DNA of 64,000 bases from IMG/VR virus record IMGVR_UViG_3300032242_001941, positions 32,001 through 96,000 of that record; one strand, 5' to 3'. This document shows, in pieces, positions 1 through 64,000 of the stretch. The notes beneath the pieces were generated by a model. The model was not told where the DNA came from. It did not search any database and saw nothing but the letters and a program-made list of their open reading frames with translations. Origin of the DNA: a virus. Numbering within the stretch: the stretch's first letter is position 1; each line of letters begins with the position of its first letter. The position numbers were made by a program, and so were the translations under genes.

Positions 1-2
1 CA

Positions 3-2159
3 CAAGAGATTGATGGCATTACACTCAGAGCCATTGTGGATCTTATTGATATAGAATCAAATCCAGACGTTGGGCACACTAATTACCAATATGTAGCAGG
101 CAAGCAACGCTTATCGATGTTGCGTAAAGATGTCTACGGCAACTACGAAGTTCCACACTTGTATGAAATTGTAAAGAAAAACGTGGCCACGGGTCTTTAT
201 ACAGCAGAACTTCTTGAGTGGTACACTGAAGAAGACTGGAACCGAATGAATGAGATGCTGGACCACGACAAGGACGAGTTGTATTCATATGCCGCGATTG
301 AACAACTGATCGAAAAGTATTTGGTACGCAATCGTGCCACAAAGGAAATATATGAAACTCCCCAAATTCGTTATATCATTGCAGCCGCGACTGTGTTCCA
401 TAAGGAAGAACCTAATGCAGCCCGCATGCGTTACATCAAAGAGTATTATAATTGTGCTAGTGATGGCCTGTTTACTCTTGCGACTCCTGTTCTGGCTGGA
501 CTGGGAACACCAACAAAGCAATTTAGCAGTTGTGTGCTTATACGTAGTGATGACAATCTGGATAGTATTTTTGCCTCAGGGGAAATGATGGCCAAGTATG
601 CGGCCAAACGTGCCGGCATTGGGTTAGAGATTGGGCGTTTACGCCCACTTGGTGCTCCCATTCGTGGTGGCGAAGTTATGCACACAGGAATGATTCCATT
701 TTTAAAGAAATGGTTTGGAGATTTAAGAAGTTGTTCACAAGGAGGTATCCGCAATGCAAGTGCTACCGTATTTTATCCTATTTGGCACTATCAGTTTGAT
801 GATCTTATTGTGCTTAAAAATAACCAGGGAACTGAAGAAACACGAGTAAGATTTATGGACTATGGCGTTGTTCTTAATGCCTTATTTTGGCGTCGTTTCA
901 AGAATAAAGAAACGATTACTTTCTTTGATCCTAACGAAGTTCCAGACTTGTATGAAGCTTTTTACAAGAATACTGAATTATTTGAAGAGCTTTATGTAAA
1001 ATATGAAAAGCGTAAGGACTTACGCAAAAAAGTAATGAACGCCGAAGATGTATTCAAAGGCGGCATATTAAAAGAGCGCACTGACACAGGACGTATCTAC
1101 CTTGTGTTTATTGACAATGTTCAGAGTCAAGGTCCATTTGATCCTGAATTCCATACCATTTATCAGAGTAACTTGTGCTGTGAAATTCTATTACCTACTA
1201 AGTCTTTTAAGCGTCTCGATGATGATGCTGGTCGTATTGCGTTATGCACTCTGGGAAGTATTAACTGGGGAGCATTCCGCAATCCTGAAGATATGCGTCG
1301 TGCTTGCCGCATCCTACAGCGTAGTCTTTGTAATATACTTGACTACCAAGATTTTCTTTCTATTCAGTCACAGTTAAGCAATCAGGAAATACAGCCCTTG
1401 GGTATTGGCATTACTAATCTGGCTTATTGGCATGCCAAGCGCGGTCTACAGTACGGCGAGCGAGATGCCTTACAAGAAGTTAAGTCATGGATGGAGCATC
1501 AGGCCTACTACTTGACAGAAGCAACAGTAGAGCTTGCTAAAGAGCGTGGACCCTGTAGTCATAGTGGCCTAACACGTTATGGCCAAGGTAAATTTCCTTG
1601 GGAGCTTCGTGCCCGGGCCGTTGACGAGCTGGCAAACTTTAAACCCGAACTAGATTGGGAAACACTTCGTGAGAAAATGAAAACCTATGGTGTTCGCAAT
1701 GCTACCTTGATGGCTGTAGCGCCTGTTGAAAGTAGTAGTGTTGTAATTAACAGCACCAACGGTATTGAAATGCCCATGAGCCTGATTACCGTTAAAGAAT
1801 CAAAAGCTGGGTCGTTAATTCAAGTTGCACCAGAGTACAACAAGTTAAAGAATAAGTATCAGTTAATGTGGGAACAAAAAGATTGTGATGGTTACATTAA
1901 AACAGCGGCGGTTATCGCGGCTTATGTAGATCAAAGTATTAGTACTAACACGTTTTATAATCCAGCACACTTTAGTGACCGTAAAGTGCCTACTACCCTG
2001 ATTGCCAAGAACTTGATGCAGGCACATCGTTGGGGTCTTAAGACGTTTTATTATAGCCTCATAAACAAGCAAGGCAGTAAAGGTCAAGATGAACCAGAAA
2101 CAAAGCTAGAAGTAGTAGACTTTGATGATCAAGAAGATTGTGAAAGTTGCAAACTTTAA
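3..2159 (+). CDS. nrdA: Ribonucleoside-diphosphate reductase class Ia alpha subunit (5' truncated by window edge)
   Basis: TPTKQFSSCVL, QSNLCCEI and APVESSS motifs, C-terminal CESC; frame is open from base 3. Confidence 0.97.
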   Translation, partial: QEIDGITLRAIVDLIDIESNPDVGHTNYQYVAGKQRLSMLRKDVYGNYEVPHLYEIVKKNVATGLYTAELLEWYTEEDWNRMNEMLDHDKDELYSYAAIEQLIEKYLVRNRATKEIYETPQIRYIIAAATVFHKEEPNAARMRYIKEYYNCASDGLFTLATPVLAGLGTPTKQFSSCVLIRSDDNLDSIFASGEMMAKYAAKRAGIGLEIGRLRPLGAPIRGGEVMHTGMIPFLKKWFGDLRSCSQGGIRNASATVFYPIWHYQFDDLIVLKNNQGTEETRVRFMDYGVVLNALFWRRFKNKETITFFDPNEVPDLYEAFYKNTELFEELYVKYEKRKDLRKKVMNAEDVFKGGILKERTDTGRIYLVFIDNVQSQGPFDPEFHTIYQSNLCCEILLPTKSFKRLDDDAGRIALCTLGSINWGAFRNPEDMRRACRILQRSLCNILDYQDFLSIQSQLSNQEIQPLGIGITNLAYWHAKRGLQYGERDALQEVKSWMEHQAYYLTEATVELAKERGPCSHSGLTRYGQGKFPWELRARAVDELANFKPELDWETLREKMKTYGVRNATLMAVAPVESSSVVINSTNGIEMPMSLITVKESKAGSLIQVAPEYNKLKNKYQLMWEQKDCDGYIKTAAVIAAYVDQSISTNTFYNPAHFSDRKVPTTLIAKNLMQAHRWGLKTFYYSLINKQGSKGQDEPETKLEVVDFDDQEDCESCKL

Positions 2160-2171
2160 TAAAGGAAAAAT

Positions 2172-2510
2172 ATGAAATTCAAATTACTTATTGTGCTGGC
2201 TTTTCTAATCCCAGCATTTGGATTTGCACAGAGCACACAAAACAACGGTAAGGCCGCTGTAAAAGACAATGGCAACACCAGCCTCCGCGGCTCGTATGGC
2301 AATACCGATCTACAAGGCTCCTATGGCAACACTGATATCAAAGGATCCTATGGTAATACTGATCTACAAGGATCATATGGTAATACCGATATCAAGGGCT
2401 CCTATGGCAATACTACTAATACCGTCAGCGTCGGCGGTAATGGAAATAACGGCAATGCACCAACAAAGATAATAATCAATCTTACCATCGAGATGCCGGC
2501 TACCAAATAA
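2172..2510 (+). CDS. Secreted small protein with tandem GSYGNTD(L/I)(Q/K) repeats
   Basis: Sec signal MKFKLLIVLAFLIPAFGFA; AAGGA RBS; repeats conserved at amino-acid level despite synonymous changes. Confidence 0.75.
   Translation: MKFKLLIVLAFLIPAFGFAQSTQNNGKAAVKDNGNTSLRGSYGNTDLQGSYGNTDIKGSYGNTDLQGSYGNTDIKGSYGNTTNTVSVGGNGNNGNAPTKIIINLTIEMPATK
2289..2414 (+). repeat. 27-bp coding tandem repeat (about 4.7 copies)
   Basis: Units GGNTCNTATGGYAAYACYGAT start at 2289, 2316, 2343, 2370 and 2397. Confidence 0.9.
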
Positions 2511-2623
2511 AATCGAAAGAAAACAAAATGATTAAAAATATATTACTGGAGAGTATTAAAAGAAACCGCTATACACAATAGAAATGTATGGAATGATGTA
2601 ACACTAACAAAAGAAGATCGATT

Positions 2624-3724
2624 ATGAGCCAAGCACAATACAACTTAAAAACAAAAACAGACTACCTGCATCGCAAGATGTTCTTGGACCCGGCAGGTCC
2701 TGTTACTATCCAACGCTTTGAAGAAGTCAAATACAACAAGATTGTCAAGTTTGAACAAGAAGCTCGTGGATTCTTCTGGGTACCAGAAGAGATCAGTTTA
2801 ACCAAAGATGCCAACGACTTCAAAGAAGCCACAGATACAGTGCGTCATATCTTTACCAGTAACCTGCTACGCCAAACTGCATTGGACAGTTTACAAGGTC
2901 GTGGTCCCACACAAGTGTTTACACCAGTGTGCTCAATTCCCGAACTTGAATCACTCATGTTCAACTGGGGTTTTTTTGAAACCAATATCCACAGTCGCAG
3001 TTACAGTCATATCATCCGCAATATTTACAACGTGCCCAAGGATGCGTTCAACACAATCCACGACACTAAAGAAATAGTCGAAATGGCATCAACTGTGGGC
3101 AACTACTACGACGAACTACACCGAGTTAACTGCCGTAAAGAATTAGGCGAAACAGTGACCGAGGAAGAACACATCCGTGCTATCTGGATGGCCTTGCATG
3201 CTAGTTATGCACTAGAAGCATTCCGCTTTATGGTTAGCTTTGCTACAAGTCTTGCAATGGTAGAGAATCGTATCTTTATTGGTAACGGCAACATTATCAG
3301 TCTAATCCTGCAGGATGAAATCTTACACAAGGACTGGACCGCCTGGATAATTAACCAAGTGGTCAAGGAAGATTCACGTTTTGCCCAAACTCGTGTTGAT
3401 TGCGAAGCAGAAGTATACGCATTGTATATGGATGTTATTCGTGAAGAAAAACAATGGGCCGATTACCTATTCAACAAAGGACCTGTGATTGGTCTCAATG
3501 CCAACATTCTTAAAGACTTTGTTGACTACACAGCAGTAGGCGCACTCAAAGAAGTGGGTATCAAGTATCAAACTCCTGCTCCTAAGACAACACCTATTCC
3601 ATGGTTCAACAAGCACGTTAACACATCAAACAAACAAACTGCACTGCAAGAGTCTGAATCGACTAATTATGTTATAGGCGCAATGAGTGATTTGTTAGAC
3701 TACGACGCATTACCCGACTTATAA
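2624..3724 (+). CDS. nrdB: Ribonucleotide reductase class Ia beta subunit
   Basis: FFWVPEE, ETNIHSRSY, LEAFRF and QDEILH di-iron motifs; C-terminal QE..STNY. Confidence 0.97.
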   Translation: MSQAQYNLKTKTDYLHRKMFLDPAGPVTIQRFEEVKYNKIVKFEQEARGFFWVPEEISLTKDANDFKEATDTVRHIFTSNLLRQTALDSLQGRGPTQVFTPVCSIPELESLMFNWGFFETNIHSRSYSHIIRNIYNVPKDAFNTIHDTKEIVEMASTVGNYYDELHRVNCRKELGETVTEEEHIRAIWMALHASYALEAFRFMVSFATSLAMVENRIFIGNGNIISLILQDEILHKDWTAWIINQVVKEDSRFAQTRVDCEAEVYALYMDVIREEKQWADYLFNKGPVIGLNANILKDFVDYTAVGALKEVGIKYQTPAPKTTPIPWFNKHVNTSNKQTALQESESTNYVIGAMSDLLDYDALPDL

Positions 3725-3741
3725 TAATAAAGGAAACTAGA

Positions 3742-3969
3742 ATGACTAAAGCTGTAGTATGGAGCAAAGACTCCTGCCCATTTTGCGTTCAAGCAAAGGC
3801 GTTATTAAAACAAAAGGGTATTGAATTTGAAGAACGCAATATTAATACCGACTGGACCCGAGAGCAGTTATTAGAAGCAGTACCCAACGCAAGAACATTG
3901 CCGCAGATATTTTTAGACGATAAATTAGTAGGCGGATTTACAGAACTCCGTAAACATTTACAAGGATAA
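3742..3969 (+). CDS. Glutaredoxin
   Basis: CPFC, TLPQIF and VGGF motifs; directly after nrdB. Confidence 0.93.
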   Translation: MTKAVVWSKDSCPFCVQAKALLKQKGIEFEERNINTDWTREQLLEAVPNARTLPQIFLDDKLVGGFTELRKHLQG

Positions 3970-3970
3970 T

Positions 3971-4273
3971 ATGAATATTGAATTAGATGAAGTTTACACA
4001 CTTAAAATTTCCAATGGTGACGAAATTGTAGCCAGAATTACCGCAGAAGATGACACAACCTACACAGTAACCAAGCCATTAACAGTTGTTCCAGGACCAC
4101 AAGGAATTAATATGATGAACAGTTTGTTTACCGCAAATCCTGACAAAAATGTGACTATAAATAAACAACAAGTGTCAATTATTGCACCTAGTCGCGATGA
4201 AGTGTGTGATAGTTATATTGAAGCTACCACTGGTATAAAGCCAGTGCGTAACAGTAAAATTTTAATGGGCTAA
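3971..4273 (+). CDS. Sm-like fold phage protein
   Basis: TLKISNGDEIVAR N-terminus and Y..ATTGI C-terminus typical of T4-like Sm-fold proteins. Confidence 0.55.
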   Translation: MNIELDEVYTLKISNGDEIVARITAEDDTTYTVTKPLTVVPGPQGINMMNSLFTANPDKNVTINKQQVSIIAPSRDEVCDSYIEATTGIKPVRNSKILMG

Positions 4274-4274
4274 A

Positions 4275-4565
4275 ATGGGTAAAGCAGTACAGCGTGTAGG
4301 TGATCCAAATACAGCAGGCGGTGTCATTCAAAACGGTGACCCCTCGGTATTGGTCAACGGACGTGCTGTAGCAATTCGAGGTGTATCAGTGAGTCCTCAT
4401 CCGTGTTGCGGAAGAAGGGGTTGTCCGCCAATACATTGTAATGCTAGAACACAAACTAATGAATCTACTGTATTTGTTAACGGTATTCCCTTGATTTTTA
4501 CCGATGACATCGACACCTGCGGGCATCCAAGAGCTGGCGGCAGTCCAGATGTGGTTATAGGATAA
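4275..4565 (+). CDS. PAAR-domain baseplate spike tip protein
   Basis: RVGD, VLVNGRAVA, VFVNGIP, DIDTCGH and GSPDV motifs. Confidence 0.9.
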   Translation: MGKAVQRVGDPNTAGGVIQNGDPSVLVNGRAVAIRGVSVSPHPCCGRRGCPPIHCNARTQTNESTVFVNGIPLIFTDDIDTCGHPRAGGSPDVVIG

Positions 4566-4567
4566 CC

Positions 4568-5662
4568 ATGGCACATACTTCAACTTGCGGCGCACCGCCG
4601 CCATCATCAAGTAGCTTTTTAACACCGCTACAACTTAACGCAGCCGCCGGATTGTTACAGAATCGCGGTCTTAATGTCAACGCAGAATTTGTTGCGGCAT
4701 TGGATGCTTACAATAATCTTCCTTTGATAACGTATTGGACCGAGGTAATTCTCAGCGACGGCGGCGCAAATGTTTCCCCTGCTAGCATTACCACAGTGTT
4801 TACCTTGGGCGCCGATGTGTGTGCGCCACTAAGTGACTCGGTACCGTCAGCGCCTACTGCATATCCTACATTAAGTAGTTCGTATGCACCATGGCTTGGA
4901 ATCTATTCTTCACAGAGTGGCGCACCGTGGCCAAACTCGCAAAATTCAGATCCGCGCCCACATCCGGGCTTTTCAGGGTTGTTATCTAAGGTAGCGTGGT
5001 TATACCTAGGCATGGGAGATCTAACAAAATTTGCACAAGTGTTGGCAATATGTAATAGCTTTGAAACACAGACAAATATATTTGTAAACACCGCTGTAAA
5101 TTCACAAAATTATCTTGGAAACACATTCACCAATACAAACAGTATGATCACTGGTGAAAATACTACAATAAATCTGGCAACAGAAGCGTTCGGTACAGAT
5201 TTGGCAAATACTGGATCAGTCATTGATTTAAATGATTTAGGTAATTTAGGAAGTCCGCTAGCATTAATGCGACAAATTTATAAACATACCAATGGCATCT
5301 TTATAAGTCCAGCAGTATCTTTAGCATTTATCAATGTCGGGATTTCTCAAGAAGTAGTCATAAATTTACAAGATCCTAACTATACTATAACCGACTCAAT
5401 ACAAAAATTGATGTATCGGGCCATGACACAAATTACTGGAGATGACCTTGCACAAGTTTTACGTGCAATGAGTGTAACCACTGTAGGAATTGAAACCATG
5501 GCTGATTTATTGAATCCTGTAAAATTATTTCCAAATAGTTTTCAAAGTTTAACCGTTCCCACTGCCAATGGCCCCATGGCAATATATACCAATGCCAGCG
5601 GATCAGTAAACACCGGTTTGAAAACTGAGTTACCACCCTATGCTATAAGTAGTCTTGTATGA
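4568..5662 (+). CDS. Putative virion/baseplate-associated protein
   Basis: 364-aa ORF coupled to the PAAR gene; rich in Asn/Thr/Ser; no catalytic motif recognised. Confidence 0.55.
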   Translation: MAHTSTCGAPPPSSSSFLTPLQLNAAAGLLQNRGLNVNAEFVAALDAYNNLPLITYWTEVILSDGGANVSPASITTVFTLGADVCAPLSDSVPSAPTAYPTLSSSYAPWLGIYSSQSGAPWPNSQNSDPRPHPGFSGLLSKVAWLYLGMGDLTKFAQVLAICNSFETQTNIFVNTAVNSQNYLGNTFTNTNSMITGENTTINLATEAFGTDLANTGSVIDLNDLGNLGSPLALMRQIYKHTNGIFISPAVSLAFINVGISQEVVINLQDPNYTITDSIQKLMYRAMTQITGDDLAQVLRAMSVTTVGIETMADLLNPVKLFPNSFQSLTVPTANGPMAIYTNASGSVNTGLKTELPPYAISSLV

Positions 5663-8088
5663 TTGCACTAGATAGACTACAACAAATAATCCCAGCTGAT
5701 CAGGCCCTGGCCAACAAGGCATTGTCGGTCAGTTTACAAGGACTTTCGGGACACAGTACCACGACTTCACCAAGTTTGGCCACAGCAATACCCAATCAGG
5801 AAACCACCAAAAATCTTCCACTCATGTCGGCACTGACAGTAGCAGTTCCATCCAGCGTGGCCGACTACTTGGTCAATACCTATCCAGAAGGAACAGGTCA
5901 ATACAATACATTATTAATAATTGATCTATTAGGAACTCCTAGCGGACAACGAACACCGATACCCAAATTACTTGATACTGTAGCAACAATAAATGCAATG
6001 GGCGTTGAGACATTAACCGAAATATACAGTCGAATGATCAACGACATCAATGGTGTGTATAATGTAGAAATTCCAGCAGTTCCAGCGGATCCGACCACAG
6101 GCGATCCCGGAAGCCCTGCAATATTTTATGTAGATGTTCCAGGTGGCCCGGCTGCAGGAATTTACCCAACCCAACAAGCGGCGTTCAACGAGTTGATTGC
6201 AGTTGGCCGAGCTGAAATATTGAGATTATCAGCCACAAGCGCAGGACAACAAGCGCATCAAGATTTTATCGACATATCCAATCAATTAATAAAAGAACAG
6301 TATCAACAGTCCAGAGCTTTTGTAGATTTTAGATATCTTCAGGCCAATGATAAAATGTCAATATACGGATTTGTTTATAGTTTGCCTCAGTATGGATTAG
6401 ACACTATACAATATGATGTAGCATGGTATTTAGAACAGTTATCTGTTCTTTCTATAGCACCCGATCAATTTACCGCACAGGCAGTTCTTGCCTGTATGCG
6501 CGAAGGTCGAAACAATGCTACACTCAGTAAGGCCGGAATTGGTACCAACAGTAGTATTCCAAGTGTACCCACACCCACACCGCCTCAGGCAACCTTACTG
6601 CCCTCAAAATACACAGCTGGTGAAGCTGCAAGTTTATTAAATGTATCTGGATCTTCAAACACATCGGCGACCACATGGGTAAGTCCACCTGATGATTCAA
6701 GTATTGGAACATTTGCTATTAGTGTACCAATTGCTCCAGTTCAGCTAACAGCCACAGCGCCCGATGGCAATGTGCGTTATACCGTATCAAGTGGCTCGTT
6801 GCCGACCGGATTAACACTTGGATTGACCACAGGTCTAATCACAGGCACCCCAACTTCTTTAGGCACAGCGGTTCCTTTTGTGGTTGTTGCAAGCTCACTT
6901 TCTAGTCAAGATTCATCTCGTCGGTTCACTTGGACAGTCAATCCTTACACAATTACATGGACAAGTCCATCGCCCAATTCGAGTATTGGAACATTCAATC
7001 AAGATTCCCCAATTACTCCAGTTCAGTTAACAGCCACATCACCTGATGGAAATATTTTGTACAGTATAACCAGTGGGTATCTGCCCACCGGATTAGTACT
7101 TGGGACCACCACAGGACAGATCACAGGCACACCAACTTATCTTGGAACTAATATTAACTTTACGGTTAGTGCAAAATCATATTCTGGAGTAGGTACTCCA
7201 GTGACACGTACATTTAATTGGTCAGTAGTTCCTGTGACCACATGGGCAAGCCCGCCTGATGGTTCAAGTATCGGAACATTCAATCAAAATTCTGCAATTA
7301 CTCCAGTTCAGCTAACAGCCACAGCAACAAGTGGAACAGTACAGTACACCATAACCAGTGGATCCTTACCAACCGGATTAACACTTGGGTTGACCACAGG
7401 ACAGATCACAGGCACACCAACTCAACTTGGAACCAACACCAGCTTTACAGTTCGTGCCGTTTCAAGTTTTGGCGGAGTACCGGTGACTCGGACATACAAT
7501 TGGACAGTAGTTCCAGTGACCACATGGGCAAGTCCGCCCAACGGTTCAAGTATTGGAACATTTACTACCAATACAACAATTACTCCAGTCCAGTTAACAG
7601 CCACAACCACTGGTGGAACAGTACAGTACACCATAACCGGTGGATCTTTACCAACAGGATTGACACTTGGAACCACCACTGGACAAATTACAGGCACCCC
7701 GACGGAGGTCGGCACCGCCGTCGACTTTACTGTTAGTGCAGTATCAGATTTAGGTGGAGCACCGGTGACTCGGTCATTTAAATGGACTGTGTTGCCTGTT
7801 ACAACATGGGCAAGTCCAACAGCTGGCTCAAGCATTGGAACATTCAAACGAAACGTAGCAATCACTCCAGTTCAATTAACAGCCACAACCACAGGTGGAA
7901 CCGTACAATATACTCTAACAAATTTCAGTGGATCGTTACCTGCCGGACTAACACTTGGATTGACTACAGGTCAAATCACAGGCACACCGACTCAACTTGG
8001 CTTTAATGTTAGTTTCACTGTCAGCGCGGTATCAAGTGCAGGCGGCACAGCAGAAACTCGTTCATTTACCTGGACTGTTACTGTTTAA
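5659..8088 (+). CDS. Putative virion protein with five C-terminal putative Ig (He_PIG-like) domains
   Basis: Five copies of GSLPTGLTL..TTG.ITGTPT. Confidence 0.8.
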   Translation: MIALDRLQQIIPADQALANKALSVSLQGLSGHSTTTSPSLATAIPNQETTKNLPLMSALTVAVPSSVADYLVNTYPEGTGQYNTLLIIDLLGTPSGQRTPIPKLLDTVATINAMGVETLTEIYSRMINDINGVYNVEIPAVPADPTTGDPGSPAIFYVDVPGGPAAGIYPTQQAAFNELIAVGRAEILRLSATSAGQQAHQDFIDISNQLIKEQYQQSRAFVDFRYLQANDKMSIYGFVYSLPQYGLDTIQYDVAWYLEQLSVLSIAPDQFTAQAVLACMREGRNNATLSKAGIGTNSSIPSVPTPTPPQATLLPSKYTAGEAASLLNVSGSSNTSATTWVSPPDDSSIGTFAISVPIAPVQLTATAPDGNVRYTVSSGSLPTGLTLGLTTGLITGTPTSLGTAVPFVVVASSLSSQDSSRRFTWTVNPYTITWTSPSPNSSIGTFNQDSPITPVQLTATSPDGNILYSITSGYLPTGLVLGTTTGQITGTPTYLGTNINFTVSAKSYSGVGTPVTRTFNWSVVPVTTWASPPDGSSIGTFNQNSAITPVQLTATATSGTVQYTITSGSLPTGLTLGLTTGQITGTPTQLGTNTSFTVRAVSSFGGVPVTRTYNWTVVPVTTWASPPNGSSIGTFTTNTTITPVQLTATTTGGTVQYTITGGSLPTGLTLGTTTGQITGTPTEVGTAVDFTVSAVSDLGGAPVTRSFKWTVLPVTTWASPTAGSSIGTFKRNVAITPVQLTATTTGGTVQYTLTNFSGSLPAGLTLGLTTGQITGTPTQLGFNVSFTVSAVSSAGGTAETRSFTWTVTV
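6670..8085 (+). repeat. Five tandem 282-285 bp Ig-domain coding repeats
   Basis: TTW.SP...SSIGTF units begin at about 6670, 6952, 7237, 7519 and 7801. Confidence 0.9.
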
Positions 8089-8101
8089 TTAAAGTTTAGT
8101 T

Positions 8102-8186
8102 TGTTGTAAAAACGCCACATCCAAAAGGTTGACCCAAAATGGCTCTTTTGTTATACTAGCATTATAGTGATAATAACGGAGCGGAT
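8102..8186 (+). promoter_or_regulatory. Conserved early promoter cassette (sigma70 -35/-10, RBS) with upstream 18-bp box
   Basis: TTGACC(8129)-17bp-TATACT(8152); GGAG; TGTTGTAAAAACGCCACA at 8102. Confidence 0.85.
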
Positions 8187-8456
8187 ATGTTTGAAACAGT
8201 TGTAGACCAATTAGTTAAAGTTACTCTTACTAATGAACCAGTTAAAACTGAGTTCTATAACGGCACCTTGTTTGTCCGTAAAATCACCGAAAGTCAAGCT
8301 CGTAGCGTGTTCCACAGACTGTCAGCTACCTTGGGTGCAGGCACAGTCCAAGTAAGCCCAATCGGTGATACTGGTGAATATGCCTTTGATTTTGTTGCAA
8401 AAACCCCACAGTCAGAACCTGAAGATTTTAGCCCGTTTGCCACTGTAAACAGCTAG
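8187..8456 (+). CDS. Hypothetical early protein
   Basis: Follows promoter and RBS. Confidence 0.7.
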   Translation: MFETVVDQLVKVTLTNEPVKTEFYNGTLFVRKITESQARSVFHRLSATLGAGTVQVSPIGDTGEYAFDFVAKTPQSEPEDFSPFATVNS

Positions 8457-8515
8457 GTTGACTCAAAATGCCCGATTTGTTATAATAGTTGTATAGTTAA
8501 TAATAAGGAGCAGAC
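8456..8515 (+). promoter_or_regulatory. Conserved early promoter cassette
   Basis: TTGACT(8458)-17bp-TATAAT(8481)-AGTTGTATAG...AAGGAG. Confidence 0.88.
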
Positions 8516-8908
8516 ATGAAACTAGTAATCCAAACTCAAAATCAAGAGAACTACGGTGCCCATGATTGGGACGGTACAGGTGCCTGTCCTCAGCATTGGA
8601 AGTTTAAAGGCGGCTCCGAATTTATGATCGAAGGTGTTCCTGCCGGTGTGGACCTTGACCAAGTTGTTGACTTGGTTCGCGGCGAAATTGTCGAAGACGG
8701 TGAATACTATCGTGTTGACATTGTGGGCTACGGTCTAGAAGCAGATGACTACCTAAGCTGGTTTGAGAAGAGTCAACTGGAATATGATGGTAGTATTGCT
8801 CACCCAGAGCCAAGATTTCAGTACAGCGATCTTAAGGCAGTATATGATCGTGAATATTCCGAGTGGGCCGCTGATGCCGATGCACAGGCCTATGGGGAGA
8901 TGGCGTAA
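8516..8908 (+). CDS. Conserved phage hypothetical protein (ENYGAHDW...WKFKGG family)
   Basis: Strong RBS; motif typical of T4-like phage early hypothetical proteins. Confidence 0.7.
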   Translation: MKLVIQTQNQENYGAHDWDGTGACPQHWKFKGGSEFMIEGVPAGVDLDQVVDLVRGEIVEDGEYYRVDIVGYGLEADDYLSWFEKSQLEYDGSIAHPEPRFQYSDLKAVYDREYSEWAADADAQAYGEMA

Positions 8909-9227
8909 TGGGTTTTTATAAAAATATTGAAGTAGAAATCCAAGAATGGCAAGCTCGTGGCCGTAGCATTGAAGAGACCTACATCTACTTCAAAGACTAT
9001 GCAACCTATGATGATGTAGTGCGTATTTTTGCTAAGGAAACTGTATAATGGAAAAGAAATCTTTGTTCAACATTCGTTATACTATCAAGCCCGAAGATAT
9101 AATGCCCTTTGTGTCGGGCCTACACCAAGTACAGGCCGACATGATTGAGACTGTGGTTGTTCGTAAAGAACGTGAAGGTTTTCCAGAAGCTTCTGCAGTG
9201 ATTCAGTATATCATGGAGCTAAAGTGA
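8908..9227 (+). CDS. Two small coupled hypothetical ORFs (8908-9048 MGFYKNIEV..., 9048-9227 MEKKSLF...)
   Basis: TAATG stop/start overlaps read from the sequence; both are below the ORF track cutoff. Confidence 0.6.
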
Positions 9228-9356
9228 AACAACCATCTTTTCGTCGGTGGTGTCAAGAAAAATGGTTTGAGCACAAGGATGAGCTTGAGTCCTATGGTCA
9301 GCCATTGGATCATACTGCCCAACAATATTTTGAACGATATAAATTTTGGTTAAAAC

Positions 9357-9641
9357 GTGAATATCGCCATCAGCAAACTAACTAAGGCCATTGCCGTTGG
9401 TCTTATATTAACCGGGTGCGCTACCAAGCCGCCCGCAACCGTTGACCGTGCGGATATGGTCAGTTGGAAAAACGATTGCGGGCGAGCTCAACAACAGGTT
9501 GAATACTTGCAGTCCAAAATTGATGCTTATCGCGAATACTACAAGGATCATCCTATTACCATAGACGATCGTCGCTACATGGGTCAACTTAAAAATAACA
9601 TTTGGTCCTTAAGGTCATCATGCTCCGGTCTACAGCAATAA
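9357..9641 (+). CDS. Putative lipoprotein
   Basis: Hydrophobic stretch plus lipobox ILTG-C. Confidence 0.65.
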   Translation: MNIAISKLTKAIAVGLILTGCATKPPATVDRADMVSWKNDCGRAQQQVEYLQSKIDAYREYYKDHPITIDDRRYMGQLKNNIWSLRSSCSGLQQ

Positions 9642-10183
9642 TTCTAGCCTTGGTTGCTCCGGGTCTAGCACAGGCTGATTGCTATGTGCGTTCAGCCATG
9701 ACCAGCCAAACTCGTGCCAGCATAACCAATATCACCGACGTGCAACCCTTGGTAGTGCCCATAAATTACACACAAAATAAATGTTTTGTTACCTACAGAG
9801 CTCAGGTCAATAATGAGTGGGTCACTGTAGAAGGCACCAGCGTAGGACCAAAAACTCAGAGTGAGGAAGAGCTGTGTCGCGGTGCCATGGATCAAGGTCG
9901 TACTCAAATACTCAGCAGGGCCAATGGCGCAAACATGTCAGTAGAGACCAACATGGTCTGTGATGACCGCCCTGAAATCCGTGTTCGAAATGTTAGTATA
10001 GGGGAATTAGTACGCGAAAGCGAAGTGCGTCCGCACCCAAACTTCCCCAAACCATTTCGGTATAGAACCGCCCAGTGTCGTTGGTTTATTGAACCAGAAC
10101 CGCGTAATGCAGATCTGCTACAACGGCAAGGTATTATTTGTCTTTCGCATGGATCAACTTGGCGGGTGATTGACAAATGGTAG
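9620..10183 (+). CDS. Exported Cys-rich protein
   Basis: Signal peptide MLRSTAIILALVAPGLAQA; six Cys. Confidence 0.65.
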   Translation: MLRSTAIILALVAPGLAQADCYVRSAMTSQTRASITNITDVQPLVVPINYTQNKCFVTYRAQVNNEWVTVEGTSVGPKTQSEEELCRGAMDQGRTQILSRANGANMSVETNMVCDDRPEIRVRNVSIGELVRESEVRPHPNFPKPFRYRTAQCRWFIEPEPRNADLLQRQGIICLSHGSTWRVIDKW

Positions 10184-10198
10184 GAATTATGTTATACT
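10170..10198 (+). promoter_or_regulatory. sigma70-type promoter
   Basis: TTGACA-17bp-TATACT. Confidence 0.75.
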
Positions 10199-10229
10199 TT
10201 AAAAATCGTAACCTAAAGAGGTGTATTAA

Positions 10230-10973
10230 ATGAAAAAGTTATTAATCGTATCAGCAGTAGCCAGTATCTTGAGTGCCTGTGGCACTAGCGGAACTAATTA
10301 TAGTGCTATGTATTCGGCTCAAAATCAGGTGCAAGTAGCACAGATGTCATCGGCCATTGAGCAGGCGCCGCAGTGGATGAGCAAGTTGCCCAAGGCACCC
10401 GGATTTATCTTTGAAAACGGCACAGCTACCAGCAGTGACTTTGCCTTTGCTGACATCAAGGCCAAGACCATTGCCTACAGTAAAATTTGCACAGGTGCTG
10501 GTGGCAAGATCCGTAGCCAAGTCAAAATGTATAAAGCCGACAATGGTGATACTGGCACTGAGATGAGTGAAATGGCCTTGCGAAGTATGTGTGCAGATAT
10601 TGACATTACCGGTGTAGAAACTGTGGAAATGAAACATGTAAGCGAAGGTAACCGTATTAGAACTTATGTGCTGGTAGCATTGCCAACCACAGGTCGCATC
10701 AACAAAGATGTCAAGCAGTCCGCTAAAGAAGCCTTCAAAGAGTTGGACGAAATTACCGGTAACAAACCAGTAGGTGAAACATCTGGCAAAGCACCAACTG
10801 AAATTATCCCGGTTGCTCCACAGAAGGGTGCCGAGGTTAAGGTAACTCAACCAGATGGCACTACGTCAACTCTTAACTTGATGCCGGTGGATAATGCTGA
10901 ATACAAGGCACGTCGCGAAGAAGCATTGAAGAAACCCGGTGCAGTTATCGGACAAGTTTCAATAGCTAACTGA
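10230..10973 (+). CDS. Lipoprotein (LPP20-like)
   Basis: MKKLLIVSAVASILSA-C lipobox; P.W...G.A.S.D pattern. Confidence 0.65.
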   Translation: MKKLLIVSAVASILSACGTSGTNYSAMYSAQNQVQVAQMSSAIEQAPQWMSKLPKAPGFIFENGTATSSDFAFADIKAKTIAYSKICTGAGGKIRSQVKMYKADNGDTGTEMSEMALRSMCADIDITGVETVEMKHVSEGNRIRTYVLVALPTTGRINKDVKQSAKEAFKELDEITGNKPVGETSGKAPTEIIPVAPQKGAEVKVTQPDGTTSTLNLMPVDNAEYKARREEALKKPGAVIGQVSIAN

Positions 10974-10985
10974 TCGAGTAAATAA

Positions 10986-12365
10986 ATGGACACCATAGAC
11001 TTCACCGGTGAACAATTTGAAGAGATTAAAGTGGCCGCAGACTGGATACGAGACTTAGAAAGTAGCGATAGCCGGTTACACAAGGAATCAGTAATTGAGA
11101 AGGCCCTAATGGCGGCCAAGCTAGGGTCCTCAAATGCTCAATGTTTCTTGTTCAACTGCTATCAGGCCTACAACCCCTATTATGTGTTTGGGGTTAAAAA
11201 AGTTCCAGAGACCAAAGGATTAGAACACAAGCCCAATCCTTGGCCAAAGTTTTGGGCCATGCTAGAAGGTCTGCGTACTCGTAGTCTAACCGGTCACAAT
11301 GCCAAGACTGCTATTGAGTTTATGTCGGAGCAGTTTGATAGTGTAGAGTGGAATAATCTTGCTCGTAGAGTTATTATCAAAGACCTACGTTGTGGTATCA
11401 GCGAAAAGACTCTAAACAAGGTACTGGGCAATACTGAATGGAAGATTCCGGTGTTTACTTGCCAGTTAGCCACAGACAGTGAAAAGCACACAGCTAAGAT
11501 GACTGGTATCAAACGCCTTGAACAAAAGTTGGATGGTGTGCGTGTGCTGGCCGTAATTACCAAGACTACAGTTAATCTATATTCACGCAACGGCAAGCCA
11601 TTTGATAACTTTCCACATATTGTTGAGTCCTTGGAAGATATTAAAAATAAGTTTGCTAAACTATTTCAGTCCTGCCCAAATGGATTTGTACTAGATGGTG
11701 AGATTATTGGGGAAAGTTTCCAAGCCTTAATGAAACAGGCACAACGCAAGACCGATATTAAAACAGATGGTATGACTTATAGTGTGTTTGATTGGCTTCC
11801 GCTAGTAGACTTTGAGCGTGGATTTTGGAATGCCCAACAACATAAACGTTTTCACATCTTGGAAGAATATCGTGCGGTATTTGAATCAACTGACTGTGTT
11901 CGTGCAATGGTTGGAATTGATGTTGACTTGGCCACAGCCGAAGGACATGACGTCATGCGTCGCTATGCCGAGGACGCAGTTGAAGCAGGTTTTGAAGGCA
12001 TTATGATCAAAGACTTGGGTGCTCCATATGAGTGTAGACGTAGTACGTTCTGGATGAAGTGGAAGCCCACTATTACTGTAGACTTAAATATTGTTGGTTT
12101 TGAAGAAGGCACTGGTCGCAATGCAGGTCGGTTGGGTGCTATAATATGTGAAGGAGTTGATAATGATCGTCGTATTCGTGTTAATGTGGGCAGTGGCCTT
12201 TCCGATGCTAATCGTGATGAATATTGGAGTGCCAGAGATCAATTACTTGGCGATGTTATTGAGGTTGAAGCAGACGCAGTAACACAAAACCAAGACGGGA
12301 CTTACAGTTTAAGGTTTCCTCGTTTTGTTCGTTTTCGTGGATTTGAACCTGGAGAAAAGTTATGA
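10986..12365 (+). CDS. ATP-dependent DNA ligase
   Basis: EQKLDGVR adenylation motif, LDGEI, EGIMIK, KWKP, SLRFPRF. Confidence 0.96.
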   Translation: MDTIDFTGEQFEEIKVAADWIRDLESSDSRLHKESVIEKALMAAKLGSSNAQCFLFNCYQAYNPYYVFGVKKVPETKGLEHKPNPWPKFWAMLEGLRTRSLTGHNAKTAIEFMSEQFDSVEWNNLARRVIIKDLRCGISEKTLNKVLGNTEWKIPVFTCQLATDSEKHTAKMTGIKRLEQKLDGVRVLAVITKTTVNLYSRNGKPFDNFPHIVESLEDIKNKFAKLFQSCPNGFVLDGEIIGESFQALMKQAQRKTDIKTDGMTYSVFDWLPLVDFERGFWNAQQHKRFHILEEYRAVFESTDCVRAMVGIDVDLATAEGHDVMRRYAEDAVEAGFEGIMIKDLGAPYECRRSTFWMKWKPTITVDLNIVGFEEGTGRNAGRLGAIICEGVDNDRRIRVNVGSGLSDANRDEYWSARDQLLGDVIEVEADAVTQNQDGTYSLRFPRFVRFRGFEPGEKL

Positions 12366-12477
12366 CGGATTGGTTTATGGAACAGACTTGGTTAATCGAA
12401 GGCCTAGTTACAATGAGTGCAGCCGCAATGGTGGCCACTGTGGTTTATTTTTGGATAGAACATTTTAGAGGCGACTA

Positions 12478-12678
12478 ATGTCTAATTATACTGTTAGCGA
12501 TATTAAATTAGCTCAACCCAATACCACTACATTTTTTTGTAACGGGGATGAAATATTGCGATTCAGCAACAAGGGCTTTTGGGTTCGCGGAAAGAAGATC
12601 GACCAGGATGACCGCGAAGCGGAAATAGTGTATAATAGTTTCAAAGAATGGTTAGCTTGGCAACAACTCAACAAATAA
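12478..12678 (+). CDS. Hypothetical protein
   Basis: ORF with GAGG RBS. Confidence 0.6.
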   Translation: MSNYTVSDIKLAQPNTTTFFCNGDEILRFSNKGFWVRGKKIDQDDREAEIVYNSFKEWLAWQQLNK

Positions 12679-12690
12679 AGGAACATAGTA

Positions 12691-12897
12691 ATGCAGGTTA
12701 GAAAAACAGAAGATGGCAAAGTATATGCCTTATGCGGCTGTGGTCGTAGCCCAACGGGTGACTGCTGTGGTTGGCACTCGCTTACAGAAGAAGCATACAA
12801 GGCAAAAAAAGATGAATACGATCTAGCAAAGTATCGTGAATCGGCTGAAGAACTTTGGTTTAGTGGTGGGTCTTGTACTGGCGGTAAGCCCGAATAG
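12691..12897 (+). CDS. CDGSH-type iron-sulfur domain protein
   Basis: YALCGCGRSPTGDCCGWH resembles the CDGSH 2Fe-2S motif C-x-C-x2-S-x4-C-x-G-x-H. Confidence 0.7.
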   Translation: MQVRKTEDGKVYALCGCGRSPTGDCCGWHSLTEEAYKAKKDEYDLAKYRESAEELWFSGGSCTGGKPE

Positions 12898-12899
12898 TA

Positions 12900-13088
12900 A
12901 TGGAATATATTCTTTGGATTATTGCTATAGCATTTGGCTACTTAATGGGTCGATTCAGTGCTCCTCAAGATCTGTCTAACACCAACGAGCATTTAGAAGC
13001 AGTAAACAAAAAACTACAAGAAGATGTTGCGTATTATAAAAAATTAACACGCAAGCTCGTAGAAGAAAACAAAGAACTCAGACGTTAA
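12900..13088 (+). CDS. Small membrane-anchored coiled-coil protein
   Basis: N-terminal TM helix followed by a heptad-rich tail. Confidence 0.6.
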   Translation: MEYILWIIAIAFGYLMGRFSAPQDLSNTNEHLEAVNKKLQEDVAYYKKLTRKLVEENKELRR

Positions 13089-13194
13089 TGACTGAATTAG
13101 AAATTGACATTACTATTGTATTGGCAATCTATCTTGCTATAAACTTAGGAATACTCTGGCTGGTCCATATACTTACACGGAAATATAACGACAA

Positions 13195-13419
13195 ATGAAC
13201 CCTATTACATTACTTACTAACGGCCTTAATGACTTATGGTTTTGGACCTACAGTATCATTGCCGGTTGGGGACTAACCTTTACTATAATTGTAGTAGCAT
13301 TGGTATTGGTAGTGATTCGCACAATCAATTTACAACGTCGAGTCGACCGTCTAGAACAACGCCTTGTACATGCCGAAAGAGACTATAACTTGTCAGTCAA
13401 TGCCTGGAAATCCAAATAA
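13195..13419 (+). CDS. Small membrane protein
   Basis: Single TM helix plus short coiled coil. Confidence 0.6.
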   Translation: MNPITLLTNGLNDLWFWTYSIIAGWGLTFTIIVVALVLVVIRTINLQRRVDRLEQRLVHAERDYNLSVNAWKSK

Positions 13420-13429
13420 ATATTAAACT

Positions 13430-14899
13430 ATGCTGTTTGGATATTTAACTTTATTTACTGCACTGATATTATCATTATCGGCGGCAGTCTACTCTATACT
13501 TGGGTTAACGGCCATCTTTGCCGCGGCCTTTTGGCCTATTGTGGTGCTTGGCGGCAGTCTTGAAATTGGCAAGATTGTAACAACCTTGTGGTTACACAAG
13601 TATTGGACACGAGCTGAACTACAATATAAACTTTATCTATGTAGTGCTGTGGTTATTCTCATGGTCCTGACCAGCATGGGGGTATTTGGTTTCTTAAGTA
13701 AAGCACACTTGGACCAAGCAGTGCCGTCGGGGGATATACAAGCGCAAGTACAAATATTTGACGACAAAATCCAAACACAAAAAGACAATATTAAAACAGC
13801 CAGGGCGGCCTTGACGCAGATGGATACGGCTGTAGATCAAACCATGGGCCGTAGCCTGGATGAAAAAGGTGCCGACAAAGCAGTTGCTATTCGTCGTAGT
13901 CAAGCTCGTGAGCGCACCGCCCTGCAAAACGATATTGCAAAAGCGCAAACAGAAATTACCCGGTTACAAGAACAACGGGCTCCTATTGCCAGTCAAGCTC
14001 GCCAGGTAGAAGCCGAAGTTGGACCTATCAAATATATTGCCGCATTGATCTACGGCGATAATCCTGAAGCCAATGTGCTAGAAAAGGCAGTTCGTTGGGT
14101 TATTATTCTTATTGTTATTGTATTTGATCCCTTGGCGCTTACGCTATTGTTAGCCGCTACCAAAACCTTTGAATGGGAACGTGGTATTAATATCTTTGTT
14201 CCTAAAAACAAAGATGAAGAAGAACTTATTGTTCCTGTCAAAGAGGAATCTGAACCCGAGGATGATATTCCAATATTTGATCGTGAAGAAATTCCTTTAG
14301 AAGAAGAACTTGAGCCGGAGCAGGGACTACACCCACTTGCACATATTGAAATACCCGAAATCCATCCAGATGATCGACTGCATCTTTTGTCTAAAAGATT
14401 TTTTATGTCAGGACATCCGGGCGTAGATGAAAGAACGTTTCATGCATTGCATCAAGAAGGCGAAATAGATTGTTTACCTTGGCACAAAGCAGAGCACATC
14501 AATTCTTTGCCAATCAGTGCCGACGAACGTCAACAATTACTTGACCGTTTTGTAAACATTCCTGCACATGTTACCACGGATCAATTTGGTCTAGAAGCAG
14601 ATAATGTAGACAATAAAATAACCGGGGAAGTTCGTGGATTTGGAACACAGTTCCCGGCTAGTGCCAATAAAGGTGATATGTTTTTGCGTGTTGATCGATT
14701 GCCCAGTGCCTTGTATAAATTCAATGGCAATATCTGGATTGAAGTAGATAAAACCTTAAGCGATCAACATGCCTATGATGATGCCTATATTGATCACCTT
14801 ATTGAAAAAATTGACACCGGAGAATACGATCCAGAGTTGTTGAGTAATGCCGAGCGTGACAGTATTGAAAGACGATTACAGAATACACGACACGTATAA
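13430..14899 (+). CDS. Multi-TM coiled-coil membrane protein
   Basis: Three N-terminal TM helices (LEIGK, GVFGFLSKAH), a long coiled coil, a fourth TM (VFDPLA) and an acidic tail. Confidence 0.75.
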   Translation: MLFGYLTLFTALILSLSAAVYSILGLTAIFAAAFWPIVVLGGSLEIGKIVTTLWLHKYWTRAELQYKLYLCSAVVILMVLTSMGVFGFLSKAHLDQAVPSGDIQAQVQIFDDKIQTQKDNIKTARAALTQMDTAVDQTMGRSLDEKGADKAVAIRRSQARERTALQNDIAKAQTEITRLQEQRAPIASQARQVEAEVGPIKYIAALIYGDNPEANVLEKAVRWVIILIVIVFDPLALTLLLAATKTFEWERGINIFVPKNKDEEELIVPVKEESEPEDDIPIFDREEIPLEEELEPEQGLHPLAHIEIPEIHPDDRLHLLSKRFFMSGHPGVDERTFHALHQEGEIDCLPWHKAEHINSLPISADERQQLLDRFVNIPAHVTTDQFGLEADNVDNKITGEVRGFGTQFPASANKGDMFLRVDRLPSALYKFNGNIWIEVDKTLSDQHAYDDAYIDHLIEKIDTGEYDPELLSNAERDSIERRLQNTRHV

Positions 14900-16095
14900 T
14901 GGAACCAACTATTGAACATTGTAGTTTTTGTGATAAACACAAGGATCGTGTTGGCAAATTAATTGTAAGTCATAAAGTAGCTATTTGTAATGAATGCGTG
15001 GATCTTTGTGGCAGTTTGCTCAAAGACAAAACGGTAATTCAAAAAAAATCAGAACCACCTACCGTCTTAGATCCTAGAGACATAAGAGATTATCTGGATC
15101 TGCACGTGGTTGGACAAGACGAGGCTAAAGTTGTTCTCAGCGTGGCCATTGCCAATCATTATAAACGTATCAGTCGTAATGATACAACTATTACCAAAGC
15201 CAACATACTCATGATTGGACCCACGGGCACAGGAAAAACACTTATGGCTCGTAGTGTAGCCCAGTATCTTGACGTACCTTTTGTAATTGCTGATGCCACT
15301 TGTTTAACTGAAGCTGGCTATGTAGGCGATGATGTAGAAAGTATGATTACAAGACTATACACCGCTGCCGACGGCAATGTTGAACGTTGCCAACGTGGTA
15401 TTGTGTTCCTAGACGAAATTGACAAGATTGCTAGAAAAAGTGAAAGTGCCACAGTGTCACGTGATGTATCGGGCGAAGGTGTTCAACAGGCCTTGTTAAA
15501 ATTAGTTGAAGGCACAAGGTGTCGTATTCCTGCACAAGGAACTAAAAAAAATAACAATACAGAAACAGTAGAGATTGACACTACCAACATATTGTTTATT
15601 GTAGGTGGTGCCTTTGTGGGTATGGATCGTATCGTAAAAAATCGTGTACAAGGTACAGCTATGGGATTTGGCGCAGAAATTACATCACCTGACACTGAAG
15701 CAACTGATCCAGTGACTCCAGAAGATTTGGTCCGGTACGGAATGATTCCTGAGTTTGTGGGTAGATTTAGCAGTTATGTAAATTTACACGCTTTAAATAA
15801 AACTCAATTGATTAGTATACTGACTGAAATACAGGGAAATTTTGTGGGTCAATATCAATGGTTATTTGATCAGGATAGCGTGGCCTTAGAATTTGACTCT
15901 GAAAGTTTAGATTTAATAGCAGAACGAACACTAAAGACACGAACAGGAGCCCGCGGCCTACACAGCGAACTAGAGCGTGTGCTGTTACCACACATGTTTG
16001 ATCTTCCTAGGTATCGTAAACAAGATATAGTCCAGGTCACAATCAATAAAACCCAGGTAAATACTCCTATGACACTAATACAAGAAAATTTATGA
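14899..16095 (+). CDS. clpX: ATP-dependent Clp protease ATP-binding subunit ClpX
   Basis: CSFC/CNEC zinc finger, [31 protein letters not shown] loop, TGARGL. Confidence 0.96.
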
Positions 16096-16313
16096 GAGAG
16101 TACAAAAGATCAGTTTACATTACCGATGGCAATGTAGAAAAGGCTCTGCGTAAATTTAAGAAAAAAATACAGGAATCTGGCTTATTGGAAGAACTCCGTG
16201 AGCGGGAAACCTACGAAAAACCAACTACCGAACGTAAGCGTAAGAAAGGTGCAGCCCGAGCACGTCTACGCAAACAAATCCGCAGTCAACAACTTCCAAA
16301 AAAACTCTACTAG
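16092..16313 (+). CDS. rpsU: 30S ribosomal protein bS21
   Basis: [11 protein letters not shown]...[18 protein letters not shown]. Confidence 0.93.
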
Positions 16314-16314
16314 T

Positions 16315-16557
16315 GTGTTTATAGAATTTAAAGTAACAACAGAAAATCCGTTGTTTCTTACTTCACACATCCTACATATGGCCGAAGCAGAAATTAAGAA
16401 TTGGGCCCAGGTAAACGAGATACCTTACACTTACAAATATTATAAAAATACTTTCAGGGTAGCATTTAACGAAGAAAAACATTATACTGTTTTTCGTTTA
16501 ACCTGGGCAATAGATTTGCCCCATATTGAATATAAACTTATTGACAGGAAGTGGTAA
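16315..16557 (+). CDS. Hypothetical protein with F..E...F.L.W C-terminal motif
   Basis: GTG start right after the rpsU stop; motif shared with ORFs at 31102 and 53900. Confidence 0.55.
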   Translation: MFIEFKVTTENPLFLTSHILHMAEAEIKNWAQVNEIPYTYKYYKNTFRVAFNEEKHYTVFRLTWAIDLPHIEYKLIDRKW

Positions 16558-16635
16558 ATCTGTTATAAATAAACATGTAGATGCCCAGCTGGGGTCTATA
16601 TTAAAACTTGCTTATTTTTAAGGAGAATTTATATG
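16541..16635 (+). promoter_or_regulatory. Promoter plus ROSE-like structured leader (copy 1)
   Basis: TTGACA-17bp-TATAAA(TA); hairpin GTAGATGCC..GGGTCTAT; CTTGCTT anti-SD; AAGGAG; ATG at 16633. Confidence 0.6.
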
Positions 16636-16703
16636 TCAAAGCACACCTTTCTGACCTAGCGTCAACTCCCCTTACAATTTAAACATTCAACCACTCTTAG
16701 TTG

Positions 16704-16732
16704 TTGACACAATCACCTATGTGTGTTATAAT
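16704..16732 (+). promoter_or_regulatory. sigma70 promoter for groES-groEL
   Basis: TTGACA-17bp-TATAAT. Confidence 0.8.
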
Positions 16733-16774
16733 CTATTGTTGTGGTATTATCATTTACATTTAAAAGGAGTATTA

Positions 16775-17062
16775 ATGAATCTAAAACCTACTAGAGATCG
16801 TATTGTTATACGTTTACTCGAAGCAGAAACTCAAACTAAATCTGGAATCTTTATCCCAGATGCCGCAGTTGAAAAACCAAACCAGGGCGAAGTATTGGCC
16901 ACAGGTGGCGGCCGCATCACAGAAGACGGCACCGTGATCCCAATGGAAGTTAAAACTGGTGATCGTGTACTGTTTGGCAAACACGCTGGCACACCGATCA
17001 AAGTTGACGGCGAAGAATATCACATCCTCAAAGAAGATGATGTAATGGCAATTGTAGAATAA
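16775..17062 (+). CDS. groES: Co-chaperonin GroES
   Basis: MNLKPTRDRIV, TKSGIFIPD, VKTGDRVLF, KEDDVMAIVE; AAGGAG RBS. Confidence 0.97.
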   Translation: MNLKPTRDRIVIRLLEAETQTKSGIFIPDAAVEKPNQGEVLATGGGRITEDGTVIPMEVKTGDRVLFGKHAGTPIKVDGEEYHILKEDDVMAIVE

Positions 17063-18703
<1,641 letters not shown>

Positions 18704-18711
18704 TTTAGCGT

Positions 18712-18787
18712 TATAAATAATAGTGTGGATGCCGATGGTCGGGTCCACACTATATGTCACTTGCTTAATTTAAAGGAGAAAACAATG
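18712..18787 (+). promoter_or_regulatory. TATAAATA late-type promoter plus ROSE-like structured leader (copy 2)
   Basis: Stem ATAGTGTGGA/TCCACACTAT enclosing TGCC...GGG; CTTGCTT...AAGGAG. Confidence 0.65.
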
Positions 18788-19231
18788 ACAAGACTCACAA
18801 CTCTGGACCTTAGTCCATTCTATCGTAACTCAATCGGTGTAGACAAATTATTTGATCGTATGATGCATCAAATTGATACAGCGGCCGCATCAACTACAAA
18901 CTATCCACCTTACAACATTGTAAAAACTGGCGAGAACACCTACGAAATTCAAGTAGCCGTTGCTGGATTTACCGAAGGTGAAGTTACTGTAAACGTCAAT
19001 GAAGGTCAATTAATCATCTCAGGTGAAAAGCTGTCTACAGATTTGCCCGAAGGACACATATATGAACACCAAGGCATCAGTGCTCGTCGTTTTATACGCA
19101 CATTTACCTTGGCCGACTATGTAGAAGTAACCGATGCTCAAAGTCAGGATGGTATTCTGACTGTTAGCTTAGAGCGTCAAGTTCCTGAGGCACTTCTGCC
19201 GAAGACTATTGCGATCACTTACACAAAATAG
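18785..19231 (+). CDS. Small heat-shock protein (Hsp20/IbpA-like)
   Basis: NYPPYNI, AVAGF, HQGISARRF.R.F.LADY, DGIL. Confidence 0.95.
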   Translation: MTRLTTLDLSPFYRNSIGVDKLFDRMMHQIDTAAASTTNYPPYNIVKTGENTYEIQVAVAGFTEGEVTVNVNEGQLIISGEKLSTDLPEGHIYEHQGISARRFIRTFTLADYVEVTDAQSQDGILTVSLERQVPEALLPKTIAITYTK

Positions 19232-19290
19232 TATAATATAGTAAATACAGTGGAGGGCACAGTGCTCTCCACTACAATAAAGGATTGGAT

Positions 19291-19599
19291 ATGTCACAAG
19301 CAGGAACTGTAACAAAAACACAAATTAATCAAGGTCTTGCCGAACCTCCTATGTTTAAAATTATCTATCTTAATGATAATGCCACACCAATGGAATTTGT
19401 AATTGATACGTTAATGGATTCATTTAATTATAGTTCAGAAACAGCTGAAAAAATTACCATGGACATTCACGAAGCCGGAAGTGCTGTGGTTGCTGTATTG
19501 CCTTATGAAATTGCCGAACAAAAAGGTATTGAAGTTACAGTGCAAGCCCGAAACAACAACTATCCTTTACAAGTCAAGCTAGAACCCGAAACAATTTAA
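19291..19599 (+). CDS. clpS: Clp protease adaptor ClpS
   Basis: PPMFKIIYLNDNATPMEFV, IH..G.AVV, YEIAEQK, YPL. Confidence 0.93.
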   Translation: MSQAGTVTKTQINQGLAEPPMFKIIYLNDNATPMEFVIDTLMDSFNYSSETAEKITMDIHEAGSAVVAVLPYEIAEQKGIEVTVQARNNNYPLQVKLEPETI

Positions 19600-20387
19600 A
19601 AGTCAATTTCAATTCGACGAGGATAAAACACTCGCTGACACCAGTCGGTGTTGCCACGTCCCCTAGGATTGGAAATATATCTTATTCCTCCTAGGTTTTG
19701 ATCTACAGGCCTGTGATAGTGTCCAAAGCACCAGGTATGAATTTTTTGTTCAGTATCCTCGTCAATGGTGCGAGAAATATGACTGTTCCCCATGCCGTTA
19801 AATCTCCAGGTGTTGGCCAGATCAGGATCGTGTGCAATAACCCATGGTGCAGGAACGGTGTGACTAACCACAACAATGGCACCCACTTCCATATGGGTTT
19901 GTAATTTACGAACACTGTTCATCATATAAGATGCATCGTTGTAGGCCACGCCCATGATGTTTGTGGCGGTTGAATTATCAATACCAAAATGATCTTGTGT
20001 ATGTTGTATGCTAGCATCTACGCTTATGCTAGAATCAAAATCGTAGGTCCACCAAGCGTTGGTACCTAACAGAGCTACTCCGTTGACTATGATCACATTA
20101 TCCTGCATATAAACCACATTTTTTATAGATTTGATATCTTTAGCAAGGGCTCGATAACTAGCACCCAAATCGTCAAGATAATCTTTATGTTCTTCGTTAC
20201 CGTCGATATAAAAAACACCTCCAGGATAACATTGACCAAGGTGAGCCAGGGTGTCTAATAAACGTTGCCGGTCACGGGCTACATCACCGGCTACTACACA
20301 GTAAGGAGCCGTGGCTTGACTAGACCAATCAAAGTCGTTCCAAGTTTCAACGTGGAGGTCAGAAATTAAATCAAAAGCAAAAGTCAT
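19596..20387 (-). CDS. Calcineurin-like metallophosphoesterase
   Basis: SDLH, AGD, GNEEH, SHTVP, FGHYH and SNPRG motifs. Confidence 0.88.
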   Translation of the reverse strand: MTFAFDLISDLHVETWNDFDWSSQATAPYCVVAGDVARDRQRLLDTLAHLGQCYPGGVFYIDGNEEHKDYLDDLGASYRALAKDIKSIKNVVYMQDNVIIVNGVALLGTNAWWTYDFDSSISVDASIQHTQDHFGIDNSTATNIMGVAYNDASYMMNSVRKLQTHMEVGAIVVVSHTVPAPWVIAHDPDLANTWRFNGMGNSHISRTIDEDTEQKIHTWCFGHYHRPVDQNLGGIRYISNPRGRGNTDWCQRVFYPRRIEIDF

Positions 20388-20411
20388 GATAACTATTTAC
20401 AAGGATCGCAT

Positions 20412-20762
20412 ATGAACATAATATTTAAAACCAATGCAACAAATATAGATGAAAAATATACAGTTTTAGACTTAGATACCTTTAGTTTACCTGACGGATC
20501 TTTACATACTGCCTGTTGTGTAGTTGAAAACATACCCGTTGCTGAATTTCCAATAATCACCCGGTTAAAAGAATTACACGTTAATCTTATAAGTAATTAT
20601 GGTAAACGCAATTGGAACTATTGCGAACAGGCCATTGAGCAACTTATGGGCAAATGGGGAGGCGAAGTAGACTCATTTTATCAAGAGTTAAACGCCCGTA
20701 TACAAAAACTTAAAACCCAAAATTTAGACGATTCCTGGAGCCCTGTTATACCAAAAGCCTAA
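20412..20762 (+). CDS. Free-standing homologue of the C-terminal domain of the CHASE2 cyclase at 25640
   Basis: Aligns by eye: LMGKWGGEVDSFY...RIQKLKTQNLDDSW vs MKGTFGGQMDKYY...RCEFMKEQNLPDNW. Confidence 0.7.
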   Translation: MNIIFKTNATNIDEKYTVLDLDTFSLPDGSLHTACCVVENIPVAEFPIITRLKELHVNLISNYGKRNWNYCEQAIEQLMGKWGGEVDSFYQELNARIQKLKTQNLDDSWSPVIPKA

Positions 20763-20820
20763 ACAACAATCTTAAGATAAATACCCACATAATAATAAGA
20801 CTCTAAAAAAGGAGCTGGGT

Positions 20821-21102
20821 ATGAATGAAGTTTTTAAGATCATTGGAGATCTAGGATTTCCAGTAGCAGCCGCACTTGCAGGCGGTTATTTTGTATATCT
20901 CACAATCAAACTGTTATTAGCTGGCGTACTGTCAGCTGTTAAACAGATGGCTGGAATTATCACAGCCTTAGACAATCGTGTTAAAACTATGAATCACGAC
21001 GTTATCCGCATTGATACCGTTGTGAGTAATGCTTTGGGCTTACGCCCAGACGTAGAGCGCATAAGCCGCGCAGACGGTAAAAACGATGCAAGGAGAGACT
21101 GA
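20821..21102 (+). CDS. Small single-TM protein (paralogue A)
   Basis: IIGDLGFPV TM segment plus LDNRVKTMNHDVIRID. Confidence 0.75.
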   Translation: MNEVFKIIGDLGFPVAAALAGGYFVYLTIKLLLAGVLSAVKQMAGIITALDNRVKTMNHDVIRIDTVVSNALGLRPDVERISRADGKNDARRD

Positions 21103-21368
21103 TGTGGACTCGTGAAGAACGTCGTTGGGCAATAATGAATCGCAAAGAGTATATTGAACGTAATATGGCTATTTGTGATGAAGAAATTAAAACAAGAAAA
21201 CTTCAAAAGTTTCTAGGAGCTAAAACAATGGATTTTGATATTGAATATTTGGTCATACGCTTGCATGACATAGCCAGAGAAGTAGAACAACGTATTGGAT
21301 TTGGTGAATTAAGCAAAGACATTCGCAAGTGCGCTGATCGTTTAAGTAATATCAATAAGCCCGTATAA
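21102..21368 (+). CDS. Hypothetical protein
   Basis: TGATG translational coupling. Confidence 0.55.
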   Translation: MWTREERRWAIMNRKEYIERNMAICDEEIKTRKLQKFLGAKTMDFDIEYLVIRLHDIAREVEQRIGFGELSKDIRKCADRLSNINKPV

Positions 21369-21562
21369 TGAAATACTACGACTACGAATGGGATTTAGAA
21401 CCTAATAGAATTTTATTAGATTCAGAACTTAACGTAAATGCACTAGGTTGGCAAACCGGCGACTATTTCAAAGTTTCTACTGTCAATGGTCGTGCTATGT
21501 TAGTCAAAGTAGATCCGTTAGAAAAATTCTTAAGAGATGGAGTTAGCAATGAAAAAACATAA
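21368..21562 (+). CDS. Small protein, possibly AbrB/MazE-like fold
   Basis: LGWQTGD.F.V....G...L.K pattern. Confidence 0.4.
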   Translation: MKYYDYEWDLEPNRILLDSELNVNALGWQTGDYFKVSTVNGRAMLVKVDPLEKFLRDGVSNEKT

Positions 21563-21664
21563 TCCATATAAATTACCACCGCATCAAATTTGGACTGATT
21601 GGGATCTAGCCAAGTTTGCTCTGATAGCATTTGTGGTCGGCATTGCGGTAGGAGCAATATTATA

Positions 21665-21949
21665 ATGGGCGGCCTAGCAGAAATTATCAGCAAGTACGGA
21701 TTCCCAATGGTCATGGCAGTTGGCATGGGCTTTATCATACGCATGGTCTGGGAATGGTGTACCAAGGAAATCAAACCAGTTATCAATGATGCCAACGCAG
21801 TTCTTATTGGTCTTATTGATCGCATCCGTATGTTGGACAATGATTTGATTCGGTTGAATCAAAAAGTTAATACTGTGTTGCATCTACGTGGCAAAAGTAT
21901 TGATCACGAGCGTGTAGAAGCTGAACAACAGATCAACGAAAAATCGTAA
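21665..21949 (+). CDS. Small single-TM protein (paralogue B)
   Basis: IISKYGFPM TM segment plus LIDRIRMLDNDLIRLN; similar to the protein at 20821. Confidence 0.75.
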   Translation: MGGLAEIISKYGFPMVMAVGMGFIIRMVWEWCTKEIKPVINDANAVLIGLIDRIRMLDNDLIRLNQKVNTVLHLRGKSIDHERVEAEQQINEKS

Positions 21950-22002
21950 TACCGCCACTTAATATCTGTAAAAAACTATTAAATAATAGTAGGAGCTAGA
22001 GT

Positions 22003-22494
22003 ATGAAAAAAATAATAATAATAACTCTCTTAGCTTCTGCGCCTGCGTTTGTCACGGCTGCAGAACTACAACACTATTTTAGTAGCCCGGCCTTTAGCGG
22101 CGTTGGATACAGTAGCCATGTCTTGACTTTACAACAGCTAGAAACTCAACAAAAAGAAAAAAATAAATTGGCCGCAGATGCTATTGCAGCCAAAGCAGCC
22201 GCAGATGCTGCAAATACTCCACAGGCTAGATTTTTAGCCAACATTGAAAGTAGAGTCTATGCTCAACTAGCCAAACAAATTACCGATAGTTTGTTTGGTA
22301 CAGACGGTGTGCCTAGTTGTAAAGCAGTAAATCCTTACAGTCAGTGCGGATCTGTAAACATAGCGGGCAATGATATCACTTGGCGCCTGGGCGACCCAGC
22401 AAACGCCAGCGAAAAAGGCATGTTAGTAATCAACATTGCTGGTGCCACCGGCAACGTTCAAATGATGGTGCCATCTGGAACCTTTGCTTTTTAA
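22003..22494 (+). CDS. csgF: Curli assembly protein CsgF-like
   Basis: Signal peptide then ELQHYFSSPAFSG (cf. CsgF FQFRNPNFGG); F..NIESRVYAQLAKQI...LFG. Confidence 0.8.
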   Translation: MKKIIIITLLASAPAFVTAAELQHYFSSPAFSGVGYSSHVLTLQQLETQQKEKNKLAADAIAAKAAADAANTPQARFLANIESRVYAQLAKQITDSLFGTDGVPSCKAVNPYSQCGSVNIAGNDITWRLGDPANASEKGMLVINIAGATGNVQMMVPSGTFAF

Positions 22495-22503
22495 GAAAAA
22501 TAT

Positions 22504-23319
22504 ATGAAACATACCGTAATTTCCTTGCTTGCAATTGCTTTATTAGGTGGATGTGCCATTGGCAGTGGTATCCGCGAACAGCTGACAAACAAGCAGTTTG
22601 ACGAACCAGTGATAGAAAAAAGTATTGTATTAGCACAGCCAAAAAATCAACTAGCACCACCGGCAGATGGACCTATTGCTGTGGCTGTGTACGGATTCCA
22701 AGATAAAACAGGGCAACGCAAAAGTCAACTTGCTGTGGCCAGTTTAAGCAGTGCTGTAACACAAGGCGGCGAAAGTTACTTGATTAAAGCCTTACAAGAT
22801 GTAGGCGATGGCCGCTGGTTCACTGTGGTAGAAAGAGTTGGGCTAGACAACCTAATCAAAGAACGACAAATGATTCGCCAGGGTCGCGAACAGTATCAAG
22901 GACGTGATGCTAAACCGTTACCGCCAATGGTATTTGCCGGAATGATTGTGGAAGGTGCTATTGTGGGCTATGATTCAAATACTCTTACAGGTGGCGCCGG
23001 TATGCGTATCTTTGGTATTGGCGGCCAAACACAGTATCAAAGTGATACAGTCACGATTAGTTTGAGAACAGTCAGTGTTCTTACTGGAGAAGTATTGACC
23101 ACAGTTACAGTTACAAAAACTGTGTTGAGTTACATGGATAAATTTACAGTATTGAGATTTATCAATGACGGAACTAACTCCTTAGAATCAGAAATAGGAG
23201 GTAGTATAAACGAAAGTATTAACCGAGCAACAAGCGCAGCCATACAAGCCGCAGTGGTTGATACGATTCGTGAAGGTGCTCGTAAAGGACACTGGAATTT
23301 TAAAGAAGTAAAAAAATAA
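22504..23319 (+). CDS. csgG: Curli secretion channel CsgG-like outer-membrane lipoprotein
   Basis: Lipobox LLGG-C; VAVYGFQDKTGQRK, SSAVTQG, WFTVVERVGLDNLIKERQ, EGAIVGYDSN. Confidence 0.93.
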   Translation: MKHTVISLLAIALLGGCAIGSGIREQLTNKQFDEPVIEKSIVLAQPKNQLAPPADGPIAVAVYGFQDKTGQRKSQLAVASLSSAVTQGGESYLIKALQDVGDGRWFTVVERVGLDNLIKERQMIRQGREQYQGRDAKPLPPMVFAGMIVEGAIVGYDSNTLTGGAGMRIFGIGGQTQYQSDTVTISLRTVSVLTGEVLTTVTVTKTVLSYMDKFTVLRFINDGTNSLESEIGGSINESINRATSAAIQAAVVDTIREGARKGHWNFKEVKK

Positions 23320-23369
23320 CAATAAAAAATAGGAGCTTAGATTGGGGATAACCCAACTTTGAACAAACA

Positions 23370-24167
23370 ATGAAAACAAACAAATTAAATACAGCCTATA
23401 CAATATTTGCTGTGTTGGCATTTGTTTCATTAAATGCAGCCGCACAAAATGCGGCCACTGGACCTAACAAGGTTTACCTGGAACAGATTGGTAGCACTAA
23501 TACCATCACAGTTCAACAGGTTGGCGGCACTAACAATGTTGGCGGCACCGGCGGCAATGTAACAGTAGATACCAATGGCGTAACTACTTTTACACCCGAT
23601 GCCCCTGGCAGTACTAACTATGCTACAATCACGGGTGCTAACAATGTGGTTGGACTTAGTCAGACTGGTAGTAACAACACGGCTCAGTACAATATCACTG
23701 GCAGTAACAATACCTATAACAGTACTGTGGCTGGCAATAACAATCAAACTCGTTTGATCATGGGTGGTGCCAATGCCACAGCCAATTACAATACTGTAAC
23801 AGAAACAGTTACTGGCAGTAATAACTTGATATTACAAAACGTTCAAGGCAGTAATGTGGTCAGTGGTATTGGAATTGTTGGCAGTACCAACCAAGTGACT
23901 ACTGATTTATTAAGTAACCGCGGAAGTTCTAATATACAAATCACTGGCAGTACCAACGTGATCAATGCTGAACAGACGGGCGGTGCTGGTGCCAATGGGC
24001 ACATATTGATTAATAATGTGATAGGCGACTATAACAGTATTACCACCCAGCAACAGGGTTCTATTGATACAACAATCGATCTTAAGACCACAGGTAGTTT
24101 CAATACCGTCACGGTACGGTCCAGCGACTCGGCCATTGTCAATTCAAGAACTGCTGTAGCAAGGTAA
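23370..24167 (+). CDS. Secreted curlin-like beta-solenoid repeat protein
   Basis: Signal peptide; repeated Q.G..N / (I/V)TGS.N units; N/G/T-rich; immediately after csgG. Confidence 0.75.
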   Translation: MKTNKLNTAYTIFAVLAFVSLNAAAQNAATGPNKVYLEQIGSTNTITVQQVGGTNNVGGTGGNVTVDTNGVTTFTPDAPGSTNYATITGANNVVGLSQTGSNNTAQYNITGSNNTYNSTVAGNNNQTRLIMGGANATANYNTVTETVTGSNNLILQNVQGSNVVSGIGIVGSTNQVTTDLLSNRGSSNIQITGSTNVINAEQTGGAGANGHILINNVIGDYNSITTQQQGSIDTTIDLKTTGSFNTVTVRSSDSAIVNSRTAVAR

Positions 24168-24168
24168 T

Positions 24169-25269
24169 ATGCAGAAACTAATCACAGCCCTTTGCGTTAT
24201 GGTTGTATGTAACGCCTGGGCTGGCATTGGCACGGTTTCAGAACACAAAGGTACAGCCTGCGAGATCACACGAGACAAAAATAAATTATCTGGGCACAAA
24301 GATGCCATAGTTGAAAGTATGGACACATATACCACCGGTGCATGTGTCAGCAACATTACATTTAAAGATGACACAAAGGTTCGCATAACTGAGAACAGTC
24401 GCTTGCTTATTGATGATTTTGTATTTGATCCCAAGGCCAGCGATGCCGGCAAACTGGCTCTTAAAGTGAGCGCAGGCACTGTGCGCTATGCGTCGGGCCA
24501 GATTGCTAAAAATAGTCCACAAAAAGTAAATATTCAAACGCCAACAGCCACAGTGGCAGTTCGTGGTACTGATTTTACCATGACCGTTGACGAAGCTGGA
24601 CAAAGTCTGATAATGTTAATACCTAGTTGTAAAGATATCAACGAAGTTAAACAATATGAATTAGAAGAGAATAGATGCAAAGTTGGACGTATCGAAGTAA
24701 GCACTCTTGCTGGGTCAGTGGTCTTAGACCAAGCATTTGAAGCAACCTATGTTATGAGTGCTCTAATGGCACCAACTCCACCTATTGTTGTCAACACTGT
24801 TGAAAGTAAAATTAATAATAATCTTATTATTGTTAAACCTGTTGAAGTTCAACGAGCTATTAAAGAAGCAACAAAAACCAAACAAGAACAAGAACTTGAC
24901 GACATCGAAGCCGACGCGGCTCGACGACTAGCACAGGCTGTGGCCAAATCCGCCGAAGCCATTGAGGAAGCTCGTGTTTCCAAGTTTGTTGACCTTGCCA
25001 AACGGTCTGGGTGTAATTCTGCTACCAGTGTCTGTGTGATATGGGATAGACCGTCTGAAACAGAAATGATCAGTCGTGGACGTGGTATTGCATTCCGCCT
25101 AACAGAAAATGAGCATTATGCCGAAGTCAAGACACTTGGGTATGTATCCAACACCACAATTAACATTACACATAATGATATGCCATCATCGATCACTATC
25201 GGCGATGGCTCTCCTGGTGGAACTATTGTAACTATTAAACAAAACAATGGAGTATTAAAGTCTAAGTAG
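24169..25269 (+). CDS. Periplasmic FecR-domain protein
   Basis: Signal peptide; ITFKDDTKVRITENSRLLID, GTVRYASG, TPTATVAVRGTDF. Confidence 0.88.
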   Translation: MQKLITALCVMVVCNAWAGIGTVSEHKGTACEITRDKNKLSGHKDAIVESMDTYTTGACVSNITFKDDTKVRITENSRLLIDDFVFDPKASDAGKLALKVSAGTVRYASGQIAKNSPQKVNIQTPTATVAVRGTDFTMTVDEAGQSLIMLIPSCKDINEVKQYELEENRCKVGRIEVSTLAGSVVLDQAFEATYVMSALMAPTPPIVVNTVESKINNNLIIVKPVEVQRAIKEATKTKQEQELDDIEADAARRLAQAVAKSAEAIEEARVSKFVDLAKRSGCNSATSVCVIWDRPSETEMISRGRGIAFRLTENEHYAEVKTLGYVSNTTINITHNDMPSSITIGDGSPGGTIVTIKQNNGVLKSK

Positions 25270-25363
25270 CCCAAGAGTGTATACGTAGTTTATTTTTTAA
25301 TGGGCAGTACTTAAATACTATGCAGGCATATTATAACTATAACAAGCCGGCTACGCAGGATTT

Positions 25364-25393
25364 TATACCCACTTTACAGTGGGTATTTTTTTT
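25364..25393 (+). terminator. Intrinsic terminator
   Basis: ATACCCACT-TTAC-AGTGGGTAT followed by a T run. Confidence 0.75.
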
Positions 25394-25422
25394 GTTAAAT
25401 ACTAGTCATACCGGAGATACAA

Positions 25423-25647
25423 ATGACTGACTTTTTTAAACCCGATCCAAGAATTACTGACCCTGCACTAAGAGATTTAGAAAAAAAAGTGCATTGGCTT
25501 ATGTCACAAATTTATGCCGGAAGCTGGGCGCAGATGTGTAGTGATGCAGGGCTCGATTGTAATACCGTGTATAATACATTTCCAGATAATTTTGATATAA
25601 ACAATATTAGACCAGACGCAGAAGAAGTTCAAAATAACGATGCTTAA
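25423..25647 (+). CDS. Hypothetical protein
   Basis: GGAG RBS; overlaps the cyclase start; TAAATA upstream. Confidence 0.6.
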   Translation: MTDFFKPDPRITDPALRDLEKKVHWLMSQIYAGSWAQMCSDAGLDCNTVYNTFPDNFDINNIRPDAEEVQNNDA

Positions 25648-27691
25648 AAAAATCTTAACAAGTCCGTGGACTGCTCTATTGACGCTGGCCTTAGTAGTGG
25701 GGTTACGGGTAGCAGACCCTACATTTGTTGAAAGCGTTCGTCTACGCTATTTTGATACGCTTATAACTAGTAAGCCTGCAGAAGTTATAGGTGTTAGTGT
25801 TGTAAACATTGATGAAAAGGCATTAGAAAAATATGGACAATTTCCTTTCTCCCGCGATCAGTACGCTGCCATCGTCCGGGATTTATATCGCCGCAATGCT
25901 GGTCTTGTTGTTTTTAACATCCTTACTCCTGATCGCGATCGCATGGGGCATGATGCAGAATACATCCAAGCCCTTCGCCAGTATCCAACAATTCTCCCTA
26001 ACATTGGGTCGCAAACTTCTCGTAATACTCCAAAAGCTCCTGGCTCAGTAGTCATAGGCCCATTTGGTCTAGATGCCTTTGTTACCTATCCTGGTATTAT
26101 TGCTAACCAACCTGCTATTGAAAATGCCGCAGTCGGTGTTGGTATTGTAAATACCTTGCCAGAAGTAGACGGTGTCGTTCGTCGCATGCCAATGGTAGTA
26201 GCATATGATGGCAAGTTGTACCCGAGCCTTGCTATGGAAACACTTCGAGTAGCTGGCGCCGACACCACTTTCCAAGTGAAGATCAACGAAACAGGCGTTG
26301 AGAAAATGCGCATTCCAAAGTTTGGAGCTATTACAACAGATTCATTGAGCCGTATTTGGGTTGACTGGTCACTGGTACCAAGTAAATATGGTTTAACGGA
26401 CTTGCCAAAAGATTTTGAAGGTGAAATTGTTATTGTTGGTGTATCAGCACAAGGACTTGCAAACCCTGTAGCTACAAGCCTTGGCGAAATGCTACCACAA
26501 GATTTACAAGCAAGTGTATTGGGTACTGTAATTGCCAATAGAGATCGTCCGGCAATTACTCGCCCAGATTGGGCCGATGGTGCAGAAATTGTATTTGTCG
26601 TTACGGCAGGTATTGTATTGTTATTTTTATCAAGGTGGGTTTATGTTGGACTTTGTTCATCTGTTTTTATACTCGGCGGGAGTATATTGCTGTCTCGTTG
26701 GGCTTATGGAAATTACGCTTGGCTTGTGGACGCGACTATTCCAGTCGTTGGCCTTGGCCTTGTGCTTCTTCATGCTTATGGTGTTAAGTTCGTAAGTGAG
26801 TTTTTACAAAAGCAAGCAATCAAGAAACAGTTTGCTGGCTACTGCTCCAAAGAAGTAGTGGAGCTATTGCAAAAAGATCCAGACCTAATCAAACGCGGTG
26901 TGCGCAAAGATGTCAGTGTCATGTTCTCAGACCTACGTGGCTTTACTCCTATCGGTGAACACTATGGTGATGATGTTGCTGGACTTGGAAAATATATGAA
27001 CGGTTATATGGATAGCATTAGTTGTCCTATTCTAGATAACAAAGGTATGATTATTAAGTATGTAGGTGATGCATCGATGCACATACACGGCGCTCCTATT
27101 GAAGATCCTAATCACGCACATACTATTGTTAAGGTAGGACTTGAGATGTTAGATGCTGTGGATGAATACACTAAACTAATGGAAGCACAAGGATTACCTC
27201 CTGCCGCAATGGGTTGGGGTTGTAACTCAGGTATTGGCTTTATTGGTGAAATGGGAAGCACAGATAGACACAGCTATGACATCTTAGGTGACATGGTTTC
27301 AACAGCTGCACGACTAGAAGCACGTTGTAAGGCCTATGGTGTGTTATGTATTATTGGTGCTGAAACATACAATAGAACTCGAGACGATTTCTTTTACTTG
27401 TTACTAGACAACTTGCAACCAAAAGGCAAAACAGTAGCAGACTTAATCTATACAGTATTACGTACTAAAGGTGTAGACTACAGTAAAGATAAGGCACAAC
27501 ACGAAAAAATGCATGACTTGTACCGAGCTAAAAAGTTTGATGAAGCCGCCGCTATGTGTACTAAAATGAAAGGCACCTTTGGCGGGCAGATGGACAAGTA
27601 CTACAAGATATGGATTGAACGTTGCGAGTTTATGAAAGAACAAAATTTACCAGATAACTGGAATGGCGAATTTGTGGCACACGAAAAATAG
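25640..27691 (+). CDS. CHASE2-domain class III adenylate/guanylate cyclase
   Basis: N-terminal TM; VNIDEKAL..YGQFPF.R and DGVVRRMP (CHASE2); three TMs; MFSDLRGFT, KYVGDA, YDILGDMVSTAARLE. Confidence 0.95.
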   Translation: MLKKILTSPWTALLTLALVVGLRVADPTFVESVRLRYFDTLITSKPAEVIGVSVVNIDEKALEKYGQFPFSRDQYAAIVRDLYRRNAGLVVFNILTPDRDRMGHDAEYIQALRQYPTILPNIGSQTSRNTPKAPGSVVIGPFGLDAFVTYPGIIANQPAIENAAVGVGIVNTLPEVDGVVRRMPMVVAYDGKLYPSLAMETLRVAGADTTFQVKINETGVEKMRIPKFGAITTDSLSRIWVDWSLVPSKYGLTDLPKDFEGEIVIVGVSAQGLANPVATSLGEMLPQDLQASVLGTVIANRDRPAITRPDWADGAEIVFVVTAGIVLLFLSRWVYVGLCSSVFILGGSILLSRWAYGNYAWLVDATIPVVGLGLVLLHAYGVKFVSEFLQKQAIKKQFAGYCSKEVVELLQKDPDLIKRGVRKDVSVMFSDLRGFTPIGEHYGDDVAGLGKYMNGYMDSISCPILDNKGMIIKYVGDASMHIHGAPIEDPNHAHTIVKVGLEMLDAVDEYTKLMEAQGLPPAAMGWGCNSGIGFIGEMGSTDRHSYDILGDMVSTAARLEARCKAYGVLCIIGAETYNRTRDDFFYLLLDNLQPKGKTVADLIYTVLRTKGVDYSKDKAQHEKMHDLYRAKKFDEAAAMCTKMKGTFGGQMDKYYKIWIERCEFMKEQNLPDNWNGEFVAHEK

Positions 27692-27743
27692 CCCTATAGT
27701 TAAACTTTAGAGGGGTTGTAAAAAGGTCATAATTAATGTTTAT

Positions 27744-28268
27744 ATGACCCGCACTATTCACAAATATCAATTACATCCATTTTGGGATGATGAATACAAA
27801 CATTTATCCTATGTTCATGAATCATTTAATGATCCTGAATTAACTAACACTTGGTTGGCCCAGGGTTATCCTGATCAATTTACCGGCGACATGTGTGATA
27901 TGCGCAGTCCACAACCCACGTGGAATCAACGATTTGTGGACATCTTTCGAGGGCAAGGGTGGCGAGACGTTGGTACCAGTTATTATCGAATGAATACTGG
28001 TACAGTATTACCTACTCACAGTGACTTATACCTAAAATACATCGAACTTTTTAACTTACGAGGTCGCGAACATACCATACGCCGTGCTATAATATTTTTA
28101 GAAGATTGGCAACCGGGCCACTATGCTGAATATCGAAATATTGCCTATGTGAATTGGCGAGCCGGTGCCACAATTGAATGGACATATGATACTCCACACA
28201 TGGCAGCTAATTTAGGATTAACTCCAAGATACACTTTACAAATAACAGGACACATAGATGGTCAATAG
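27744..28268 (+). CDS. 2OG-Fe(II) oxygenase-like (double-stranded beta-helix) protein
   Basis: LPTHSD...PHMAAN.G..PRYTLQITG facial-triad pattern. Confidence 0.75.
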   Translation: MTRTIHKYQLHPFWDDEYKHLSYVHESFNDPELTNTWLAQGYPDQFTGDMCDMRSPQPTWNQRFVDIFRGQGWRDVGTSYYRMNTGTVLPTHSDLYLKYIELFNLRGREHTIRRAIIFLEDWQPGHYAEYRNIAYVNWRAGATIEWTYDTPHMAANLGLTPRYTLQITGHIDGQ

Positions 28269-29181
28269 TCGCAATGAATGGGATCCGTTAGAAGCTATTA
28301 TTGTAGGTAGTGCTACCAATGCTAATTGGCCAATGACTGATCCAGTGTTTGCTGAAGAAGCTAGGAATAGCCTGTGGACCAAAACACCGGCACCCGGTGG
28401 CCCAGTGCCGCAGTTTATCGTTGATGAAGCTAATCGCGAATTAGACATCTTGTCAGAAACCCTAGTTCGATATGGCGCTACAGTTTATCGTCCTCGACCA
28501 ATGGATTTTGTTAAACGCCAAGGCATGTACAACTATTGTCCAAGAGATCGACTACTAGTGGCCGGCGATACTGTAGTTGACTGCAACATGATGTATCCGT
28601 GTCGCAATCAGGAAATTGAAAATTATTATAGATTACTTGCAGATGCTTGTAACACATATACTATGCCTAGAGACCAAGATATGACCCTGGATGCCGCAAA
28701 CATTTGTCGACTTGGAGATACTTGGTTATTTTTACAATCAGCATCGGGTAGTATTTCTGCGTACTATTGGTTAAAGTCAAAATTCCCTAAAATTACAATT
28801 GAGCTGTGTAACTTTTACGCAGGTGTCCATATTGATTCTACTATTACTCCTTTGCGTGAAGGACTAGTCATGTTAAATGCCGGACGTGTTACTGAAGATA
28901 ACTGTCCACAAGCATTTCAAGATTGGGAAAAAATTTGGGTCACAGAAAACATGATTGTAGCACAAGACTTTTATCAATATCCTTATGCGTCAAAATGGAT
29001 AGCTATGAATATGTTGGTCTTGGATCCAGAAACTGTAATCATAGATGCCGCACAAACAGAGCTAATTACTATACTGAAGTCCCGAGGAATTGATTCAATT
29101 CCCTTGACACTAAGCCATAGTAGAACACTAGGCGGCGGATTTCATTGTGTAACCTTGGATACTCGTAGACGTCATGCATAA
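28258..29181 (+). CDS. Amidinotransferase (glycine/inosamine-phosphate type)
   Basis: NEWDPL, CPRD, HIDST, GGGFHCVTLD. Confidence 0.9.
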   Translation: MVNSRNEWDPLEAIIVGSATNANWPMTDPVFAEEARNSLWTKTPAPGGPVPQFIVDEANRELDILSETLVRYGATVYRPRPMDFVKRQGMYNYCPRDRLLVAGDTVVDCNMMYPCRNQEIENYYRLLADACNTYTMPRDQDMTLDAANICRLGDTWLFLQSASGSISAYYWLKSKFPKITIELCNFYAGVHIDSTITPLREGLVMLNAGRVTEDNCPQAFQDWEKIWVTENMIVAQDFYQYPYASKWIAMNMLVLDPETVIIDAAQTELITILKSRGIDSIPLTLSHSRTLGGGFHCVTLDTRRRHA

Positions 29182-29737
29182 AATAAAAGAAAAAATTAGT
29201 TGGGTATTATCAGATTCTGTAGTATTAGATCCTACACAGGATATCGAAGAACTTAAACGAGTTGGTGCATTTTGGGGAAGTTGGCGCACCTGGAGAGCCT
29301 GTCAAACAGACAACGTAATCTGTCACGATCAGATCAAGGCCGACGAGTTGATACAACGAGAATTTCAAAAGTCCTGTAATTTTTACATACCAGAATCGGT
29401 TAATGCTAGTATTAATCGACCCGAGGGTGTAAAAGTGTATGCTGGAGAATTTGTACATAATGTAATAAAGCAAGAAGAAATTGTGGCCATGCATTTGGCT
29501 GCAACCACCAGTGATATTGTTATAATGCTAGGATGGGATCTTACTACACTTGAGGCCAATGCAGATCGTTTGCAGGCCAATCAAGCACAGCATCATCGTA
29601 ATTTGGTGCAACAGGCCTTTATAACTTACAACCAGATTCAATGGGTCATAGTAGATCATGCAGGTCCAATTGATCCAAATTTAACTGATTTGGACAATGT
29701 AGTCACCGATACTTTGGCTACAGTTTTACACTTATAA
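29174..29737 (+). CDS. Hypothetical protein, possibly glycosyltransferase-like Rossmann fold
   Basis: AMHLAA...IVIMLGWD pattern; weak. Confidence 0.45.
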   Translation: MHKIKEKISWVLSDSVVLDPTQDIEELKRVGAFWGSWRTWRACQTDNVICHDQIKADELIQREFQKSCNFYIPESVNASINRPEGVKVYAGEFVHNVIKQEEIVAMHLAATTSDIVIMLGWDLTTLEANADRLQANQAQHHRNLVQQAFITYNQIQWVIVDHAGPIDPNLTDLDNVVTDTLATVLHL

Positions 29738-29739
29738 CC

Positions 29740-29768
29740 TTGACAATTAATACATATTGCCGTATAAT
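29740..29768 (+). promoter_or_regulatory. sigma70 promoter
   Basis: TTGACA-17bp-TATAAT. Confidence 0.78.
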
Positions 29769-29774
29769 AGCAGT

Positions 29775-30080
29775 ATGACTAAGAAAACTGGCAATTATAC
29801 TGCTCCTGACAAATCAGACTTGCATAGATGGTATGTTTATACACATACCGATCCGGCAACTGGAGAAATTGTTTATGTAGGCGAAGGTACTGGTCAGCGA
29901 TTTTCAGCCGTTAACACTCGAGCAAGCGACCATTCTTGGTTTCTTAAAGAAGTAATACATGACAAACGGCTAGACTGTTTTCAGATTGTTGAATCACGGT
30001 TAACTAAAGAAGAAGCAAGAGCACTAGAGTATCAACTAATTACCAAATATAAACCAAAATTTAATAAAGCGATGAAATGA
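29775..30080 (+). CDS. GIY-YIG-like nuclease domain protein
   Basis: YVYTH...VYVGEG...R...A..LE..LI...P.FN. Confidence 0.7.
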   Translation: MTKKTGNYTAPDKSDLHRWYVYTHTDPATGEIVYVGEGTGQRFSAVNTRASDHSWFLKEVIHDKRLDCFQIVESRLTKEEARALEYQLITKYKPKFNKAMK

Positions 30081-31102
30081 TTAAACGTATTGGTTTTTGT
30101 TGCAAATGGCTCAATGATCCGTCTGAATGTGGCGGCATGAAGGTCAATGCAGTGGATCGGGACCTTAACGGGCGTTCAACTACCATGCGTTGGTTGCGTG
30201 AGCACCCTGCAGAAGCCGAACAGCGCCAGTGGGACATCATGAATCACAACACCGCTGCCGCTGTCAAGTTGATCGAGCGTGTGGCCACATTACCGCCTGA
30301 ACGTCGCATGGTGAGGTTAGGCAGTGAAATGCTACAGGGCTATACTGAACCGTCATGGATTGACTGGTGGCAACAGACTGATGTGCAGAATCATTTGGAA
30401 AAGATTTTTGCTCCTATAGGCGAAACTGCTCGTAGATTGGATGTGCGACTGAGTTTTCATCCTGGACAGTTTTGTGTGTTGGCCAGTGAGAATCCTGGCA
30501 TTGTGGGAAGATCTATACAGGAGTTTGAATATCATGCAGATATGGCCAGGTGGATGGGTTATGGCAAATCATTTCAGGACTTTAAGATCAACGTCCACAT
30601 ATCGGGTAAACGCGGTCCCGAAGGTTTACGAGACGCCTACAGCAAACTCTCACCCGAAGCCCGTAACTGTATTACTATTGAAAACGAAGAAAATTCTTGG
30701 GGGTTAAATGATTGTCTTACCATTTCTGATATTGTGCCTGTTGTGCTCGATATTCATCATTACTGGATCCGTGAGGGAGCCTACATCCTACCTGGAGACG
30801 ACCGTGTTAAAAGAGTTGTTGACAGTTGGCGCGGTGTTCGTCCTGCTATGCATTACAGTGTCAGCAGGGAAGATATACTTGTCGGACACAATGCCAACCA
30901 AGCACCTGACTATCCGGCACTTCTGGTAGCGGGTTATAAGAAACAGAAACTAAGAGCACACTCAGACTTTTACTGGAATCAATCTGTAACTGACTGGGCC
31001 TTGAGTTTCTGGGAACAGTTTGATATACAGTGCGAGTCAAAGGGCAAGAACTTGGCCAGTGCTCAGGTCTATGCTCGTGCGGTAGAGTTGAATTTGGTTT
31101 AA
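30077..31102 (+). CDS. uvsE: UV damage endonuclease UvsE/UvdE
   Basis: RIGF.C, RLSFHPGQF..L.S, IENEE, LDIHH, MHYS, RAHSD, ESKGK. Confidence 0.93.
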   Translation: MIKRIGFCCKWLNDPSECGGMKVNAVDRDLNGRSTTMRWLREHPAEAEQRQWDIMNHNTAAAVKLIERVATLPPERRMVRLGSEMLQGYTEPSWIDWWQQTDVQNHLEKIFAPIGETARRLDVRLSFHPGQFCVLASENPGIVGRSIQEFEYHADMARWMGYGKSFQDFKINVHISGKRGPEGLRDAYSKLSPEARNCITIENEENSWGLNDCLTISDIVPVVLDIHHYWIREGAYILPGDDRVKRVVDSWRGVRPAMHYSVSREDILVGHNANQAPDYPALLVAGYKKQKLRAHSDFYWNQSVTDWALSFWEQFDIQCESKGKNLASAQVYARAVELNLV

Positions 31103-31335
31103 TGGAGCAGTTAAAACTTTGGCCACCGCCTGAGTGGACAGAATGCGTAGTTACATGGGATTCGATATTAGAATCAAAAGAAGTTCATCCTCAAGAGTTA
31201 TATGATTGGTGCGATGGTCACCCTAGCCCAAGTAGATATCACGTACACGGTTGGCGATCAACTTACGGATTTGCGTTTAGATTTGAGAATCCGCATGATG
31301 CAATCTTGTTTAAATTAATTTGGAAATGTGAGTGA
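31102..31335 (+). CDS. Hypothetical protein (F.F....D...F.L.W family)
   Basis: C-terminal FRFENPHDAILFKLIW. Confidence 0.6.
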   Translation: MEQLKLWPPPEWTECVVTWDSILESKEVHPQELYDWCDGHPSPSRYHVHGWRSTYGFAFRFENPHDAILFKLIWKCE

Positions 31336-32229
31336 ATGCCAAAAATTTTATACATAATCGAGCCAACAGTTGATTTTAACCTGACTGAACCAACATCTGT
31401 ACTGTTAACTCATTGCAACGACAAGTTAATACACGACAAGTATCATACATCTCTCGGCGATTTAACACGTCAAGAAATATGTTCTATTGTTGATCAATTT
31501 GATTCGATATCATTTGTTGAAAATGGATTTGATAAAAGTTCAACTATCTATAAAGAAACATTAATTTTGTTAAATTTTTTACAGCATCGTCATACTGTAG
31601 TAAATTTTACTAAAGATAATGTAATTAACTTTATCAATGACCAAGATCTTGTTCAGCGTCCTGACACGCCAGTATTATGGGTCTTTGGGTGCAGTCATAG
31701 TCATGGAGTTGGTCTAGACAGTTTTGAGCAATGCTACAGCAGTATAGTGAGTAAACAATTAAACTTACCATTAAAATCAATCACTCAACCTGGTAGTTCA
31801 TTGGGTTGGAGTTTCAGGCACATGATGCAGGCCAATATACGATCCGACGATTTAGTAATTTGGCAGTTGACTACGCCTGAAAGATTTACAAAAGCAGTAG
31901 ACTTTACCGGGAAATGCAAAGAGATATTGCTAAAAAATGCCAGTGTAGAAGAAGTTTTATTTTGGTCTGACTTGCAACTATTTTATAATCATGTAAATTA
32001 TTTAAACATTGGTTTAAAATTTCTTAGAAATTTAAAAGTAAAATCAATTATTACATCTCTTGATAATATGAGCGATCTTTATTATCAATGTTTATTGGAA
32101 TATACCAAGCATCCGGAGTATTGTTATCTTCCGGGATACAATGTTGATACCGGCAACGACAATACACATTTTGGACCATTGACCCATCAAAATTTGGCCA
32201 ATGGAATATTGAAGTTTTTATCAAATTAG
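31336..32229 (+). CDS. SGNH/GDSL-like domain protein
   Basis: VFGCSHSHG, PGSS and D.THFG motifs. Confidence 0.6.
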   Translation: MPKILYIIEPTVDFNLTEPTSVLLTHCNDKLIHDKYHTSLGDLTRQEICSIVDQFDSISFVENGFDKSSTIYKETLILLNFLQHRHTVVNFTKDNVINFINDQDLVQRPDTPVLWVFGCSHSHGVGLDSFEQCYSSIVSKQLNLPLKSITQPGSSLGWSFRHMMQANIRSDDLVIWQLTTPERFTKAVDFTGKCKEILLKNASVEEVLFWSDLQLFYNHVNYLNIGLKFLRNLKVKSIITSLDNMSDLYYQCLLEYTKHPEYCYLPGYNVDTGNDNTHFGPLTHQNLANGILKFLSN

Positions 32230-32236
32230 GAATAAC

Positions 32237-32539
32237 ATGGATTTTATTTTTGTAGGTGCAGGCAATCTGTGGAATTATGTCAAGCAAGATTGGAAGTCTA
32301 ATCGTGTACGCTTTTGTGCAGAAGTGTTTGCCTGGGCATGTAGTGTTGTAAGTGCTGTGATATTTGCAGCCACAGTGCCCAATATTCCAGTGGTGCCGCT
32401 TTATACAATTTTTATTGCTGGTTGTTGTGCCAGTGCTTGGGCCTGCTGGACTAGACGGAGTTTTGGCCTAATGGCTAACTCCGTGTTCTTAGTCACAATT
32501 GATAGCATCGGACTTGTCCGATACTTTTTACAACATTAA
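32237..32539 (+). CDS. Small three-TM membrane protein
   Basis: Three hydrophobic segments. Confidence 0.65.
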   Translation: MDFIFVGAGNLWNYVKQDWKSNRVRFCAEVFAWACSVVSAVIFAATVPNIPVVPLYTIFIAGCCASAWACWTRRSFGLMANSVFLVTIDSIGLVRYFLQH

Positions 32540-32733
32540 GCCTTGGGAGCCTTTGATTTACGAGCAGTAGTCTTTTTAGAGGCTGGTTTCTTTTCAGATT
32601 TTGGTTTAGAGGCTTTGGCAGGCTTCTCAACCGGAAAATCTGGCACTACCGGCGCGGATGCTTCTACCTTGTAAGGTGCTGGAGCCTTGTCTGGTTCAGC
32701 TGCACTAAAAATCTTTTTCAAAAATTCTAACAT
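32536..32733 (-). CDS. Small Lys/Ala/Pro-rich basic protein
   Basis: AGGAG RBS and TAAATA on the minus strand; histone-like tail. Confidence 0.65.
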   Translation of the reverse strand: MLEFLKKIFSAAEPDKAPAPYKVEASAPVVPDFPVEKPAKASKPKSEKKPASKKTTARKSKAPKA

Positions 32734-32861
32734 AATAAATCTCCTTGTTGAATATTTAGTTCAAAATGGTCACGGTCATAAAAGTTTAATATTATGCGGC
32801 AGTGCATGAGATAAATAAAAGACTCAGTAGAAACACTGAGAACATCAAGAGGAGACACAAA

Positions 32862-33002
32862 ATGTCAAAAATTTTTAAAGAACTTACCCAGTTCCTAGCA
32901 AAGCAACCCAGTGCATTAGAAGCATTTATCAACAGTAAAAATCCACAAACTCACGCAGATGTTGAGTTTTGGTCCAAATATTTCGAATATAGAGGACTAT
33001 AA
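32862..33002 (+). CDS. Small protein, DUF3563-like
   Basis: LEAFINSKNPQTHADVE.W pattern; AGGAG RBS. Confidence 0.45.
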   Translation: MSKIFKELTQFLAKQPSALEAFINSKNPQTHADVEFWSKYFEYRGL

Positions 33003-33003
33003 T

Positions 33004-33144
33004 ATGAAAATATTAAACGCTATCTGGAATTTTTTTGTAGCAATAGGCGAAGCCAAATATGCCGCTGACCTGGCTCGCAATGGCAAGTATAAAGAAGCAC
33101 AAGCCTGTTACGCAGACAATCAGGGTATTTGCCGAGGTCTGTAA
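33004..33144 (+). CDS. Small hypothetical protein
   Basis: GAGGA RBS; coupled to the GNAT gene. Confidence 0.55.
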   Translation: MKILNAIWNFFVAIGEAKYAADLARNGKYKEAQACYADNQGICRGL

Positions 33145-33698
33145 TGATCTTTACTGAATTTCTACCCGTCAAAGACTATCCAAAGTTTGGCGACTGGCTA
33201 AGAATTCAAGACGAGGAAACTCGTCAACTATATTTTGGTGTATCGGGGAGCCAACACGTTATTCAAGCCCTAATGGATCGTGTAATTGGTAACCCCGAAG
33301 AGCACTTCTTTTTAATAGCTCAAGACGGCAACCATTGGGCAGGCACAATACATATTGCTGTTAGTGGTAAGATAGTAGAATTTGGTCTTATTGTGAACAA
33401 GGAATATCGTGGACAAGGTGTTGCTGGTCTAATGCTTGAAGAAGCAATACTATGGGCTCGCAACCGCGGATATACCGAACTTTTTATGCACTGCCTGGGC
33501 TGGAATAAACCCATACAACACTTGTGTCATAAACACGGGCTAGCCACGCAAAATATGTACGGTGACTCAGAAGTAGAGTTAAAGCTAGACCCTGCTAACT
33601 GGATTACAATCAATAAAGAAATCTGTATCAAACAGCGCAACTTATTTCATCGTTTTTTACAAAATAATACTATGTTATATCGCGAGATATACGGCTAA
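33144..33698 (+). CDS. GNAT family acetyltransferase
   Basis: V..EYRGQGVA acetyl-CoA motif; N.PI..L..K.G. Confidence 0.88.
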   Translation: MIFTEFLPVKDYPKFGDWLRIQDEETRQLYFGVSGSQHVIQALMDRVIGNPEEHFFLIAQDGNHWAGTIHIAVSGKIVEFGLIVNKEYRGQGVAGLMLEEAILWARNRGYTELFMHCLGWNKPIQHLCHKHGLATQNMYGDSEVELKLDPANWITINKEICIKQRNLFHRFLQNNTMLYREIYG

Positions 33699-33705
33699 GT
33701 AATTG

Positions 33706-34416
33706 ATGTACATAATCTTATCAACCCTGGTAATGGTTCAACTTACTATAGCCTGTGTTACCTTATACCTACACCGTAGCCAAGCTCATAGAGGTGTAAC
33801 ATTCCACCCTGCGGTAGCACACGCCATGCGTTTTTGGTTATGGCTAACTACCGCTATGGTCACAGAAGAGTGGGTAGCAGTACACCGTAAGCACCATCAA
33901 AAGTCAGATCAGCCCGGTGATCCACATAGCCCACAAGTCCACGGCATTTGGACGGTGTTGTTTAAAGGCGTTTTCCTTTATAAACAAGCTGCTAAGGATC
34001 GTGTGATGATTGCACAACTAAGCACAGGCACACCGGACGACTGGATTGAGCGCCATTTATACAAACGGTATAACACGTTAGGTATCGTCCTAATGCTTAT
34101 TATAGATCTATGCTTGTTTGGTCTATGGGGTTGGTTAGTGTGGGGCATTCAAATGCTTTGGATTCCCTTATGGGCGGCTGGAGTTATTAACGGCCTTAGT
34201 CATTGGTGGGGCTATCGCAACACAGATACCAAAGATACATCACGCAACTTATGGCCATTGGCTGTATGGATTGGCGGTGAGGAACTGCACAACAATCATC
34301 ACGCAGATGGCGCCAATGCTAAATTCAAACAAAAATGGTGGGAATTAGACATTGGTTGGGTCTATATTTGCATACTGCGTTACTTGGGTTTGGCAAAATT
34401 AAGAGAGAAAAGCTAG
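33706..34416 (+). CDS. Membrane fatty-acid (delta-9 acyl-lipid/CoA) desaturase
   Basis: His boxes HRSQAH, HRKHH and GEELHNNHH; DPHSP. Confidence 0.93.
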   Translation: MYIILSTLVMVQLTIACVTLYLHRSQAHRGVTFHPAVAHAMRFWLWLTTAMVTEEWVAVHRKHHQKSDQPGDPHSPQVHGIWTVLFKGVFLYKQAAKDRVMIAQLSTGTPDDWIERHLYKRYNTLGIVLMLIIDLCLFGLWGWLVWGIQMLWIPLWAAGVINGLSHWWGYRNTDTKDTSRNLWPLAVWIGGEELHNNHHADGANAKFKQKWWELDIGWVYICILRYLGLAKLREKS

Positions 34417-34538
34417 CCAAAAAGATTGCAAAAAATGTGCGGTTGCAATATAATTGATAAATAATATTGCAGGACAGCAAATGCCAAATTGGTTGGGTTT
34501 GTGAGAGTCCTTCGAATTGTCCCTTTAGGAGATTTACC

Positions 34539-34784
34539 ATGGAATTATTTAATACATTTAAAGACGCATTAAACCCAGCTAAGTTTATTGATCAAGCTGA
34601 AAAGAACACCACGGCTGTCTTGTCTTATATACAGCCCAAAGAACTCAGCAACACTTTGATTGACTTAACATCCGATACCACTGAGTTTGTTCGCGCACAA
34701 TTGGCTGCAGTTGAGTCAATTGCAACTATTACCAAAGAGCACACTGAAGAATTTATCAAAAGTTTTTCTAAATCAGCTAAGTAA
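34539..34784 (+). CDS. Phasin-like amphipathic helical protein
   Basis: 81-aa helical, A/T/E/K-rich protein; AGGAG RBS; TGC-N4-GCA upstream. Confidence 0.45.
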   Translation: MELFNTFKDALNPAKFIDQAEKNTTAVLSYIQPKELSNTLIDLTSDTTEFVRAQLAAVESIATITKEHTEEFIKSFSKSAK

Positions 34785-34836
34785 TAAACACATCCTGTAG
34801 GCCTCTGTAAACAAGCACACTTTATAGGATCTTCTG

Positions 34837-34860
34837 AGCCCGGGTAACCGGGCTTTCTCT
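34837..34860 (+). terminator. Intrinsic terminator
   Basis: AGCCCGG-GTAA-CCGGGCT-TTCT. Confidence 0.75.
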
Positions 34861-34915
34861 TGGGTTACTAACCCTAACAGAGCTCGCTAAATACCTAGTC
34901 CAATTGGAGAGCAAA

Positions 34916-35641
34916 ATGCGTCAGGATTTTAACTGGAGTCAGCTAAATCGCACAAATCTGTATAATATGTTATACAGTGCTGGTACGGATATTGTTGGCC
35001 GTAAAATGCCAGTTAAAATGCTACATAAATGCTTGAGCACACACATCAAATCTTGCCTACCGGTCACTATAAAAAAATGGCAATATGACGCCAAACAAGA
35101 TCGCGGCTTTCCTTACATGGGCGGAAGTTATGACAGCGTTCTTGACAAGAAGAGCAAGAAAAAATTTATTGAAGTTGTGCTGAGTTATCATCCACAAGAC
35201 ACTGAATTGCGTATAACTAACTATCGTTGGCGCAGATTGTGTAGTTTATTTGCTGATACTATTCTGCACGAAATAATTCATATGCGACAGTATCGCAGTA
35301 GAAACTTTAAAGATATCCCTGGATACGAAAGCACAGCCTACTATCATCGTCAACGCCAAGATCAAGAATACTATGGTCACCGTGACGAAATGGGTGCATT
35401 CAGTTTTAATATTGCCTGCGAAATGATTGACAAGTTTGGTTACGATCCAGTGGCAATTCGTAACCATATGGATACCTTGACCAGTCGTACCAAGAAGGGC
35501 ACGTTTACTAAATTCTTAGCTGCATTTGATTGGGATCATGATCACATCAAAGTGCGTCAGATGAAACAAAAAGTTCTTCGGCAGTTAGAATACGCGGCCA
35601 TTGGTTGTCCATTTAAGACTACAACACACTTGACTTATTAA
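34916..35641 (+). CDS. HExxH zinc metallopeptidase-like protein
   Basis: DTILHEIIH...Y....DEMGA. Confidence 0.6.
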   Translation: MRQDFNWSQLNRTNLYNMLYSAGTDIVGRKMPVKMLHKCLSTHIKSCLPVTIKKWQYDAKQDRGFPYMGGSYDSVLDKKSKKKFIEVVLSYHPQDTELRITNYRWRRLCSLFADTILHEIIHMRQYRSRNFKDIPGYESTAYYHRQRQDQEYYGHRDEMGAFSFNIACEMIDKFGYDPVAIRNHMDTLTSRTKKGTFTKFLAAFDWDHDHIKVRQMKQKVLRQLEYAAIGCPFKTTTHLTY

Positions 35642-37236
35642 CGCTGACGTTTACGTCCAAGAGTTTTTTCACTACCCAACGGTTCATTTTTACCACTGGC
35701 TTTGACATTACTTCTTTTTTGACTTACATTATCTAAATCTGTTGTGGATATGCGGGCTGAAGGTCGTTCTCCTGTGCTTGCTTGAGCATCTAATGTGCCG
35801 GCTTCTTCTCGACTTTGTCCTGATGGTGAATCAAGGTCAGTACCACCCGGGGATATCTCTACACTCATTTTACCTTTTTGCTCACCAGCCGAACCTTTGG
35901 TTTTAAGTTTAACTTGCCCAGAGATCTTTGCTGGCCAAAATGCTTCCGTGACTAACTTGTCACCTTTGACTTTGGTGTATAGTTGAACAAAATTGTAGCC
36001 TAGGCTTTCAATCAGGGCCGCACGGAAATCAGGAATGATTTTATCATTGTTGACTAGTCGCATCATATCTTGTATGGTTGCCCACCAGGCCTTGCCACCA
36101 TCAGTGGCTGTACCATCGCGAACTTTGGCACTTAGTTGTTTTTCAAACAAGCCCATGATTTTTCTTGGCAGGGCCTTGCCAGTTTTATTACTGTTTTCAA
36201 TTTGTGCTACCAGTTCTGGTGAGAACGGCATCATAGACTGATAGGCCTTGGGAATTTTAGTTGGGTCAATCTCATACAAATAGTTCATTAAGGCAAACGG
36301 TTGTGTAAACGAACTTAGTCCCGGATCCTGTGCGGCATCTAGGAATTCTGTAGCTTCGGGATACTTGTCTCGGATCTCTTTGGGGAATTTCATGCTACCT
36401 AGACTAGGTGGAGCACCTTTACCAGCGGCCTTGCTGGATATCTTTACAGCATGTCCAGTGGCATTGTTTACCACACTAAAACTATCAGCTAACGGATTGT
36501 TGCTGGCCTTAGGGAAGAACATGATCATGTCGGCTAGATTTCCACCAACAAATTCTTCAAACTGTTCGCGACTACCACGAATGAATGGAGCCGCTCCAGT
36601 TACTAATGCCAATGCTCCGATATATTCACTGGCATACAGCTCAATGGCCTTGATTTGATCTTTGTTTAAGTCTCCTGGAAATATCGGCGTTTTCCCTTCG
36701 TTGGCCTGTCTAGCCATATAGATCACAGCATCACCAAGTTTGCCTAGACTTGCTAGTTTAGGATTACCTGCAATTTTGTTGTACATGTCACTGGCCGGAA
36801 ATCCGCCCGACTTTAAGATATCTTCAATGTTGTTACCAAAATCATCTATGGCTTGTTTTTCATCGGTAGCAAATACATCACTGGGTTTGATTGGAATATT
36901 TTCAGCTTCTTTGCTACCAAATTCTACTGTTTTTTGTAGTTCGGTATTTTTAACAGTGTCACCGTCTGCGGTCCGTAAAGTGATAGTTCCTTTTGGTCCA
37001 GTGGCCAACCATGCGGCTACAGCCCTAGCTTCTTTAGGATCTATAACAACTTCACCACCATTAACTAGAGTAAATGGACTACCTGTTTTAACTTTAACCA
37101 AAAACAATTCTTGGCGATTGTATGGTTTACCAGTTTTAGGATTAACAACACCGCTGGCCTTGGTTATAGGCATTTGGGAAGCCGCTAATTTTTCTTCGTA
37201 TAGTAGGTTTTCAAGTAGATTTAGAATATCACGCAT
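35638..37236 (-). CDS. Large phage protein with possible PD-(D/E)xK-like core
   Basis: Likely start MRDILNLLE; FP...NNPLADS...KISSK motif. Confidence 0.55.
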
Positions 37237-37291
37237 TTGCTTTTTCTCTATTAAAGTGTTATACTTACTTATCATTTATCTGGAGACATTG

Positions 37292-37879
37292 ATGCCAAAC
37301 TTAGTACCCATTGTAGTAGAACAAACCGCCAAGGGCGAAAGAAGTTATGATATATACAGTAGACTTCTGCGTGACCGTATTGTTATGCTGGACACAGATG
37401 TTAACGAACATTCAGCTAGTTTAGTAGTGGCACAAATGCTGTTTTTAGAAAGTGAAGATCCAGATCGAGACATACTTTTTTACATAAATTCGCCAGGCGG
37501 TTCTGTAATTAGTGGACTTAGTATTCTTGACACCATGCAGTTTATCAAGTGTGATGTTAGCACCATTGTTATGGGTCAGGCCGCAAGTATGGGTAGCCTG
37601 TTGGCCAGTTCTGGCACCAAGGGAAAACGACTTATTTTACCCAGAGCTAGACATCTTATTCACCAGCCATTAGGCGGAGCCCAAGGCCAAGCATCTGATA
37701 TGGAAATCCAAGTAAATGAAATTTTACGAATGAAAAAACAGCTCACTGAAATTTATGTTGCTACCACCGGCAAAAGTTATGAACAGCTGGAAAGAGATAT
37801 GGACCGTGACAATATAATGACAGCTGAAGAATCTATTGCCTATGGATTGGCCGATAAAATTGTGTCTAAAAGGGATTAA
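37292..37879 (+). CDS. clpP: Clp protease proteolytic subunit ClpP
   Basis: [30 protein letters not shown]; GGAG RBS. Confidence 0.97.
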
Positions 37880-39177
37880 TGACATTTGAAAAAACATTTT
37901 GTTCTAGCCCATGGTTGCATATGCGAATCAACAACTCGGGCACTTACGAACCATGTAGATGGATGTCTAAACAGGGCAACACCCGAGTTGATTTTGCCAA
38001 CAACATCCAAACTGTATCACCTCTAACATATTTTCAAAAGAGTATGGCCGAGTTAAGAACTACCATGCTAGATGGTGGTACTCCCGACATGTGTAACGAT
38101 TGTTATACCATGGAACGGCATAGTAAAACCAGCGGACGTCAACGGCAATTGCTCAAAGTTGGTATCCAACAACAATATTTTGAAAAAAGTCTAGCCAGTT
38201 CTACCCTAAAGACGTCATTTGATTACAGCAACAACAGTCAAGGACACACCAACAGGTCTGTGTCTGACTGGCAAATTGATCTTGGCAACTATTGCAACGG
38301 CGCTTGTGTGTTTTGCGATCCCGAAAACAGCAGTAGACTAGCAACAGAGTTTCAAAAAATTGGATTGATTGATCAGCTACCCCCTGCTGCCTGGTGCGAT
38401 GATCCTGCGTTAGTTGATCGGTTCGTGCAGGCGTTGACTGCCAGTACAAATCTACAGTATCTGCATTTCCTTGGTGGCGAAACAGTAATCACTCCAGGAT
38501 TTCGAACAATATTAACTGCTTTAGTTGAAGCTGGTCTAGCCAAGAATGTAACCATTGGATTTACTACCAATTTAACTGTTTGGTCCGATGACATTGTTGA
38601 ACTATTAAAACAATTTCAACAGGTGAACTTGGGCATGAGCATAGAAACCTTAACACCGGTCAATGACTATGTTCGTTACCCAAGTAAACAAGCACAGACT
38701 CGAGAGTTATTGGACCGATGGATAACTCTGGGAAAACAGCAAGACTGGCTAATACAACTTAGAATTACTCCTACCTGTCTAACTGTTCATGAATTACACA
38801 CTGTCTATGATTATGCCTGGCAAAACAATCTCTCTGTAGAGAGTTGTAATTTTCTTGACGAGCCTAAGTTTTTCCGTATTGCGGTGTTGCCGCTGGAATA
38901 TAGAACCAAGGTAATTGAAACTCTGGAACAATGGATTCAGGCACATCAGTCTACAGAAACGCAACAGATCATCAACACTAGAGATCCCAATGTGGCACGA
39001 AAACAAATTGTGCAGGATGCACAAAGCTATTTGAATTATCTAAAATCTGTCGCAGACGAAAGCAATAGATTGCCCGATCTTGTGGCTTACTTAAAGCGAT
39101 TAGAAAATAATCGTGGCAATAGTATTTTAACTTATCTACCTCAATATGAAGAATTATTCAGATCTGCAGGATATTGA
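37879..39177 (+). CDS. Radical SAM protein with N-terminal twitch/SPASM-like Cys motifs
   Basis: CNGACVFC, GGE, TTN; FC..PW...PC...C..C. Confidence 0.9.
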   Translation: MTFEKTFCSSPWLHMRINNSGTYEPCRWMSKQGNTRVDFANNIQTVSPLTYFQKSMAELRTTMLDGGTPDMCNDCYTMERHSKTSGRQRQLLKVGIQQQYFEKSLASSTLKTSFDYSNNSQGHTNRSVSDWQIDLGNYCNGACVFCDPENSSRLATEFQKIGLIDQLPPAAWCDDPALVDRFVQALTASTNLQYLHFLGGETVITPGFRTILTALVEAGLAKNVTIGFTTNLTVWSDDIVELLKQFQQVNLGMSIETLTPVNDYVRYPSKQAQTRELLDRWITLGKQQDWLIQLRITPTCLTVHELHTVYDYAWQNNLSVESCNFLDEPKFFRIAVLPLEYRTKVIETLEQWIQAHQSTETQQIINTRDPNVARKQIVQDAQSYLNYLKSVADESNRLPDLVAYLKRLENNRGNSILTYLPQYEELFRSAGY

Positions 39178-39571
39178 TGCCAGTATCAATATCAAGATTT
39201 GTCTGCGCCCTATAGGCCAGCCCAATATCTGGCTCAGAGTTAATCGTGATCGAATCGGATATACTGCATTATCGGAACCTATTCAATTGGATTATCGTGT
39301 TGGATTATTGGATACAATTAATATATCATTAGAATTATATAATAAAAACTACGATAATATTAATGAAACAGCTATAATAATCGATAATATTATCGTTGAT
39401 AATATCAATATAATACCTAAATATGATTATCTAGCTGAATATGTTAATGATCACGATAATGATAACCCTACAAGCTATCTGGGTTTTAATGGTAAGTGGC
39501 TACTAACTATAGATCGGCCCTTTTATCACTGGCTACATCAGCACTCCGGGCAGGGCTGGCTAATCGGTTGA
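39146..39571 (+). CDS. Hypothetical protein (AT-rich)
   Basis: Overlaps the end of the radical SAM gene. Confidence 0.6.
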   Translation: MKNYSDLQDIDASINIKICLRPIGQPNIWLRVNRDRIGYTALSEPIQLDYRVGLLDTINISLELYNKNYDNINETAIIIDNIIVDNINIIPKYDYLAEYVNDHDNDNPTSYLGFNGKWLLTIDRPFYHWLHQHSGQGWLIG

Positions 39572-39625
39572 CCAGAAATGCTCCTTTTGCTATAATAGTT
39601 GTATAGTAAATAAAAAGGAGCAACG
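39566..39625 (+). promoter_or_regulatory. Conserved early promoter cassette
   Basis: TTGACC(39568)-17bp-TATAAT-AGTTGTATAG...AAGGAG. Confidence 0.88.
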
Positions 39626-40024
39626 ATGAAAGACGCAATTATATACGCAGGTTACAGTCGTTTGGCAGATGGCACTATGAAATTTCGTACTGCTACAAAT
39701 GAAGCTCGTGTTAATCAATTGGTAGCGTTTGGTGAAGAAGTTCACATGATTCTTATCAACGGCGTTTACAGCAAGTCAGCTGCCGCTAAAGAATTGCTCC
39801 GTATCAACCACGCGAATGGCGCCAAGGCTCTTGAGCAGTTCTATACAAAATTTGTCCGTGACGAAAATCCGTTCCGTGTAGTTAAACTCAAGGTGCCTAG
39901 TGTGGCCATGCAGAAATTGACAGGTGCAAAGGTTGAGGTTGAAGAACTAAGCACAGCAGAAGCTCGCAAGATCCGTAACGAGTGGAATCGTAAACACGCT
40001 CACTTGTCATATGATGGAGAATAA
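39626..40024 (+). CDS. Hypothetical early protein (paralogue of 63767)
   Basis: AG.....GT.K.R.A....R...L...G pattern. Confidence 0.65.
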   Translation: MKDAIIYAGYSRLADGTMKFRTATNEARVNQLVAFGEEVHMILINGVYSKSAAAKELLRINHANGAKALEQFYTKFVRDENPFRVVKLKVPSVAMQKLTGAKVEVEELSTAEARKIRNEWNRKHAHLSYDGE

Positions 40025-40164
40025 TATGTCTATCAATTACGAACTAATATCATACGGTAATCGTGAAACAGGTGAGGCACACTATCTAGTAGATGGTGTA
40101 GAAGTTACCAAGTCTGAATACGAGCGTTGTTTAACAGAGTATCAACTGGCAAAGGCCAACTAAG

Positions 40165-40966
40165 ATGCCGTATGTTCCTCAACAACTCAAGACAGAATCG
40201 TTTATTGCTGGGTTCTCAGATATCTATACCATGCTAGGTACAAATCCTGAAATGCGTATGATACCCATCGATCAGTTAGAAACTGTTCGTCCCCGGTTAA
40301 AACAATTAGGTTATAGATTCCGTGTGGTGTTTCGTGGCCCGCACCGCAGGAATCGCGGTACTCTTAAAACGAATGCCCGGGCTTTTAATGTTTATTTTGA
40401 AGGAAGATAATATGTCTAAATATCGCACAGTAGCAGAGTATCGTGAAATTGTTCGCAACATGCCCTTTAAAGAAGTAGAAGGCTTGTTTGACACTTACAT
40501 GAATTGTCCAAGTCGTGGTGTCAAAGATGATATAATTATGAATGTACTTGAAGCTGAAATTGAACGTCGTATTTCTAACTGGGAGGTTGCGTATGTCTAA
40601 ATTCCGTGTGTACTGTAGTGAAACAGTGACCTACATGGTCGAGGTAGAAGCCGAGTCAGCCGAAGCCGCCGAAGAATTGGTAGGCAGTGGCACAGTGGAT
40701 CTGGGTGATCCAGTAGATGGTGATAATTTTCAAATTGATGAAGTTGTGGCCCAGGAGACTGTTTAATGTTAAACCCAATTCCAAAATATAACCTGTTCGC
40801 AACACCTGCAGACTTTGATCATTTAACTGCTATGCTCAACGGATGTGGTACCAAAGAAGAGCAACGAATGGCATGGTTTGGTGCCATGATGGCCCTGAAT
40901 TTAGCCCATGATTTAATCCAAAAAGAGTTTGGGGTATTGGTTGCCAATTCGGAATCTGTAGCGTAA
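40165..40966 (+). CDS. Four small coupled early ORFs (40165-40410, 40412-40600, 40593-40766, 40766-40966)
   Basis: RBSs and stop/start overlaps; no recognisable domains. Confidence 0.6.
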
Positions 40967-41079
40967 AAACAACACTCTAAACCCCCGTAAATGGTGGTTT
41001 TTTGTGGGCTTACCAAAAGGTTGACCAAAAATACCCGATCGCTTATAATGTATGTATAGTGATTAATAAGGAGCAGAAA
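40957..41079 (+). repeat. About 120-bp regulatory repeat (18-bp box, stem-loop, early promoter, RBS), copy 1
   Basis: Closely similar to 61947-62070; TTGACC(41021)-17bp-TATAAT. Confidence 0.88.
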
Positions 41080-41343
41080 ATGGTTGGACTAACAATAGTT
41101 GAAGGTGACGTAATCCGTGCTTATGACTTCAAACCAATGGTAGGTCGCGAAGATTGTTTTATCGAAGGCACAGTAGTTGATGCCCACAGCATTGAGCAAG
41201 GTTACCAGGCCTACAAAATCCGTGTGACCCGTGACTCATGGAGCGATTCAGAAGACAAGGGTCGTGTTGGTATCGAAATGTTTGTTCCTTGGAGAGTGAG
41301 CTTTAGCGAGTTCCAAGGTCGTGTAATGAATTTGTCAAGATAA
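41080..41343 (+). CDS. Hypothetical early protein (SH3-like beta fold possible)
   Basis: GDVIRAYDF pattern; AAGGAG RBS. Confidence 0.65.
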   Translation: MVGLTIVEGDVIRAYDFKPMVGREDCFIEGTVVDAHSIEQGYQAYKIRVTRDSWSDSEDKGRVGIEMFVPWRVSFSEFQGRVMNLSR

Positions 41344-41460
41344 GGCTGTAATGGGGTCGTGCGATCCTTGGGGAGCCTTGATACCCCAGAAACTTGCATG
41401 TCACTTTTTGCTGGTTTTTGACTCTAAATAAAAACCAGCACTTTTTAATCAGGAGACAAG

Positions 41461-41673
41461 ATGATCAGAGATAAAGTTGCTAGCACTCCAATTATTGACC
41501 TGACCGGTCCCGAAGGCAATGCTTTTTTCCTAATGGGCCGTGCCGCTCGTCTTGCACGTGACCTAGGTCTCGACGGTGATGCTATTGTTGCAGAAATGAA
41601 GTCAGGCAATTACGAAAATCTAGTGCAGGTGTTTGATAGCTATTTTGGCAACTATGTTATCTTGGAGAGATAA
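41461..41673 (+). CDS. Conserved phage hypothetical protein
   Basis: IDLTGPEGNAF.LMG motif; AGGAG RBS. Confidence 0.7.
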   Translation: MIRDKVASTPIIDLTGPEGNAFFLMGRAARLARDLGLDGDAIVAEMKSGNYENLVQVFDSYFGNYVILER

Positions 41674-42035
41674 TGAAAGTATTTCAAGAAACCACTGACT
41701 GGGGCACAGCCAGTGCGGTCAATCACATTTACTTCCTAAGCGACAGCAAGGACAAGATGTATGCTTACATCAACCGAGAAGGAAAAATTGATGAAGTCAA
41801 AACTCCGTATCGGTTCCATGTGCGTGGCCGCAAGTTTAAAGAGATTCCAAACCGTTGGGGATTCCGCCCGCGGGCGGAAGTGGAACCAGAAGTAGTGGGC
41901 CGACAGTATCAGGTGCCTGGATCAAAAGGTGCTATCTATACTGTTACCAATGATAGCGGATCGTGGACCTGCACCTGCCCGGCCAGTAAATGGCAAAAAG
42001 GCGAGTGCAAGCATATATTAAATCTTAAAGTTTAG
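41673..42035 (+). CDS. SWIM zinc-finger protein
   Basis: GSKG..Y.V...WTCTCP......CKH. Confidence 0.8.
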
Positions 42036-42726
42036 TGTAGCCGTAGTTAACTACCGCAGAGTTGCCGCTGTTGTTGGTAATACCGAATGTAAACACATTG
42101 GCGGTTGTAGTAGCAACTACAGCGGTACTAATATTGTTCACAGTTCCAACAATCTGATTCGGTATTGCTGTAAGCACTAGGGCGTTACCAGCCGCATAAT
42201 ACCAACCATAACTGCTACCAAGCACTGGCACATTGGTGTTGGTGACAACCACAGTGGCCGTATAGGTGACAATACCGCTGGGTATATTTCCATTGACCCA
42301 GATCGAGTATGTACCCGGACCCGGAACTGATAGACTCACTGTATTTGTACCTGCGGCCAAGGTCCATGATCCAGTGGTTGTTGCTTGTGGTCCAGTAGCA
42401 CCAGTTGGACCAGTGGCTCCAGTAATACCAGTTGCTCCTTGTGGTCCTGTGGAACCAGTAACACCTGTTGCACCTGTAGTTCCTTGTGGCCCTGTTGCAC
42501 CTTGTGGTCCAGCTCCACCAGATATTCCGGTTAATTGACTACCGTTTCCATATAGATATGTACCTGTGATATTGCCATGCACACTGATGCTTTCAAATCC
42601 GTTTAGACTTGGTGCAGGGCTGGCATTGTTAGCTGGAACGATACTTTGTACTACTAAAACATTACCGGCTACTACATTTGCTGTTGTGCTAAATCCGCCA
42701 TCTGAGTTAAATGGTTGCTGTGACAT
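42025..42726 (-). CDS. Tail-fibre protein with collagen-like repeats
   Basis: About 15 Gly-X-Y triplets (GATGPQ); GNGSQLTGI motif. Confidence 0.8.
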
Positions 42727-42738
42727 TTATATTTCCTG

Positions 42739-45090
42739 TTAATTGAACATGACACCAAATTCTACAGCGTCAAAACTGGACCAGCCGCTGGTTTGACCAG
42801 CATCCAGGTTGAGTGAAATTTCAATTTCGTTTGCTAGATTAACTGTGGCTGTAACTACTGTATCTGCTATTGAAGCACGAGCTTTGATTCGGTTGCTGAC
42901 AACAAAATTTACTGTGCCCGCTGTGTCAAGGCTTTTGGTCGCCACCACATCAAACTGTTCCCACTGTGGGTTAGTACCAACAGATTCAACTGCAAAAGTC
43001 AATCGAACACTTTGTACATATTCATTACTTGCTGTATAAGCTACACTAGGTGTGCCGCCTGCGGCAAGTTCAGCTGAATATCCGTAAGCGGCACCAGAGT
43101 ATTGGCCGTTGACAATTTTTCTTGTGCCGGCCAACAGGGCTGATTCACCTGCGTTGCCTGACACATTTTGTGAAGCCAATAATAAATTGGCACTGCTAAA
43201 AGTCCATTGACCCAGTTGTCCAGTGCCGTTACCGTAAGTGGTAATGTTTAAGGTACCATCTGGGTTGGCAGTCAAGCAGGTAGAGTATACGCCAGGAGCA
43301 TCAGCATAGAAACTGGTTACACTGGTAAGGTTACCTGTACCGCCGGTAAGCATTGTACCGTTGCCTTTGACATCGGCTGGACCAATAAAGCTACCGTGTG
43401 AAGTGTATATATTACCGGTAACACTAATACCATCTGAACTAACGGTTTGAACAACATTGGCCTGCGCAGTGTTGCCCACAAACATTTTAATTTGTCCATT
43501 GGTTGATCCAAGAATCAAATTACCGGAGCCTGTTGTTGTACCTGCTTGATCTACACCAACCACATACAAATACGCATCATTTGTTGTACCAGTGTCACCA
43601 AAGAATTCTGGATCTGTGTGATTACTACTGGCTATACCAAAGTCAGCAAAATATGTAGTGTCATCTCCGTTGTCGGCTGTTACAATGTAATCAGTACTTG
43701 CACTGGCACTATTGCTAATATTTTGGAAATTAATTTGAGCATAGCTATCAACGTTACCGGCAAACTGTGCAATTACATTACTACCCAATAGAGTAAATCC
43801 TGAAACGCCAGCGTAGACGGCGTCAGTACCAAAACCGTCATAGCCGATAATATAAGCACCCTTGCTAATCACATTACCATTGTAGATGGTAACGTTGCCA
43901 TTTGGTTCAATACGTAAGTTTTCAACTTGTGAAGTACTACCGGCTGGTGTGTTTAAAAAACTAATATAAGTTGGGTGACTGTTGGCAGTCCATGTACCAC
44001 CAGCGATAATTTGCATACGACCAACTGAGATATTTGCGTAGTTAACACCGTCATAGGATCCGCGACCTGCTACAGCAACCAAGCGGTCTCCGGTTTGCAT
44101 GGTTGACCCGGGTCTTAGATACGATCCTAGATAGCTGCCACCTCCGGCATTCCCAAGAGTGTTTCCAAAAGATTTAATTATCATTGCGGTGAGCTGATTC
44201 TCAGTGTCACTGGTAATGCTAAACAGCTGAGAGTTATCACCTTTTAAAATTAATTGTCCTGTACCATCTGGGTGAAGAACAATGTTTTGATTGGTACCAG
44301 GAGTGGTAGTAATACTGCTATTACCAGGAAGACTGCGTGGTAAGACTAATTGGCCATTAATATCAAATACCCACCGAGCTCCAGTGCCGTCGTCGGTGTT
44401 AATATACACATTGCCATTGGCTATTGGTACAGAAACATTACTGGTGCCGTTATAAATTATGTTAGAATTTCCGCCACCGCCACCTGAAATACCTGTTAAG
44501 AAAGCACCGTTACCCAGTATGTATTGGCCTTGGATATTGCCTGTGGCTGAGATATTGCCGGCTGATATGTTGCCGGAGTAGGTGGGCAAAAAGGCCGCAA
44601 CATCTGCATTTGAATATGTGCCAGATACACTGTTGTTAGATAAAAAGCGTACCTGAATAACGTCGGCATTGGCCGGAGCAGTGGTAAAGGTTAAAATATT
44701 GCTAATAACCAAGTAGTCTACGTCTGGAGTTTGTGTAATACCGTTGACAGTTACTAGTATAGAAACAGCAGTGGCAGTTTGTTGTAGAGTGAACGCTACC
44801 GTAGATCCATCACCTTGAAACGTTTGATTAGTGATTGTGGTAAAGATGCCAGTAAGCAGGCTACCATTGCCAATGAAATAGTTGGCTGAGACATTGCCAG
44901 TAAGAGTCAACGAATTGCTCCAACTTCTAGTATTGTTGGTGGTTATGACCAAGACCGTATTGTTGGCGCCTGGGCCAAGATTAGGTTCGGCCTGTGTAAG
45001 ACCTAGGAATTGATATCGATCAGCAGTTAGATTAGCATAATCTGTTACTGCGACGCGACCACTTACGAGACTACCTTTATTAACAGTCAT
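42739..45090 (-). CDS. Tail-fibre/structural protein
   Basis: FQGDGST.AF.L, VNG.TQ.P..DY, GNG..LTGI repeats. Confidence 0.75.
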   Translation of the reverse strand: MTVNKGSLVSGRVAVTDYANLTADRYQFLGLTQAEPNLGPGANNTVLVITTNNTRSWSNSLTLTGNVSANYFIGNGSLLTGIFTTITNQTFQGDGSTVAFTLQQTATAVSILVTVNGITQTPDVDYLVISNILTFTTAPANADVIQVRFLSNNSVSGTYSNADVAAFLPTYSGNISAGNISATGNIQGQYILGNGAFLTGISGGGGGNSNIIYNGTSNVSVPIANGNVYINTDDGTGARWVFDINGQLVLPRSLPGNSSITTTPGTNQNIVLHPDGTGQLILKGDNSQLFSITSDTENQLTAMIIKSFGNTLGNAGGGSYLGSYLRPGSTMQTGDRLVAVAGRGSYDGVNYANISVGRMQIIAGGTWTANSHPTYISFLNTPAGSTSQVENLRIEPNGNVTIYNGNVISKGAYIIGYDGFGTDAVYAGVSGFTLLGSNVIAQFAGNVDSYAQINFQNISNSASASTDYIVTADNGDDTTYFADFGIASSNHTDPEFFGDTGTTNDAYLYVVGVDQAGTTTGSGNLILGSTNGQIKMFVGNTAQANVVQTVSSDGISVTGNIYTSHGSFIGPADVKGNGTMLTGGTGNLTSVTSFYADAPGVYSTCLTANPDGTLNITTYGNGTGQLGQWTFSSANLLLASQNVSGNAGESALLAGTRKIVNGQYSGAAYGYSAELAAGGTPSVAYTASNEYVQSVRLTFAVESVGTNPQWEQFDVVATKSLDTAGTVNFVVSNRIKARASIADTVVTATVNLANEIEISLNLDAGQTSGWSSFDAVEFGVMFN

Positions 45091-45093
45091 ATA

Positions 45094-45423
45094 TTATACA
45101 AGGGTTTCCAAAAGACTTAGTGTCAACTGTGATGAACCATTGACATTGGCACTTACTCGGAAACTTTGTCCATAAGTTAGGACCAAACGTCCGGCAATTG
45201 AATTGATAGCATCATTTGCTGGTACGCTGGCATTGGCTATTAATGCTGTGTACGCGGCACCGTTGGCGGTTCCAGTTGAAATTTCAATAGTGCCGTTGCC
45301 GGTGTTGGCAACTTGTGCCAATAAAATAACTGTGGAATATCCCAATGGTGTACTGTACACATTAGTAGGTGTGGTAGTTACGTTTGCGGTTATAGTTCTG
45401 AATACGTTTAATGCGCCTGACAT
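45094..45423 (-). CDS. Small structural beta-sandwich protein
   Basis: VY.TP.G...VIL.AQVAN pattern; lies within the fibre operon. Confidence 0.65.
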   Translation of the reverse strand: MSGALNVFRTITANVTTTPTNVYSTPLGYSTVILLAQVANTGNGTIEISTGTANGAAYTALIANASVPANDAINSIAGRLVLTYGQSFRVSANVNGSSQLTLSLLETLV

Positions 45424-45442
45424 GTTTTTTCCTTTTTATTAC

Positions 45443-47617
45443 TTATGTTGCTGGGTTCAACGCCAAAATGTACGGAGTCATTTGAGCATACAAACTCTTG
45501 TAAAAGTCGTCACCAGTGATGGTTCCTGTGGCCTGATTAATAATAAATCCTTTACCAACTTTAAAGTTACCTTTTTGATCGGTACTGGTAAATGTTACCA
45601 CAGCACCATTGGTAGCTATTACTTCGTTGGCCTCAATTGGTATACCACCATACTGTGGTAACGCTGTGGCAGGATTGGTGCCTGCTCCTACATACTCAAA
45701 GGTATGGGCCGATGCAATAATACTGCTACGAGTATAAAACTCAACTGTAGTTCCCGGAGCCAAATTACCAGTATAAGTTTGTTGTATCACTACAGTACTG
45801 GTAGTAGGACCGGTGGGCACAATGGTATCAATGGTATAGTATTCTGGATCACCTGTAATTTTCATCACGGTATTGACATGTGGCTGACCATTGGTTTCGT
45901 TGACCAGATTGAACACACCGTTAAGACTGTAGCCCGAAGTTACAGCACTGGTTTGTAGTGGTCCTATACCGTCGGCCACTAGTCCGTAGTTACCAATCGA
46001 ACAGTCACTTCCGTTGAGCGTACAGAATGCACCTGACTCAACCTTGATTCCTACATCACAAGCAATAGTGTAGATGTTGACCAATTGACTGTAACCTGAA
46101 TTCAACAGGTGTATGCCCTGACCACCTTGATTGATAATGGTAAAGAATCCTACAATCATGGCCTTGGTGCTTATAGAGCTAACATTGTTTCCGTCAATAT
46201 AAACAGCGGTACCAGTGGTAGTACTAGAAGTCAAGTTCTGTATATAAGGACTTACAAAAACATTTTGCGTAGGAGTAGTGGGATCAAAACTAAATCCTTT
46301 ACCTGTGTAATTTTTAATAGTGATTCCCCAGACATAACAGCCTGAGGTTACGTAGAATAAATCACTAGCAGGTGTCTGTGGAACTACTGTAACGTTACGT
46401 AGATTATCGCCCATGAGTGCTGTGTTGGGTGGAATAGTTACAGGATTAGCTTCGGTATATGTTCCCGGAGCCACGTGTACTGATACTGCACCACCAACAG
46501 CCGCAGCGGCTGCCATGGCATGCTTGATGGTCAAGAATGGAGTATTCAATCCTCCGTCGGCATTGTCGTTGCCGTTCTTGGCTACATAAAAAATTCTGCT
46601 ACTAGCTGGAACTGGTCCTAAGATATTACCGTAAACGCTTATGCCGCCTGGAGTAAACACGGCCACATTACTGACTCCATGCACTCCTACAGTGACATTA
46701 CCACCAGCGGTGGCAATACTTACATTACTGTTTCCGCTGACAATAGCATTGGCATTACCAGTATTAACTCCGGTTAGATATGCACCGTTACCATAGTAGT
46801 AACCGGCAGTGACGTTTCCAGTGACGCTGACACTGCTGGCAATATTAACATTGCCAGTACCGTTGGCTTGTAAAATAATATTAGAATTGGCCAAACTGGT
46901 ACTGATAGTAACGTTACTAAAAGTAATGTTACCGGTATTGGCCGTGGCTGTAATTCCAGTGAGTAGACTACCATCACCTAGATAGTAACCGGCAGTGGAT
47001 ATATTACCTGTGGCACTGATATTGTTAGCGGCAATATTATTGGCACTGATACTGCCCGGTATAGTAAGATATTGCGTATAAAGATTCTGCCAAACTTGAC
47101 TAGGTGAACCTAAATTACGAATGCGAGTTTGATCCGGAAGTACGTGAGCATTAGCTATTACCGCACCAATCCCATTGGGATCCAATATCAAGTTACCATT
47201 GGTATTCAAGGTACCGACAGTGTTGTTGGCAATCCTGATGTTTGATCCCACTGGGCCAGCAGCCCAAATCTGATCAAAGTTGGTGTTAATTTTAGTAAAT
47301 GCTGTGTTTAAACTCTCGCCAGGCGGAACAGTATCAATCATTTGTTGACCGCCTGATGCCCACGTTGCAGTCATTGTTCCTACCGCTGTGGTCAAGGCAA
47401 ATACAGCGCCTCCGGGTAAACTAGACAGTGTAATACTACTAGTTGGATAGCCGTACACAATAGCACCAATGTAATAGGTACTGCCTTCGGTAATTCCACC
47501 AAATGTTACGCCTGAGAATGTAATAGGCAATCCCAAAACCATGTTGTCAACGGAACTAACAGTAACGGTATTGGTAGCGGAATCGGTAGCAGTAGCGGTG
47601 GTTGTGTAAGTGGTCAT
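45443..47617 (-). CDS. Tail-fibre/tailspike protein with pectin-lyase-like beta-helix
   Basis: GESL..AF.KIN.NF; FYVAKNGND...PFLTI..A; VAPGTYTE; GDNLR. Confidence 0.8.
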   Translation of the reverse strand: MTTYTTTATATDSATNTVTVSSVDNMVLGLPITFSGVTFGGITEGSTYYIGAIVYGYPTSSITLSSLPGGAVFALTTAVGTMTATWASGGQQMIDTVPPGESLNTAFTKINTNFDQIWAAGPVGSNIRIANNTVGTLNTNGNLILDPNGIGAVIANAHVLPDQTRIRNLGSPSQVWQNLYTQYLTIPGSISANNIAANNISATGNISTAGYYLGDGSLLTGITATANTGNITFSNVTISTSLANSNIILQANGTGNVNIASSVSVTGNVTAGYYYGNGAYLTGVNTGNANAIVSGNSNVSIATAGGNVTVGVHGVSNVAVFTPGGISVYGNILGPVPASSRIFYVAKNGNDNADGGLNTPFLTIKHAMAAAAAVGGAVSVHVAPGTYTEANPVTIPPNTALMGDNLRNVTVVPQTPASDLFYVTSGCYVWGITIKNYTGKGFSFDPTTPTQNVFVSPYIQNLTSSTTTGTAVYIDGNNVSSISTKAMIVGFFTIINQGGQGIHLLNSGYSQLVNIYTIACDVGIKVESGAFCTLNGSDCSIGNYGLVADGIGPLQTSAVTSGYSLNGVFNLVNETNGQPHVNTVMKITGDPEYYTIDTIVPTGPTTSTVVIQQTYTGNLAPGTTVEFYTRSSIIASAHTFEYVGAGTNPATALPQYGGIPIEANEVIATNGAVVTFTSTDQKGNFKVGKGFIINQATGTITGDDFYKSLYAQMTPYILALNPAT

Positions 47618-47670
47618 GAATCTAGTTAGCCTTTTTAGTTATTTATGGCTAAATGCTTATCCTAAACTTA

Positions 47671-47699
47671 TTGCGCATTGTGCAACTTAGTGCTATACT
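47671..47699 (+). promoter_or_regulatory. sigma70-type promoter
   Basis: TTGCGC-17bp-TATACT. Confidence 0.55.
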
Positions 47700-47745
47700 A
47701 GCATCATGCTGTTGTTAAACAGCGTTTAACATAGAAAGGTAACAA

Positions 47746-48009
47746 ATGAAATTTATTAATCCAGAAACTAAGACGTTTAAAGTATTTTCCGCATTACAAG
47801 AAGGCAAGGCTTTGACAGCTAGCCAAGCAGCTAAAATGGGCGTAAAAAACCTGTCAGCTGAAGTATCAAGAATCCGCTCACATGGTTTTGCAGTTTACAC
47901 AAACAGCCGCAAAGCTGGTAACGGTGTTAATGTAACTGAGTACGTTTTGGGTAAACCAAGCCGTAAATTGGTAGCCGCTGGCTATCGCGCTCTTGCATTA
48001 GGTATCTAA
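47746..48009 (+). CDS. Winged-helix DNA-binding protein
   Basis: L..G..LT..Q....GV.NL.A.VS.IR..G..V pattern. Confidence 0.7.
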   Translation: MKFINPETKTFKVFSALQEGKALTASQAAKMGVKNLSAEVSRIRSHGFAVYTNSRKAGNGVNVTEYVLGKPSRKLVAAGYRALALGI

Positions 48010-48048
48010 TACCTACCCGCTGTCCGATTCAGACCGGACACTGAGCCC

Positions 48049-48076
48049 AAACCCCAGTGCAATGCTGGGGTTTTTT
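48049..48076 (+). terminator. Intrinsic terminator
   Basis: AAACCCCAG...CTGGGGTTT followed by a T run. Confidence 0.8.
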
Positions 48077-48077
48077 C

Positions 48078-48106
48078 TTGACCATTAATTCTGTTTCTTG
48101 TATAAT
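48078..48106 (+). promoter_or_regulatory. Early sigma70 promoter
   Basis: TTGACC-17bp-TATAAT. Confidence 0.8.
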
Positions 48107-48135
48107 AGTAGTATATTAATAAGTAAGGATATATC

Positions 48136-48669
48136 ATGCCAAATTGGTGTTCAAATCGTGCCACTGTTACAGGACCAAGTCCGGTTATTGACGAAATTCG
48201 TCGGATACTTGAAGATTCTGAAGGTGAATTGTTAACGTGGATGGTTCCACAACCCAAGTTTGAAGGCGACCAAGACTGGTACATGTGGCGTGTAAATAAC
48301 TGGGGAACCAAGTGGGACATCACCGACGTTTACATTGACACGGATGATGAACCAGACTCAATTGAATTTACTTTCAGTACAGCCTGGGCTCCTCCGGTAG
48401 AAGCATTTACAACCTGGGCTATGGCGGATGGACGGGTGCAATTTAACCTGGAGTATTGGGAACCCGGTTGTGGGTTTGTAGGTACTACTACATACGATGG
48501 TGAATACTTAGACACTGACGATGTGGACTCGGGTACGGACCCAGATCGTTACAAAGAAATAGCTTCGGACACCTGGGGCTATGAAGAATGGGACGAACCG
48601 GAACCCTTAACCGAGTGGTACAAAGATGGCGTTGAAGCCAAAGGATTGGATGAACATGGAACTAAATGA
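48136..48669 (+). CDS. DUF1281/YubB ferredoxin-like domain protein
   Basis: MPNWC.N, WY.W...NWGTKWD, F.TAWAPP, EPGCGFVG. Confidence 0.8.
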   Translation: MPNWCSNRATVTGPSPVIDEIRRILEDSEGELLTWMVPQPKFEGDQDWYMWRVNNWGTKWDITDVYIDTDDEPDSIEFTFSTAWAPPVEAFTTWAMADGRVQFNLEYWEPGCGFVGTTTYDGEYLDTDDVDSGTDPDRYKEIASDTWGYEEWDEPEPLTEWYKDGVEAKGLDEHGTK

Positions 48670-49033
48670 TATCGTAGCAGGTATTTTTATGGGACTGGGC
48701 ATTGGCTTTGTAGTATTAGCTGTGTATGTTTGGGTTTTGTATCAACGAATCAAAAGTCGCATTGACGAAATGGTTGAAAAAGTCGTTGCTGAAGCCGAAG
48801 CTGATTTAGTTGGACTTGACATTGAACTAGACAACGGCGTTTATTTCTGTTATAATCATGATGATAAACAGTTTGTTTGTCAAGGTAAGACAGTGGCAGA
48901 AATTAAACAAGCGTTTCAAGCCCGCCATCCTGGTAAAACAGCCTATTTGGCCGGTGGTGATCCTGCGGTGGTTGAAGAATTTAAAACAGAATTATTAAAG
49001 TTAGCCATAAATGAAAATAGCCCTGGCCAGTGA
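48656..49033 (+). CDS. Membrane-anchored hypothetical protein
   Basis: N-terminal TM helix; FVCQGKT motif. Confidence 0.6.
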   Translation: MELNDIVAGIFMGLGIGFVVLAVYVWVLYQRIKSRIDEMVEKVVAEAEADLVGLDIELDNGVYFCYNHDDKQFVCQGKTVAEIKQAFQARHPGKTAYLAGGDPAVVEEFKTELLKLAINENSPGQ

Positions 49034-49823
49034 CATACATTTAGAATTTGGCGACATCACCCTAGTCAATGATCAGGGTGCCGACGTCTTAATTCTTGCT
49101 GGCGATATCTGCTTGGCTGTAGACGCCAACAATGCGACCCCAATGGGACGCCGTGTACAGGCGTTTTTCCAGCGTGTTAGCCATGCGTTTCCTAGGGTGA
49201 TTTATATCATGGGCAATCACGAGCACTACGATGGTGACTACGCTCGAAGCCATGAGCGACTACAAAAAATGTTAGATGGTCAGTTGTGTAACAATGTTAC
49301 CCTGCTAGACAAGGACACAGTTGTCGTAGACGATGTTACATTTGTAGGTGGAACATTCTGGACTGACTTTGATCGAGAAAATCCGTTGGCCATGTTGAAT
49401 GCTAGTAATGCTATGAATGACTACCGCGTATGCAGAAATAGTGCGACTGGATATTCAGGTGGCGGCTATGCATCACGATTACAACCAGTACATACTCTAG
49501 CAGATCACAGAAAGTGTCATGACTATATTTGCATTGTAACTGAACCTAAAGATCTGAAGTTTGTAGTCGTTACCCATCATGCTCCTAGTCGTAGCAGTGT
49601 GGATGTCATCTACGAAAATGATGACCTAATGAATGCTAATTTTTATAGTGAGCAAACGGAATTTATTCTGGATCGACCACAGATTAAGTTATGGGTACAC
49701 GGTCATATGCACAACAACAGTGATTATATGATTGGTACAACAAGAGTTGCCTGTAACCCAAGAGGTTATTATGGGCACGAAAGAAGAGCTGATATGTTTA
49801 AATTGGAGTATTTCGATGTTTAA
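49011..49823 (+). CDS. Calcineurin-like metallophosphoesterase
   Basis: SDIHLE, LAGDI, GNHEH, THHAP, HGHMH, CNPRGY. Confidence 0.92.
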   Translation: MKIALASDIHLEFGDITLVNDQGADVLILAGDICLAVDANNATPMGRRVQAFFQRVSHAFPRVIYIMGNHEHYDGDYARSHERLQKMLDGQLCNNVTLLDKDTVVVDDVTFVGGTFWTDFDRENPLAMLNASNAMNDYRVCRNSATGYSGGGYASRLQPVHTLADHRKCHDYICIVTEPKDLKFVVVTHHAPSRSSVDVIYENDDLMNANFYSEQTEFILDRPQIKLWVHGHMHNNSDYMIGTTRVACNPRGYYGHERRADMFKLEYFDV

Positions 49824-50607
49824 ATGGTTAAAGTATTCAGGAGCAAGTATTGTGATCACTGTTAATCCCTTGCACTGGCGTCGGATTCCGCAGGCCCGTC
49901 GAGCGTTTATAGATGAGTGGGTTGGACCTCATGAACGGGCTTGGTTTGCTAGTTGGTTATTTTTAACTGTGCGTGTATGGATTGATGATGGAAGCTGGTA
50001 AACCAAAAATTACTTCAGCAGACGGTCGTGAAGGCTACCTAATCTGGTGCGGTGGAGATCGCTATGTGTTTAGAATCTATACGGATGCGCCACATGAGTT
50101 TACCGATTATGACTTGCGACATACAGATATGCGTGTTCGAATCGTAGATTCTGATGCGTTCTTTTATTCAGACGATAAAGGTGACTGTATTGATCACAGC
50201 CCTGCGACATTAGGAATTGACCGGTAATGGGAATGTTTGATAATATCGAGTATCGGGGGCGCCAGTATCAAACTAAAGATACTCCCTTGCAAACACTTGA
50301 TAATTACAAGATAGAGCAGGATCAAGATTCAGGGCACTGGTACCTGTGGCACGAAGAATATGATAGTGAATGGGTCGATAGTGACGACGGGTTCCTTGGT
50401 GGAACCATAGTTCAAAGCAATGAGCGTTGGGTATGTTGTCATGACTTTGATGGCTTGATCCGTTTTTACTATTATCGTACGGAAGAGGATCAAGAAGAAT
50501 ACCAAGCACTGTTTATGGATGGTCGTATGTTAAAAATTAAAATGACTCAGGGTGAACCCTTAACAGAATGGTTGGTCAAGGGCATGGAAGAACGAGGACT
50601 AGAATGA
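49816..50607 (+). CDS. Three small coupled hypothetical ORFs (49816-50001, about 49985-50227, 50227-50607)
   Basis: Overlapping stops/starts; the last has the MGMFD...YQTKD motif common in phages. Confidence 0.6.
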
Positions 50608-50870
50608 ATACCGATCCAAGATGTTGTGGCAGTGGTACTTGTATTATCAACCCAGAGGGCGAATGCTGGTGTGGGCAGAAATGGGACGGTACTAAAATGT
50701 GTATGCCTGAACTAAACTTAAAGGTACAAGATGATACAGAAACTAAGGATTAAATTAGCACGTTGGATCTTGGGCAAGCATTGTCCTTGTTATCAAATGG
50801 GCCATCACAGCATGGTAGATTTCCAACAGCGTAGTGCAGATGCTATAGCTAAACAGAAGGCAAGAAAAGA

Positions 50871-51506
50871 ATGAAAGTTTGGACAAGCAAATACCGTAAT
50901 CATTGGCTAAGCCCATATGTTCTCCTTAAAGCTGTATGCTTTTGGGAAAAAGACGAAGATCGCATCTACAATCTTAAAGAAGAAGCCAACAACCCCTACG
51001 TCAAGTGGGTTAACTTTTTAAATCCTATTTGTACAGCCTGGATGGCCGTTTTAGATTTTGTTCACCCACGCTGGACTTACGTGAAACTTGACTACTGGGA
51101 TACCTGGAGTTTTGATCATACTCTAGCTGATATTATCCTTCCTGGGCTTCGACAACTCAAAGCAACCAAACAGGGTGCTCCACATACCGAGGATGACGAT
51201 GTTCCAGAATACCTGCGTAGTTACATGGCTCAGCCCAAAGAGAATGAATGGGACACAGACAGCCTACACTTCATGCGTTGGGATTGGATACTTGCCGAAA
51301 TGATCTGGGCATTCGAACAAAAGGTTGATGATGATGCCGATAGCCAGTTCTTTGATCACAGCGAAGTTGATCGTGGTGCAAAGCCATGGGATTCTGAAAG
51401 TTATAAAAAAGTCAAGTACGACAAAGAAGGGCATCAAAAGTGGCAGGATCGTAAAGCCAATGGATTTAGACTCTTTGGAAAATACTACGAAGCACTTTGG
51501 GACTAA
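50871..51506 (+). CDS. Conserved T4-like phage hypothetical protein
   Basis: WDTWS.D.TLA.II.P.L..LK and GFRLFGKYY..LWD motifs. Confidence 0.75.
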   Translation: MKVWTSKYRNHWLSPYVLLKAVCFWEKDEDRIYNLKEEANNPYVKWVNFLNPICTAWMAVLDFVHPRWTYVKLDYWDTWSFDHTLADIILPGLRQLKATKQGAPHTEDDDVPEYLRSYMAQPKENEWDTDSLHFMRWDWILAEMIWAFEQKVDDDADSQFFDHSEVDRGAKPWDSESYKKVKYDKEGHQKWQDRKANGFRLFGKYYEALWD

Positions 51507-51782
51507 GTGAAACAGCGGCCAGATGAATCTTATGAACAATGGGTCAAGCGTGTCGAACAATACGAGTTTGGCCGTGCGTTGATGGAGTTGGCCAACGGTG
51601 CAGACCCAGAACAAGTATTAGCAGAAACCAGCAACCGCATGATTAAAAAGTTTCAACACCCAATTTTAGAAGCTATCAACGACATTCCGTCTGATTACAA
51701 CAGCACAGAAAGTCAAGAAAATTATCGAACAAATTATCAAGACCGTTTTGGTCCAAAACCTGACCACGTAAAGGATGATTAA
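51507..51782 (+). CDS. Hypothetical protein (resembles GluTR dimerisation helix)
   Basis: E..RAL..LA.G.DPE.VL......KK..HP. Confidence 0.5.
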   Translation: MKQRPDESYEQWVKRVEQYEFGRALMELANGADPEQVLAETSNRMIKKFQHPILEAINDIPSDYNSTESQENYRTNYQDRFGPKPDHVKDD

Positions 51783-52315
51783 TGGGTCTAACTTTGCCAC
51801 CCGACGATCCACACAATCCTAAAACCAAAAAGAAGAGTAATCTTGCAGACGGTCGCTCCAGCTACGATTCTACTTCAACAGGCGAGCTGATACAGTTCTT
51901 TAATAAGAATGTAACTCCTTACCCTACCGAAGTCGGTGGGCCAGCATTTGACCTTATTCCTGTTGAAAAGCAAAAAGACATCATGGTCAATGTGGCCCGT
52001 ATGCATGCCAAACAGGAGTACAACCGAATTATGGAGTTGGTAGCGGTCCTACAGCGTCAAGCCGATGAAGTTCGACAAAGATTGGATATTACTGACCTAG
52101 TCCATGCAGCCAAGTATAGCTTCCAAATTTATCACGGTCAATGCTATTGGTTGGCCTTTGATCGTGCCCGTGGAGGAACCTTGCTGACTCAAACCGGTCC
52201 ACACGAATGGTCTACCGAAAAACCAGACCATTATGAGTATGTTTGTAGGGTAAAATGGTTGGGTGATTACACCTGGATTGAAGTTGACCTAAATGGCGAA
52301 AGTGTGTTAAAATAG
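51782..52315 (+). CDS. DUF2452-like protein
   Basis: PYPTEVGGPAF, A.Y.F....G..Y.L, P.EW, D.TW. Confidence 0.65.
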   Translation: MGLTLPPDDPHNPKTKKKSNLADGRSSYDSTSTGELIQFFNKNVTPYPTEVGGPAFDLIPVEKQKDIMVNVARMHAKQEYNRIMELVAVLQRQADEVRQRLDITDLVHAAKYSFQIYHGQCYWLAFDRARGGTLLTQTGPHEWSTEKPDHYEYVCRVKWLGDYTWIEVDLNGESVLK

Positions 52316-52318
52316 TAT

Positions 52319-52570
52319 ATGACAGGACACAACGCATTTGAACAACTTGTAGCCTTTGCCGATAAAGATGGTAAAGTTCATGAACCCGTTACTCGAGAAG
52401 CATTTGAGCAGTGGAAACAGGATTTTACTTTTGAAGCCTTGCAAGGGCAACGATATGGGCAAAGTTTCTGTAACAGGTTTGGTATTTCTGATAACCTGTT
52501 GTATTATACCCAGTGGCCTGCTGATCAGGTCAATGACTATATTGTGAGATACTATCTTGTCAATCAGTAA
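52319..52570 (+). CDS. Hypothetical protein
   Basis: RYGQSFCN motif. Confidence 0.55.
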   Translation: MTGHNAFEQLVAFADKDGKVHEPVTREAFEQWKQDFTFEALQGQRYGQSFCNRFGISDNLLYYTQWPADQVNDYIVRYYLVNQ

Positions 52571-53186
52571 AATTGTTCGGGTTGAGCCAACAACTCCTAT
52601 GGTTGCGTTAACGTGGATGATTGGTGCCAGATGCAATTATGATTGTATGTACTGTCCTACAGATCTGCATGATACAACCAGCAGTCATCCAGATCTTGAA
52701 CAGTTGAAAACAGTTTGGGATTCGTTTTATCAAAAAACTCAGCATATCAATCTGCCTTACAAGATCAGCTTTACTGGCGGAGAAGTCACTGCCAACCGGA
52801 GTTTTTTACCATTGGTTGAACACTTAAGGTCGGGCGCATTCAACATAGGGCAACTGTTGGTCACTACCAATGGCAGTGCCAGTGTCAACTACTATACACG
52901 GTTGTCAGGTCTAGTGGATGCTATCAGTTTTAGTACTCACAGCGAGTTTATCAATGAGCAAGAATTTTTTAACAAGACGCAAGTAATCAACAATCTAATG
53001 ATAAGGCCTGCTAAGAGTTTTCATCTCAACATTATGAATGAATTTTGGAATCAAGATCGTATAGCACTATATCAGGCCTGGTGTTTACAGCACAGTATCA
53101 GCCACAGCATAAATCAAATTGATTATAACGCACAAACACGATCTGAACCAATTTTGCAAGGAGTCTATAATCTTGAGCCAGTTTGA
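52557..53186 (+). CDS. Radical SAM protein
   Basis: CNYDCMYC, TGGE, TTNGS. Confidence 0.9.
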   Translation: MSISKIVRVEPTTPMVALTWMIGARCNYDCMYCPTDLHDTTSSHPDLEQLKTVWDSFYQKTQHINLPYKISFTGGEVTANRSFLPLVEHLRSGAFNIGQLLVTTNGSASVNYYTRLSGLVDAISFSTHSEFINEQEFFNKTQVINNLMIRPAKSFHLNIMNEFWNQDRIALYQAWCLQHSISHSINQIDYNAQTRSEPILQGVYNLEPV

Positions 53187-53496
53187 AAATCACTTCAATT
53201 ATAACTGTACAATCACCACTGATTCAGGAGAACAGTATCAGGTCTATGCCAATTGGTTGCACAACGAGCACTTAGATCAGTTTATAGGCTGGCACTGTGA
53301 AGCAGGACACACTAGATTTTACATAGATAAAAACTTTGATATCTGGGATGGCGAGTGTAAGAACGCCCATCTAGGAAATGCATTAACAGAGTGGAGCATC
53401 AACACAGATACTATCTGCGGCCAAAGTACTTGTACTGGATGTACCGACGACTTGATTGCGGCCAAACATGCTGTCTTTTTTCAAACTAAAATTTAA
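53173..53496 (+). CDS. Stand-alone SPASM/twitch-like Fe-S domain
   Basis: W.C.AG...I...C....LGN...C....C.GC; AAGGAG before a TTG start. Confidence 0.7.
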   Translation: MSQFENHFNYNCTITTDSGEQYQVYANWLHNEHLDQFIGWHCEAGHTRFYIDKNFDIWDGECKNAHLGNALTEWSINTDTICGQSTCTGCTDDLIAAKHAVFFQTKI

Positions 53497-53505
53497 GGAA
53501 ACAAA

Positions 53506-53913
53506 TTGTTAGAAAAAAATTTATATTTTGCCTATGGTGCAAACATGCACCCCGAATCCATGCAGTGGCGTTGTCCCAAGGCCATGGCCCATCAAGCATT
53601 TATACTCCGTGATTGGGAATTAAAGTTCTACAGTCATGCCACTATCGAACATCGTCTGGATGCAACCGTAGCCGGCGTGCTTTGGGAGATTACCAAGGCA
53701 TGCGAACAAAGTTTAGACGCATTTGAAGGTTACCCAAGTTATTATACCAAACGTACTTGGATACAGGACAATACTCAGTTTTTCTTTTATGAGATGACAA
53801 GTCCCAAATCAGGAAAACCAAGTGAGGGCTATGTGCTAGACATTGCAGAAAGTTATGCGTTCTGGCAACTACCACAAAATTTATTAAACGAATCCCTACA
53901 TGACACTGCGTAA
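53506..53913 (+). CDS. Gamma-glutamylcyclotransferase (AIG2-like)
   Basis: YFAYGANM, RCP.A, GVLW, LD.FEGYP..Y. Confidence 0.9.
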   Translation: MLEKNLYFAYGANMHPESMQWRCPKAMAHQAFILRDWELKFYSHATIEHRLDATVAGVLWEITKACEQSLDAFEGYPSYYTKRTWIQDNTQFFFYEMTSPKSGKPSEGYVLDIAESYAFWQLPQNLLNESLHDTA

Positions 53914-54169
53914 AGTAAGATCAATCCCTAATCCTTTATTAAAAAGTCCCATGACCTATATGCGGGACCGAGATAGTTTTAATCATGCCCAGGAAATTAC
54001 CAAAGAATATGGGGTGCTTGAACATGTGCTAGATTGGTGTAAAGAAGAACTAACCGCAGACTGGAGATGGCAACTCCAAGAAGTTAGCAGTGAACACAAA
54101 CCAGGGCGTTACTGTTTTTTCTTTGACAGTGAGCGTGATTACCTAGCATTTATAATGAAATGGTTATGA
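53900..54169 (+). CDS. Hypothetical protein (F.F....D...F...W family)
   Basis: WC...FFFDSERDYLAFIMKW. Confidence 0.6.
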   Translation: MTLRKVRSIPNPLLKSPMTYMRDRDSFNHAQEITKEYGVLEHVLDWCKEELTADWRWQLQEVSSEHKPGRYCFFFDSERDYLAFIMKWL

Positions 54170-54170
54170 T

Positions 54171-54920
54171 ATGTCAGTAGATAATTTTTTAGTTTTAGAC
54201 AGCGTGTATGGCAAGTTTATCGTGCCTAGAACTTGTTTGTTTCAGGCTGAGGCCCTGGTCAAAACAGGCCGTACACATATCGAGGATGAACTACGCAATA
54301 TTTTTGCTATTGTGGAGACTCTTCCCACTGATGCCATTATTGTTGACGGTGGTACAAATGCTGGATTCTTTACCATCCCAGTGGCCTATGTTACTCGGCA
54401 TTTCGATACTAGGATTATAGCCTTTGAACCACAACGTCAACTATTTCAAGCTGTAGGTGGAAGTCTAGCACTCAATGGATATCGTAATGTTTTCCTACAC
54501 AATTGCGGATTGGGCAGTGAACCCGGTATTGCTCAACTACCTGCGATTGATTATGGTGTAGTTCAAGACTTTGGCACAGTACAACTTAGTGATGACGCTA
54601 CTGTAGAAGAAGATGGCTGGATGAATGATCGTGTGGTAGACATTACCAGCATCGATACTATGGCGCTACCTAGACTTGATTTCTTTAAGTTAGACGTAGA
54701 AGGGTATGAAGTTCCTGCGCTAACCGGCGCACTTAAGACTATTCAACAACATCGTCCTTGGATCTGGGTTGAATACTTTATTACCGGCGCCGATACTATC
54801 AAGCAAACATTGAGTAGTCTTGACGATTATGCTTTCTACATTGTTGATTACCAAAATATGCTGTGTGCTCCCCGTGAAAAACTAGCCAAAATCACCACTG
54901 TAGGGCTCAAAGAAGTCTAG
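54171..54920 (+). CDS. FkbM-family SAM methyltransferase
   Basis: VDGGTNAG, AFEPQ, KLDVEGYE..AL.GA. Confidence 0.9.
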   Translation: MSVDNFLVLDSVYGKFIVPRTCLFQAEALVKTGRTHIEDELRNIFAIVETLPTDAIIVDGGTNAGFFTIPVAYVTRHFDTRIIAFEPQRQLFQAVGGSLALNGYRNVFLHNCGLGSEPGIAQLPAIDYGVVQDFGTVQLSDDATVEEDGWMNDRVVDITSIDTMALPRLDFFKLDVEGYEVPALTGALKTIQQHRPWIWVEYFITGADTIKQTLSSLDDYAFYIVDYQNMLCAPREKLAKITTVGLKEV

Positions 54921-54978
54921 GTTGACCCAAAATTCCCATTTTGTTATAATAGCTGTATAGTAACTAATAGGAGTTTTG
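54920..54978 (+). promoter_or_regulatory. Conserved early promoter cassette
   Basis: TTGACC(54922)-17bp-TATAAT-AGCTGTATAG...AGGAG. Confidence 0.87.
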
Positions 54979-55506
54979 ATGACAAATCGTACACTGATCA
55001 TTATTGGGTGCAGTTTGTTGGCCTTGTTGTTGGTACGTCAGGAGGTTCGTATGGACGTGCTTGAAGAAAAAATTGACGATATAATCCATGTTAAGGAACG
55101 AGTCAACTATACCAAAAATGATGTGGAATGTTTAACTCGAAACATTTATTATGAAGCACGTGGTGAAGATCATCGTGGTCAAATGGCTGTAGCCCATGTC
55201 ACTATCAATCGACTGAAAACTGGCTATTGGGGCAATACAATTTGTAAGGTAGTTTATGCTAAGAAACAATTTTCGTGGACATTGGCAAAGAAATTACCCA
55301 GACCCGATTCAAAGGTATGGGCCGACTCAGAAGAAGTGGCTCGCAAAGTTTTAGCCGGGTATCGTATTCGTGGGTTGACAAGAAGTTTGTACTATCATGC
55401 CACCTACATCAAAGATCCAAAGTGGGCTGACTCACGTCATGAAGCAGGACAAATTGGTAATCATGTTTTTTACAATCGGGCTCGCGGTAGCTGGCTTGAA
55501 ATTTAA
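54979..55506 (+). CDS. SleB-like cell wall hydrolase (Hydrolase_2)
   Basis: CL..NIYYEARGE, AVA.V..NR, QFSW, YYHA.Y..P.W, IGNH.FY. Confidence 0.92.
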   Translation: MTNRTLIIIGCSLLALLLVRQEVRMDVLEEKIDDIIHVKERVNYTKNDVECLTRNIYYEARGEDHRGQMAVAHVTINRLKTGYWGNTICKVVYAKKQFSWTLAKKLPRPDSKVWADSEEVARKVLAGYRIRGLTRSLYYHATYIKDPKWADSRHEAGQIGNHVFYNRARGSWLEI

Positions 55507-55517
55507 GGAGAAGCACT

Positions 55518-55871
55518 ATGAAATCATATCGTTTTTATGAGGATGAAATGGAAATTTTAGGCAACCGTCTTGACCATGCTCGCGAAAGAGCTGCCAAGTC
55601 AACCAGTGCCTGGGCAAGAAATTACTGGCAAAATAATGTAGAACGATTGTTGTTTCAGTGGCAACAGTTACCCATACTCCATGATGGAGACGCCATGGTC
55701 ACAATTATTCCTCGCTGGGCAGTAGACTTTGATTTTTACGAAAAAGCACAAGAAGGCGGCCTGTATAACGGTATTAGTGATCGCGCTTACAATGCAGTAT
55801 TTCGTAACAATGTAAATCTCGATGCAAGTTGGGAGGCTCATAGAGCACAACGATTAGCAAAGGCACAATAA
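55518..55871 (+). CDS. Hypothetical protein
   Basis: AAGGAG RBS. Confidence 0.65.
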   Translation: MKSYRFYEDEMEILGNRLDHARERAAKSTSAWARNYWQNNVERLLFQWQQLPILHDGDAMVTIIPRWAVDFDFYEKAQEGGLYNGISDRAYNAVFRNNVNLDASWEAHRAQRLAKAQ

Positions 55872-56042
55872 CATGACCATGGCAACACGATTTACATCTG
55901 CAGATGGCAAGATTTTTACGGTAGAAGAAGTTAAACAAGTTGACAAAGAATTATGGGTCTACTATAATAATATTGAAACAGGTGACAAGTATTCCTGTTT
56001 ATTAGATGCATTTAGTCAACGATTTCAACCTTTGGAGCAATA

Positions 56043-56234
56043 ATGACAGAAGACCGTTTATTAGTAGCAGAAGCAGTAATGGCAGGCCAGATTCCAGAAT
56101 CTCACCTCACGCAGGCTGAAATTGACGAGTTGTTTGAAATTGCCTGCGATGCTGCAACAGACAAGTTAATGTATGAAGCCGAACAGCGTGGGTGCAGTGT
56201 ATTCGATGGCGTTGTCGGGGATACTCTCCAATAA
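56043..56234 (+). CDS. Small acidic hypothetical protein
   Basis: GGAG RBS; coupled start. Confidence 0.55.
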   Translation: MTEDRLLVAEAVMAGQIPESHLTQAEIDELFEIACDAATDKLMYEAEQRGCSVFDGVVGDTLQ

Positions 56235-56239
56235 ATTAT

Positions 56240-56836
56240 ATGTTTATTTCAACAAAACCTGGCACCTATAACGAAGATAGAAAAGCCGAAATTAAAAATC
56301 ACAACTTACCTATTTTACAATATATGTATATGGGCAATCGCAATACTCCATTGGAATGTCTTATTACAAAAACTCCTGGGTTCGTAGTAGTAGACGATTT
56401 TGTGACCGGGCGGCAGAAAATAAGATTTAGATTGGATTTTAACCATATTAGACAGCGTTCTAGCCAAAATAGACATGCAGGTCACTCCGTTGATAAAGGC
56501 TCAAGAGTTCCAAGCGGAATTTTTAGAGAAACTAGATTTGATAATGATTTAAGATATCTTTTTGAATTTATGTCCATTATGCCAATCTCCACCGAGTATC
56601 ATAGTTATATCAGTCAAGACAGCGCCAAGGGAGACATTACCTTAAAGAATTTTAAAAAAGAACATTGGCCTTGGGTATTACAGTCTAAAAAAAATTATAA
56701 CGAGTTTTGTGGCACTTATGGGCTCAATGGCGTTACCTATGAAGAATTCATTGATCACCTGAGTCATATACATTATCCGTCTATAAATCAACGACTTGAA
56801 TACGATTACTATACAAGATCATTTAGTCTATCATGA
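56240..56836 (+). CDS. Hypothetical protein, possibly HNH-like
   Basis: C.....LDFNHI...H pattern; weak. Confidence 0.5.
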   Translation: MFISTKPGTYNEDRKAEIKNHNLPILQYMYMGNRNTPLECLITKTPGFVVVDDFVTGRQKIRFRLDFNHIRQRSSQNRHAGHSVDKGSRVPSGIFRETRFDNDLRYLFEFMSIMPISTEYHSYISQDSAKGDITLKNFKKEHWPWVLQSKKNYNEFCGTYGLNGVTYEEFIDHLSHIHYPSINQRLEYDYYTRSFSLS

Positions 56837-57387
56837 ATCAGTTAAAACTATTGGTAGAATCATATCAGCCTACAACTTATAAACGAGTAAAACGCAGTGA
56901 GCAAACACATCTGGAAAGTGCTGAGCTTACAAAAAAAGAAATTGCTAGGCTGTTAAATTTATATCAAGACCAACAAACACTCCAAGAAAAACGCCTGGTT
57001 AGAGATGCCATTGATCATTGGTTGCGTAGATATCATGGCTATGTAATTGAAGGCGGCATTGGCAGTCATTATGTTGAAGTAGGTGTAGATCTCAGAGCTT
57101 GTATTTTTGAACACATTGTTCCGGCTCGTGACGCCCTGGATATGTTGTTACAAGGAATCATGACTGTTGATCAAGCTATGAATATTCCCACTTGTCTAAT
57201 CAGCAAAGACAACGATCAGGTCCTGCGTGAATCAGGCCTAGTGCAGTCCAGTCCCGACTACTGGTTATTTTTTCAACGCTATGCGGTATTAGATTCTCAA
57301 TTTGCCACCCATGATGGTAACATAATAGATACAGATACTTGGACTTTGCAAAATCATTACAATTACTTTGAACATTCGGTCATGTAA
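56833..57387 (+). CDS. Hypothetical protein, possibly HNH-like
   Basis: FEHIVP...C.IS.....L motif. Confidence 0.55.
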   Translation: MNQLKLLVESYQPTTYKRVKRSEQTHLESAELTKKEIARLLNLYQDQQTLQEKRLVRDAIDHWLRRYHGYVIEGGIGSHYVEVGVDLRACIFEHIVPARDALDMLLQGIMTVDQAMNIPTCLISKDNDQVLRESGLVQSSPDYWLFFQRYAVLDSQFATHDGNIIDTDTWTLQNHYNYFEHSVM

Positions 57388-58538
57388 TGTTAGAACAGTA
57401 TTATCAACAACTGTGTAACAACTGGGGTTATACCCCTACTGCTGATGTATGTACAGGCTACGAATCAGTATTGCCCGAACTTCGAGCACTGGGCAAAGAT
57501 GCATGGAATCGAGCTGATGATGCAGGTAAAGAAGCTATTCAGCAAGAAGTATTTGATATCTACCGTAGCGTAGGTATTGTTCCTATTACCTATTATAGTT
57601 TAGATGGATGCCGTGCTCAGGTTAATGAACTAGCAACAAAAACAAAATCAGTTAAAAACAGTCAACTTGGTGTAGGCAACAATGAAGGACTAGCATTTGG
57701 TCGCTTTTGGTTTCCGGGAATAATGGAGGCCAAGTGGAACGACAATGCAACTGTAAGTATAAAAGCACGTTTCAATCATGATAATAAACTAAAACGTGCC
57801 ATCAAGTTGGCTTATGTACACAGAGATGAAGGTGATGATACCGTTATCCCAAAAAACATTCGTAGAGCATTAGAACTGGTCAATGGCGGTACTATACAAA
57901 ACTTCAAACCTATGAACGCTAGAGCTGTATGGGAACATATCTGTCCTGTGTTCCGTGGCAGTGTGCTAGACTTTAGTTCAGGATATGGTGGCCGTATGCT
58001 TGGCGCAATGACAAGTAATATGCAATACCATTATACAGGTTTAGATCCTAATACAAAAACATTTCAAGGACTAGAAGCCTTAGGAGAATTAATACAATCA
58101 GAAAGACCCTGGAGTGGATTTAGTATAAATTGTGTTCCTAGCGAGGAGTTTGAGCCTATTCCTAGATTTTACGATGCGGCGTTTTCTAGTCCTCCTTACT
58201 TTAATCTTGAAACTTATACAGATGAACCTACACAGTGCATGAACCGTTATCGAGAACTATCTGCATGGTTTGATGGCTATGTTGTGCCAACACTTGAAAT
58301 GGTACACCGGAGCCTGGCCGACGATGGAATTTATGCTGTAAACATTGCCGACTATAAAAACGGTAAAGAACAATTTCAAATTGTAGAGCCATGGAAAGAG
58401 CTGTCCAAAAAAATAGGGTTCAAGCACGTTGAAACAGTGGACATGCTATTAAATGTCAGACCTGGAGTTGGAAACGGTAAACTTGAAAAAGCCTATAAGT
58501 CAGAAGGCATTTATATTTTCCAAAAAATGTCAACTTAA
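57387..58538 (+). CDS. Amino (N4C/N6A) DNA methyltransferase
   Basis: VLDFSSGYGGR (motif I) and FSSPPYF (motif IV). Confidence 0.85.
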   Translation: MLEQYYQQLCNNWGYTPTADVCTGYESVLPELRALGKDAWNRADDAGKEAIQQEVFDIYRSVGIVPITYYSLDGCRAQVNELATKTKSVKNSQLGVGNNEGLAFGRFWFPGIMEAKWNDNATVSIKARFNHDNKLKRAIKLAYVHRDEGDDTVIPKNIRRALELVNGGTIQNFKPMNARAVWEHICPVFRGSVLDFSSGYGGRMLGAMTSNMQYHYTGLDPNTKTFQGLEALGELIQSERPWSGFSINCVPSEEFEPIPRFYDAAFSSPPYFNLETYTDEPTQCMNRYRELSAWFDGYVVPTLEMVHRSLADDGIYAVNIADYKNGKEQFQIVEPWKELSKKIGFKHVETVDMLLNVRPGVGNGKLEKAYKSEGIYIFQKMST

Positions 58539-58563
58539 TATTGACCCTAGGCGTTAATATAGT

Positions 58564-58968
58564 ATGCCTAGGAGAAACTTATGTATGCACACCCTGTTAC
58601 CAGCATTACTACTCGCAACTTTGGTTCAGACAAGCCAAGCAAGCTCACCCAACTTGGTCTCTTACTCGGACCACAGTCCTTACGAATGGGTTGTCCCAAC
58701 TGTGACAGCCGAAGGTCGGGTCCGTGTCATCATCACAAAAACGAAAGTACGACTACACCTAGCTAAAACGCAACGACCTGTAATTAAATTATCAGTTGAT
58801 GATGACGACAGTGATTACTATGACGAACTACCCGAGCTGCAAATTGGGTATCGTCGCCCAGAGTTGGTCAATCAAAGTGCAGATGTAGATTTACCAGACG
58901 AAATAAAACTTAGGTTAGCTATAGCCAGATTAAAAGCACTGGAAGCATACAACAAAAAATGGTCCTAG
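58564..58968 (+). CDS. Hypothetical protein, possibly exported
   Basis: Signal-like MHTLLPALLLATLVQTSQA. Confidence 0.5.
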   Translation: MPRRNLCMHTLLPALLLATLVQTSQASSPNLVSYSDHSPYEWVVPTVTAEGRVRVIITKTKVRLHLAKTQRPVIKLSVDDDDSDYYDELPELQIGYRRPELVNQSADVDLPDEIKLRLAIARLKALEAYNKKWS

Positions 58969-59085
58969 ATTGTTATTAAAAAAATCAATAAGCGTTATTA
59001 AAATTATTATTGAAAAAATTAATAAAAACCGTTGATCTTATTGTTAAATACTATTACAATACTATTTTACTTTAAGGAGATGTCA

Positions 59086-59535
59086 ATGAGTATTACTATC
59101 AAAAATCTTGAATCGGCATTGGCTGGTGAGTCACAAGCTCACATCAAGTATCGTTATTTCGCAAAGATTGCACGTGAAGAAGGCTACGAAGATGTTGCCC
59201 GTCATTTTGAGTACACAGCAGATCAAGAAATTCTACACGCATGGGGACATTTGGAATTGCTTATCGGCAAGCCTACAACCAAAGAGTGTTTGGAAAAAGC
59301 CATTGCAGGTGAAACTGAAGAGTTCACACACATGTATCCAACCATGCTTGCGGAAGCAGTCGAAGAAGGTAATCAACAGGCTGCTATCGAAGCCAAGCAC
59401 CAGATTGCGGAATCTAAAGAACATGCTGAACAATTTGCCGCAGTGTTGGCCAAAGCTGAAAAACGTTTTGCGGCACTACAACGAGTAGAGAAGCGTCATG
59501 CCGAATCATATCAACGAGTCATGGAGGCACTATAA
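59086..59535 (+). CDS. Rubrerythrin (ferritin-like)
   Basis: NL..A.AGES.A..KY..FA..A, E..HA, E..H di-iron ligands. Confidence 0.92.
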   Translation: MSITIKNLESALAGESQAHIKYRYFAKIAREEGYEDVARHFEYTADQEILHAWGHLELLIGKPTTKECLEKAIAGETEEFTHMYPTMLAEAVEEGNQQAAIEAKHQIAESKEHAEQFAAVLAKAEKRFAALQRVEKRHAESYQRVMEAL

Positions 59536-59663
59536 TGGAACACGTATGCGTAATCTGTGGTCACGTCCACAATGAAGAATTAGAAGGTAAATGGGAGGAT
59601 CTACCAGAAGACTTTCCTTGTCCTGAGTGTGGCGGATTCAAGCAAGATTATATTGAGATGTAA
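59535..59663 (+). CDS. Rubredoxin
   Basis: Translates MEHVCVICGHVH...WEDLPEDFPCPECG; TAATG-coupled to rubrerythrin. Confidence 0.9.
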   Translation: MEHVCVICGHVHNEELEGKWEDLPEDFPCPECGGFKQDYIEM

Positions 59664-59742
59664 CTAAACAGTCACACTAGCGATCTTAAATAACTCAACC
59701 GGACACAAAGATAGAGTGTCTCTGGAGCTCGTAACCAGAACC

Positions 59743-59766
59743 AAAAGGACTCAGGTCCTTTTTCTT
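59743..59766 (+). terminator. Intrinsic terminator
   Basis: AAAAGGAC-TCAG-GTCCTTTT followed by T. Confidence 0.75.
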
Positions 59767-59835
59767 TGTCACAATTCTTTGGTTGACTTTTGATATATAC
59801 TATGTTACAGTTATATTACAAAAGGAGGATTAGTT

Positions 59836-59994
59836 ATGAAACAAAAGAAATTAATTTCTAAATTGTATCAGGCTTGTCTAGACCACGATACTAAAAAGGT
59901 TCAAGAACTCAAGAAAAAAGAGTTTGCTAAAATCTTTAAACACAAGGCCCAAGGCAAATCATTTGATACCAAATGGCATGTAGTTACGGTGTAA
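59836..59994 (+). CDS. Small basic protein
   Basis: AGGAGG RBS; [18 protein letters not shown]... Confidence 0.65.
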
Positions 59995-60011
59995 CAAATC
60001 CGTAACAAGTT
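59990..60011 (+). promoter_or_regulatory. Pho-box-like tandem repeat
   Basis: TGTAACAAATC/CGTAACAAGTT with 11-bp period, upstream of the PlcP-like gene. Confidence 0.55.
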
Positions 60012-60039
60012 TTCTCTGGCATTTTGGTTAAATATTGCT

Positions 60040-60864
60040 ATGCCAGAGAAAACTTACCGTTCAATCTTTATCTCGGATGTTCATCTTGGCACTCGCGACT
60101 GCAAGGCCGAAGCCTTAAATAATTTTCTCAAACACAACACCTGCGAAACCCTATATCTAGTAGGCGACATAATCGACGCATGGAAAATTCAACAAAATAA
60201 ATGGCGCTGGAAACAAAGCCATACCAATGTTGTACGTAGAATACTAGGACATGCCAAACGTGGCACTAGAGTAATCTATGTAGCCGGCAACCATGATGAA
60301 TTCCTCCGCCCGCTTATACCCTACGGCATGGGCTTTGGCGCAGTAGAAATTGTAAATCAAACAGAACACATAGGTCTAGATGGCAAGCACTATCTGGTCA
60401 CTCACGGTGACTTGTTTGATGGCATTACTAGACTGGCCCCTTGGCTGAGTTTTTTAGGAGATAAACTTTATGACTTTGTTCTCGACCTTAACAGTCGCTT
60501 TAATTGGATACGTCACCGTATGGGTTTTGGTTATTGGAGTTTGTCTAAGTATCTCAAGCATAAAGTTAAGAAAGCCGCTGACTTTATGTTTCAGTTTGAG
60601 CTTAATCTTGCTCGCTATTGTCACAAGCGCGGTTATGATGGCGTGATCTGTGGACATATACATCATGCAGAAATCAAAGAAATAGATGGTATCATTTATA
60701 TGAATGATGGTGATTGGGTTGAGTCGATGACTGCCCTGGTTGAAAATTACAATGGATCCTGGGCGATAGTTACCTGGACCAAGGAGCACGACGATGTGGA
60801 TACTAATACTGTTAGCAGTGAACATAAACAATCCCGCCGACGTCCCGGGAAGAATAAGCCTTGA
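60040..60864 (+). CDS. PlcP-like phospholipase C / LpxH-family metallophosphoesterase
   Basis: ISDVHLG, LVGDIID, GNHDE, HGDLFD, CGHIH, NDGDWVES. Confidence 0.85.
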   Translation: MPEKTYRSIFISDVHLGTRDCKAEALNNFLKHNTCETLYLVGDIIDAWKIQQNKWRWKQSHTNVVRRILGHAKRGTRVIYVAGNHDEFLRPLIPYGMGFGAVEIVNQTEHIGLDGKHYLVTHGDLFDGITRLAPWLSFLGDKLYDFVLDLNSRFNWIRHRMGFGYWSLSKYLKHKVKKAADFMFQFELNLARYCHKRGYDGVICGHIHHAEIKEIDGIIYMNDGDWVESMTALVENYNGSWAIVTWTKEHDDVDTNTVSSEHKQSRRRPGKNKP

Positions 60865-60967
60865 GTTTGCCACAGAACGAGCGTGTGAGTCAGCTCGTGA
60901 GTCAGTTAAATACTGGCTCAAGTTTGAAGGGTTTCGGGTCCAATCACAATGTCAAAAACAATCTTAG
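60794..60967 (+). CDS. Small exported two-Cys protein
   Basis: AAGGAG RBS; MWILILLAV...F.TE.AC...QC. Confidence 0.5.
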   Translation: MWILILLAVNINNPADVPGRISLEFATERACESARESVKYWLKFEGFRVQSQCQKQS

Positions 60968-61956
60968 TAGTTACCGATAATGTTGCCGATCAAGTCAACG
61001 GAGTGGTCACAACTTTCAAAAACTTGGAAGATCAGGCTAGCCTGGCTGGCGATCGTATTGTTTATATTGATCCCGGGCAGTTCCCTCATTTTGATTGCCC
61101 TGGTTATCCTGAAGTTAAAATCTGCTGGCCACACGGCATTAGCAAGAAGATTAAGGCGCTACAGCCGGATTATATTCACATCGCCACAGAAGGCCCTGTA
61201 GGTCTATTTGCCCGGTGGTGGTGTGAGCGTAATGGGATTCCTTACAACACTAGCTACCACACTGATTTTGCCAAGTTCTTAAAGAAAATGTATCACATAC
61301 CCGAGTCCGTGACTTGGTGGTATCTACGTTGGTTCCATAAGAACAGTCATCGTGTGCTAGTTACTACAGAAAGCATACGGCAAGACTTAGTGTCACGTGG
61401 ATTTGCTAATCTGCGTGTATGGACTCGCGGTGTAGATAGGACTATTTTTAACGGCACACATCGTGGAGAAACTGTAGCTGGTCGTCCTATGCTATTGAGT
61501 GTAGGTCGTGTTAGTGTTGAAAAAGGCCTAGATGATTTTTGTCAATTAGATATTCCGGGTGCTACCAAAATTGTAGTTGGAGATGGTCCATATCGACGAG
61601 ACTTAGAACGCAGGTACCCAGACATACATTTTGTAGGAGCCAAAAAAGGAACGCAATTAGCTCGTTACTATGCTCAGGCCGATGTGTTTGTTTTTCCTAG
61701 TCGGGCCGACACCTTTGGAGTGGTCAATATTGAATCACTGGCTTGTGGAACTCCGGTAGCGGCCTACCCTGTGCCCGGACCTATAGATATTGTTGAACCC
61801 GGACTAACTGGATTCCTTAACAACAATTTACGATTGGCAGTAGAGCAGTGTTTGACCTTAGACCGCGGCGCGGTAGAAGATGCCAGTTTGAAGTGGACTT
61901 GGGCAGAGTGTTGGCGTATATTTGAAGAAAACTTGATAGACTGTTCTGTAGCATAA
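60949..61956 (+). CDS. GT4 glycosyltransferase (Agt-like glycolipid synthase)
   Basis: QVNGVVTT, HIATEGPVG, TSYHT, VGRVS.EK, DTFG.V..E.LACGTPV. Confidence 0.9.
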   Translation: MSKTILVVTDNVADQVNGVVTTFKNLEDQASLAGDRIVYIDPGQFPHFDCPGYPEVKICWPHGISKKIKALQPDYIHIATEGPVGLFARWWCERNGIPYNTSYHTDFAKFLKKMYHIPESVTWWYLRWFHKNSHRVLVTTESIRQDLVSRGFANLRVWTRGVDRTIFNGTHRGETVAGRPMLLSVGRVSVEKGLDDFCQLDIPGATKIVVGDGPYRRDLERRYPDIHFVGAKKGTQLARYYAQADVFVFPSRADTFGVVNIESLACGTPVAAYPVPGPIDIVEPGLTGFLNNNLRLAVEQCLTLDRGAVEDASLKWTWAECWRIFEENLIDCSVA

Positions 61957-62070
61957 AAACAACACATTTAAAGCCCCGTAAAAGGGGCTTTTTTGTGGGT
62001 TTACCAAAAGGTTGACCAAAAATGCCCAATTTGTTATACTATTATTATAGTGAACATAAAGGAGCAGACA
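61947..62070 (+). repeat. About 120-bp regulatory repeat, copy 2
   Basis: Matches 40957-41079; AAAGCCCC-GTAAAA-GGGGCTTT stem; TTGACC(62012)-17bp-TATACT. Confidence 0.88.
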
Positions 62071-62602
62071 ATGTCAAAACTTACAGCATACACAGTAGAA
62101 ATTTATAAAGCTGATCGCCGTGTTAAAGAAGGCCAGCGGCTGGTTGAAAAGCGTGACTTTGATCCAGTGACTCGTGACTACATTGACACAGTGGTTGAAC
62201 GACTTTCGGGCAAAGGCATCACCATCAAGTTACACGAAACCTTTGTAACTAAAAAGAACCTAATAGGCGGTAAAGAGTTCACCGAGCGTTATGATACTCC
62301 ATACTTTTGCTCGCCTGCATCTGAATCTTACTGGAGCATGTAATATGTTAAAAGAATTCAACGAAATCCAAAAGACCGAACAGGCTATTCGTGGCCCGCA
62401 ATTTGACCGCAAGCTTCACGGTGGTCTGTTCGACCGTGGCAGTGCCGACAGTTATTATAGTCGTCCGCAGGACCCGCACTGGTATCCAGACGGTAGCTAC
62501 AACGGAACTCGTATTGATCAGCTGAACCAGTATGAAATCGCCGAATACATGGCTGGCTACGAGCATAACGAGCAGTTTGGCCACAAAAAAAGCTACGATT
62601 AA
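62071..62602 (+). CDS. Two early hypothetical ORFs (62071-62343, 62345-62602)
   Basis: RBSs; N...G..F.E...TP..CSP.SE.YWS and HGG.FDRG.ADSYY motifs typical of phage early proteins. Confidence 0.7.
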
Positions 62603-62605
62603 AAC

Positions 62606-62665
62606 GGTTGACCAGAAATTACCGAAATGCTATAATAGTTGTATAGTTAATAACAAGGAGTTGAA
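62606..62665 (+). promoter_or_regulatory. Conserved early promoter cassette
   Basis: TTGACC(62608)-17bp-TATAAT-AGTTGTATAG...AAGGAG. Confidence 0.88.
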
Positions 62666-63334
62666 ATGACAAGAAAACATTTTATTGCAATGGCACAAGA
62701 AATTGCCCAAATGACAGACCGTAAATCGGCTCGTATTGCAGCCGAGGCGTTTGCCCAGGTAGCTCGTTCGGTGAATTCAAGATTTGATACCACCCGTTTC
62801 TTAACCGCTTGTGGAGTTTAATATGACCTCTGTTAATAATATCATTCAAGTTAATACCATCGTCAACGAAGCTAAACAGGCCGCTAGAGAAGCCGCTGAA
62901 AAGTTCTTCCAAGAGAAGTTGGGTGGCCAAGACAAATACTCCTGCGGATTTGCGTGGGTTGAAATTTACGGTGTCAAGGGCAACACTCGCCTTGGTAAAG
63001 CATTTAAGGCCGCAGGCATCAACAAAAATTATACTGGCGCTCACTCAATTTGGAATCCAGCAGGTCTTGGTGTGCAAAACATTGACACCCTTGAAGCTGG
63101 TGCAGAAGCGGCCGCGAAAGTGTTTGAGAATTATGGTTTCCGTGCTTATGCTTGTTCGAGGTTAGATTAATGAACATAGATCAAGCTCTAGCAGAAATTA
63201 TTGCTTACAGTGTAGCCCATGGTGTAGATAGCCTGGGCGGCATTGAGTCGATGGTCCGGAATTACAAGTCATTACCGGTTGAGCAACGACTAGCAGTCGA
63301 CGTGTTTATGTCCGAAACAAAGGAGGCAGTATAA
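62666..63334 (+). CDS. Three early hypothetical ORFs (62666-62821 MTRKHF..., 62823-63170 with CGFAWV motif, 63170-63334)
   Basis: RBSs, coupling, and N.RFD..RF..ACG and CGFAWV motifs. Confidence 0.68.
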
Positions 63335-63677
63335 TGGCAACTTTTATGGTAGAGTATATTGTATATGAAAAGAACAATAGTTTTGTTCTTGCTGAAGGTA
63401 CTATGCCGGTTAACTGTAGCATGAGTAACCAGGCAGAAAATGTAGTTCGCAGTATGTTTCCAAACGGCGATGTTCTTATTCGCCAAGTTCGACAGTCTTA
63501 ATAGGAGTTAAAATTATGAAAGGTTTTATCGTAGGTACAGTGTTTGGTATTTTGATTTGCACCGTTGGCATTTCTGGAATTGCAAGGATTCTGGATAATG
63601 GTGTAACCAAAGTGCAAGAAGTAACCAAAGAAGCTGCCAAATAAGGCAGTTTTGGTAAACCAAAATAGTTATTATGG

Positions 63678-63706
63678 TTGACATTTTTATCGATATCAAG
63701 TATAAT
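63678..63706 (+). promoter_or_regulatory. sigma70 promoter
   Basis: TTGACA-17bp-TATAAT. Confidence 0.8.
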
Positions 63707-63766
63707 GGTTATTGTAGTGGGTAGTACTTTAAATCAACTTAATAGGCAACTTAGAAAGGCAACATC

Positions 63767-64000
63767 ATGTCACAAGAAAAATTATTTACAGTAGCAGGAA
63801 CAGCAACAAATCCTAATGGCACTACTAAAGCTCGTTTTGCAAACGACTTGGTAGCTCGTATTAAGATTTTGAACAAGGCAGGTTGTACTGCAATCAACTT
63901 AATTGAGCTCTCAAAGCCAATGACCAAGTTAGAAGCTCTACAATATTTGCACAGTGTTGGTATCACTGAAGGTGATGCTGGTTACGCAGTAGCCAACAAA
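63767..64000 (+). CDS. Hypothetical protein, 3' truncated
   Basis: MSQEKLFTVAGTATNPNGTTKARFAND..., open to the window end. Confidence 0.7.
   Translation, partial: MSQEKLFTVAGTATNPNGTTKARFANDLVARIKILNKAGCTAINLIELSKPMTKLEALQYLHSVGITEGDAGYAVANK

Follow-up and report, generated by a model that had tools for sequence, protein, structure and literature searches.

The window analyzed here is a 64,000-nucleotide stretch of viral DNA, and positions 19596-27691 encode CsgF, a CsgG lipoprotein, a divergent curlin-repeat protein, a secreted FecR-fold protein and a CHASE2 class III cyclase (Table 1). These five core genes share one orientation, as an earlier note on this DNA had stated. The same interval encodes two paralogous small membrane proteins (TM93 and TM95), a stand-alone copy of the final ~110 cyclase residues and a metallophosphoesterase. 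Pfam, PHROG, profile and structure matches bear out the gene content and accessory genes listed in that note. The phage carrying the block is one of an uncultured T4-like lineage with genomes of ~360 kb and 42% GC.

Table 1. Genes and putative regulatory elements of the block, in window coordinates.
Feature	Position	Strand	Length	Evidence
Metallophosphoesterase	19596..20387	-	263 aa	phrog_1649 2e-23; TIGR03729 below cut-off
Free-standing paralogue of cyclase C-terminus	20412..20762	+	116 aa	BLASTP 1e-6 to cyclase residues 618-674
TAAATA promoter-like element upstream of TM93	20778..20783	+		
Small membrane protein TM93	20821..21102	+	93 aa	phrog_18771 8e-32
ORF between TM genes	21102..21368	+	88 aa	Homologues in 16/82 loci, each time between TM genes
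ORF between TM genes	21368..21562	+	64 aa	Conserved, present in 63/82 loci
Small membrane protein TM95, TM93 paralogue	21665..21949	+	94 aa	phrog_18771 2e-26
TAAATA promoter-like element upstream of csgF	21980..21985	+		
CsgF-like secreted protein	22003..22494	+	163 aa	Pfam CsgF 3e-7, above cut-off; Sec signal peptide by inspection
CsgG outer-membrane lipoprotein	22504..23319	+	271 aa	Pfam CsgG 9e-49; lipobox LGGC by inspection
Secreted divergent curlin-repeat protein	23370..24167	+	265 aa	Family profile; orthologue Curlin_rpt matches
Secreted FecR-fold protein	24169..25269	+	366 aa	Pfam FecR 9e-11
Intrinsic-terminator-like hairpin closing csgF-fecR unit	25365..25396	+		9-bp stem and T run
TAAATA promoter-like element upstream of o74-cyclase unit	25396..25401	+		
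ORF o74, overlapping cyclase start	25423..25647	+	74 aa	Coding uncertain
CHASE2 class III adenylate cyclase, C-terminal helical extension	25640..27691	+	683 aa	Pfam CHASE2 7e-36, Guanylate_cyc 1.5e-13

CsgG also matches the NCBIfam CsgG model (4e-49), under the equivalog cut-off. The curlin-like ORF by itself has no significant match in Pfam, and a sub-threshold Curlin_rpt hit lies at window positions 23466-23525 (E 8e-4). Curlin_rpt is matched by 14 of 16 orthologues, and the family profile matches the solved curlin-repeat protein 8c50 (4e-16) and CsgA 8enq (0.028). This is the sole fibre-subunit gene in the window's copy of the block. CsgE is absent from the contig and from four complete relatives, in agreement with the missing csgE of the earlier note. 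Alphaproteobacterial-type curli operons without csgD and csgE are known (Dueholm et al. 2012, cited in PMC9599517) and, like the phage block, combine CsgG and CsgF with a curlin-repeat subunit while lacking CsgE. The phage block differs from them in its one, very divergent curlin gene and in the FecR, cyclase and TM pair genes embedded in or attached to the operon.

The block is almost certainly an intact copy of the type VIII secretion (curli) module already published for phages, which includes FecR and an adenylate cyclase. Pelagiphages carry a module of "HK"-CsgF-CsgG-CsgA/B-FecR-CsgA/B-AC (Wittmers et al. 2022, PMC9599517), and the viral curli region of pelagiphages is also described by Zaragoza-Solas et al. 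2020 (PMC7029224). The module is annotated in HTVC008M (gp011-019) and Melnitz (gp97-104), where the gene order is identical: TM pair, CsgF, CsgG, curlin-repeat, FecR and CHASE2 cyclase, with identities of 30-54%. The block itself, FecR and cyclase included, is therefore no discovery (PMC9599517); its co-conservation in an uncultured ~360-kb T4-like lineage is new. The earlier note had named a lack of co-conservation across phages as a result that would refute its reading; the genes are in fact kept together in 141 viral contigs and two cultured phages. CsgF, CsgG and FecR are found in the contigs wherever the flank permits, and the TM pair is linked in every case. In contrast to the ~140-kb pelagimyophage or podophage, the window's phage is of the larger T4-like type, and its block lacks a second curlin gene, has two extra small ORFs with the TM pair, carries the attached cyclase-tail copy and phosphoesterase, and has a terminator between fecR and the cyclase.

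The two membrane proteins are virus-only and the best-conserved parts of the block. BLASTP gave no alignment for them; they are judged paralogues, as the earlier note had proposed, because both match phrog_18771 and cross-hit each other's loci. They have the motif LDNRVK.M..D.IR in common, and the C-terminal tail of TM93 (RADGKNDARRD) is invariant. TM93 is the "HK" of Wittmers et al. and is 73-94% identical inside the lineage and about 52% identical to the Melnitz/HTVC008M proteins. It occurs in 6 of 50,697 phage records, exactly the six bearing the cassette, and its Atlas neighbours are viral throughout. The 64-aa ORF between the pair scores 0.85 in the Atlas against a cluster in which 38% of members carry MazE_antitoxin, and its PDB profile E is 0.5; an AbrB/MazE-like fold is only a lead.

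Both membrane proteins are N-terminally anchored with coiled C-termini, a holin-like layout with weak leads to YvrJ (Pfam E 0.14; Atlas 0.89). The CsgG/CsgF pore could thus be reused for permeability or lysis timing, with holin/antiholin-like small proteins and the cyclase setting the timing; a lysis role for CsgGF was proposed by Buchholz et al., and the T4-like contig L086 has an endolysin 2 kb away from its cyclase. We give this explanation little credence. No lysis gene adjoins the block in the window, no library or structure match links the TM pair to holins, and a pore-only role needs neither curlin, CsgF nor FecR.

The FecR-fold protein consists of a signal peptide, a FecR domain (residues 20-205; AF2 pLDDT about 90), a long helix (225-279) and a C-terminal β segment, modeled at low confidence (pLDDT 50-59), whose last strand is curlin-like. 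The FecR domain has the same fold as the periplasmic signalling domain of PupR (6ovk, Z 14.8). Alignment of the tail with the curlin family by hhalign scored 24.3 against 8.1 ± 1.6 for a shuffled null, and 0 of 200 shuffles reached that score, which indicates a resemblance to a curlin repeat beyond shuffled controls. A periplasmic retention domain at the N-terminus keeps giant adhesins of the LapA/MpIBP type inside their outer-membrane channel (bioRxiv 10.1101/198937; PDB 5ix9). Over its residues 17-113, the FecR model aligns with 73/76 residues of this domain (rmsd 2.1 Å) at a Z of 6.7, which is below 8 and may reflect a mere common β arrangement. The phage protein differs from these adhesins in being small, Sec-secreted and tied to a type VIII rather than a type I pore.

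These features bear on the view that the block simply makes a curli-like amyloid that clumps hosts ("sibling capture") or shields them from superinfection, with FecR and the cyclase merely regulating the system or host physiology and no relay from the fibre. Every part needed for alphaproteobacterial-type curli export is present, a second curlin-repeat gene, of large size, occurs in many relatives (797 aa in L019), and this is the reading given in PMC7029224 and PMC9599517. We consider it unlikely, since it leaves unexplained the place of fecR inside the operon between fibre genes, the curlin-like strand at the FecR end and the fixed FecR-CHASE2 pair in bacteria without curli. The single curlin gene in the window also means that there is no separate nucleator, and cells infected with Melnitz did not clump in the study of Buchholz et al.

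The FecR-CHASE2 pair is common in bacteria. A FecR gene lies ≤8 kb from CHASE2 in 16 of 40 sampled alphaproteobacterial CHASE2 loci, where a density of about 1 FecR domain per Mb predicts roughly 2%. The Pfam model itself gives a FecR gene at this distance for 16/19 CHASE2 genes in five genomes. FecR-domain genes directly adjoin CHASE2 cyclases in Inquilinaceae, Ruegeria and S. meliloti. The Sinorhizobium precedent invoked by the earlier note holds: the S. meliloti FecR domain is N-terminal in a 1197-aa outer-membrane protein, the stop of whose gene overlaps the CHASE2 cyclase start, and NsrA and CyaK are genetically needed together for signal perception (PMC7529298). In Burkholderia, a LysM-FecR protein is in an operon with a CHASE2 kinase (PMC5192318). 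In Campylobacterota, a CHASE2 cyclase clusters with a phosphodiesterase, a FecR protein of the outer membrane and a TPR protein (PMC9239204), an arrangement echoed by the window's phosphoesterase and helical cyclase-tail copy. What these cases share with the phage block is a gene for a FecR-domain protein, secreted or outer-membrane, beside that for a CHASE2 sensor. The bacterial FecR partners carry β-barrels, TPR repeats, LysM or giant adhesin repeats, as in Inquilinaceae locus L096, where the domain heads a 2107-aa adhesin-like protein whose gene neighbours are a CHASE2 cyclase and type I secretion genes. The phage partner is a small protein with a curlin-like strand at its end. None of the 40 bacterial loci joins CsgG to FecR/CHASE2, and in genomes having CsgG the gene is far away. 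The pairing is thus far above chance and never with CsgG in this sample, which argues that the phage block joins two bacterial modules and leaves the pore-to-FecR step without precedent.

The cyclase is 43% identical to that of Melnitz and is inverted relative to csgFG-fecR in some relatives. D431, D477, K473, D547 and R558 are present, and S554 stands in place of the transition-state Asn, a substitution found in 61 of 69 phage cyclases that co-varies with the adenine-specifying residue. In mammalian cyclase, replacement of this Asn by Ser lowers kcat. No cNMP-binding domain was found in four complete genomes of the lineage. The substitution and the missing receptor would suit a cyclase domain that does no cAMP signalling in this setting: one with weak activity or another product, or acting as a scaffold, that disturbs the host's nucleotide pools or its nucleotide-based defences. 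We view this as improbable: both metal-binding Asp, the Lys/Asp adenine pair and Arg are strictly kept across phage cyclases of 34-84% identity, a pattern that argues for ATP catalysis, and related bacterial CHASE2 cyclases produce cAMP in S. meliloti (PMC7529298, PMC13001267).

The free copy of the cyclase end noted earlier is confirmed. It comprises the terminal β-strands and three-helix tail, and its entire AF2 model (pLDDT 80) superposes on a phage CHASE2 cyclase by Foldseek (TM 0.67 over 114 columns). Such copies occur in about 7 other loci, in each just upstream of csgF. The metallophosphoesterase is divergent from the cassette and a peripheral, sometimes missing member; phosphoesterases about 22% identical adjoin the TM pair divergently in 13 of 52 loci. 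The window's own does not specifically resemble solved cAMP phosphodiesterases.

TAAATA elements precede all three putative transcription units, and 13 of 30 such sites lie ≤40 nt upstream of a + strand ORF start (1.9 expected). The cyclase, behind the terminator-like hairpin, is predicted to form a unit apart from fecR. Coding by o74 is uncertain because no homologue exists in any of the 82 fetched loci; it has no Pfam or PHROG match.

The earlier note proposed a relay from pore or fibre through FecR to cAMP. The FecR-CHASE2 step is upheld by the strong bacterial gene pairing, whereas a CsgG link to FecR/CHASE2 is absent outside phages in the bacterial loci sampled. The separate cyclase unit, the non-canonical transition-state residue and the lack of a cAMP receptor in the phage genomes weigh against the relay. 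Superinfection sensing and lysis timing, the roles suggested for it, have no direct support. An envelope-to-cAMP sensory relay is nonetheless plausible and partly supported, and we put it forward tentatively. The block would consist of two joined bacterial modules, with a viral part added to them. The first, a curli exporter of the alphaproteobacterial type that lacks CsgE and CsgD, would place a fibre on the surface of the infected cell. In the second, the FecR-fold protein would remain in the periplasm and signal to the periplasmic CHASE2 domain what state the pore or fibre is in, possibly by docking its curlin-like C-terminal strand on the fibre. The cyclase would then alter its cAMP output in the cytoplasm of the infected cell, and the two virus-only membrane proteins would be obligatory partners.

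The earlier note had described a block at 19596-27691 built from a curli-type pore, a curlin-like protein, a FecR-domain protein and a CHASE2 cyclase, and this gene content was confirmed. Pfam supports four of the five core genes (CsgF, CsgG, FecR, and CHASE2 with a class III cyclase domain), and curlin was recovered by its family profile. The pair of small membrane proteins (TM93 and TM95), the free copy of the cyclase C terminus and the divergent phosphoesterase were likewise verified by membership in phrog_18771, by BLASTP and a structure model, and by PHROG assignment, respectively. The gene content of the block is already published. Zaragoza-Solas et al. 2020 described csgF and csgG in pelagimyophages (PMC7029224), and Buchholz et al. 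2022 considered a possible role of CsgGF in lysis as a pore, with FecR and the cyclase unmentioned. Wittmers et al. 2022 reported the complete module from podo- and myo-pelagiphages, with FecR, the cyclase and either one or two small proteins labeled 'HK', together with its global distribution, its expression and an inferred alphaproteobacterial origin; its share of the viral proteins in ocean viromes is about 0.1% (PMC9599517). All genes of this viral T8SS-FecR-cyclase module are present at 20821-27691 except the optional second curlin gene, and the window has the most compact form of the block. The genes are orthologous to those of the Pelagibacter phage HTVC008M and the Methylophilales phage Melnitz and follow the same annotated order.

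Features of the block and of its immediate surroundings, in window positions
Feature	Position	Strand	Basis or remark
113-aa ORF, candidate groES	16721-17062		before the GroEL gene, at the place expected for groES
ClpS adaptor gene	19285-19599		directly upstream of the block
Metallophosphoesterase	19596-20387	minus	generic calcineurin-like family
Cyclase-tail paralogue, 116-aa ORF	just upstream of TM93		BLASTP match to the cyclase C terminus
TM93	20821-21102		small membrane protein
o64, 64-aa ORF	21368-21562		between TM93 and TM95
TM95	21665-21949		small membrane protein
CsgF	22003-22494		Pfam CsgF, 31 bits (cut-off 25.8)
CsgG outer-membrane lipoprotein	22504-23319		Pfam CsgG, 9e-49; lipobox LGGC
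Curlin-like ORF	23370-24167		predicted, by family profile
FecR-domain gene	24169-25269		Pfam FecR, 9e-11
CHASE2 class III cyclase	25640-27691		Pfam CHASE2, 7e-36 (residues 15-325); Guanylate_cyc, 1.5e-13 (423-568)
Two ORFs (174 and 307 aa)	27744-29181		downstream of the cassette

The window spans positions 32001-96000 of an IMG/VR viral contig that is 111.6 kb long with a completeness of about 32% by CheckV, and it encodes ribonucleotide reductase, an ATP-dependent ligase, GroEL, ClpS and tail-fibre proteins. Contigs with close relatives of the cyclase measure 357-372 kb, two of them with terminal repeats, and each of the four complete relatives has a gene for a T4-type gp23 capsid protein and a single cyclase gene. 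The gp23 protein and the size of these cyclase-bearing relatives place the carrier phage in an uncultured lineage of T4-like giant myophages. There is no close relative among cultured phages (the window ligase is at most 35% identical), and the 8-kb block, searched as nucleotides, has no match among cultured phages. The phage GroEL shares 68% identity with gammaproteobacterial GroEL, no more than a hint of a possible gammaproteobacterial host.

Co-conservation across phages was analyzed in 80 of the 141 viral contigs that encode a cyclase 57-84% identical to the window cyclase. In every locus with enough flanking sequence, csgF, csgG and fecR are found upstream of the cyclase, which is also linked to the TM93-o64-TM95 trio. 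The trio is downstream of the cyclase on the opposite strand in most relatives and upstream on the same strand in the window, and csgFG-fecR is inverted relative to the cyclase in a few relatives. The linkage of the block genes is kept while the gene order shifts, and the block is a genuine, intact unit that is under selection as such.

A terminator-like hairpin is located 3' of fecR, and a TAAATA element precedes each of three units: the TM unit, csgF and the cyclase unit. TAAATA sites (e.g., 10979, 18714, 20778, 21980, 25396 and 60029, + strand) lie at most 40 nt upstream of a + strand ORF start in 13 of 30 instances, where 1.9 are expected. The canonical T4 late promoter TATAAATA shows no enrichment in the window and is absent from the block. 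TAAATA may be the core of the late-type promoter of this phage.

Signal peptides are visible in the translations of CsgF, the curlin-like protein and the FecR protein, as is the lipobox of CsgG. The curlin-like ORF is too divergent to pass the threshold against Curlin_rpt alone; this Pfam family is matched by 14 of its 16 orthologues, and the family profile retrieves the solved curlin-repeat protein 8c50 at 4e-16 and, weakly, CsgA (8enq). At the family level, the ORF is a predicted curlin-repeat fibre subunit (CsgA/CsgB), a level at which a separate nucleator is not distinguished. The claimed absence of csgE was borne out: a PF10627 search that detected the E. coli positive control gave no match in the contig or in the four complete relatives. 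CsgE is the periplasmic gating factor of gammaproteobacterial-type systems, and its absence is typical of alphaproteobacterial-type curli operons. Relatives of the block have a second curlin-repeat gene (797 aa in some cases) and other cargo between fecR and the cyclase. The relative locus L019 (217-13040) has a gene for a Bax-inhibitor-1 family membrane protein upstream of csgF, a CsgG with a fused C-terminal SH3 domain, the 797-aa curlin-repeat protein, and a D-Ala-D-Ala carboxypeptidase and a fatty-acid desaturase as further cargo.

Residues 20-205 of the FecR protein model adopt the periplasmic signaling fold of PupR (6ovk; Z 14.8, 134 residues aligned, rmsd 2.5 Å). The N terminus is a cleavable-type signal peptide followed at once by the FecR domain from residue ~20, and the protein has neither a cytoplasmic anti-sigma domain nor an inner-membrane helix or anchor. 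The signal peptide directly before the FecR domain rules out an iron-citrate anti-sigma factor (FecIRA) and leaves a FecR-domain protein. The first ~100 residues also superpose on the adhesin retention domain 5ix9, with 73 of its 76 residues aligned and a moderate Z of 6.7. The last ~43 residues resemble the last curlin repeat, with an hhalign score of 24.3. In comparison, 200 column shuffles scored 8.1 ± 1.6, with a maximum of 12.9, and the reversed sequence scored 12.1; P was 0.57 and 0.92 for other segments of the FecR protein. The predicted fold of this curlin-like tail is of low confidence. Matches of the C-terminal fold to LolB, OspA and PapC (Z about 5) were discarded because the model pLDDT is low there.

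In the window, 370 bp separate the end of fecR from the cyclase gene downstream, which is on the same strand. A cellular cluster of CsgG, FecR and cyclase appeared to exist in contigs binned into MAGs (L084-L095, cyclase 40-70% identity) and was rejected because these contigs are phage. They are labeled Chitinophagaceae, Rhodobacteraceae, Luteolibacter, Bacteroidetes, Pirellulales and Pelagibacter, and L086 encodes a T4-like clamp, clamp loader, endolysin and ligase. Cassette-bearing phage contigs in MAG bins could mislead the inference of host or origin.

Bacterial chromosomes carry FecR-CHASE2 pairs. In an Inquilinaceae chromosome (L096, 1-16000), the start of a CHASE2 cyclase gene is overlapped by the gene for an adhesin-like protein of 2107 aa that has a FecR domain at its N terminus, and the pair is flanked by a type I secretion ABC transporter with HlyD and by a divergent cNMP-binding EAL protein. 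All five FecR domains of this genome adjoin its four CHASE2 genes, and the cluster looks like a complete adhesin-linked cAMP/c-di-GMP circuit. Ruegeria has a small FecR protein gene directly before the cyclase, and in S. meliloti the gene for a 1197-aa FecR+TPR outer-membrane protein, whose FecR domain was checked directly, overlaps the cyclase start. The S. meliloti pair is taken to be NsrA and CyaK by position, and these two proteins are genetically required together (PMC7529298). CHASE2 genes are present in 41 of 101 alphaproteobacterial genomes sampled, and of the 40 best CHASE2 loci, 16 have a gene with a FecR domain no more than 8 kb away, in most cases adjacent. Five genomes contain 25 FecR domains in 24.3 Mb, a density at which ~2% pairing is expected by chance; 17 of these 25 domains neighbor CHASE2 and 16 of 19 CHASE2 genes have a FecR neighbor, counts from genomes picked after the hits were seen, so that 16/40 is the unbiased figure. 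Clusters in Campylobacterota (PMC9239204) and Burkholderia (PMC5192318) agree with the pairing. No CsgG occurs near the sampled CHASE2 loci. Because the bacterial pairs stand without CsgG nearby, the phage block is a curli exporter joined to a FecR-CHASE2 sensor pair, and this junction is seen only in phages.

Hydrophobic segments found by inspection of the cyclase are consistent with membrane helices that flank a periplasmic CHASE2 domain. Five of the six canonical catalytic residues are conserved (D431, D477, K473, D547 and R558), which comprise both metal-binding Asp, the Lys/Asp adenine pair and the transition-state Arg, and the position of the sixth, the transition-state Asn, is occupied by Ser554. 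The combination of the adenine-specifying Asp with a transition-state Ser is found in 61 of 69 phage cyclases; HTVC008M, the contigs L087 and L088 and the bacterial L096 cyclase have Thr/Ser with Asn instead. The co-variation of Asp and Ser under long divergence looks like a maintained variant of a predicted enzyme rather than decay. Because Ser replaces Asn, catalysis by the cyclase is a prediction.

The model of the 116-aa cyclase-tail paralogue (pLDDT 80) superposes almost whole on a phage CHASE2 cyclase, and about seven further relatives have free tail copies, each just upstream of csgF. Assignment of the cyclase tail as TPR was rejected since its best Z of 6.4 is within the range of common helical arrangements. 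The phosphoesterase is divergent beside the TM pair in 13 of 52 loci, and its GNHE motif reads GNEEH in the window copy. NCBIfam, Pfam and PDB sequence/profile searches did not support its assignment as a cAMP phosphodiesterase of the CpdA/Rv0805 type, and no cNMP-binding domain was found in the contig or in four complete genomes of the lineage.

TM93 and TM95 are considered paralogues because both fall in one PHROG (phrog_18771, function unassigned); BLASTP gives no alignment between them, and they have in common a membrane helix and an LDNRVK.M..D.IR motif. They are the best conserved proteins of the block, with 73-94% identity in the lineage and ~50% to marine phages, where CsgF and CsgG have 30-45%. 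In a set of 50,697 phage records neither protein is seen apart from the cassette, and their nearest Atlas clusters are all viral. The published 'HK' label, read as histidine kinase, is not supported because the proteins have no HisKA/DHp or HATPase_c domain and, at 93-94 aa, are too short for a kinase core. No Pfam family matches at E ≤ 10 except YvrJ (0.14), a similarity too weak to make them YvrJ relatives, and PDB searches gave insignificant coiled-coil matches only. The o64 ORF between them is conserved at 63 of the 82 giant-phage loci and absent from Melnitz and HTVC008M; it contains an 'LGW..GD' motif, and an AbrB/MazE-type DNA-binding fold is a lead only. The two ORFs downstream of the cassette recur in 12 loci without a Pfam match, and the end of the 307-aa ORF ('...GGGFHCVTLD') recalls the catalytic Cys region of amidinotransferase-type enzymes.

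The earlier note had proposed a relay from pore and fibre through FecR and the CHASE2 cyclase to cAMP. For the FecR-cyclase half, this proposal remains the mechanism with the best support; the step from pore to FecR is backed by two features only, the curlin-like tail and the operon position. A more specific version, which we regard as quite improbable, makes the FecR protein a fibre-tethered periplasmic knob in a surface-contact sensor that runs from the curlin fibre to the FecR domain, CHASE2 and cAMP. The curlin-like C-terminal strand would join the predicted curlin fibre through or at the CsgG/CsgF pore, and the N-terminal FecR domain, like the retention plug of giant adhesins, would stay in the periplasm and contact the CHASE2 domain. 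A fibre pulled, loaded or lost upon contact with particles, cells or incoming phages would then give a cAMP signal, with the two virus-only membrane proteins taking part in the read-out.

The window extends the known module to the giant T4-like lineage, and the gain for the window alone is modest. The testable details that it adds are the core membership of the TM pair, the resemblance of the FecR tail to curlin, the Asp/Ser active-site variant and the free paralogue of the cyclase tail, and the block is chiefly valuable as a well-defined target for simple tests in heterologous hosts. Phages of oceans and lakes commonly carry the block, which equips infected cells with a secretion system their hosts lack. 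If the knob arrangement is true, a type VIII secretion system and a bacterial FecR-CHASE2 pair would form a phage-built surface-contact sensor. If the FecR-CHASE2 part is a sensor connected to a phage-made surface fibre, it would rank as a rare example of a virus that installs an environmental sensing pathway of its own and, if true, a compact model for the CHASE2 family, whose ligands are unknown.

Follow-up and report, generated by a model that had tools for sequence, protein, structure and literature searches.

A free-standing homologue of the C-terminal module of CHASE2 cyclases in the gene backbone of freshwater jumbo phages

The CyaD1/CyaD2/CyaK class of S. meliloti consists of CHASE2-type class III adenylate/guanylate cyclases. 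In Synechocystis the CHASE2-linked guanylate cyclase Cya2 carries a C-terminal extension of 118 amino acids, which strongly stimulates the activity of the enzyme and affects its linker region (Etzl et al., 2018, PMC5995499). Apart from the report on this extension, we found in the literature no account of a role of the tail of CHASE2 cyclases. The subject of the present paper is a phage protein of 116 amino acids, P0001, which is homologous to the end of such cyclases. The Cya2 extension can be likened to it by its position behind the catalytic core; the extension acts in cis, whereas P0001 is a separate protein.

The DNA analysed, from here on the window, is a stretch of 64,000 nucleotides (positions 32,001 to 96,000 of IMG/VR record IMGVR_UViG_3300032242_001941). 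It is part of a viral record of 111.6 kb estimated to be 32% complete. Related records are 320-370 kb long, which indicates a jumbo-phage clade, and two of these have terminal repeats and are rated 100% complete. Both the metagenome contigs on which relatives were found and the sequencing runs with words in common with the stretch carry freshwater or lake labels.

The gene of P0001 lies at 20412..20762 on the plus strand. It opens at the first possible start codon, is bounded by stop codons and has its own ribosome-binding site, a Shine-Dalgarno-like AAGGA (20401..20405, plus strand) located 6 nt before the ATG; a gap of 24 nt separates its start from that of a divergent phosphoesterase gene. 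A scan for promoters and terminators around the gene gave nothing above chance. A word-indexed search returned 413 relatives at 90% clustering, nearly all of them exactly 116 amino acids long, and an exhaustive HMMER search of 1.84 billion representatives returned at least 256 clusters at 50% identity, almost all of 100-135 amino acids; the best 150 of the representatives found with HMMER are 64-134 amino acids long, with identities down to 29%. The median pairwise dN/dS is 0.22 in 102 gene pairs and is also 0.22 in the 71 pairs in which neither phage has a cyclase at the locus, both values being approximate because the dS values are high. The ORF is a real gene, under purifying selection with or without a phage cyclase. 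Its resemblance to the 3' end of another gene, together with the occurrence of orphan 3' remnants in at least one bacterial genome (see below), could be taken to mean that it is a decaying, functionless piece of a cyclase gene or a spurious ORF. This explanation is scarcely credible in view of the low dN/dS, the proper ribosome-binding site, the very confidently predicted fold and the hundreds of full-length homologues, whose length is constant; the conservation effectively refutes it.

Matches to described families were sought in several collections. P0001 had no Pfam match even at E 1, nor had any of 106 members of its family; it had no PHROG or NCBIfam match, and among the INPHARED phages it had no match by DNA or protein. 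A sequence-profile search of the PDB with the family gave chance-level matches only. The ESM Atlas returned the viral clusters of P0001 itself and one weak lead (score 0.87), a bacterial cluster of 131 amino acids in which 22% of the members have a Guanylate_cyc domain.

The relationship becomes apparent when P0001 is compared with the CHASE2 cyclase of the same phage. This class III cyclase (P0002; 25640..27691, plus strand) has 683 amino acids with the Pfam domains CHASE2 (residues 15-325) and Guanylate_cyc (residues 423-568), belongs to phrog_35576 and is part of a curli/FecR/cyclase cassette. Its residues 571-683 (27350..27691, plus strand) are the fused counterpart of P0001, as seen with HHalign and with tblastn, which in the phage's own record places the match of P0001 inside the cyclase. 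BLASTP aligns residues 53-109 of P0001 without gaps to residues 618-674 of P0002 (15 of 57 identical, 33.5 bits, E 1e-6). When 106 diverse small proteins were compared as a profile with the phage cyclase family, HHalign gave probabilities of 97-97.5% (E 6e-12 to 1e-10) over 105-106 columns, spanning residues 4-114 of P0001 and 571-678 of P0002. The C-terminal half of the small family carries a strong signal against the cyclase tail (98.1%, E 1.3e-13); the N-terminal half against the phage cyclase alone is weak (P 0.03-0.08), though its best match is collinear.

Searches in the other direction gave a consistent picture. Among longer proteins in a set of 5.8 billion, the small-family profile matched CHASE2+Guanylate_cyc proteins only (678-736 amino acids, E down to 8.7e-12). 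In two complete phage genomes it found exactly two matches, the small gene and the C-terminus of the cyclase. Seven residue pairs are near-invariant between P0001 and P0002: L19/L587, D22/D590, H56/H621, Y63/Y628, Y90/Y655, R96/R661 and W109/W674. The two proteins thus have a common module and fold at about 20-26% identity. A sequence-only reading of the window had aligned the ORF by eye, along its full length, with the end of the cyclase. HHalign (cyclase residues 571-678) bears this out, more strongly than stated and also against bacterial cyclases; the pairing of EKYTVLDLDTF with DDFFYLLLDNL is contained in the HHalign alignment, and BLASTP reproduces the second by-eye alignment (E 1e-6). 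That P0001 is a CHASE2-cyclase C-terminal module we regard as very nearly certain.

An observation on the phage cyclases themselves concerns a motif at 27287-27319 of the window (cyclase residues 550-560). The phage enzymes read G-D-x-V-S-T-x-A-R-L-E there, whereas the bacterial class III cyclases compared here read G-D-x-V-N-L-A-x-R-L-E at the matching motif. The canonical transition-state Asn is thus replaced by Ser (S554), which is nearly invariant in 15 phage cyclases.

P0001 consists of two parts. Residues 1-38 (20412..20525, plus strand) correspond to the last beta-alpha-beta-beta of the class III catalytic domain, as judged from the strands of the model, HHalign and an L-E-L-D motif. 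Alignments of solved class III cyclase domains with the phage cyclase end at residue approximately 606-613, so residues 1-38 of P0001 equal the final strands of the catalytic domain; in a related genome (G001) the matches of the small-family profile and of Pfam Guanylate_cyc have 38 codons in common. Residues 43-101 (20538..20714, plus strand) form a three-helix tail (helices 43-64, 68-78 and 87-101), recognised from the model and from a family-specific loop. Residues from about 43 to 116 are the counterpart of the helical cyclase tail, which is about 75 amino acids long, is not covered by a Pfam model and closes with a conserved stretch containing Trp.

The copy is without catalytic residues. 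P0001 holds only the equivalent of model positions from about 145 to 183 of the Guanylate_cyc domain (PF00211, approximately 180 residues); the metal-binding Asp pair, the substrate-specifying Lys/Asp and the transition-state Asn/Arg all precede its starting point. The VKGK loop is lost, and at the position of the phosphate-binding lysine, which is 100% K in cyclases, the small family has no conserved residue. There is no fusion to a CHASE2 sensor, to membrane helices or to a complete catalytic domain. That the protein lacks the catalytic core, as had been noticed from the sequence, therefore holds, there being no Pfam match and no KGK lysine. Its description as a C-terminal helical domain is right for the helical tail and wrong in making the protein purely helical, since residues 1-38 are strands of the catalytic domain. 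P0001 is a stand-alone homologue of the C-terminal module of the cyclase.

The tail helices also occur in another setting. In P0332, a metagenomic member of the family with 130 amino acids, a FeS_assembly_P domain (PF01883, residues 15-69, E 4.4e-15) replaces the N-terminal strands, and the tail helices behind it are 51% identical to residues 39-113 of P0001. P0332 is a domain swap that arose naturally or else a chimera produced by the assembly.

An AlphaFold2 model of P0001, computed from the alignment of 106 sequences, has a pLDDT of 94.7 and a pTM of 0.86, with predicted strands at residues 2-5, 17-25 and 31-38 followed by the three helices. Superposition, which had been named as a check on the by-eye alignment, was made with Foldseek against predicted viral structures: the P0001 model fits a predicted phage CHASE2 protein of 671 amino acids with a TM of 0.67 (query-normalised), an rmsd of 2.9 A over 115 columns and an E of 9.8e-5, and a phage cyclase-domain protein of 287 amino acids with a TM of 0.68, both sides being predicted in either case. 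The same search returned two members of the small family. Against the PDB, Foldseek found nothing at E <= 0.001 for the model, and in a wide search with VIA-align the matches were confined to generic helical or TPR-like arrangements, the best of them at Z 5-6 over about 60 residues. Z values of this size are usual for common helical arrangements, and neither P0001 nor the 106 family members have a TPR match in Pfam.

Species-representative bacterial genomes were scanned with the phage cyclase family, which found CHASE2 cyclases of Bradyrhizobium, Thalassospira, Roseovarius, Elusimicrobia and others. Their alignment with the phage cyclase extends to residue 678-683, at approximately 30% identity. 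Against the last 135 residues of 66 bacterial CHASE2 cyclases, HHalign gave the small family 99.7% (E 7.9e-26) over residues 1-114, and residues 2-41 of the small family alone still gave 95.7% (E 9.6e-9). In a Bradyrhizobium enzyme the Pfam domain ends at model position 180 of 183, and the last 78 residues are without a Pfam model. The bacterial tails have, as P0001 has, the LELD strand motif, the helix motif Y-(R)-x3-W, an R-I and a terminal D-W-x-G, with strands and helices in identical order. Unlike the bacterial enzymes, P0001 is free-standing, and it begins exactly at the third-from-last strand of the catalytic domain.

The module is common in bacteria. The small-family profile had one match per genome in five of five whole bacterial genomes, always at the end of a frame of 746-831 amino acids. 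The same profile matched 109 of 301 sampled genomes of the class containing the Bradyrhizobium genome and 93 of 251 (37%) of the order containing the Polynucleobacter genome, a tally that takes in genome G521 (flagged unpublished) as a single match. Nearly all class- and order-wide matches lie in open frames of about 740-970 amino acids.

A comparison of the small family with the tails of phage and bacterial cyclases shows which residues were kept. L19, L21, D22, Y63, W68, R96 and W109 agree with the consensus of the cyclases and have a conservation of 87% or more in the small family. In the three-way consensus, LELD, W68 and R-I are common to the small family and the bacterial cyclases, and H56 and the spacing (F/Y)Y-x5-R to the small family and the phage cyclase tails only. 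The loop G-x-W-x-G-E-x-D-S-F-Y is conserved most strongly in the small family and is absent from the bacterial tails. Because D22, H56, Y63, Y90, R96 and W109 hardly vary in either the small family or the phage cyclase tails, and because a possible phosphodiesterase-fold enzyme is encoded in the neighbourhood, one may ask whether the module uses these polar residues to bind a small ligand, a nucleotide or cyclic nucleotide, and serves as a sensor or sponge. The invariant residues are equally well explained as the core of the fold, however, the structural searches turned up none of the known nucleotide-binding folds, the KGK lysine with which the cyclase binds phosphate is missing and H56 is not conserved in bacterial tails. 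We consider ligand binding very improbable.

How the module became a gene of its own can be approached from a tree of the module. The small family forms one clade (SH-aLRT 95), the phage cyclase tails form another (100) and the remaining branches are bacterial tails. The small family is monophyletic and nested in neither cyclase group. The tree is unrooted, with three groups and no outgroup, so that the order of events is unreadable from it. The loop that is absent from bacterial tails points to neofunctionalisation. We infer that a cyclase 3' end was domesticated to give the phage gene, and that this happened some time ago.

Short frames found in one bacterial genome (G311) were considered as a bacterial stand-alone family and rejected. 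One is the tail of a frameshifted CHASE2 cyclase, located in another frame (1894-3459 and 3110-3370 of locus L179); the other is an orphan 3' remnant of 104 amino acids beside unrelated genes (L180, 3003-3317, minus strand). Together they show that such fragments arise by truncation. A stand-alone gene of the module was sought in approximately 550 bacterial genomes and none was found beyond remnants, a handful of other frames below 400 amino acids being left out of this count.

Gene order was compared at 85 distinct related loci; locus searches that started from two distant members of the family (P0372 and P0311) yielded 0 and 1 loci, respectively. The conserved order is Hsp20, ClpS, the phosphoesterase (minus strand), the small gene, a variable stretch, o174 and o307. 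The Hsp20 and ClpS genes (18785..19599, plus strand; Pfam HSP20 and ClpS) are upstream in nearly all loci. The phosphoesterase gene (19596..20387, minus strand) encodes a calcineurin-like metallophosphoesterase, assigned from a weak match to Pfam Metallophos_2 and from NCBIfam TIGR03729, "putative phosphoesterase" (E 3.5e-13, 49.5 bits, below the cut-off of 148). It is divergently adjacent to the small gene, at a distance of about 25 nt, in 50 of the 59 loci that extend far enough upstream, and it accompanies the small gene much more regularly than the cyclase does. In five loci without the phosphoesterase, ClpS ends 3 nt before the small gene, which suggests one operon. The small gene is a backbone gene in a clade of freshwater jumbo phages of approximately 320-370 kb.

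The cyclase gene is distributed differently. The genes for curli proteins (CsgF, CsgG), FecR and the cyclase form a cassette within the variable stretch; in the window the cassette lies 5 kb downstream of the small gene on the matching strand. Within the flanks covered (up to 10 kb), every cassette found is just downstream of the small gene. Of the 38 loci that span the whole interval between the small gene and o174/o307, three have a full cyclase, two near-identical ones a remnant of 68 amino acids and 33 none, a sample in which short contigs favour the class without the cassette. Of the loci whose downstream sequence reaches 9 kb or more, five have the cyclase and seven lack it. In G002, a genome of 320 kb and 93% complete, the small gene is present and no Guanylate_cyc domain was found anywhere. 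In the module tree, the phage cyclase tails and the small family are separate clades. The cyclase is encoded by an accessory gene and the small protein by a backbone gene.

The cassette CsgF-CsgG-FecR-CHASE2 cyclase (22003-27691 in the window; also in L003, L004, L009, L026 and L067) behaves as a mobile or losable unit. Its gene order varies between phages, and in L067 the cyclase is on the opposite strand. In L005 (6895-7098) and L006 (4012-4215) the cyclase is reduced to its initial 68 codons, 91% identical to those of the window and situated 855 nt downstream of a small gene that is itself intact; the cassette seems to have been lost there recently. Phages that lack the cassette have unrelated genes in the variable stretch. 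At one such locus (L061, 1014-3590) there are an ORF of 445 amino acids and one of 412 with an N-terminal GxGxxG-type dinucleotide-binding motif, and at another (L008, 10403-16999) a DUF4337 protein and several ORFans. The variable stretch after the small gene looks like a hotspot of accessory genes.

These distributions bear on the function first suggested for P0001, namely that of a dedicated trans-acting regulator, decoy or competitor of the phage's own CHASE2 cyclase, tuning the cAMP made by the cassette. The homology to the cyclase tail, the cassette 5 kb downstream on the matching strand, its place just downstream of the small gene wherever it was seen within the flanks of up to 10 kb, and H56 and (F/Y)Y-x5-R, which P0001 has in common with phage but not with bacterial tails, would all fit such a function. 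The cyclase is nevertheless missing from 33 of 38 fully covered loci and from seven of the 12 with long downstream sequence, no Guanylate_cyc domain is encoded in G002, the small gene is intact where the cyclase has decayed to 68 amino acids, and its dN/dS is the same in phages that lack the cassette. The distribution data thus disfavour a regulator of the phage's own cyclase, which is, in our judgement, improbable; with the cyclase in a minority of loci, it is not the whole story. Nor does the co-occurrence with the cyclase that the sequence-only reading had looked to in other phages apply to most loci. The same reading had taken the ORF to tie the region of the phosphoesterase and a pair of TM proteins to the curli-cyclase locus. 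The gene order does not support this: the phosphoesterase and the small gene are a backbone pair (50 of 59 loci), and the curli-cyclase genes are a neighbouring insert.

The same backbone could point away from cyclases altogether. The module may have been exapted as a small adaptor that has nothing to do with cyclases and works with the proteostasis set (ClpX, GroES/EL, Hsp20, ClpS) or with the phosphoesterase. The strict synteny of Hsp20, ClpS, phosphoesterase (where present) and small gene, with the phosphoesterase divergently adjacent in 50 of 59 loci, and the possible operon with ClpS in five would agree with this, as would the conserved loop that bacterial tails lack and the generic TPR-like structural matches of the helical part, a shape often used in protein binding. 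Synteny within a conserved phage backbone is weak evidence of function, however; P0001 is unlike any known chaperone or adaptor family, and it has kept all module-defining cyclase residues despite divergence to approximately 30% identity. Exaptation is the main alternative to the binding mimic proposed below and is given nearly equal weight, although on its own we hold it to be doubtful.

We propose that P0001 is a protein-binding mimic of the cyclase tail. The 3' end of a cyclase gene would have become an independent gene in the phage. Its product comprises the tail plus the strands against which the tail packs and would thus display the outer surface that the tail has in the intact cyclase. 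P0001 might then engage or titrate a partner of this surface in the CHASE2 cyclases of the host and, where present, of the phage, so that cyclic-nucleotide signalling in the infected cell would be modulated by a protein that itself makes no nucleotide. The presence of both tail and packing strands favours a mimic or decoy of a partner in trans over competition for an intramolecular contact. Against the mimic, the best-conserved neighbours, Hsp20, ClpS and the phosphoesterase, equally fit a function unrelated to cyclases. The mechanism is put forward tentatively. For the best explanation as a whole, which combines the homology, the domesticated 3' fragment and the protein-binding mimic, we estimate a probability of about 0.45.

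A viral precedent for the principle is K3L of poxviruses, a stand-alone homologue of part of eIF2-alpha, which acts as a decoy. Both K3L and P0001 are small and viral, and each reproduces one part of a cellular signalling protein but not its activity. The analogy is one of principle only: there is no relation in sequence or structure, and for P0001 the decoy action is only proposed.

The GroEL encoded by the phage (17072-18703 in the window) shares 80% identity with that of a Polynucleobacter species and 74-79% with those of other Burkholderiales, which hints at a host lineage of the Burkholderiales type. In the one Polynucleobacter genome examined, a tail-bearing cyclase was absent. In the order as a whole the tail module is common, which makes candidate targets in the likely host group plausible as far as genome sequences can indicate. 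P0001 might dock on host CHASE2 cyclases, or on a partner that binds their tail, and thereby switch host cAMP/cGMP signalling during infection; we rate this more specific proposal as possible but rather unlikely.

The comparison gives a firm evolutionary identity to a widespread jumbo-phage family that has so far been a "hypothetical protein" in every source. It also reveals, at the C-terminus of bacterial CHASE2 cyclases, a conserved module for which Pfam has no model and which is present in about one third of the sampled genomes of the class Alphaproteobacteria and the order Burkholderiales. Soluble, free-standing and well folding, the phage module would be a convenient reagent for structure determination, for fishing for partners and for tests in trans of an activation or restraint of the catalytic dimer by the tail. 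If P0001 acts on host cyclases, phages would have a new route for interfering with second-messenger signalling. If the proposed mimicry is true, P0001 would be the first phage-encoded decoy aimed at a bacterial nucleotide cyclase, and it would provide a handle on the function of the cyclase tail.

Follow-up and report, generated by a model that had tools for sequence, protein, structure and literature searches.

A predicted PlcP-Agt lipid-renovation operon behind a Pho-box-like promoter in a giant T4-like freshwater phage

Introduction

The closest described counterpart of the locus reported here is the PhoB-regulated plcP-agt operon of bacteria, represented by P. aeruginosa PA3219-PA3218, S. 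meliloti SMc00171, Phaeobacter MED193_17359, Pelagibacter HTCC7211 PB7211_983/960, and B. cenocepacia BCAL2364-2365 (PMC4796936, PMC8528852, PMC13691135). The glycosyltransferase of the P. aeruginosa pair, Agt1 (PA3218), is a proven monoglucosyl-DAG synthase (PMC8528852). Among viruses, cyanophages carry phosphate genes under host PhoBR control: P-SSM2 has pstS and phoA, and S-PM2d has a set of its own (PMC10976474). PlcP homologues are also encoded by two cultured T4-like phages, Pelagibacter phage Mosig EXVC030M (Mosig_00120) and Synechococcus phage S-SRM01 (QPX48289), in which they are annotated as LpxH and no glycosyltransferase is annotated beside either. Our literature search found no paper joining PlcP with a phage-encoded gene. 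The phage plcP cassette is apparently undescribed in the literature, and virus surveys name the gene lpxH.

Here, we describe a plcP-agt pair in a giant uncultured T4-like phage from lake water. The pair comprises the same two families as the bacterial operon in the same order, and as in that operon it is preceded by phased direct repeats and its GT4 partner may be replaced by a GT2/GT21-type enzyme. Unlike the bacterial operon, it resides in a giant lytic-type phage and in hundreds of related viral contigs, lacks dagK, and is accompanied by a small conserved ORF and a structured RNA. Its promoter also differs, with half-sites that mostly read TGTAAY rather than CTGTCAT, an invariant TAAATA as the predicted -10 element 5 nt before the ATG, no apparent leader, and a covarying helix that would clamp the start. 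As in the cyanophage systems, an auxiliary gene appears to be placed under the host's phosphate starvation regulator, here by prediction, and pstS lies behind the same box on contigs related to this phage; however, the cargo is lipid remodelling rather than phosphate uptake, and the box sequence and promoter design are different. We consider it likely that the phage has its own version of the bacterial PlcP-Agt lipid-renovation operon, which would serve as an auxiliary metabolic module of two predicted enzymes under predicted PhoB control.

Results

The locus contains two genes in operon order

The window analysed, a stretch of 64,000 nt, belongs to a 111-kb phage record that is 32% complete. 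Two genes lie on its + strand: plcP (60040-60864), encoding a predicted PlcP-family metallophospholipase C of 274 aa, and agt (60949-61956), encoding a predicted Agt-type GT4 glycosyltransferase of 335 aa that starts 84 nt 3' of plcP. The first-pass annotation had proposed an LpxH/PlcP-type phosphoesterase followed by a GT4 glycosyltransferase, and both ORFs are present at these coordinates. A terminator-like hairpin on the + strand (61970-61996; AAAGCCCC/GGGGCTTT followed by a T run), read directly from the sequence and not listed by the terminator scan, closes the operon. A search for RNA data sets covering 59500-62100 returned none, all contigs with this stretch being DNA. Upstream of plcP is a small basic ORF of 52 aa (59836-59994, + strand) with a strong Shine-Dalgarno sequence; roughly half of the related loci keep it in this position (tblastn, 50 to 90% identity, ~38 loci). 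A Pfam search assigned no family to this ORF, to the two ORFs downstream, or to a 217-aa ORF that follows the second box in G001.

The phosphoesterase belongs to the PlcP family, not LpxH

The protein encoded by plcP matches the Pfam families Metallophos and Metallophos_2, and all of its metal-ligand motifs (DVH, GDIID, GNHD, HGD, and GHIHH) are intact. These align with characterised PlcPs, with the ligand residues invariant in alignment A2. A helical cap spans residues 124 to 196, and residues 249 to 274 form a disordered basic tail. Automatic names at JGI and GenBank are UDP-2,3-diacylglucosamine hydrolase, and virus studies count phage lpxH as an auxiliary gene of LPS synthesis (PMC13384950, PMC10653327). 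These labels imply that the pair is an LpxH plus an LPS or capsule glycosyltransferase that alters lipid A/LPS and with it the cell surface, for instance as a means of superinfection exclusion. The solved structures appear to favour this reading, as the folds nearest to the phage protein are those of LpxH (PDB 5B49, 5K8K, 6PH9), which share its calcineurin-type fold, helical lipid-binding insertion, and metal-ligand motifs. The phage protein resembles LpxH with lipid X, helical cap included.

The sequence comparisons point the other way. The top NCBIfam match is indeed LpxH, but at 48.3 bits against a cut-off of 134 (NF003743), and the second equivalog model, TIGR01854, gives 39.4 bits against a cut-off of 190, so that both are missed by far. 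Scores on TIGR01854 are bimodal: true LpxH reaches 177 to 340 bits in 39 of 41 gammaproteobacteria, whereas the phage protein in this comparison scores 38.5. Its identity is 57% with the P. aeruginosa PA3219 orthologue (E 3e-94) and 44% with S. meliloti PlcP, compared with 23% over 120 residues for E. coli LpxH (E 1e-6). The named reference proteins were taken from chromosome records filed within a plasmid collection; the two reference PlcPs are 46.6% identical to each other by our computation, in agreement with the published 46% (PMC8528852). The phage protein also bears the PlcP-specific motifs WxQSHTNVxRR, YWSLSxYLK, and GDWVESxTAL.

A phylogeny against PlcP and LpxH had been named in advance as an analysis that could overturn the PlcP reading. 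In the tree, the two families form separate clades split by a long branch with 100% support, and the phage protein sits inside the PlcP clade. Among the 301 alphaproteobacteria sampled, 109 have a homologue (E <= 1e-10), in most cases as a single match over the full length at 43 to 56% identity. Alphaproteobacteria use LpxI, not LpxH, and homologues at about 50% identity in one third of the members searched are difficult to reconcile with an LpxH function. On the basis of these sequence comparisons, the phage enzyme is a member of the PlcP family. An LpxH-based alteration of the cell surface, already contradicted by the phylogeny, is highly improbable.

The partner glycosyltransferase is Agt-like and exchangeable

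Agt has the Pfam domains Glyco_transf_4 and Glycos_transf_1, a GT-B architecture. Full-length alignment with Agt1 (PA3218) gives 40% identity over 331 columns (E 5e-85) and displays common motifs. NCBIfam holds no Agt model, and its lipid glycosyltransferase models score far under their cut-offs on this protein. Likeness to Agt along the full length further opposes an LPS or capsule role for the partner. With the identities to PA3219 and PA3218 and the placement of the phosphoesterase, the original proposal of a PlcP-like plus Agt-like pair is upheld.

The pairing is conserved. A glycosyltransferase lies 3' of plcP, directly or one gene on, in 69 of 72 evaluable phage loci; the partner is GT4 in 35 of these and an unrelated GT2 in 34. 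A gene for predicted phosphorus-free lipid synthesis therefore adjoins plcP, and the same adjacent pair occurs in bacterial MAGs at 52% and 44% identity.

Phased half-sites and TAAATA precede plcP

The candidate promoter of plcP, here called P2 (59990-60034, + strand), consists of the half-sites TGTAAC (59990-59995) and CGTAAC (60001-60006) and the hexamer TAAATA (60029-60034), which is followed after 5 nt by the plcP ATG. The TAA stop of the 52-aa ORF lies inside the first half-site. The first-pass annotation had noted GTAACA repeated at 11-bp spacing just upstream of the pair, and its two copies, at 59991-59996 and 60002-60007, are offset by precisely that distance. Alone it is weak, with two matches in the window (<=1 mismatch) against 0.48 expected and two or more in 6 of 100 shuffles. 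The strength of the element comes from related loci.

We compared 47 dereplicated regions upstream of plcP homologues on other phage contigs. At least one half-site of the pattern [TC]GT[AC]A[CT] is present in all 47, and in 43 one half-site is placed at -28/-27 relative to an invariant TAAATA. In 28 of the 47, two half-sites are spaced by exactly 11 bp (shuffled mean, 0.011). The half-sites keep a strict 11-bp phase at -39, -28, or -17 from TAAATA. TAAATA-N5-ATG itself is found in 41 of 49 distinct loci and in phage Mosig, where the repeats read YTTAAC. As a candidate for the usual gene start of the phage, TAAATA-N5-ATG was rejected, with only two cases on the + strand of the window. Because the ATG lies 5 nt past TAAATA and no Shine-Dalgarno sequence precedes plcP, the plcP transcript is probably leaderless.

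The start region is also enclosed by an RNA helix. A perfect 16-bp inverted repeat on the + strand (60007-60055; arms 60007-60022 and 60040-60055) flanks TAAATA, and its second arm takes the ATG and codons 2 to 5 into the pairing; its predicted fold has an energy of -29.6 kcal/mol (z -6.4). Comparison of the inverted repeat with Rfam returned only chance miRNA-like matches. In other loci, a different 11-bp helix occupies the same place, with 96.8% pairing in 31 sequences and five covarying pairs. The helix may insulate the plcP start from read-through transcripts.

The box is shared with phage pstS and most likely binds a PhoB-type regulator

A Pho box stands in for the -35 element, with its end some 10 bp upstream of the -10 element. 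The PhoB/OmpR arrangement consists of direct repeats of 11 bp that stop 11 nt short of the -10 element (PMC4415409). This proximal geometry (-28/-17 from TAAATA) is found at the upstream promoter P1, at pstS promoters, and at L054-type loci. In P2, the half-sites lie at -39/-28, one helical turn upstream of the canonical position, and we counted this against a Pho-box reading. The half-sites of the window (TGTAAC, CGTAAC, and AGTCAC) also deviate from CTGTCAT, the E. coli core and the consensus in enterobacteria, with TGTAAC matching at about 4 of 6 positions. Canonical TGTCAC-N5-TGTCAT is present in some homologous promoters, with canonical TGTCAY boxes in L054, L063, L045, and L073.

The link to phosphate comes from pstS. 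All 10 distinct phage pstS promoters at related loci carry the same box, the 11-nt spacing, and TAAATA, followed by a normal leader. In phage Mosig, the plcP homologue adjoins the divergent pstS. Searches along the entire length of five phage genomes, among them the 32%-complete source record, yielded no pstS; consequently, the pstS link rests on related contigs. The composite of box plus TAAATA is very rare, with only four occurrences in 1.64 Mb of phage genomes and none for a control pattern. The loose half-site pattern occurs at the control rate genome-wide and was rejected as a general phage promoter element.

Alternatively, with PlcP and Agt correctly identified, the repeats could be an operator at which a factor encoded by the phage, or a host regulator other than PhoB, sets the timing of a small phage regulon, and TAAATA would then serve as a phage late-type core. 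TGTAAY departs from CTGTCAT, and TAAATA is similar to the core of T4-type late promoters (TATAAATA). The T4-type late core is read by gp55 rather than sigma-70, and PhoB activates via region 4 of sigma-70, so that an action of PhoB at a core of this kind would need explaining. The box is shared with a structured RNA and with the 217-aa protein without assigned function. Further, a cyanophage study found that Pho boxes predicted in phages often gave no binding in EMSA (PMC10976474), which makes predictions of this kind unreliable. Against this alternative, every phage pstS found carries the same box, the canonical repeats stand at homologous promoters, the spacing matches the PhoB/OmpR arrangement, and the box is too rare to mark a temporal promoter class. 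In addition, a Trans_reg_C (OmpR/PhoB-type DNA-binding) domain was not found in the five phage genomes searched, nor was a winged-helix response-regulator domain in three phage genomes that are 98 to 100% complete. We therefore regard a regulator other than PhoB as unlikely. The earlier description of the repeat as Pho-box-like gains support from the sequence comparisons, and a phosphorylated PhoB-type response regulator of the host is most likely the protein that would bind the half-sites.

A second candidate promoter of the same type precedes a structured RNA

About 330 bp upstream of P2 is the candidate promoter P1 (59659-59692, + strand), with TGTAAC (59659-59664), AGTCAC (59670-59675), a spacer of 11 nt, and TAAATA (59687-59692). 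Across the 111-kb record, the composite pattern is matched at P1 alone and the control pattern nowhere. It is followed by a conserved structured RNA (59700-59738, + strand) composed of stem 1 (59702-59706/59716-59720), stem 2 (59722-59725/59735-59738), a loop-loop pair (59715-59729), and an invariant loop CGUAACC. In alignment A1 (26 sequences), 95% of cells are paired, compared with 31 to 42% in slid controls, with seven covarying pairs. The tertiary pair is kept in all 26 sequences (AU in 11, GC in 11, GU in 3, and CG in 1). P1, this RNA, and the covarying helix at the plcP start are additions to the first-pass annotation. A P1-like arrangement precedes the RNA motif in L004, L005, L008, L009, and L026. 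An intrinsic terminator (59743-59768, + strand; AAAAGGAC/GTCCTTTT followed by a T run) lies 3' of the motif. Between it and the 52-aa ORF are sigma-70-like matches (59783-59817, + strand; TTGACT-17-TACAGT and TTGATA-16-TATATT), identified by consensus match only.

The RNA model R1 gave 37 matches in 838 kb; each of them adjoins the operon and has the orientation of plcP. No phage genome has more than one copy. The motif matches no Rfam family. Three weak matches of about 25 bits in 151 gammaproteobacteria were treated as chance. The RNA, about 40 nt with two hairpins, is always tied to a pstS/plcP unit or a box promoter. It could be a decoy, because its invariant loop CGUAACC repeats the DNA half-site, or possibly a new riboswitch or sRNA. 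Together with a clamp helix that would silence plcP in read-through transcripts, it may belong to a private phosphate starvation regulon with two undescribed RNA devices, a proposal that we put forward tentatively and hold to be possible rather than likely.

A model for phosphorus release from the host membrane

Phospholipids are a sizeable phosphorus store in phosphorus-starved cells, and we propose that the virus probably takes phosphorus from the host membrane, as judged from the genes and promoters described above. PlcP, as a peripheral, Mn-dependent phosphoesterase of the calcineurin type with an LpxH-like lipid-binding cap, would cut the phosphorylated head group off host glycerophospholipids and leave diacylglycerol. 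Agt would then move a sugar from a UDP-sugar onto the diacylglycerol to form a phosphorus-free glycolipid, such that the membrane stays intact, and the freed head-group phosphate would become available for phage nucleotide synthesis. For expression, tandem half-sites in 11-bp phase would replace the -35 element upstream of the TAAATA -10 element and be bound by the host's phosphorylated PhoB-type regulator, giving plcP its own promoter. Transcription would start at or beside the ATG and yield a leaderless mRNA. The conserved helix would form only in longer read-through transcripts and bury the start region, so that plcP would be translated mainly from the phosphate starvation promoter. P1, the second promoter of this type, would drive the small structured RNA.

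The operon might remodel lipids and yet benefit the phage mainly through membrane properties or receptors (phage exclusion, grazer or peptide resistance) or by supporting a large load of virion assembly. Lipid remodelling in bacteria alters phage attachment, predation, and antibiotic tolerance (PMC9938194, PMC9457565, PMC8528852), and the exchange of GT4 for GT2 suggests that the nature of the product lipid may matter. However, co-regulation with pstS and frequent adjacency to it point to phosphorus economy. We judge a mainly membrane-related benefit to be quite unlikely as the principal explanation, although it is compatible with phosphorus release and does not exclude it. Phosphorus release would suit viruses with genomes of about 350 kb in phosphate-poor lakes, which need much phosphorus.

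plcP is widespread among viruses

Homologues of plcP were found on more than 597 viral contigs and among more than 8,000 database proteins at the scoring limit; those of Mosig and S-SRM01 are 48.5% and 36.5% identical to the phage protein. Surveys that count plcP as lpxH, under LPS biosynthesis, misassign a very common viral gene. If phages run PlcP-Agt remodelling themselves, infection would drive membrane lipid composition and phosphorus flow in fresh and marine waters. The promoter design would couple a host response regulator with a phage -10 element and a leaderless start, and the accompanying RNA is directly testable. A scan of genome contigs with the single protein returned four loci only, one of them on a contig of a Haliscomenobacter MAG that appears to be phage DNA binned in error.

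Identity of the phosphoesterase

The parent record is 111.6 kb long, with a CheckV completeness of 32%, and viral contigs bearing close relatives of its plcP gene reach 524 kb. The window (bases 32001 to 96000) also encodes a ribonucleotide reductase, GroEL, and tail-fibre proteins. The first-pass annotation had described an LpxH/PlcP-type phosphoesterase gene paired with a GT4 glycosyltransferase gene, and both ORFs are present: 60040-60864 (+ strand) encodes a calcineurin-type phosphoesterase of 274 aa, and 60949-61956 (+) encodes a GT4 glycosyltransferase of 335 aa. LpxH was the top named model for the former, at a score far under the cut-off.

The named anchors came from two chromosomes catalogued as plasmids: a P. 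aeruginosa record, in which the gene order is plcP, glycosyltransferase, adenylate cyclase, and an S. meliloti one. The anchors' identities were checked by the 46.6% identity between the two reference PlcPs, which agrees with the 46% that Jones et al. give for PA3219 and S. meliloti PlcP (PMC8528852). With P. aeruginosa PlcP the window protein shares 57% identity (E = 3e-94), and with S. meliloti PlcP 44%; its identity to E. coli LpxH is only 23%, over 120 residues. In a tree of 74 rows, the phylogenetic check that had been proposed for this protein, the LpxH rows (17) and the PlcP-type rows (57) parted with 100% support, and the window protein fell on the PlcP side. The phage rows formed a single clade (99%) that grouped with P. 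aeruginosa PlcP and two cultured-phage homologues (97%). Of 41 sampled gammaproteobacteria, 39 have one gene to which the LpxH model TIGR01854 gave 177 to 340 bits, and some genomes of this set also have a second gene that scored 33 to 46 bits; the window protein scored 38.5 bits. An LpxH identity is contradicted by the low identity, the separate clade, and this score. On sequence grounds, the window phosphoesterase is a PlcP and not an LpxH.

Alphaproteobacteria make lipid A via LpxI and are not known to use LpxH for it. Homologues at E ≤ 1e-10 were found in 109 of 301 sampled alphaproteobacterial genomes, mostly as one full-length match per genome at 43 to 56% identity. The alphaproteobacterial and gammaproteobacterial tallies include one unpublished genome each (G248 and G347), the sequences of which were left out of every alignment and tree. 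The window PlcP has the full set of metal-ligand motifs as well as motifs common only to PlcPs. Its AlphaFold model (pLDDT 78) consists of a phosphoesterase core, a helical insertion at residues 124 to 196, and a disordered basic tail. Among experimental structures, those of LpxH bound to lipid X come closest (E = 4e-11, TM 0.5 to 0.6); none has been solved for any PlcP.

Coupling of plcP to a glycosyltransferase

The window GT4 aligns from end to end at 40% identity (E = 5e-85) with Agt1, the product of the P. aeruginosa gene 3' of plcP and a proven MGDG synthase (PMC8528852). By this measure the enzyme is Agt-like, as it had been labeled. The same adjacent pair occurs in three bacterial MAGs, with 52 to 54% (PlcP) and 43 to 44% (GT4) identity to the window proteins. 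PlcP relatives are encoded on more than 597 viral contigs, the best 80 of them showing 80 to 94% identity. Among 72 loci having sufficient 3' sequence, a GT4 gene lies immediately 3' of plcP in 32, an unrelated GT2 of about 240 aa takes its place in 34, a RimK-type ATP-grasp gene separates plcP from GT4 in 3 (L022:2069-2959, L026:5749-6543, and L042:5749-6642), and no glycosyltransferase follows in 3. The occupation of one position by two unrelated transferase families argues that the PlcP product would serve as an acceptor for glycosylation. Bacterial plcP neighbours show the same alternative transferases (Sebastian et al.).

Two side observations concern this pair. In the gap between plcP and agt (60885-60912, +), GTGAGTCAG occurs twice, 12 bp apart, with TTAAATA directly after. 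No clear Shine-Dalgarno sequence precedes the agt ATG, and this stretch may be an internal promoter. In addition, an 18.5-kb contig of a Haliscomenobacter MAG (L111, NZ_JBBAKG010000110.1) encodes a PlcP and a GT4 that are 81% and 53% identical to the window proteins, as well as a fragment of DNA polymerase III alpha, and it also carries the structured RNA motif described below; its content suggests phage sequence that was wrongly assigned to a bacterial bin.

A predicted phased promoter shared with pstS

The first-pass annotation had pointed to GTAACA repeated at 11-bp spacing upstream of plcP and read it as Pho-box-like. The repeat is there, at 59991 and 60002, and is weak when taken alone (2 matches at ≤1 mismatch versus 0.48 expected). 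One common layout, lacking a Shine-Dalgarno sequence, lies upstream of plcP in 63 distinct loci, with TAAATA 5 nt 5' of the ATG in 41 of 49. When phasing was counted in 47 dereplicated upstream regions, half-sites ([TC]GT[AC]A[CT]) were almost confined to -39/-38, -28/-27, and -17 from TAAATA, and the -28 half-site was present in 43. Two half-sites lay exactly 11 bp apart in 28 of these regions (shuffled mean, 0.011), separated by spacers that are not conserved. In five phage genomes the loose repeat did not exceed the frequency of a control pattern; a composite pattern (two half-sites, 9 to 12 nt, TAARTA) occurred only 4 times in 1.64 Mb, and its control not at all. In the window, the half-sites of this promoter (P2, 59990-60034) sit one turn upstream of the canonical place. 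A basic 52-aa ORF with a strong Shine-Dalgarno sequence (59836-59994, +) ends there, its stop codon overlapping the first half-site; it matches no family and is kept just 5' of plcP in about half of related loci.

A pstS gene is also present in eleven of the best 80 loci, and in 10 of 10 distinct pstS promoters two or three such half-sites, in the same phase, are followed by 11 nt and TAAATA, which ties the box to a hallmark Pho-regulon gene. There, TAAATA is followed by a 25- to 35-nt leader with a Shine-Dalgarno sequence. This arrangement shows TAAATA to be a putative promoter element rather than a translation signal; it resembles T4-type late promoters. A small MAG contig has the order pstS, box, small ORF, plcP, GT4. 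In Pelagibacter phage Mosig, the plcP homologue adjoins a divergent pstS and is likewise preceded by TAAATA-N5-ATG. The Mosig intergenic region (L001:4842-4994), in which TAAATA-N5-ATG precedes a gene annotated as LpxH, contains five copies of YTTAAC, including a pair with 11-bp spacing, and may represent a SAR11-type version of the box promoter.

The Pho-box-like reading is supported by the phased sites and their sharing with pstS promoters; the window half-site differs from CTGTCAT. TGTCAC-N5-TGTCAT, the classical proteobacterial Pho box, stands in several homologous promoters. EMSA has failed to confirm some predicted phage Pho boxes (PMC10976474). No OmpR/PhoB-type DNA-binding domain is encoded in five phage genomes (three of them 98 to 100% complete), so any such regulator binding the box would be the host's.

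We propose that phosphate scarcity would activate host PhoB, which would bind the phased half-sites and bring RNA polymerase to TAAATA. The resulting leaderless plcP-agt mRNA would end at a hairpin at 61970-61996. PlcP would then strip phospho-head groups off host phospholipids, and Agt would glycosylate the diacylglycerol produced, releasing phosphorus for phage DNA while the bilayer is kept. Beyond family membership, these steps are inferred by analogy with bacteria (PMC4796936, PMC8528852, PMC13691135). Neither the two enzymes nor the idea of phage genes under PhoB control is new. In the literature searched, we found no account of phages that encode PlcP, alone or paired with Agt. Published virus surveys and descriptions of phage genomes enter the gene as lpxH under LPS synthesis (PMC13384950, PMC10653327), and in a pelagimyophage survey glycosyltransferases of phages were taken to modify the O-antigen. 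The new elements are a viral cargo of lipid-remodelling genes, the putatively leaderless TAAATA design, a helix around the plcP start, and a structured RNA motif.

A helix around the plcP start

The ATG and codons 2 to 5 pair with sequence 5' of TAAATA through a perfect inverted repeat of 16 bp (60007-60022 with 60040-60055; -29.6 kcal/mol, z = -6.4). This stem belongs to the window's subclade; elsewhere, most loci carry another helix, of 11 bp, in which bases just before and into TAAATA pair with codons 6 to 9. In an alignment of 31 sequences across the plcP start (A3), the 11-bp helix is 96.8% paired with five covarying pairs, and serine codon switches among TCT, AGT, AGC, and TCA are matched by compensatory upstream changes. 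With a P2 start at the ATG, the 5' arm would be missing from P2 mRNA, and the helix could form only in read-through transcripts, arising for example from a sigma-70-like site at 59783-59817. In these it would hide a start that is without a Shine-Dalgarno sequence. We infer that the helix would thereby insulate plcP from read-through. Possibly, the same paired region is instead an RNase III site or presents the start codon in a loop.

A second predicted box promoter and a conserved structured RNA

A predicted promoter of the same type as P2 lies at 59659-59692 (P1; TGTAAC, 5 nt, AGTCAC, 11 nt, TAAATA). Directly 5' of it, at 59032-59663 (+), are genes for rubrerythrin (59032-59535) and a 42-aa rubredoxin (59535-59663), which look like a phage-borne oxidative-stress pair. 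Transcripts from P1 would be expected to begin near 59699, where a conserved structured RNA (59700-59738, +) has its 5' edge; this RNA is followed by an intrinsic terminator (59743-59768, +). The two hairpins and loop-loop pair of this RNA are 95% paired across 26 aligned copies, versus 31 to 42% in slid controls, with 7 covarying pairs. The loop-loop pair is retained in every copy (AU 11, GC 11, GU 3, CG 1). In the invariant loop CGUAACC, the sequence of the DNA half-site CGTAAC recurs. The RNA has no counterpart in Rfam.

A covariance model run over 838 kb of loci found 37 copies, each of them on the plcP strand and just 5' of plcP or just 3' of the transferase. Three of five whole phage genomes have one copy each; the motif never exceeds one per genome and always lies near the pstS/plcP/glycosyltransferase unit or 3' of a box promoter. 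In G001, a relative with a complete genome of 524 kb, the sole other canonical box with TAAATA precedes a 217-aa ORF that matches no family (L085:1501-2235; G001:83911-84645). The single RNA copy of that genome (G001:84681-84730) lies directly 3' of this ORF, about 100 kb from plcP.
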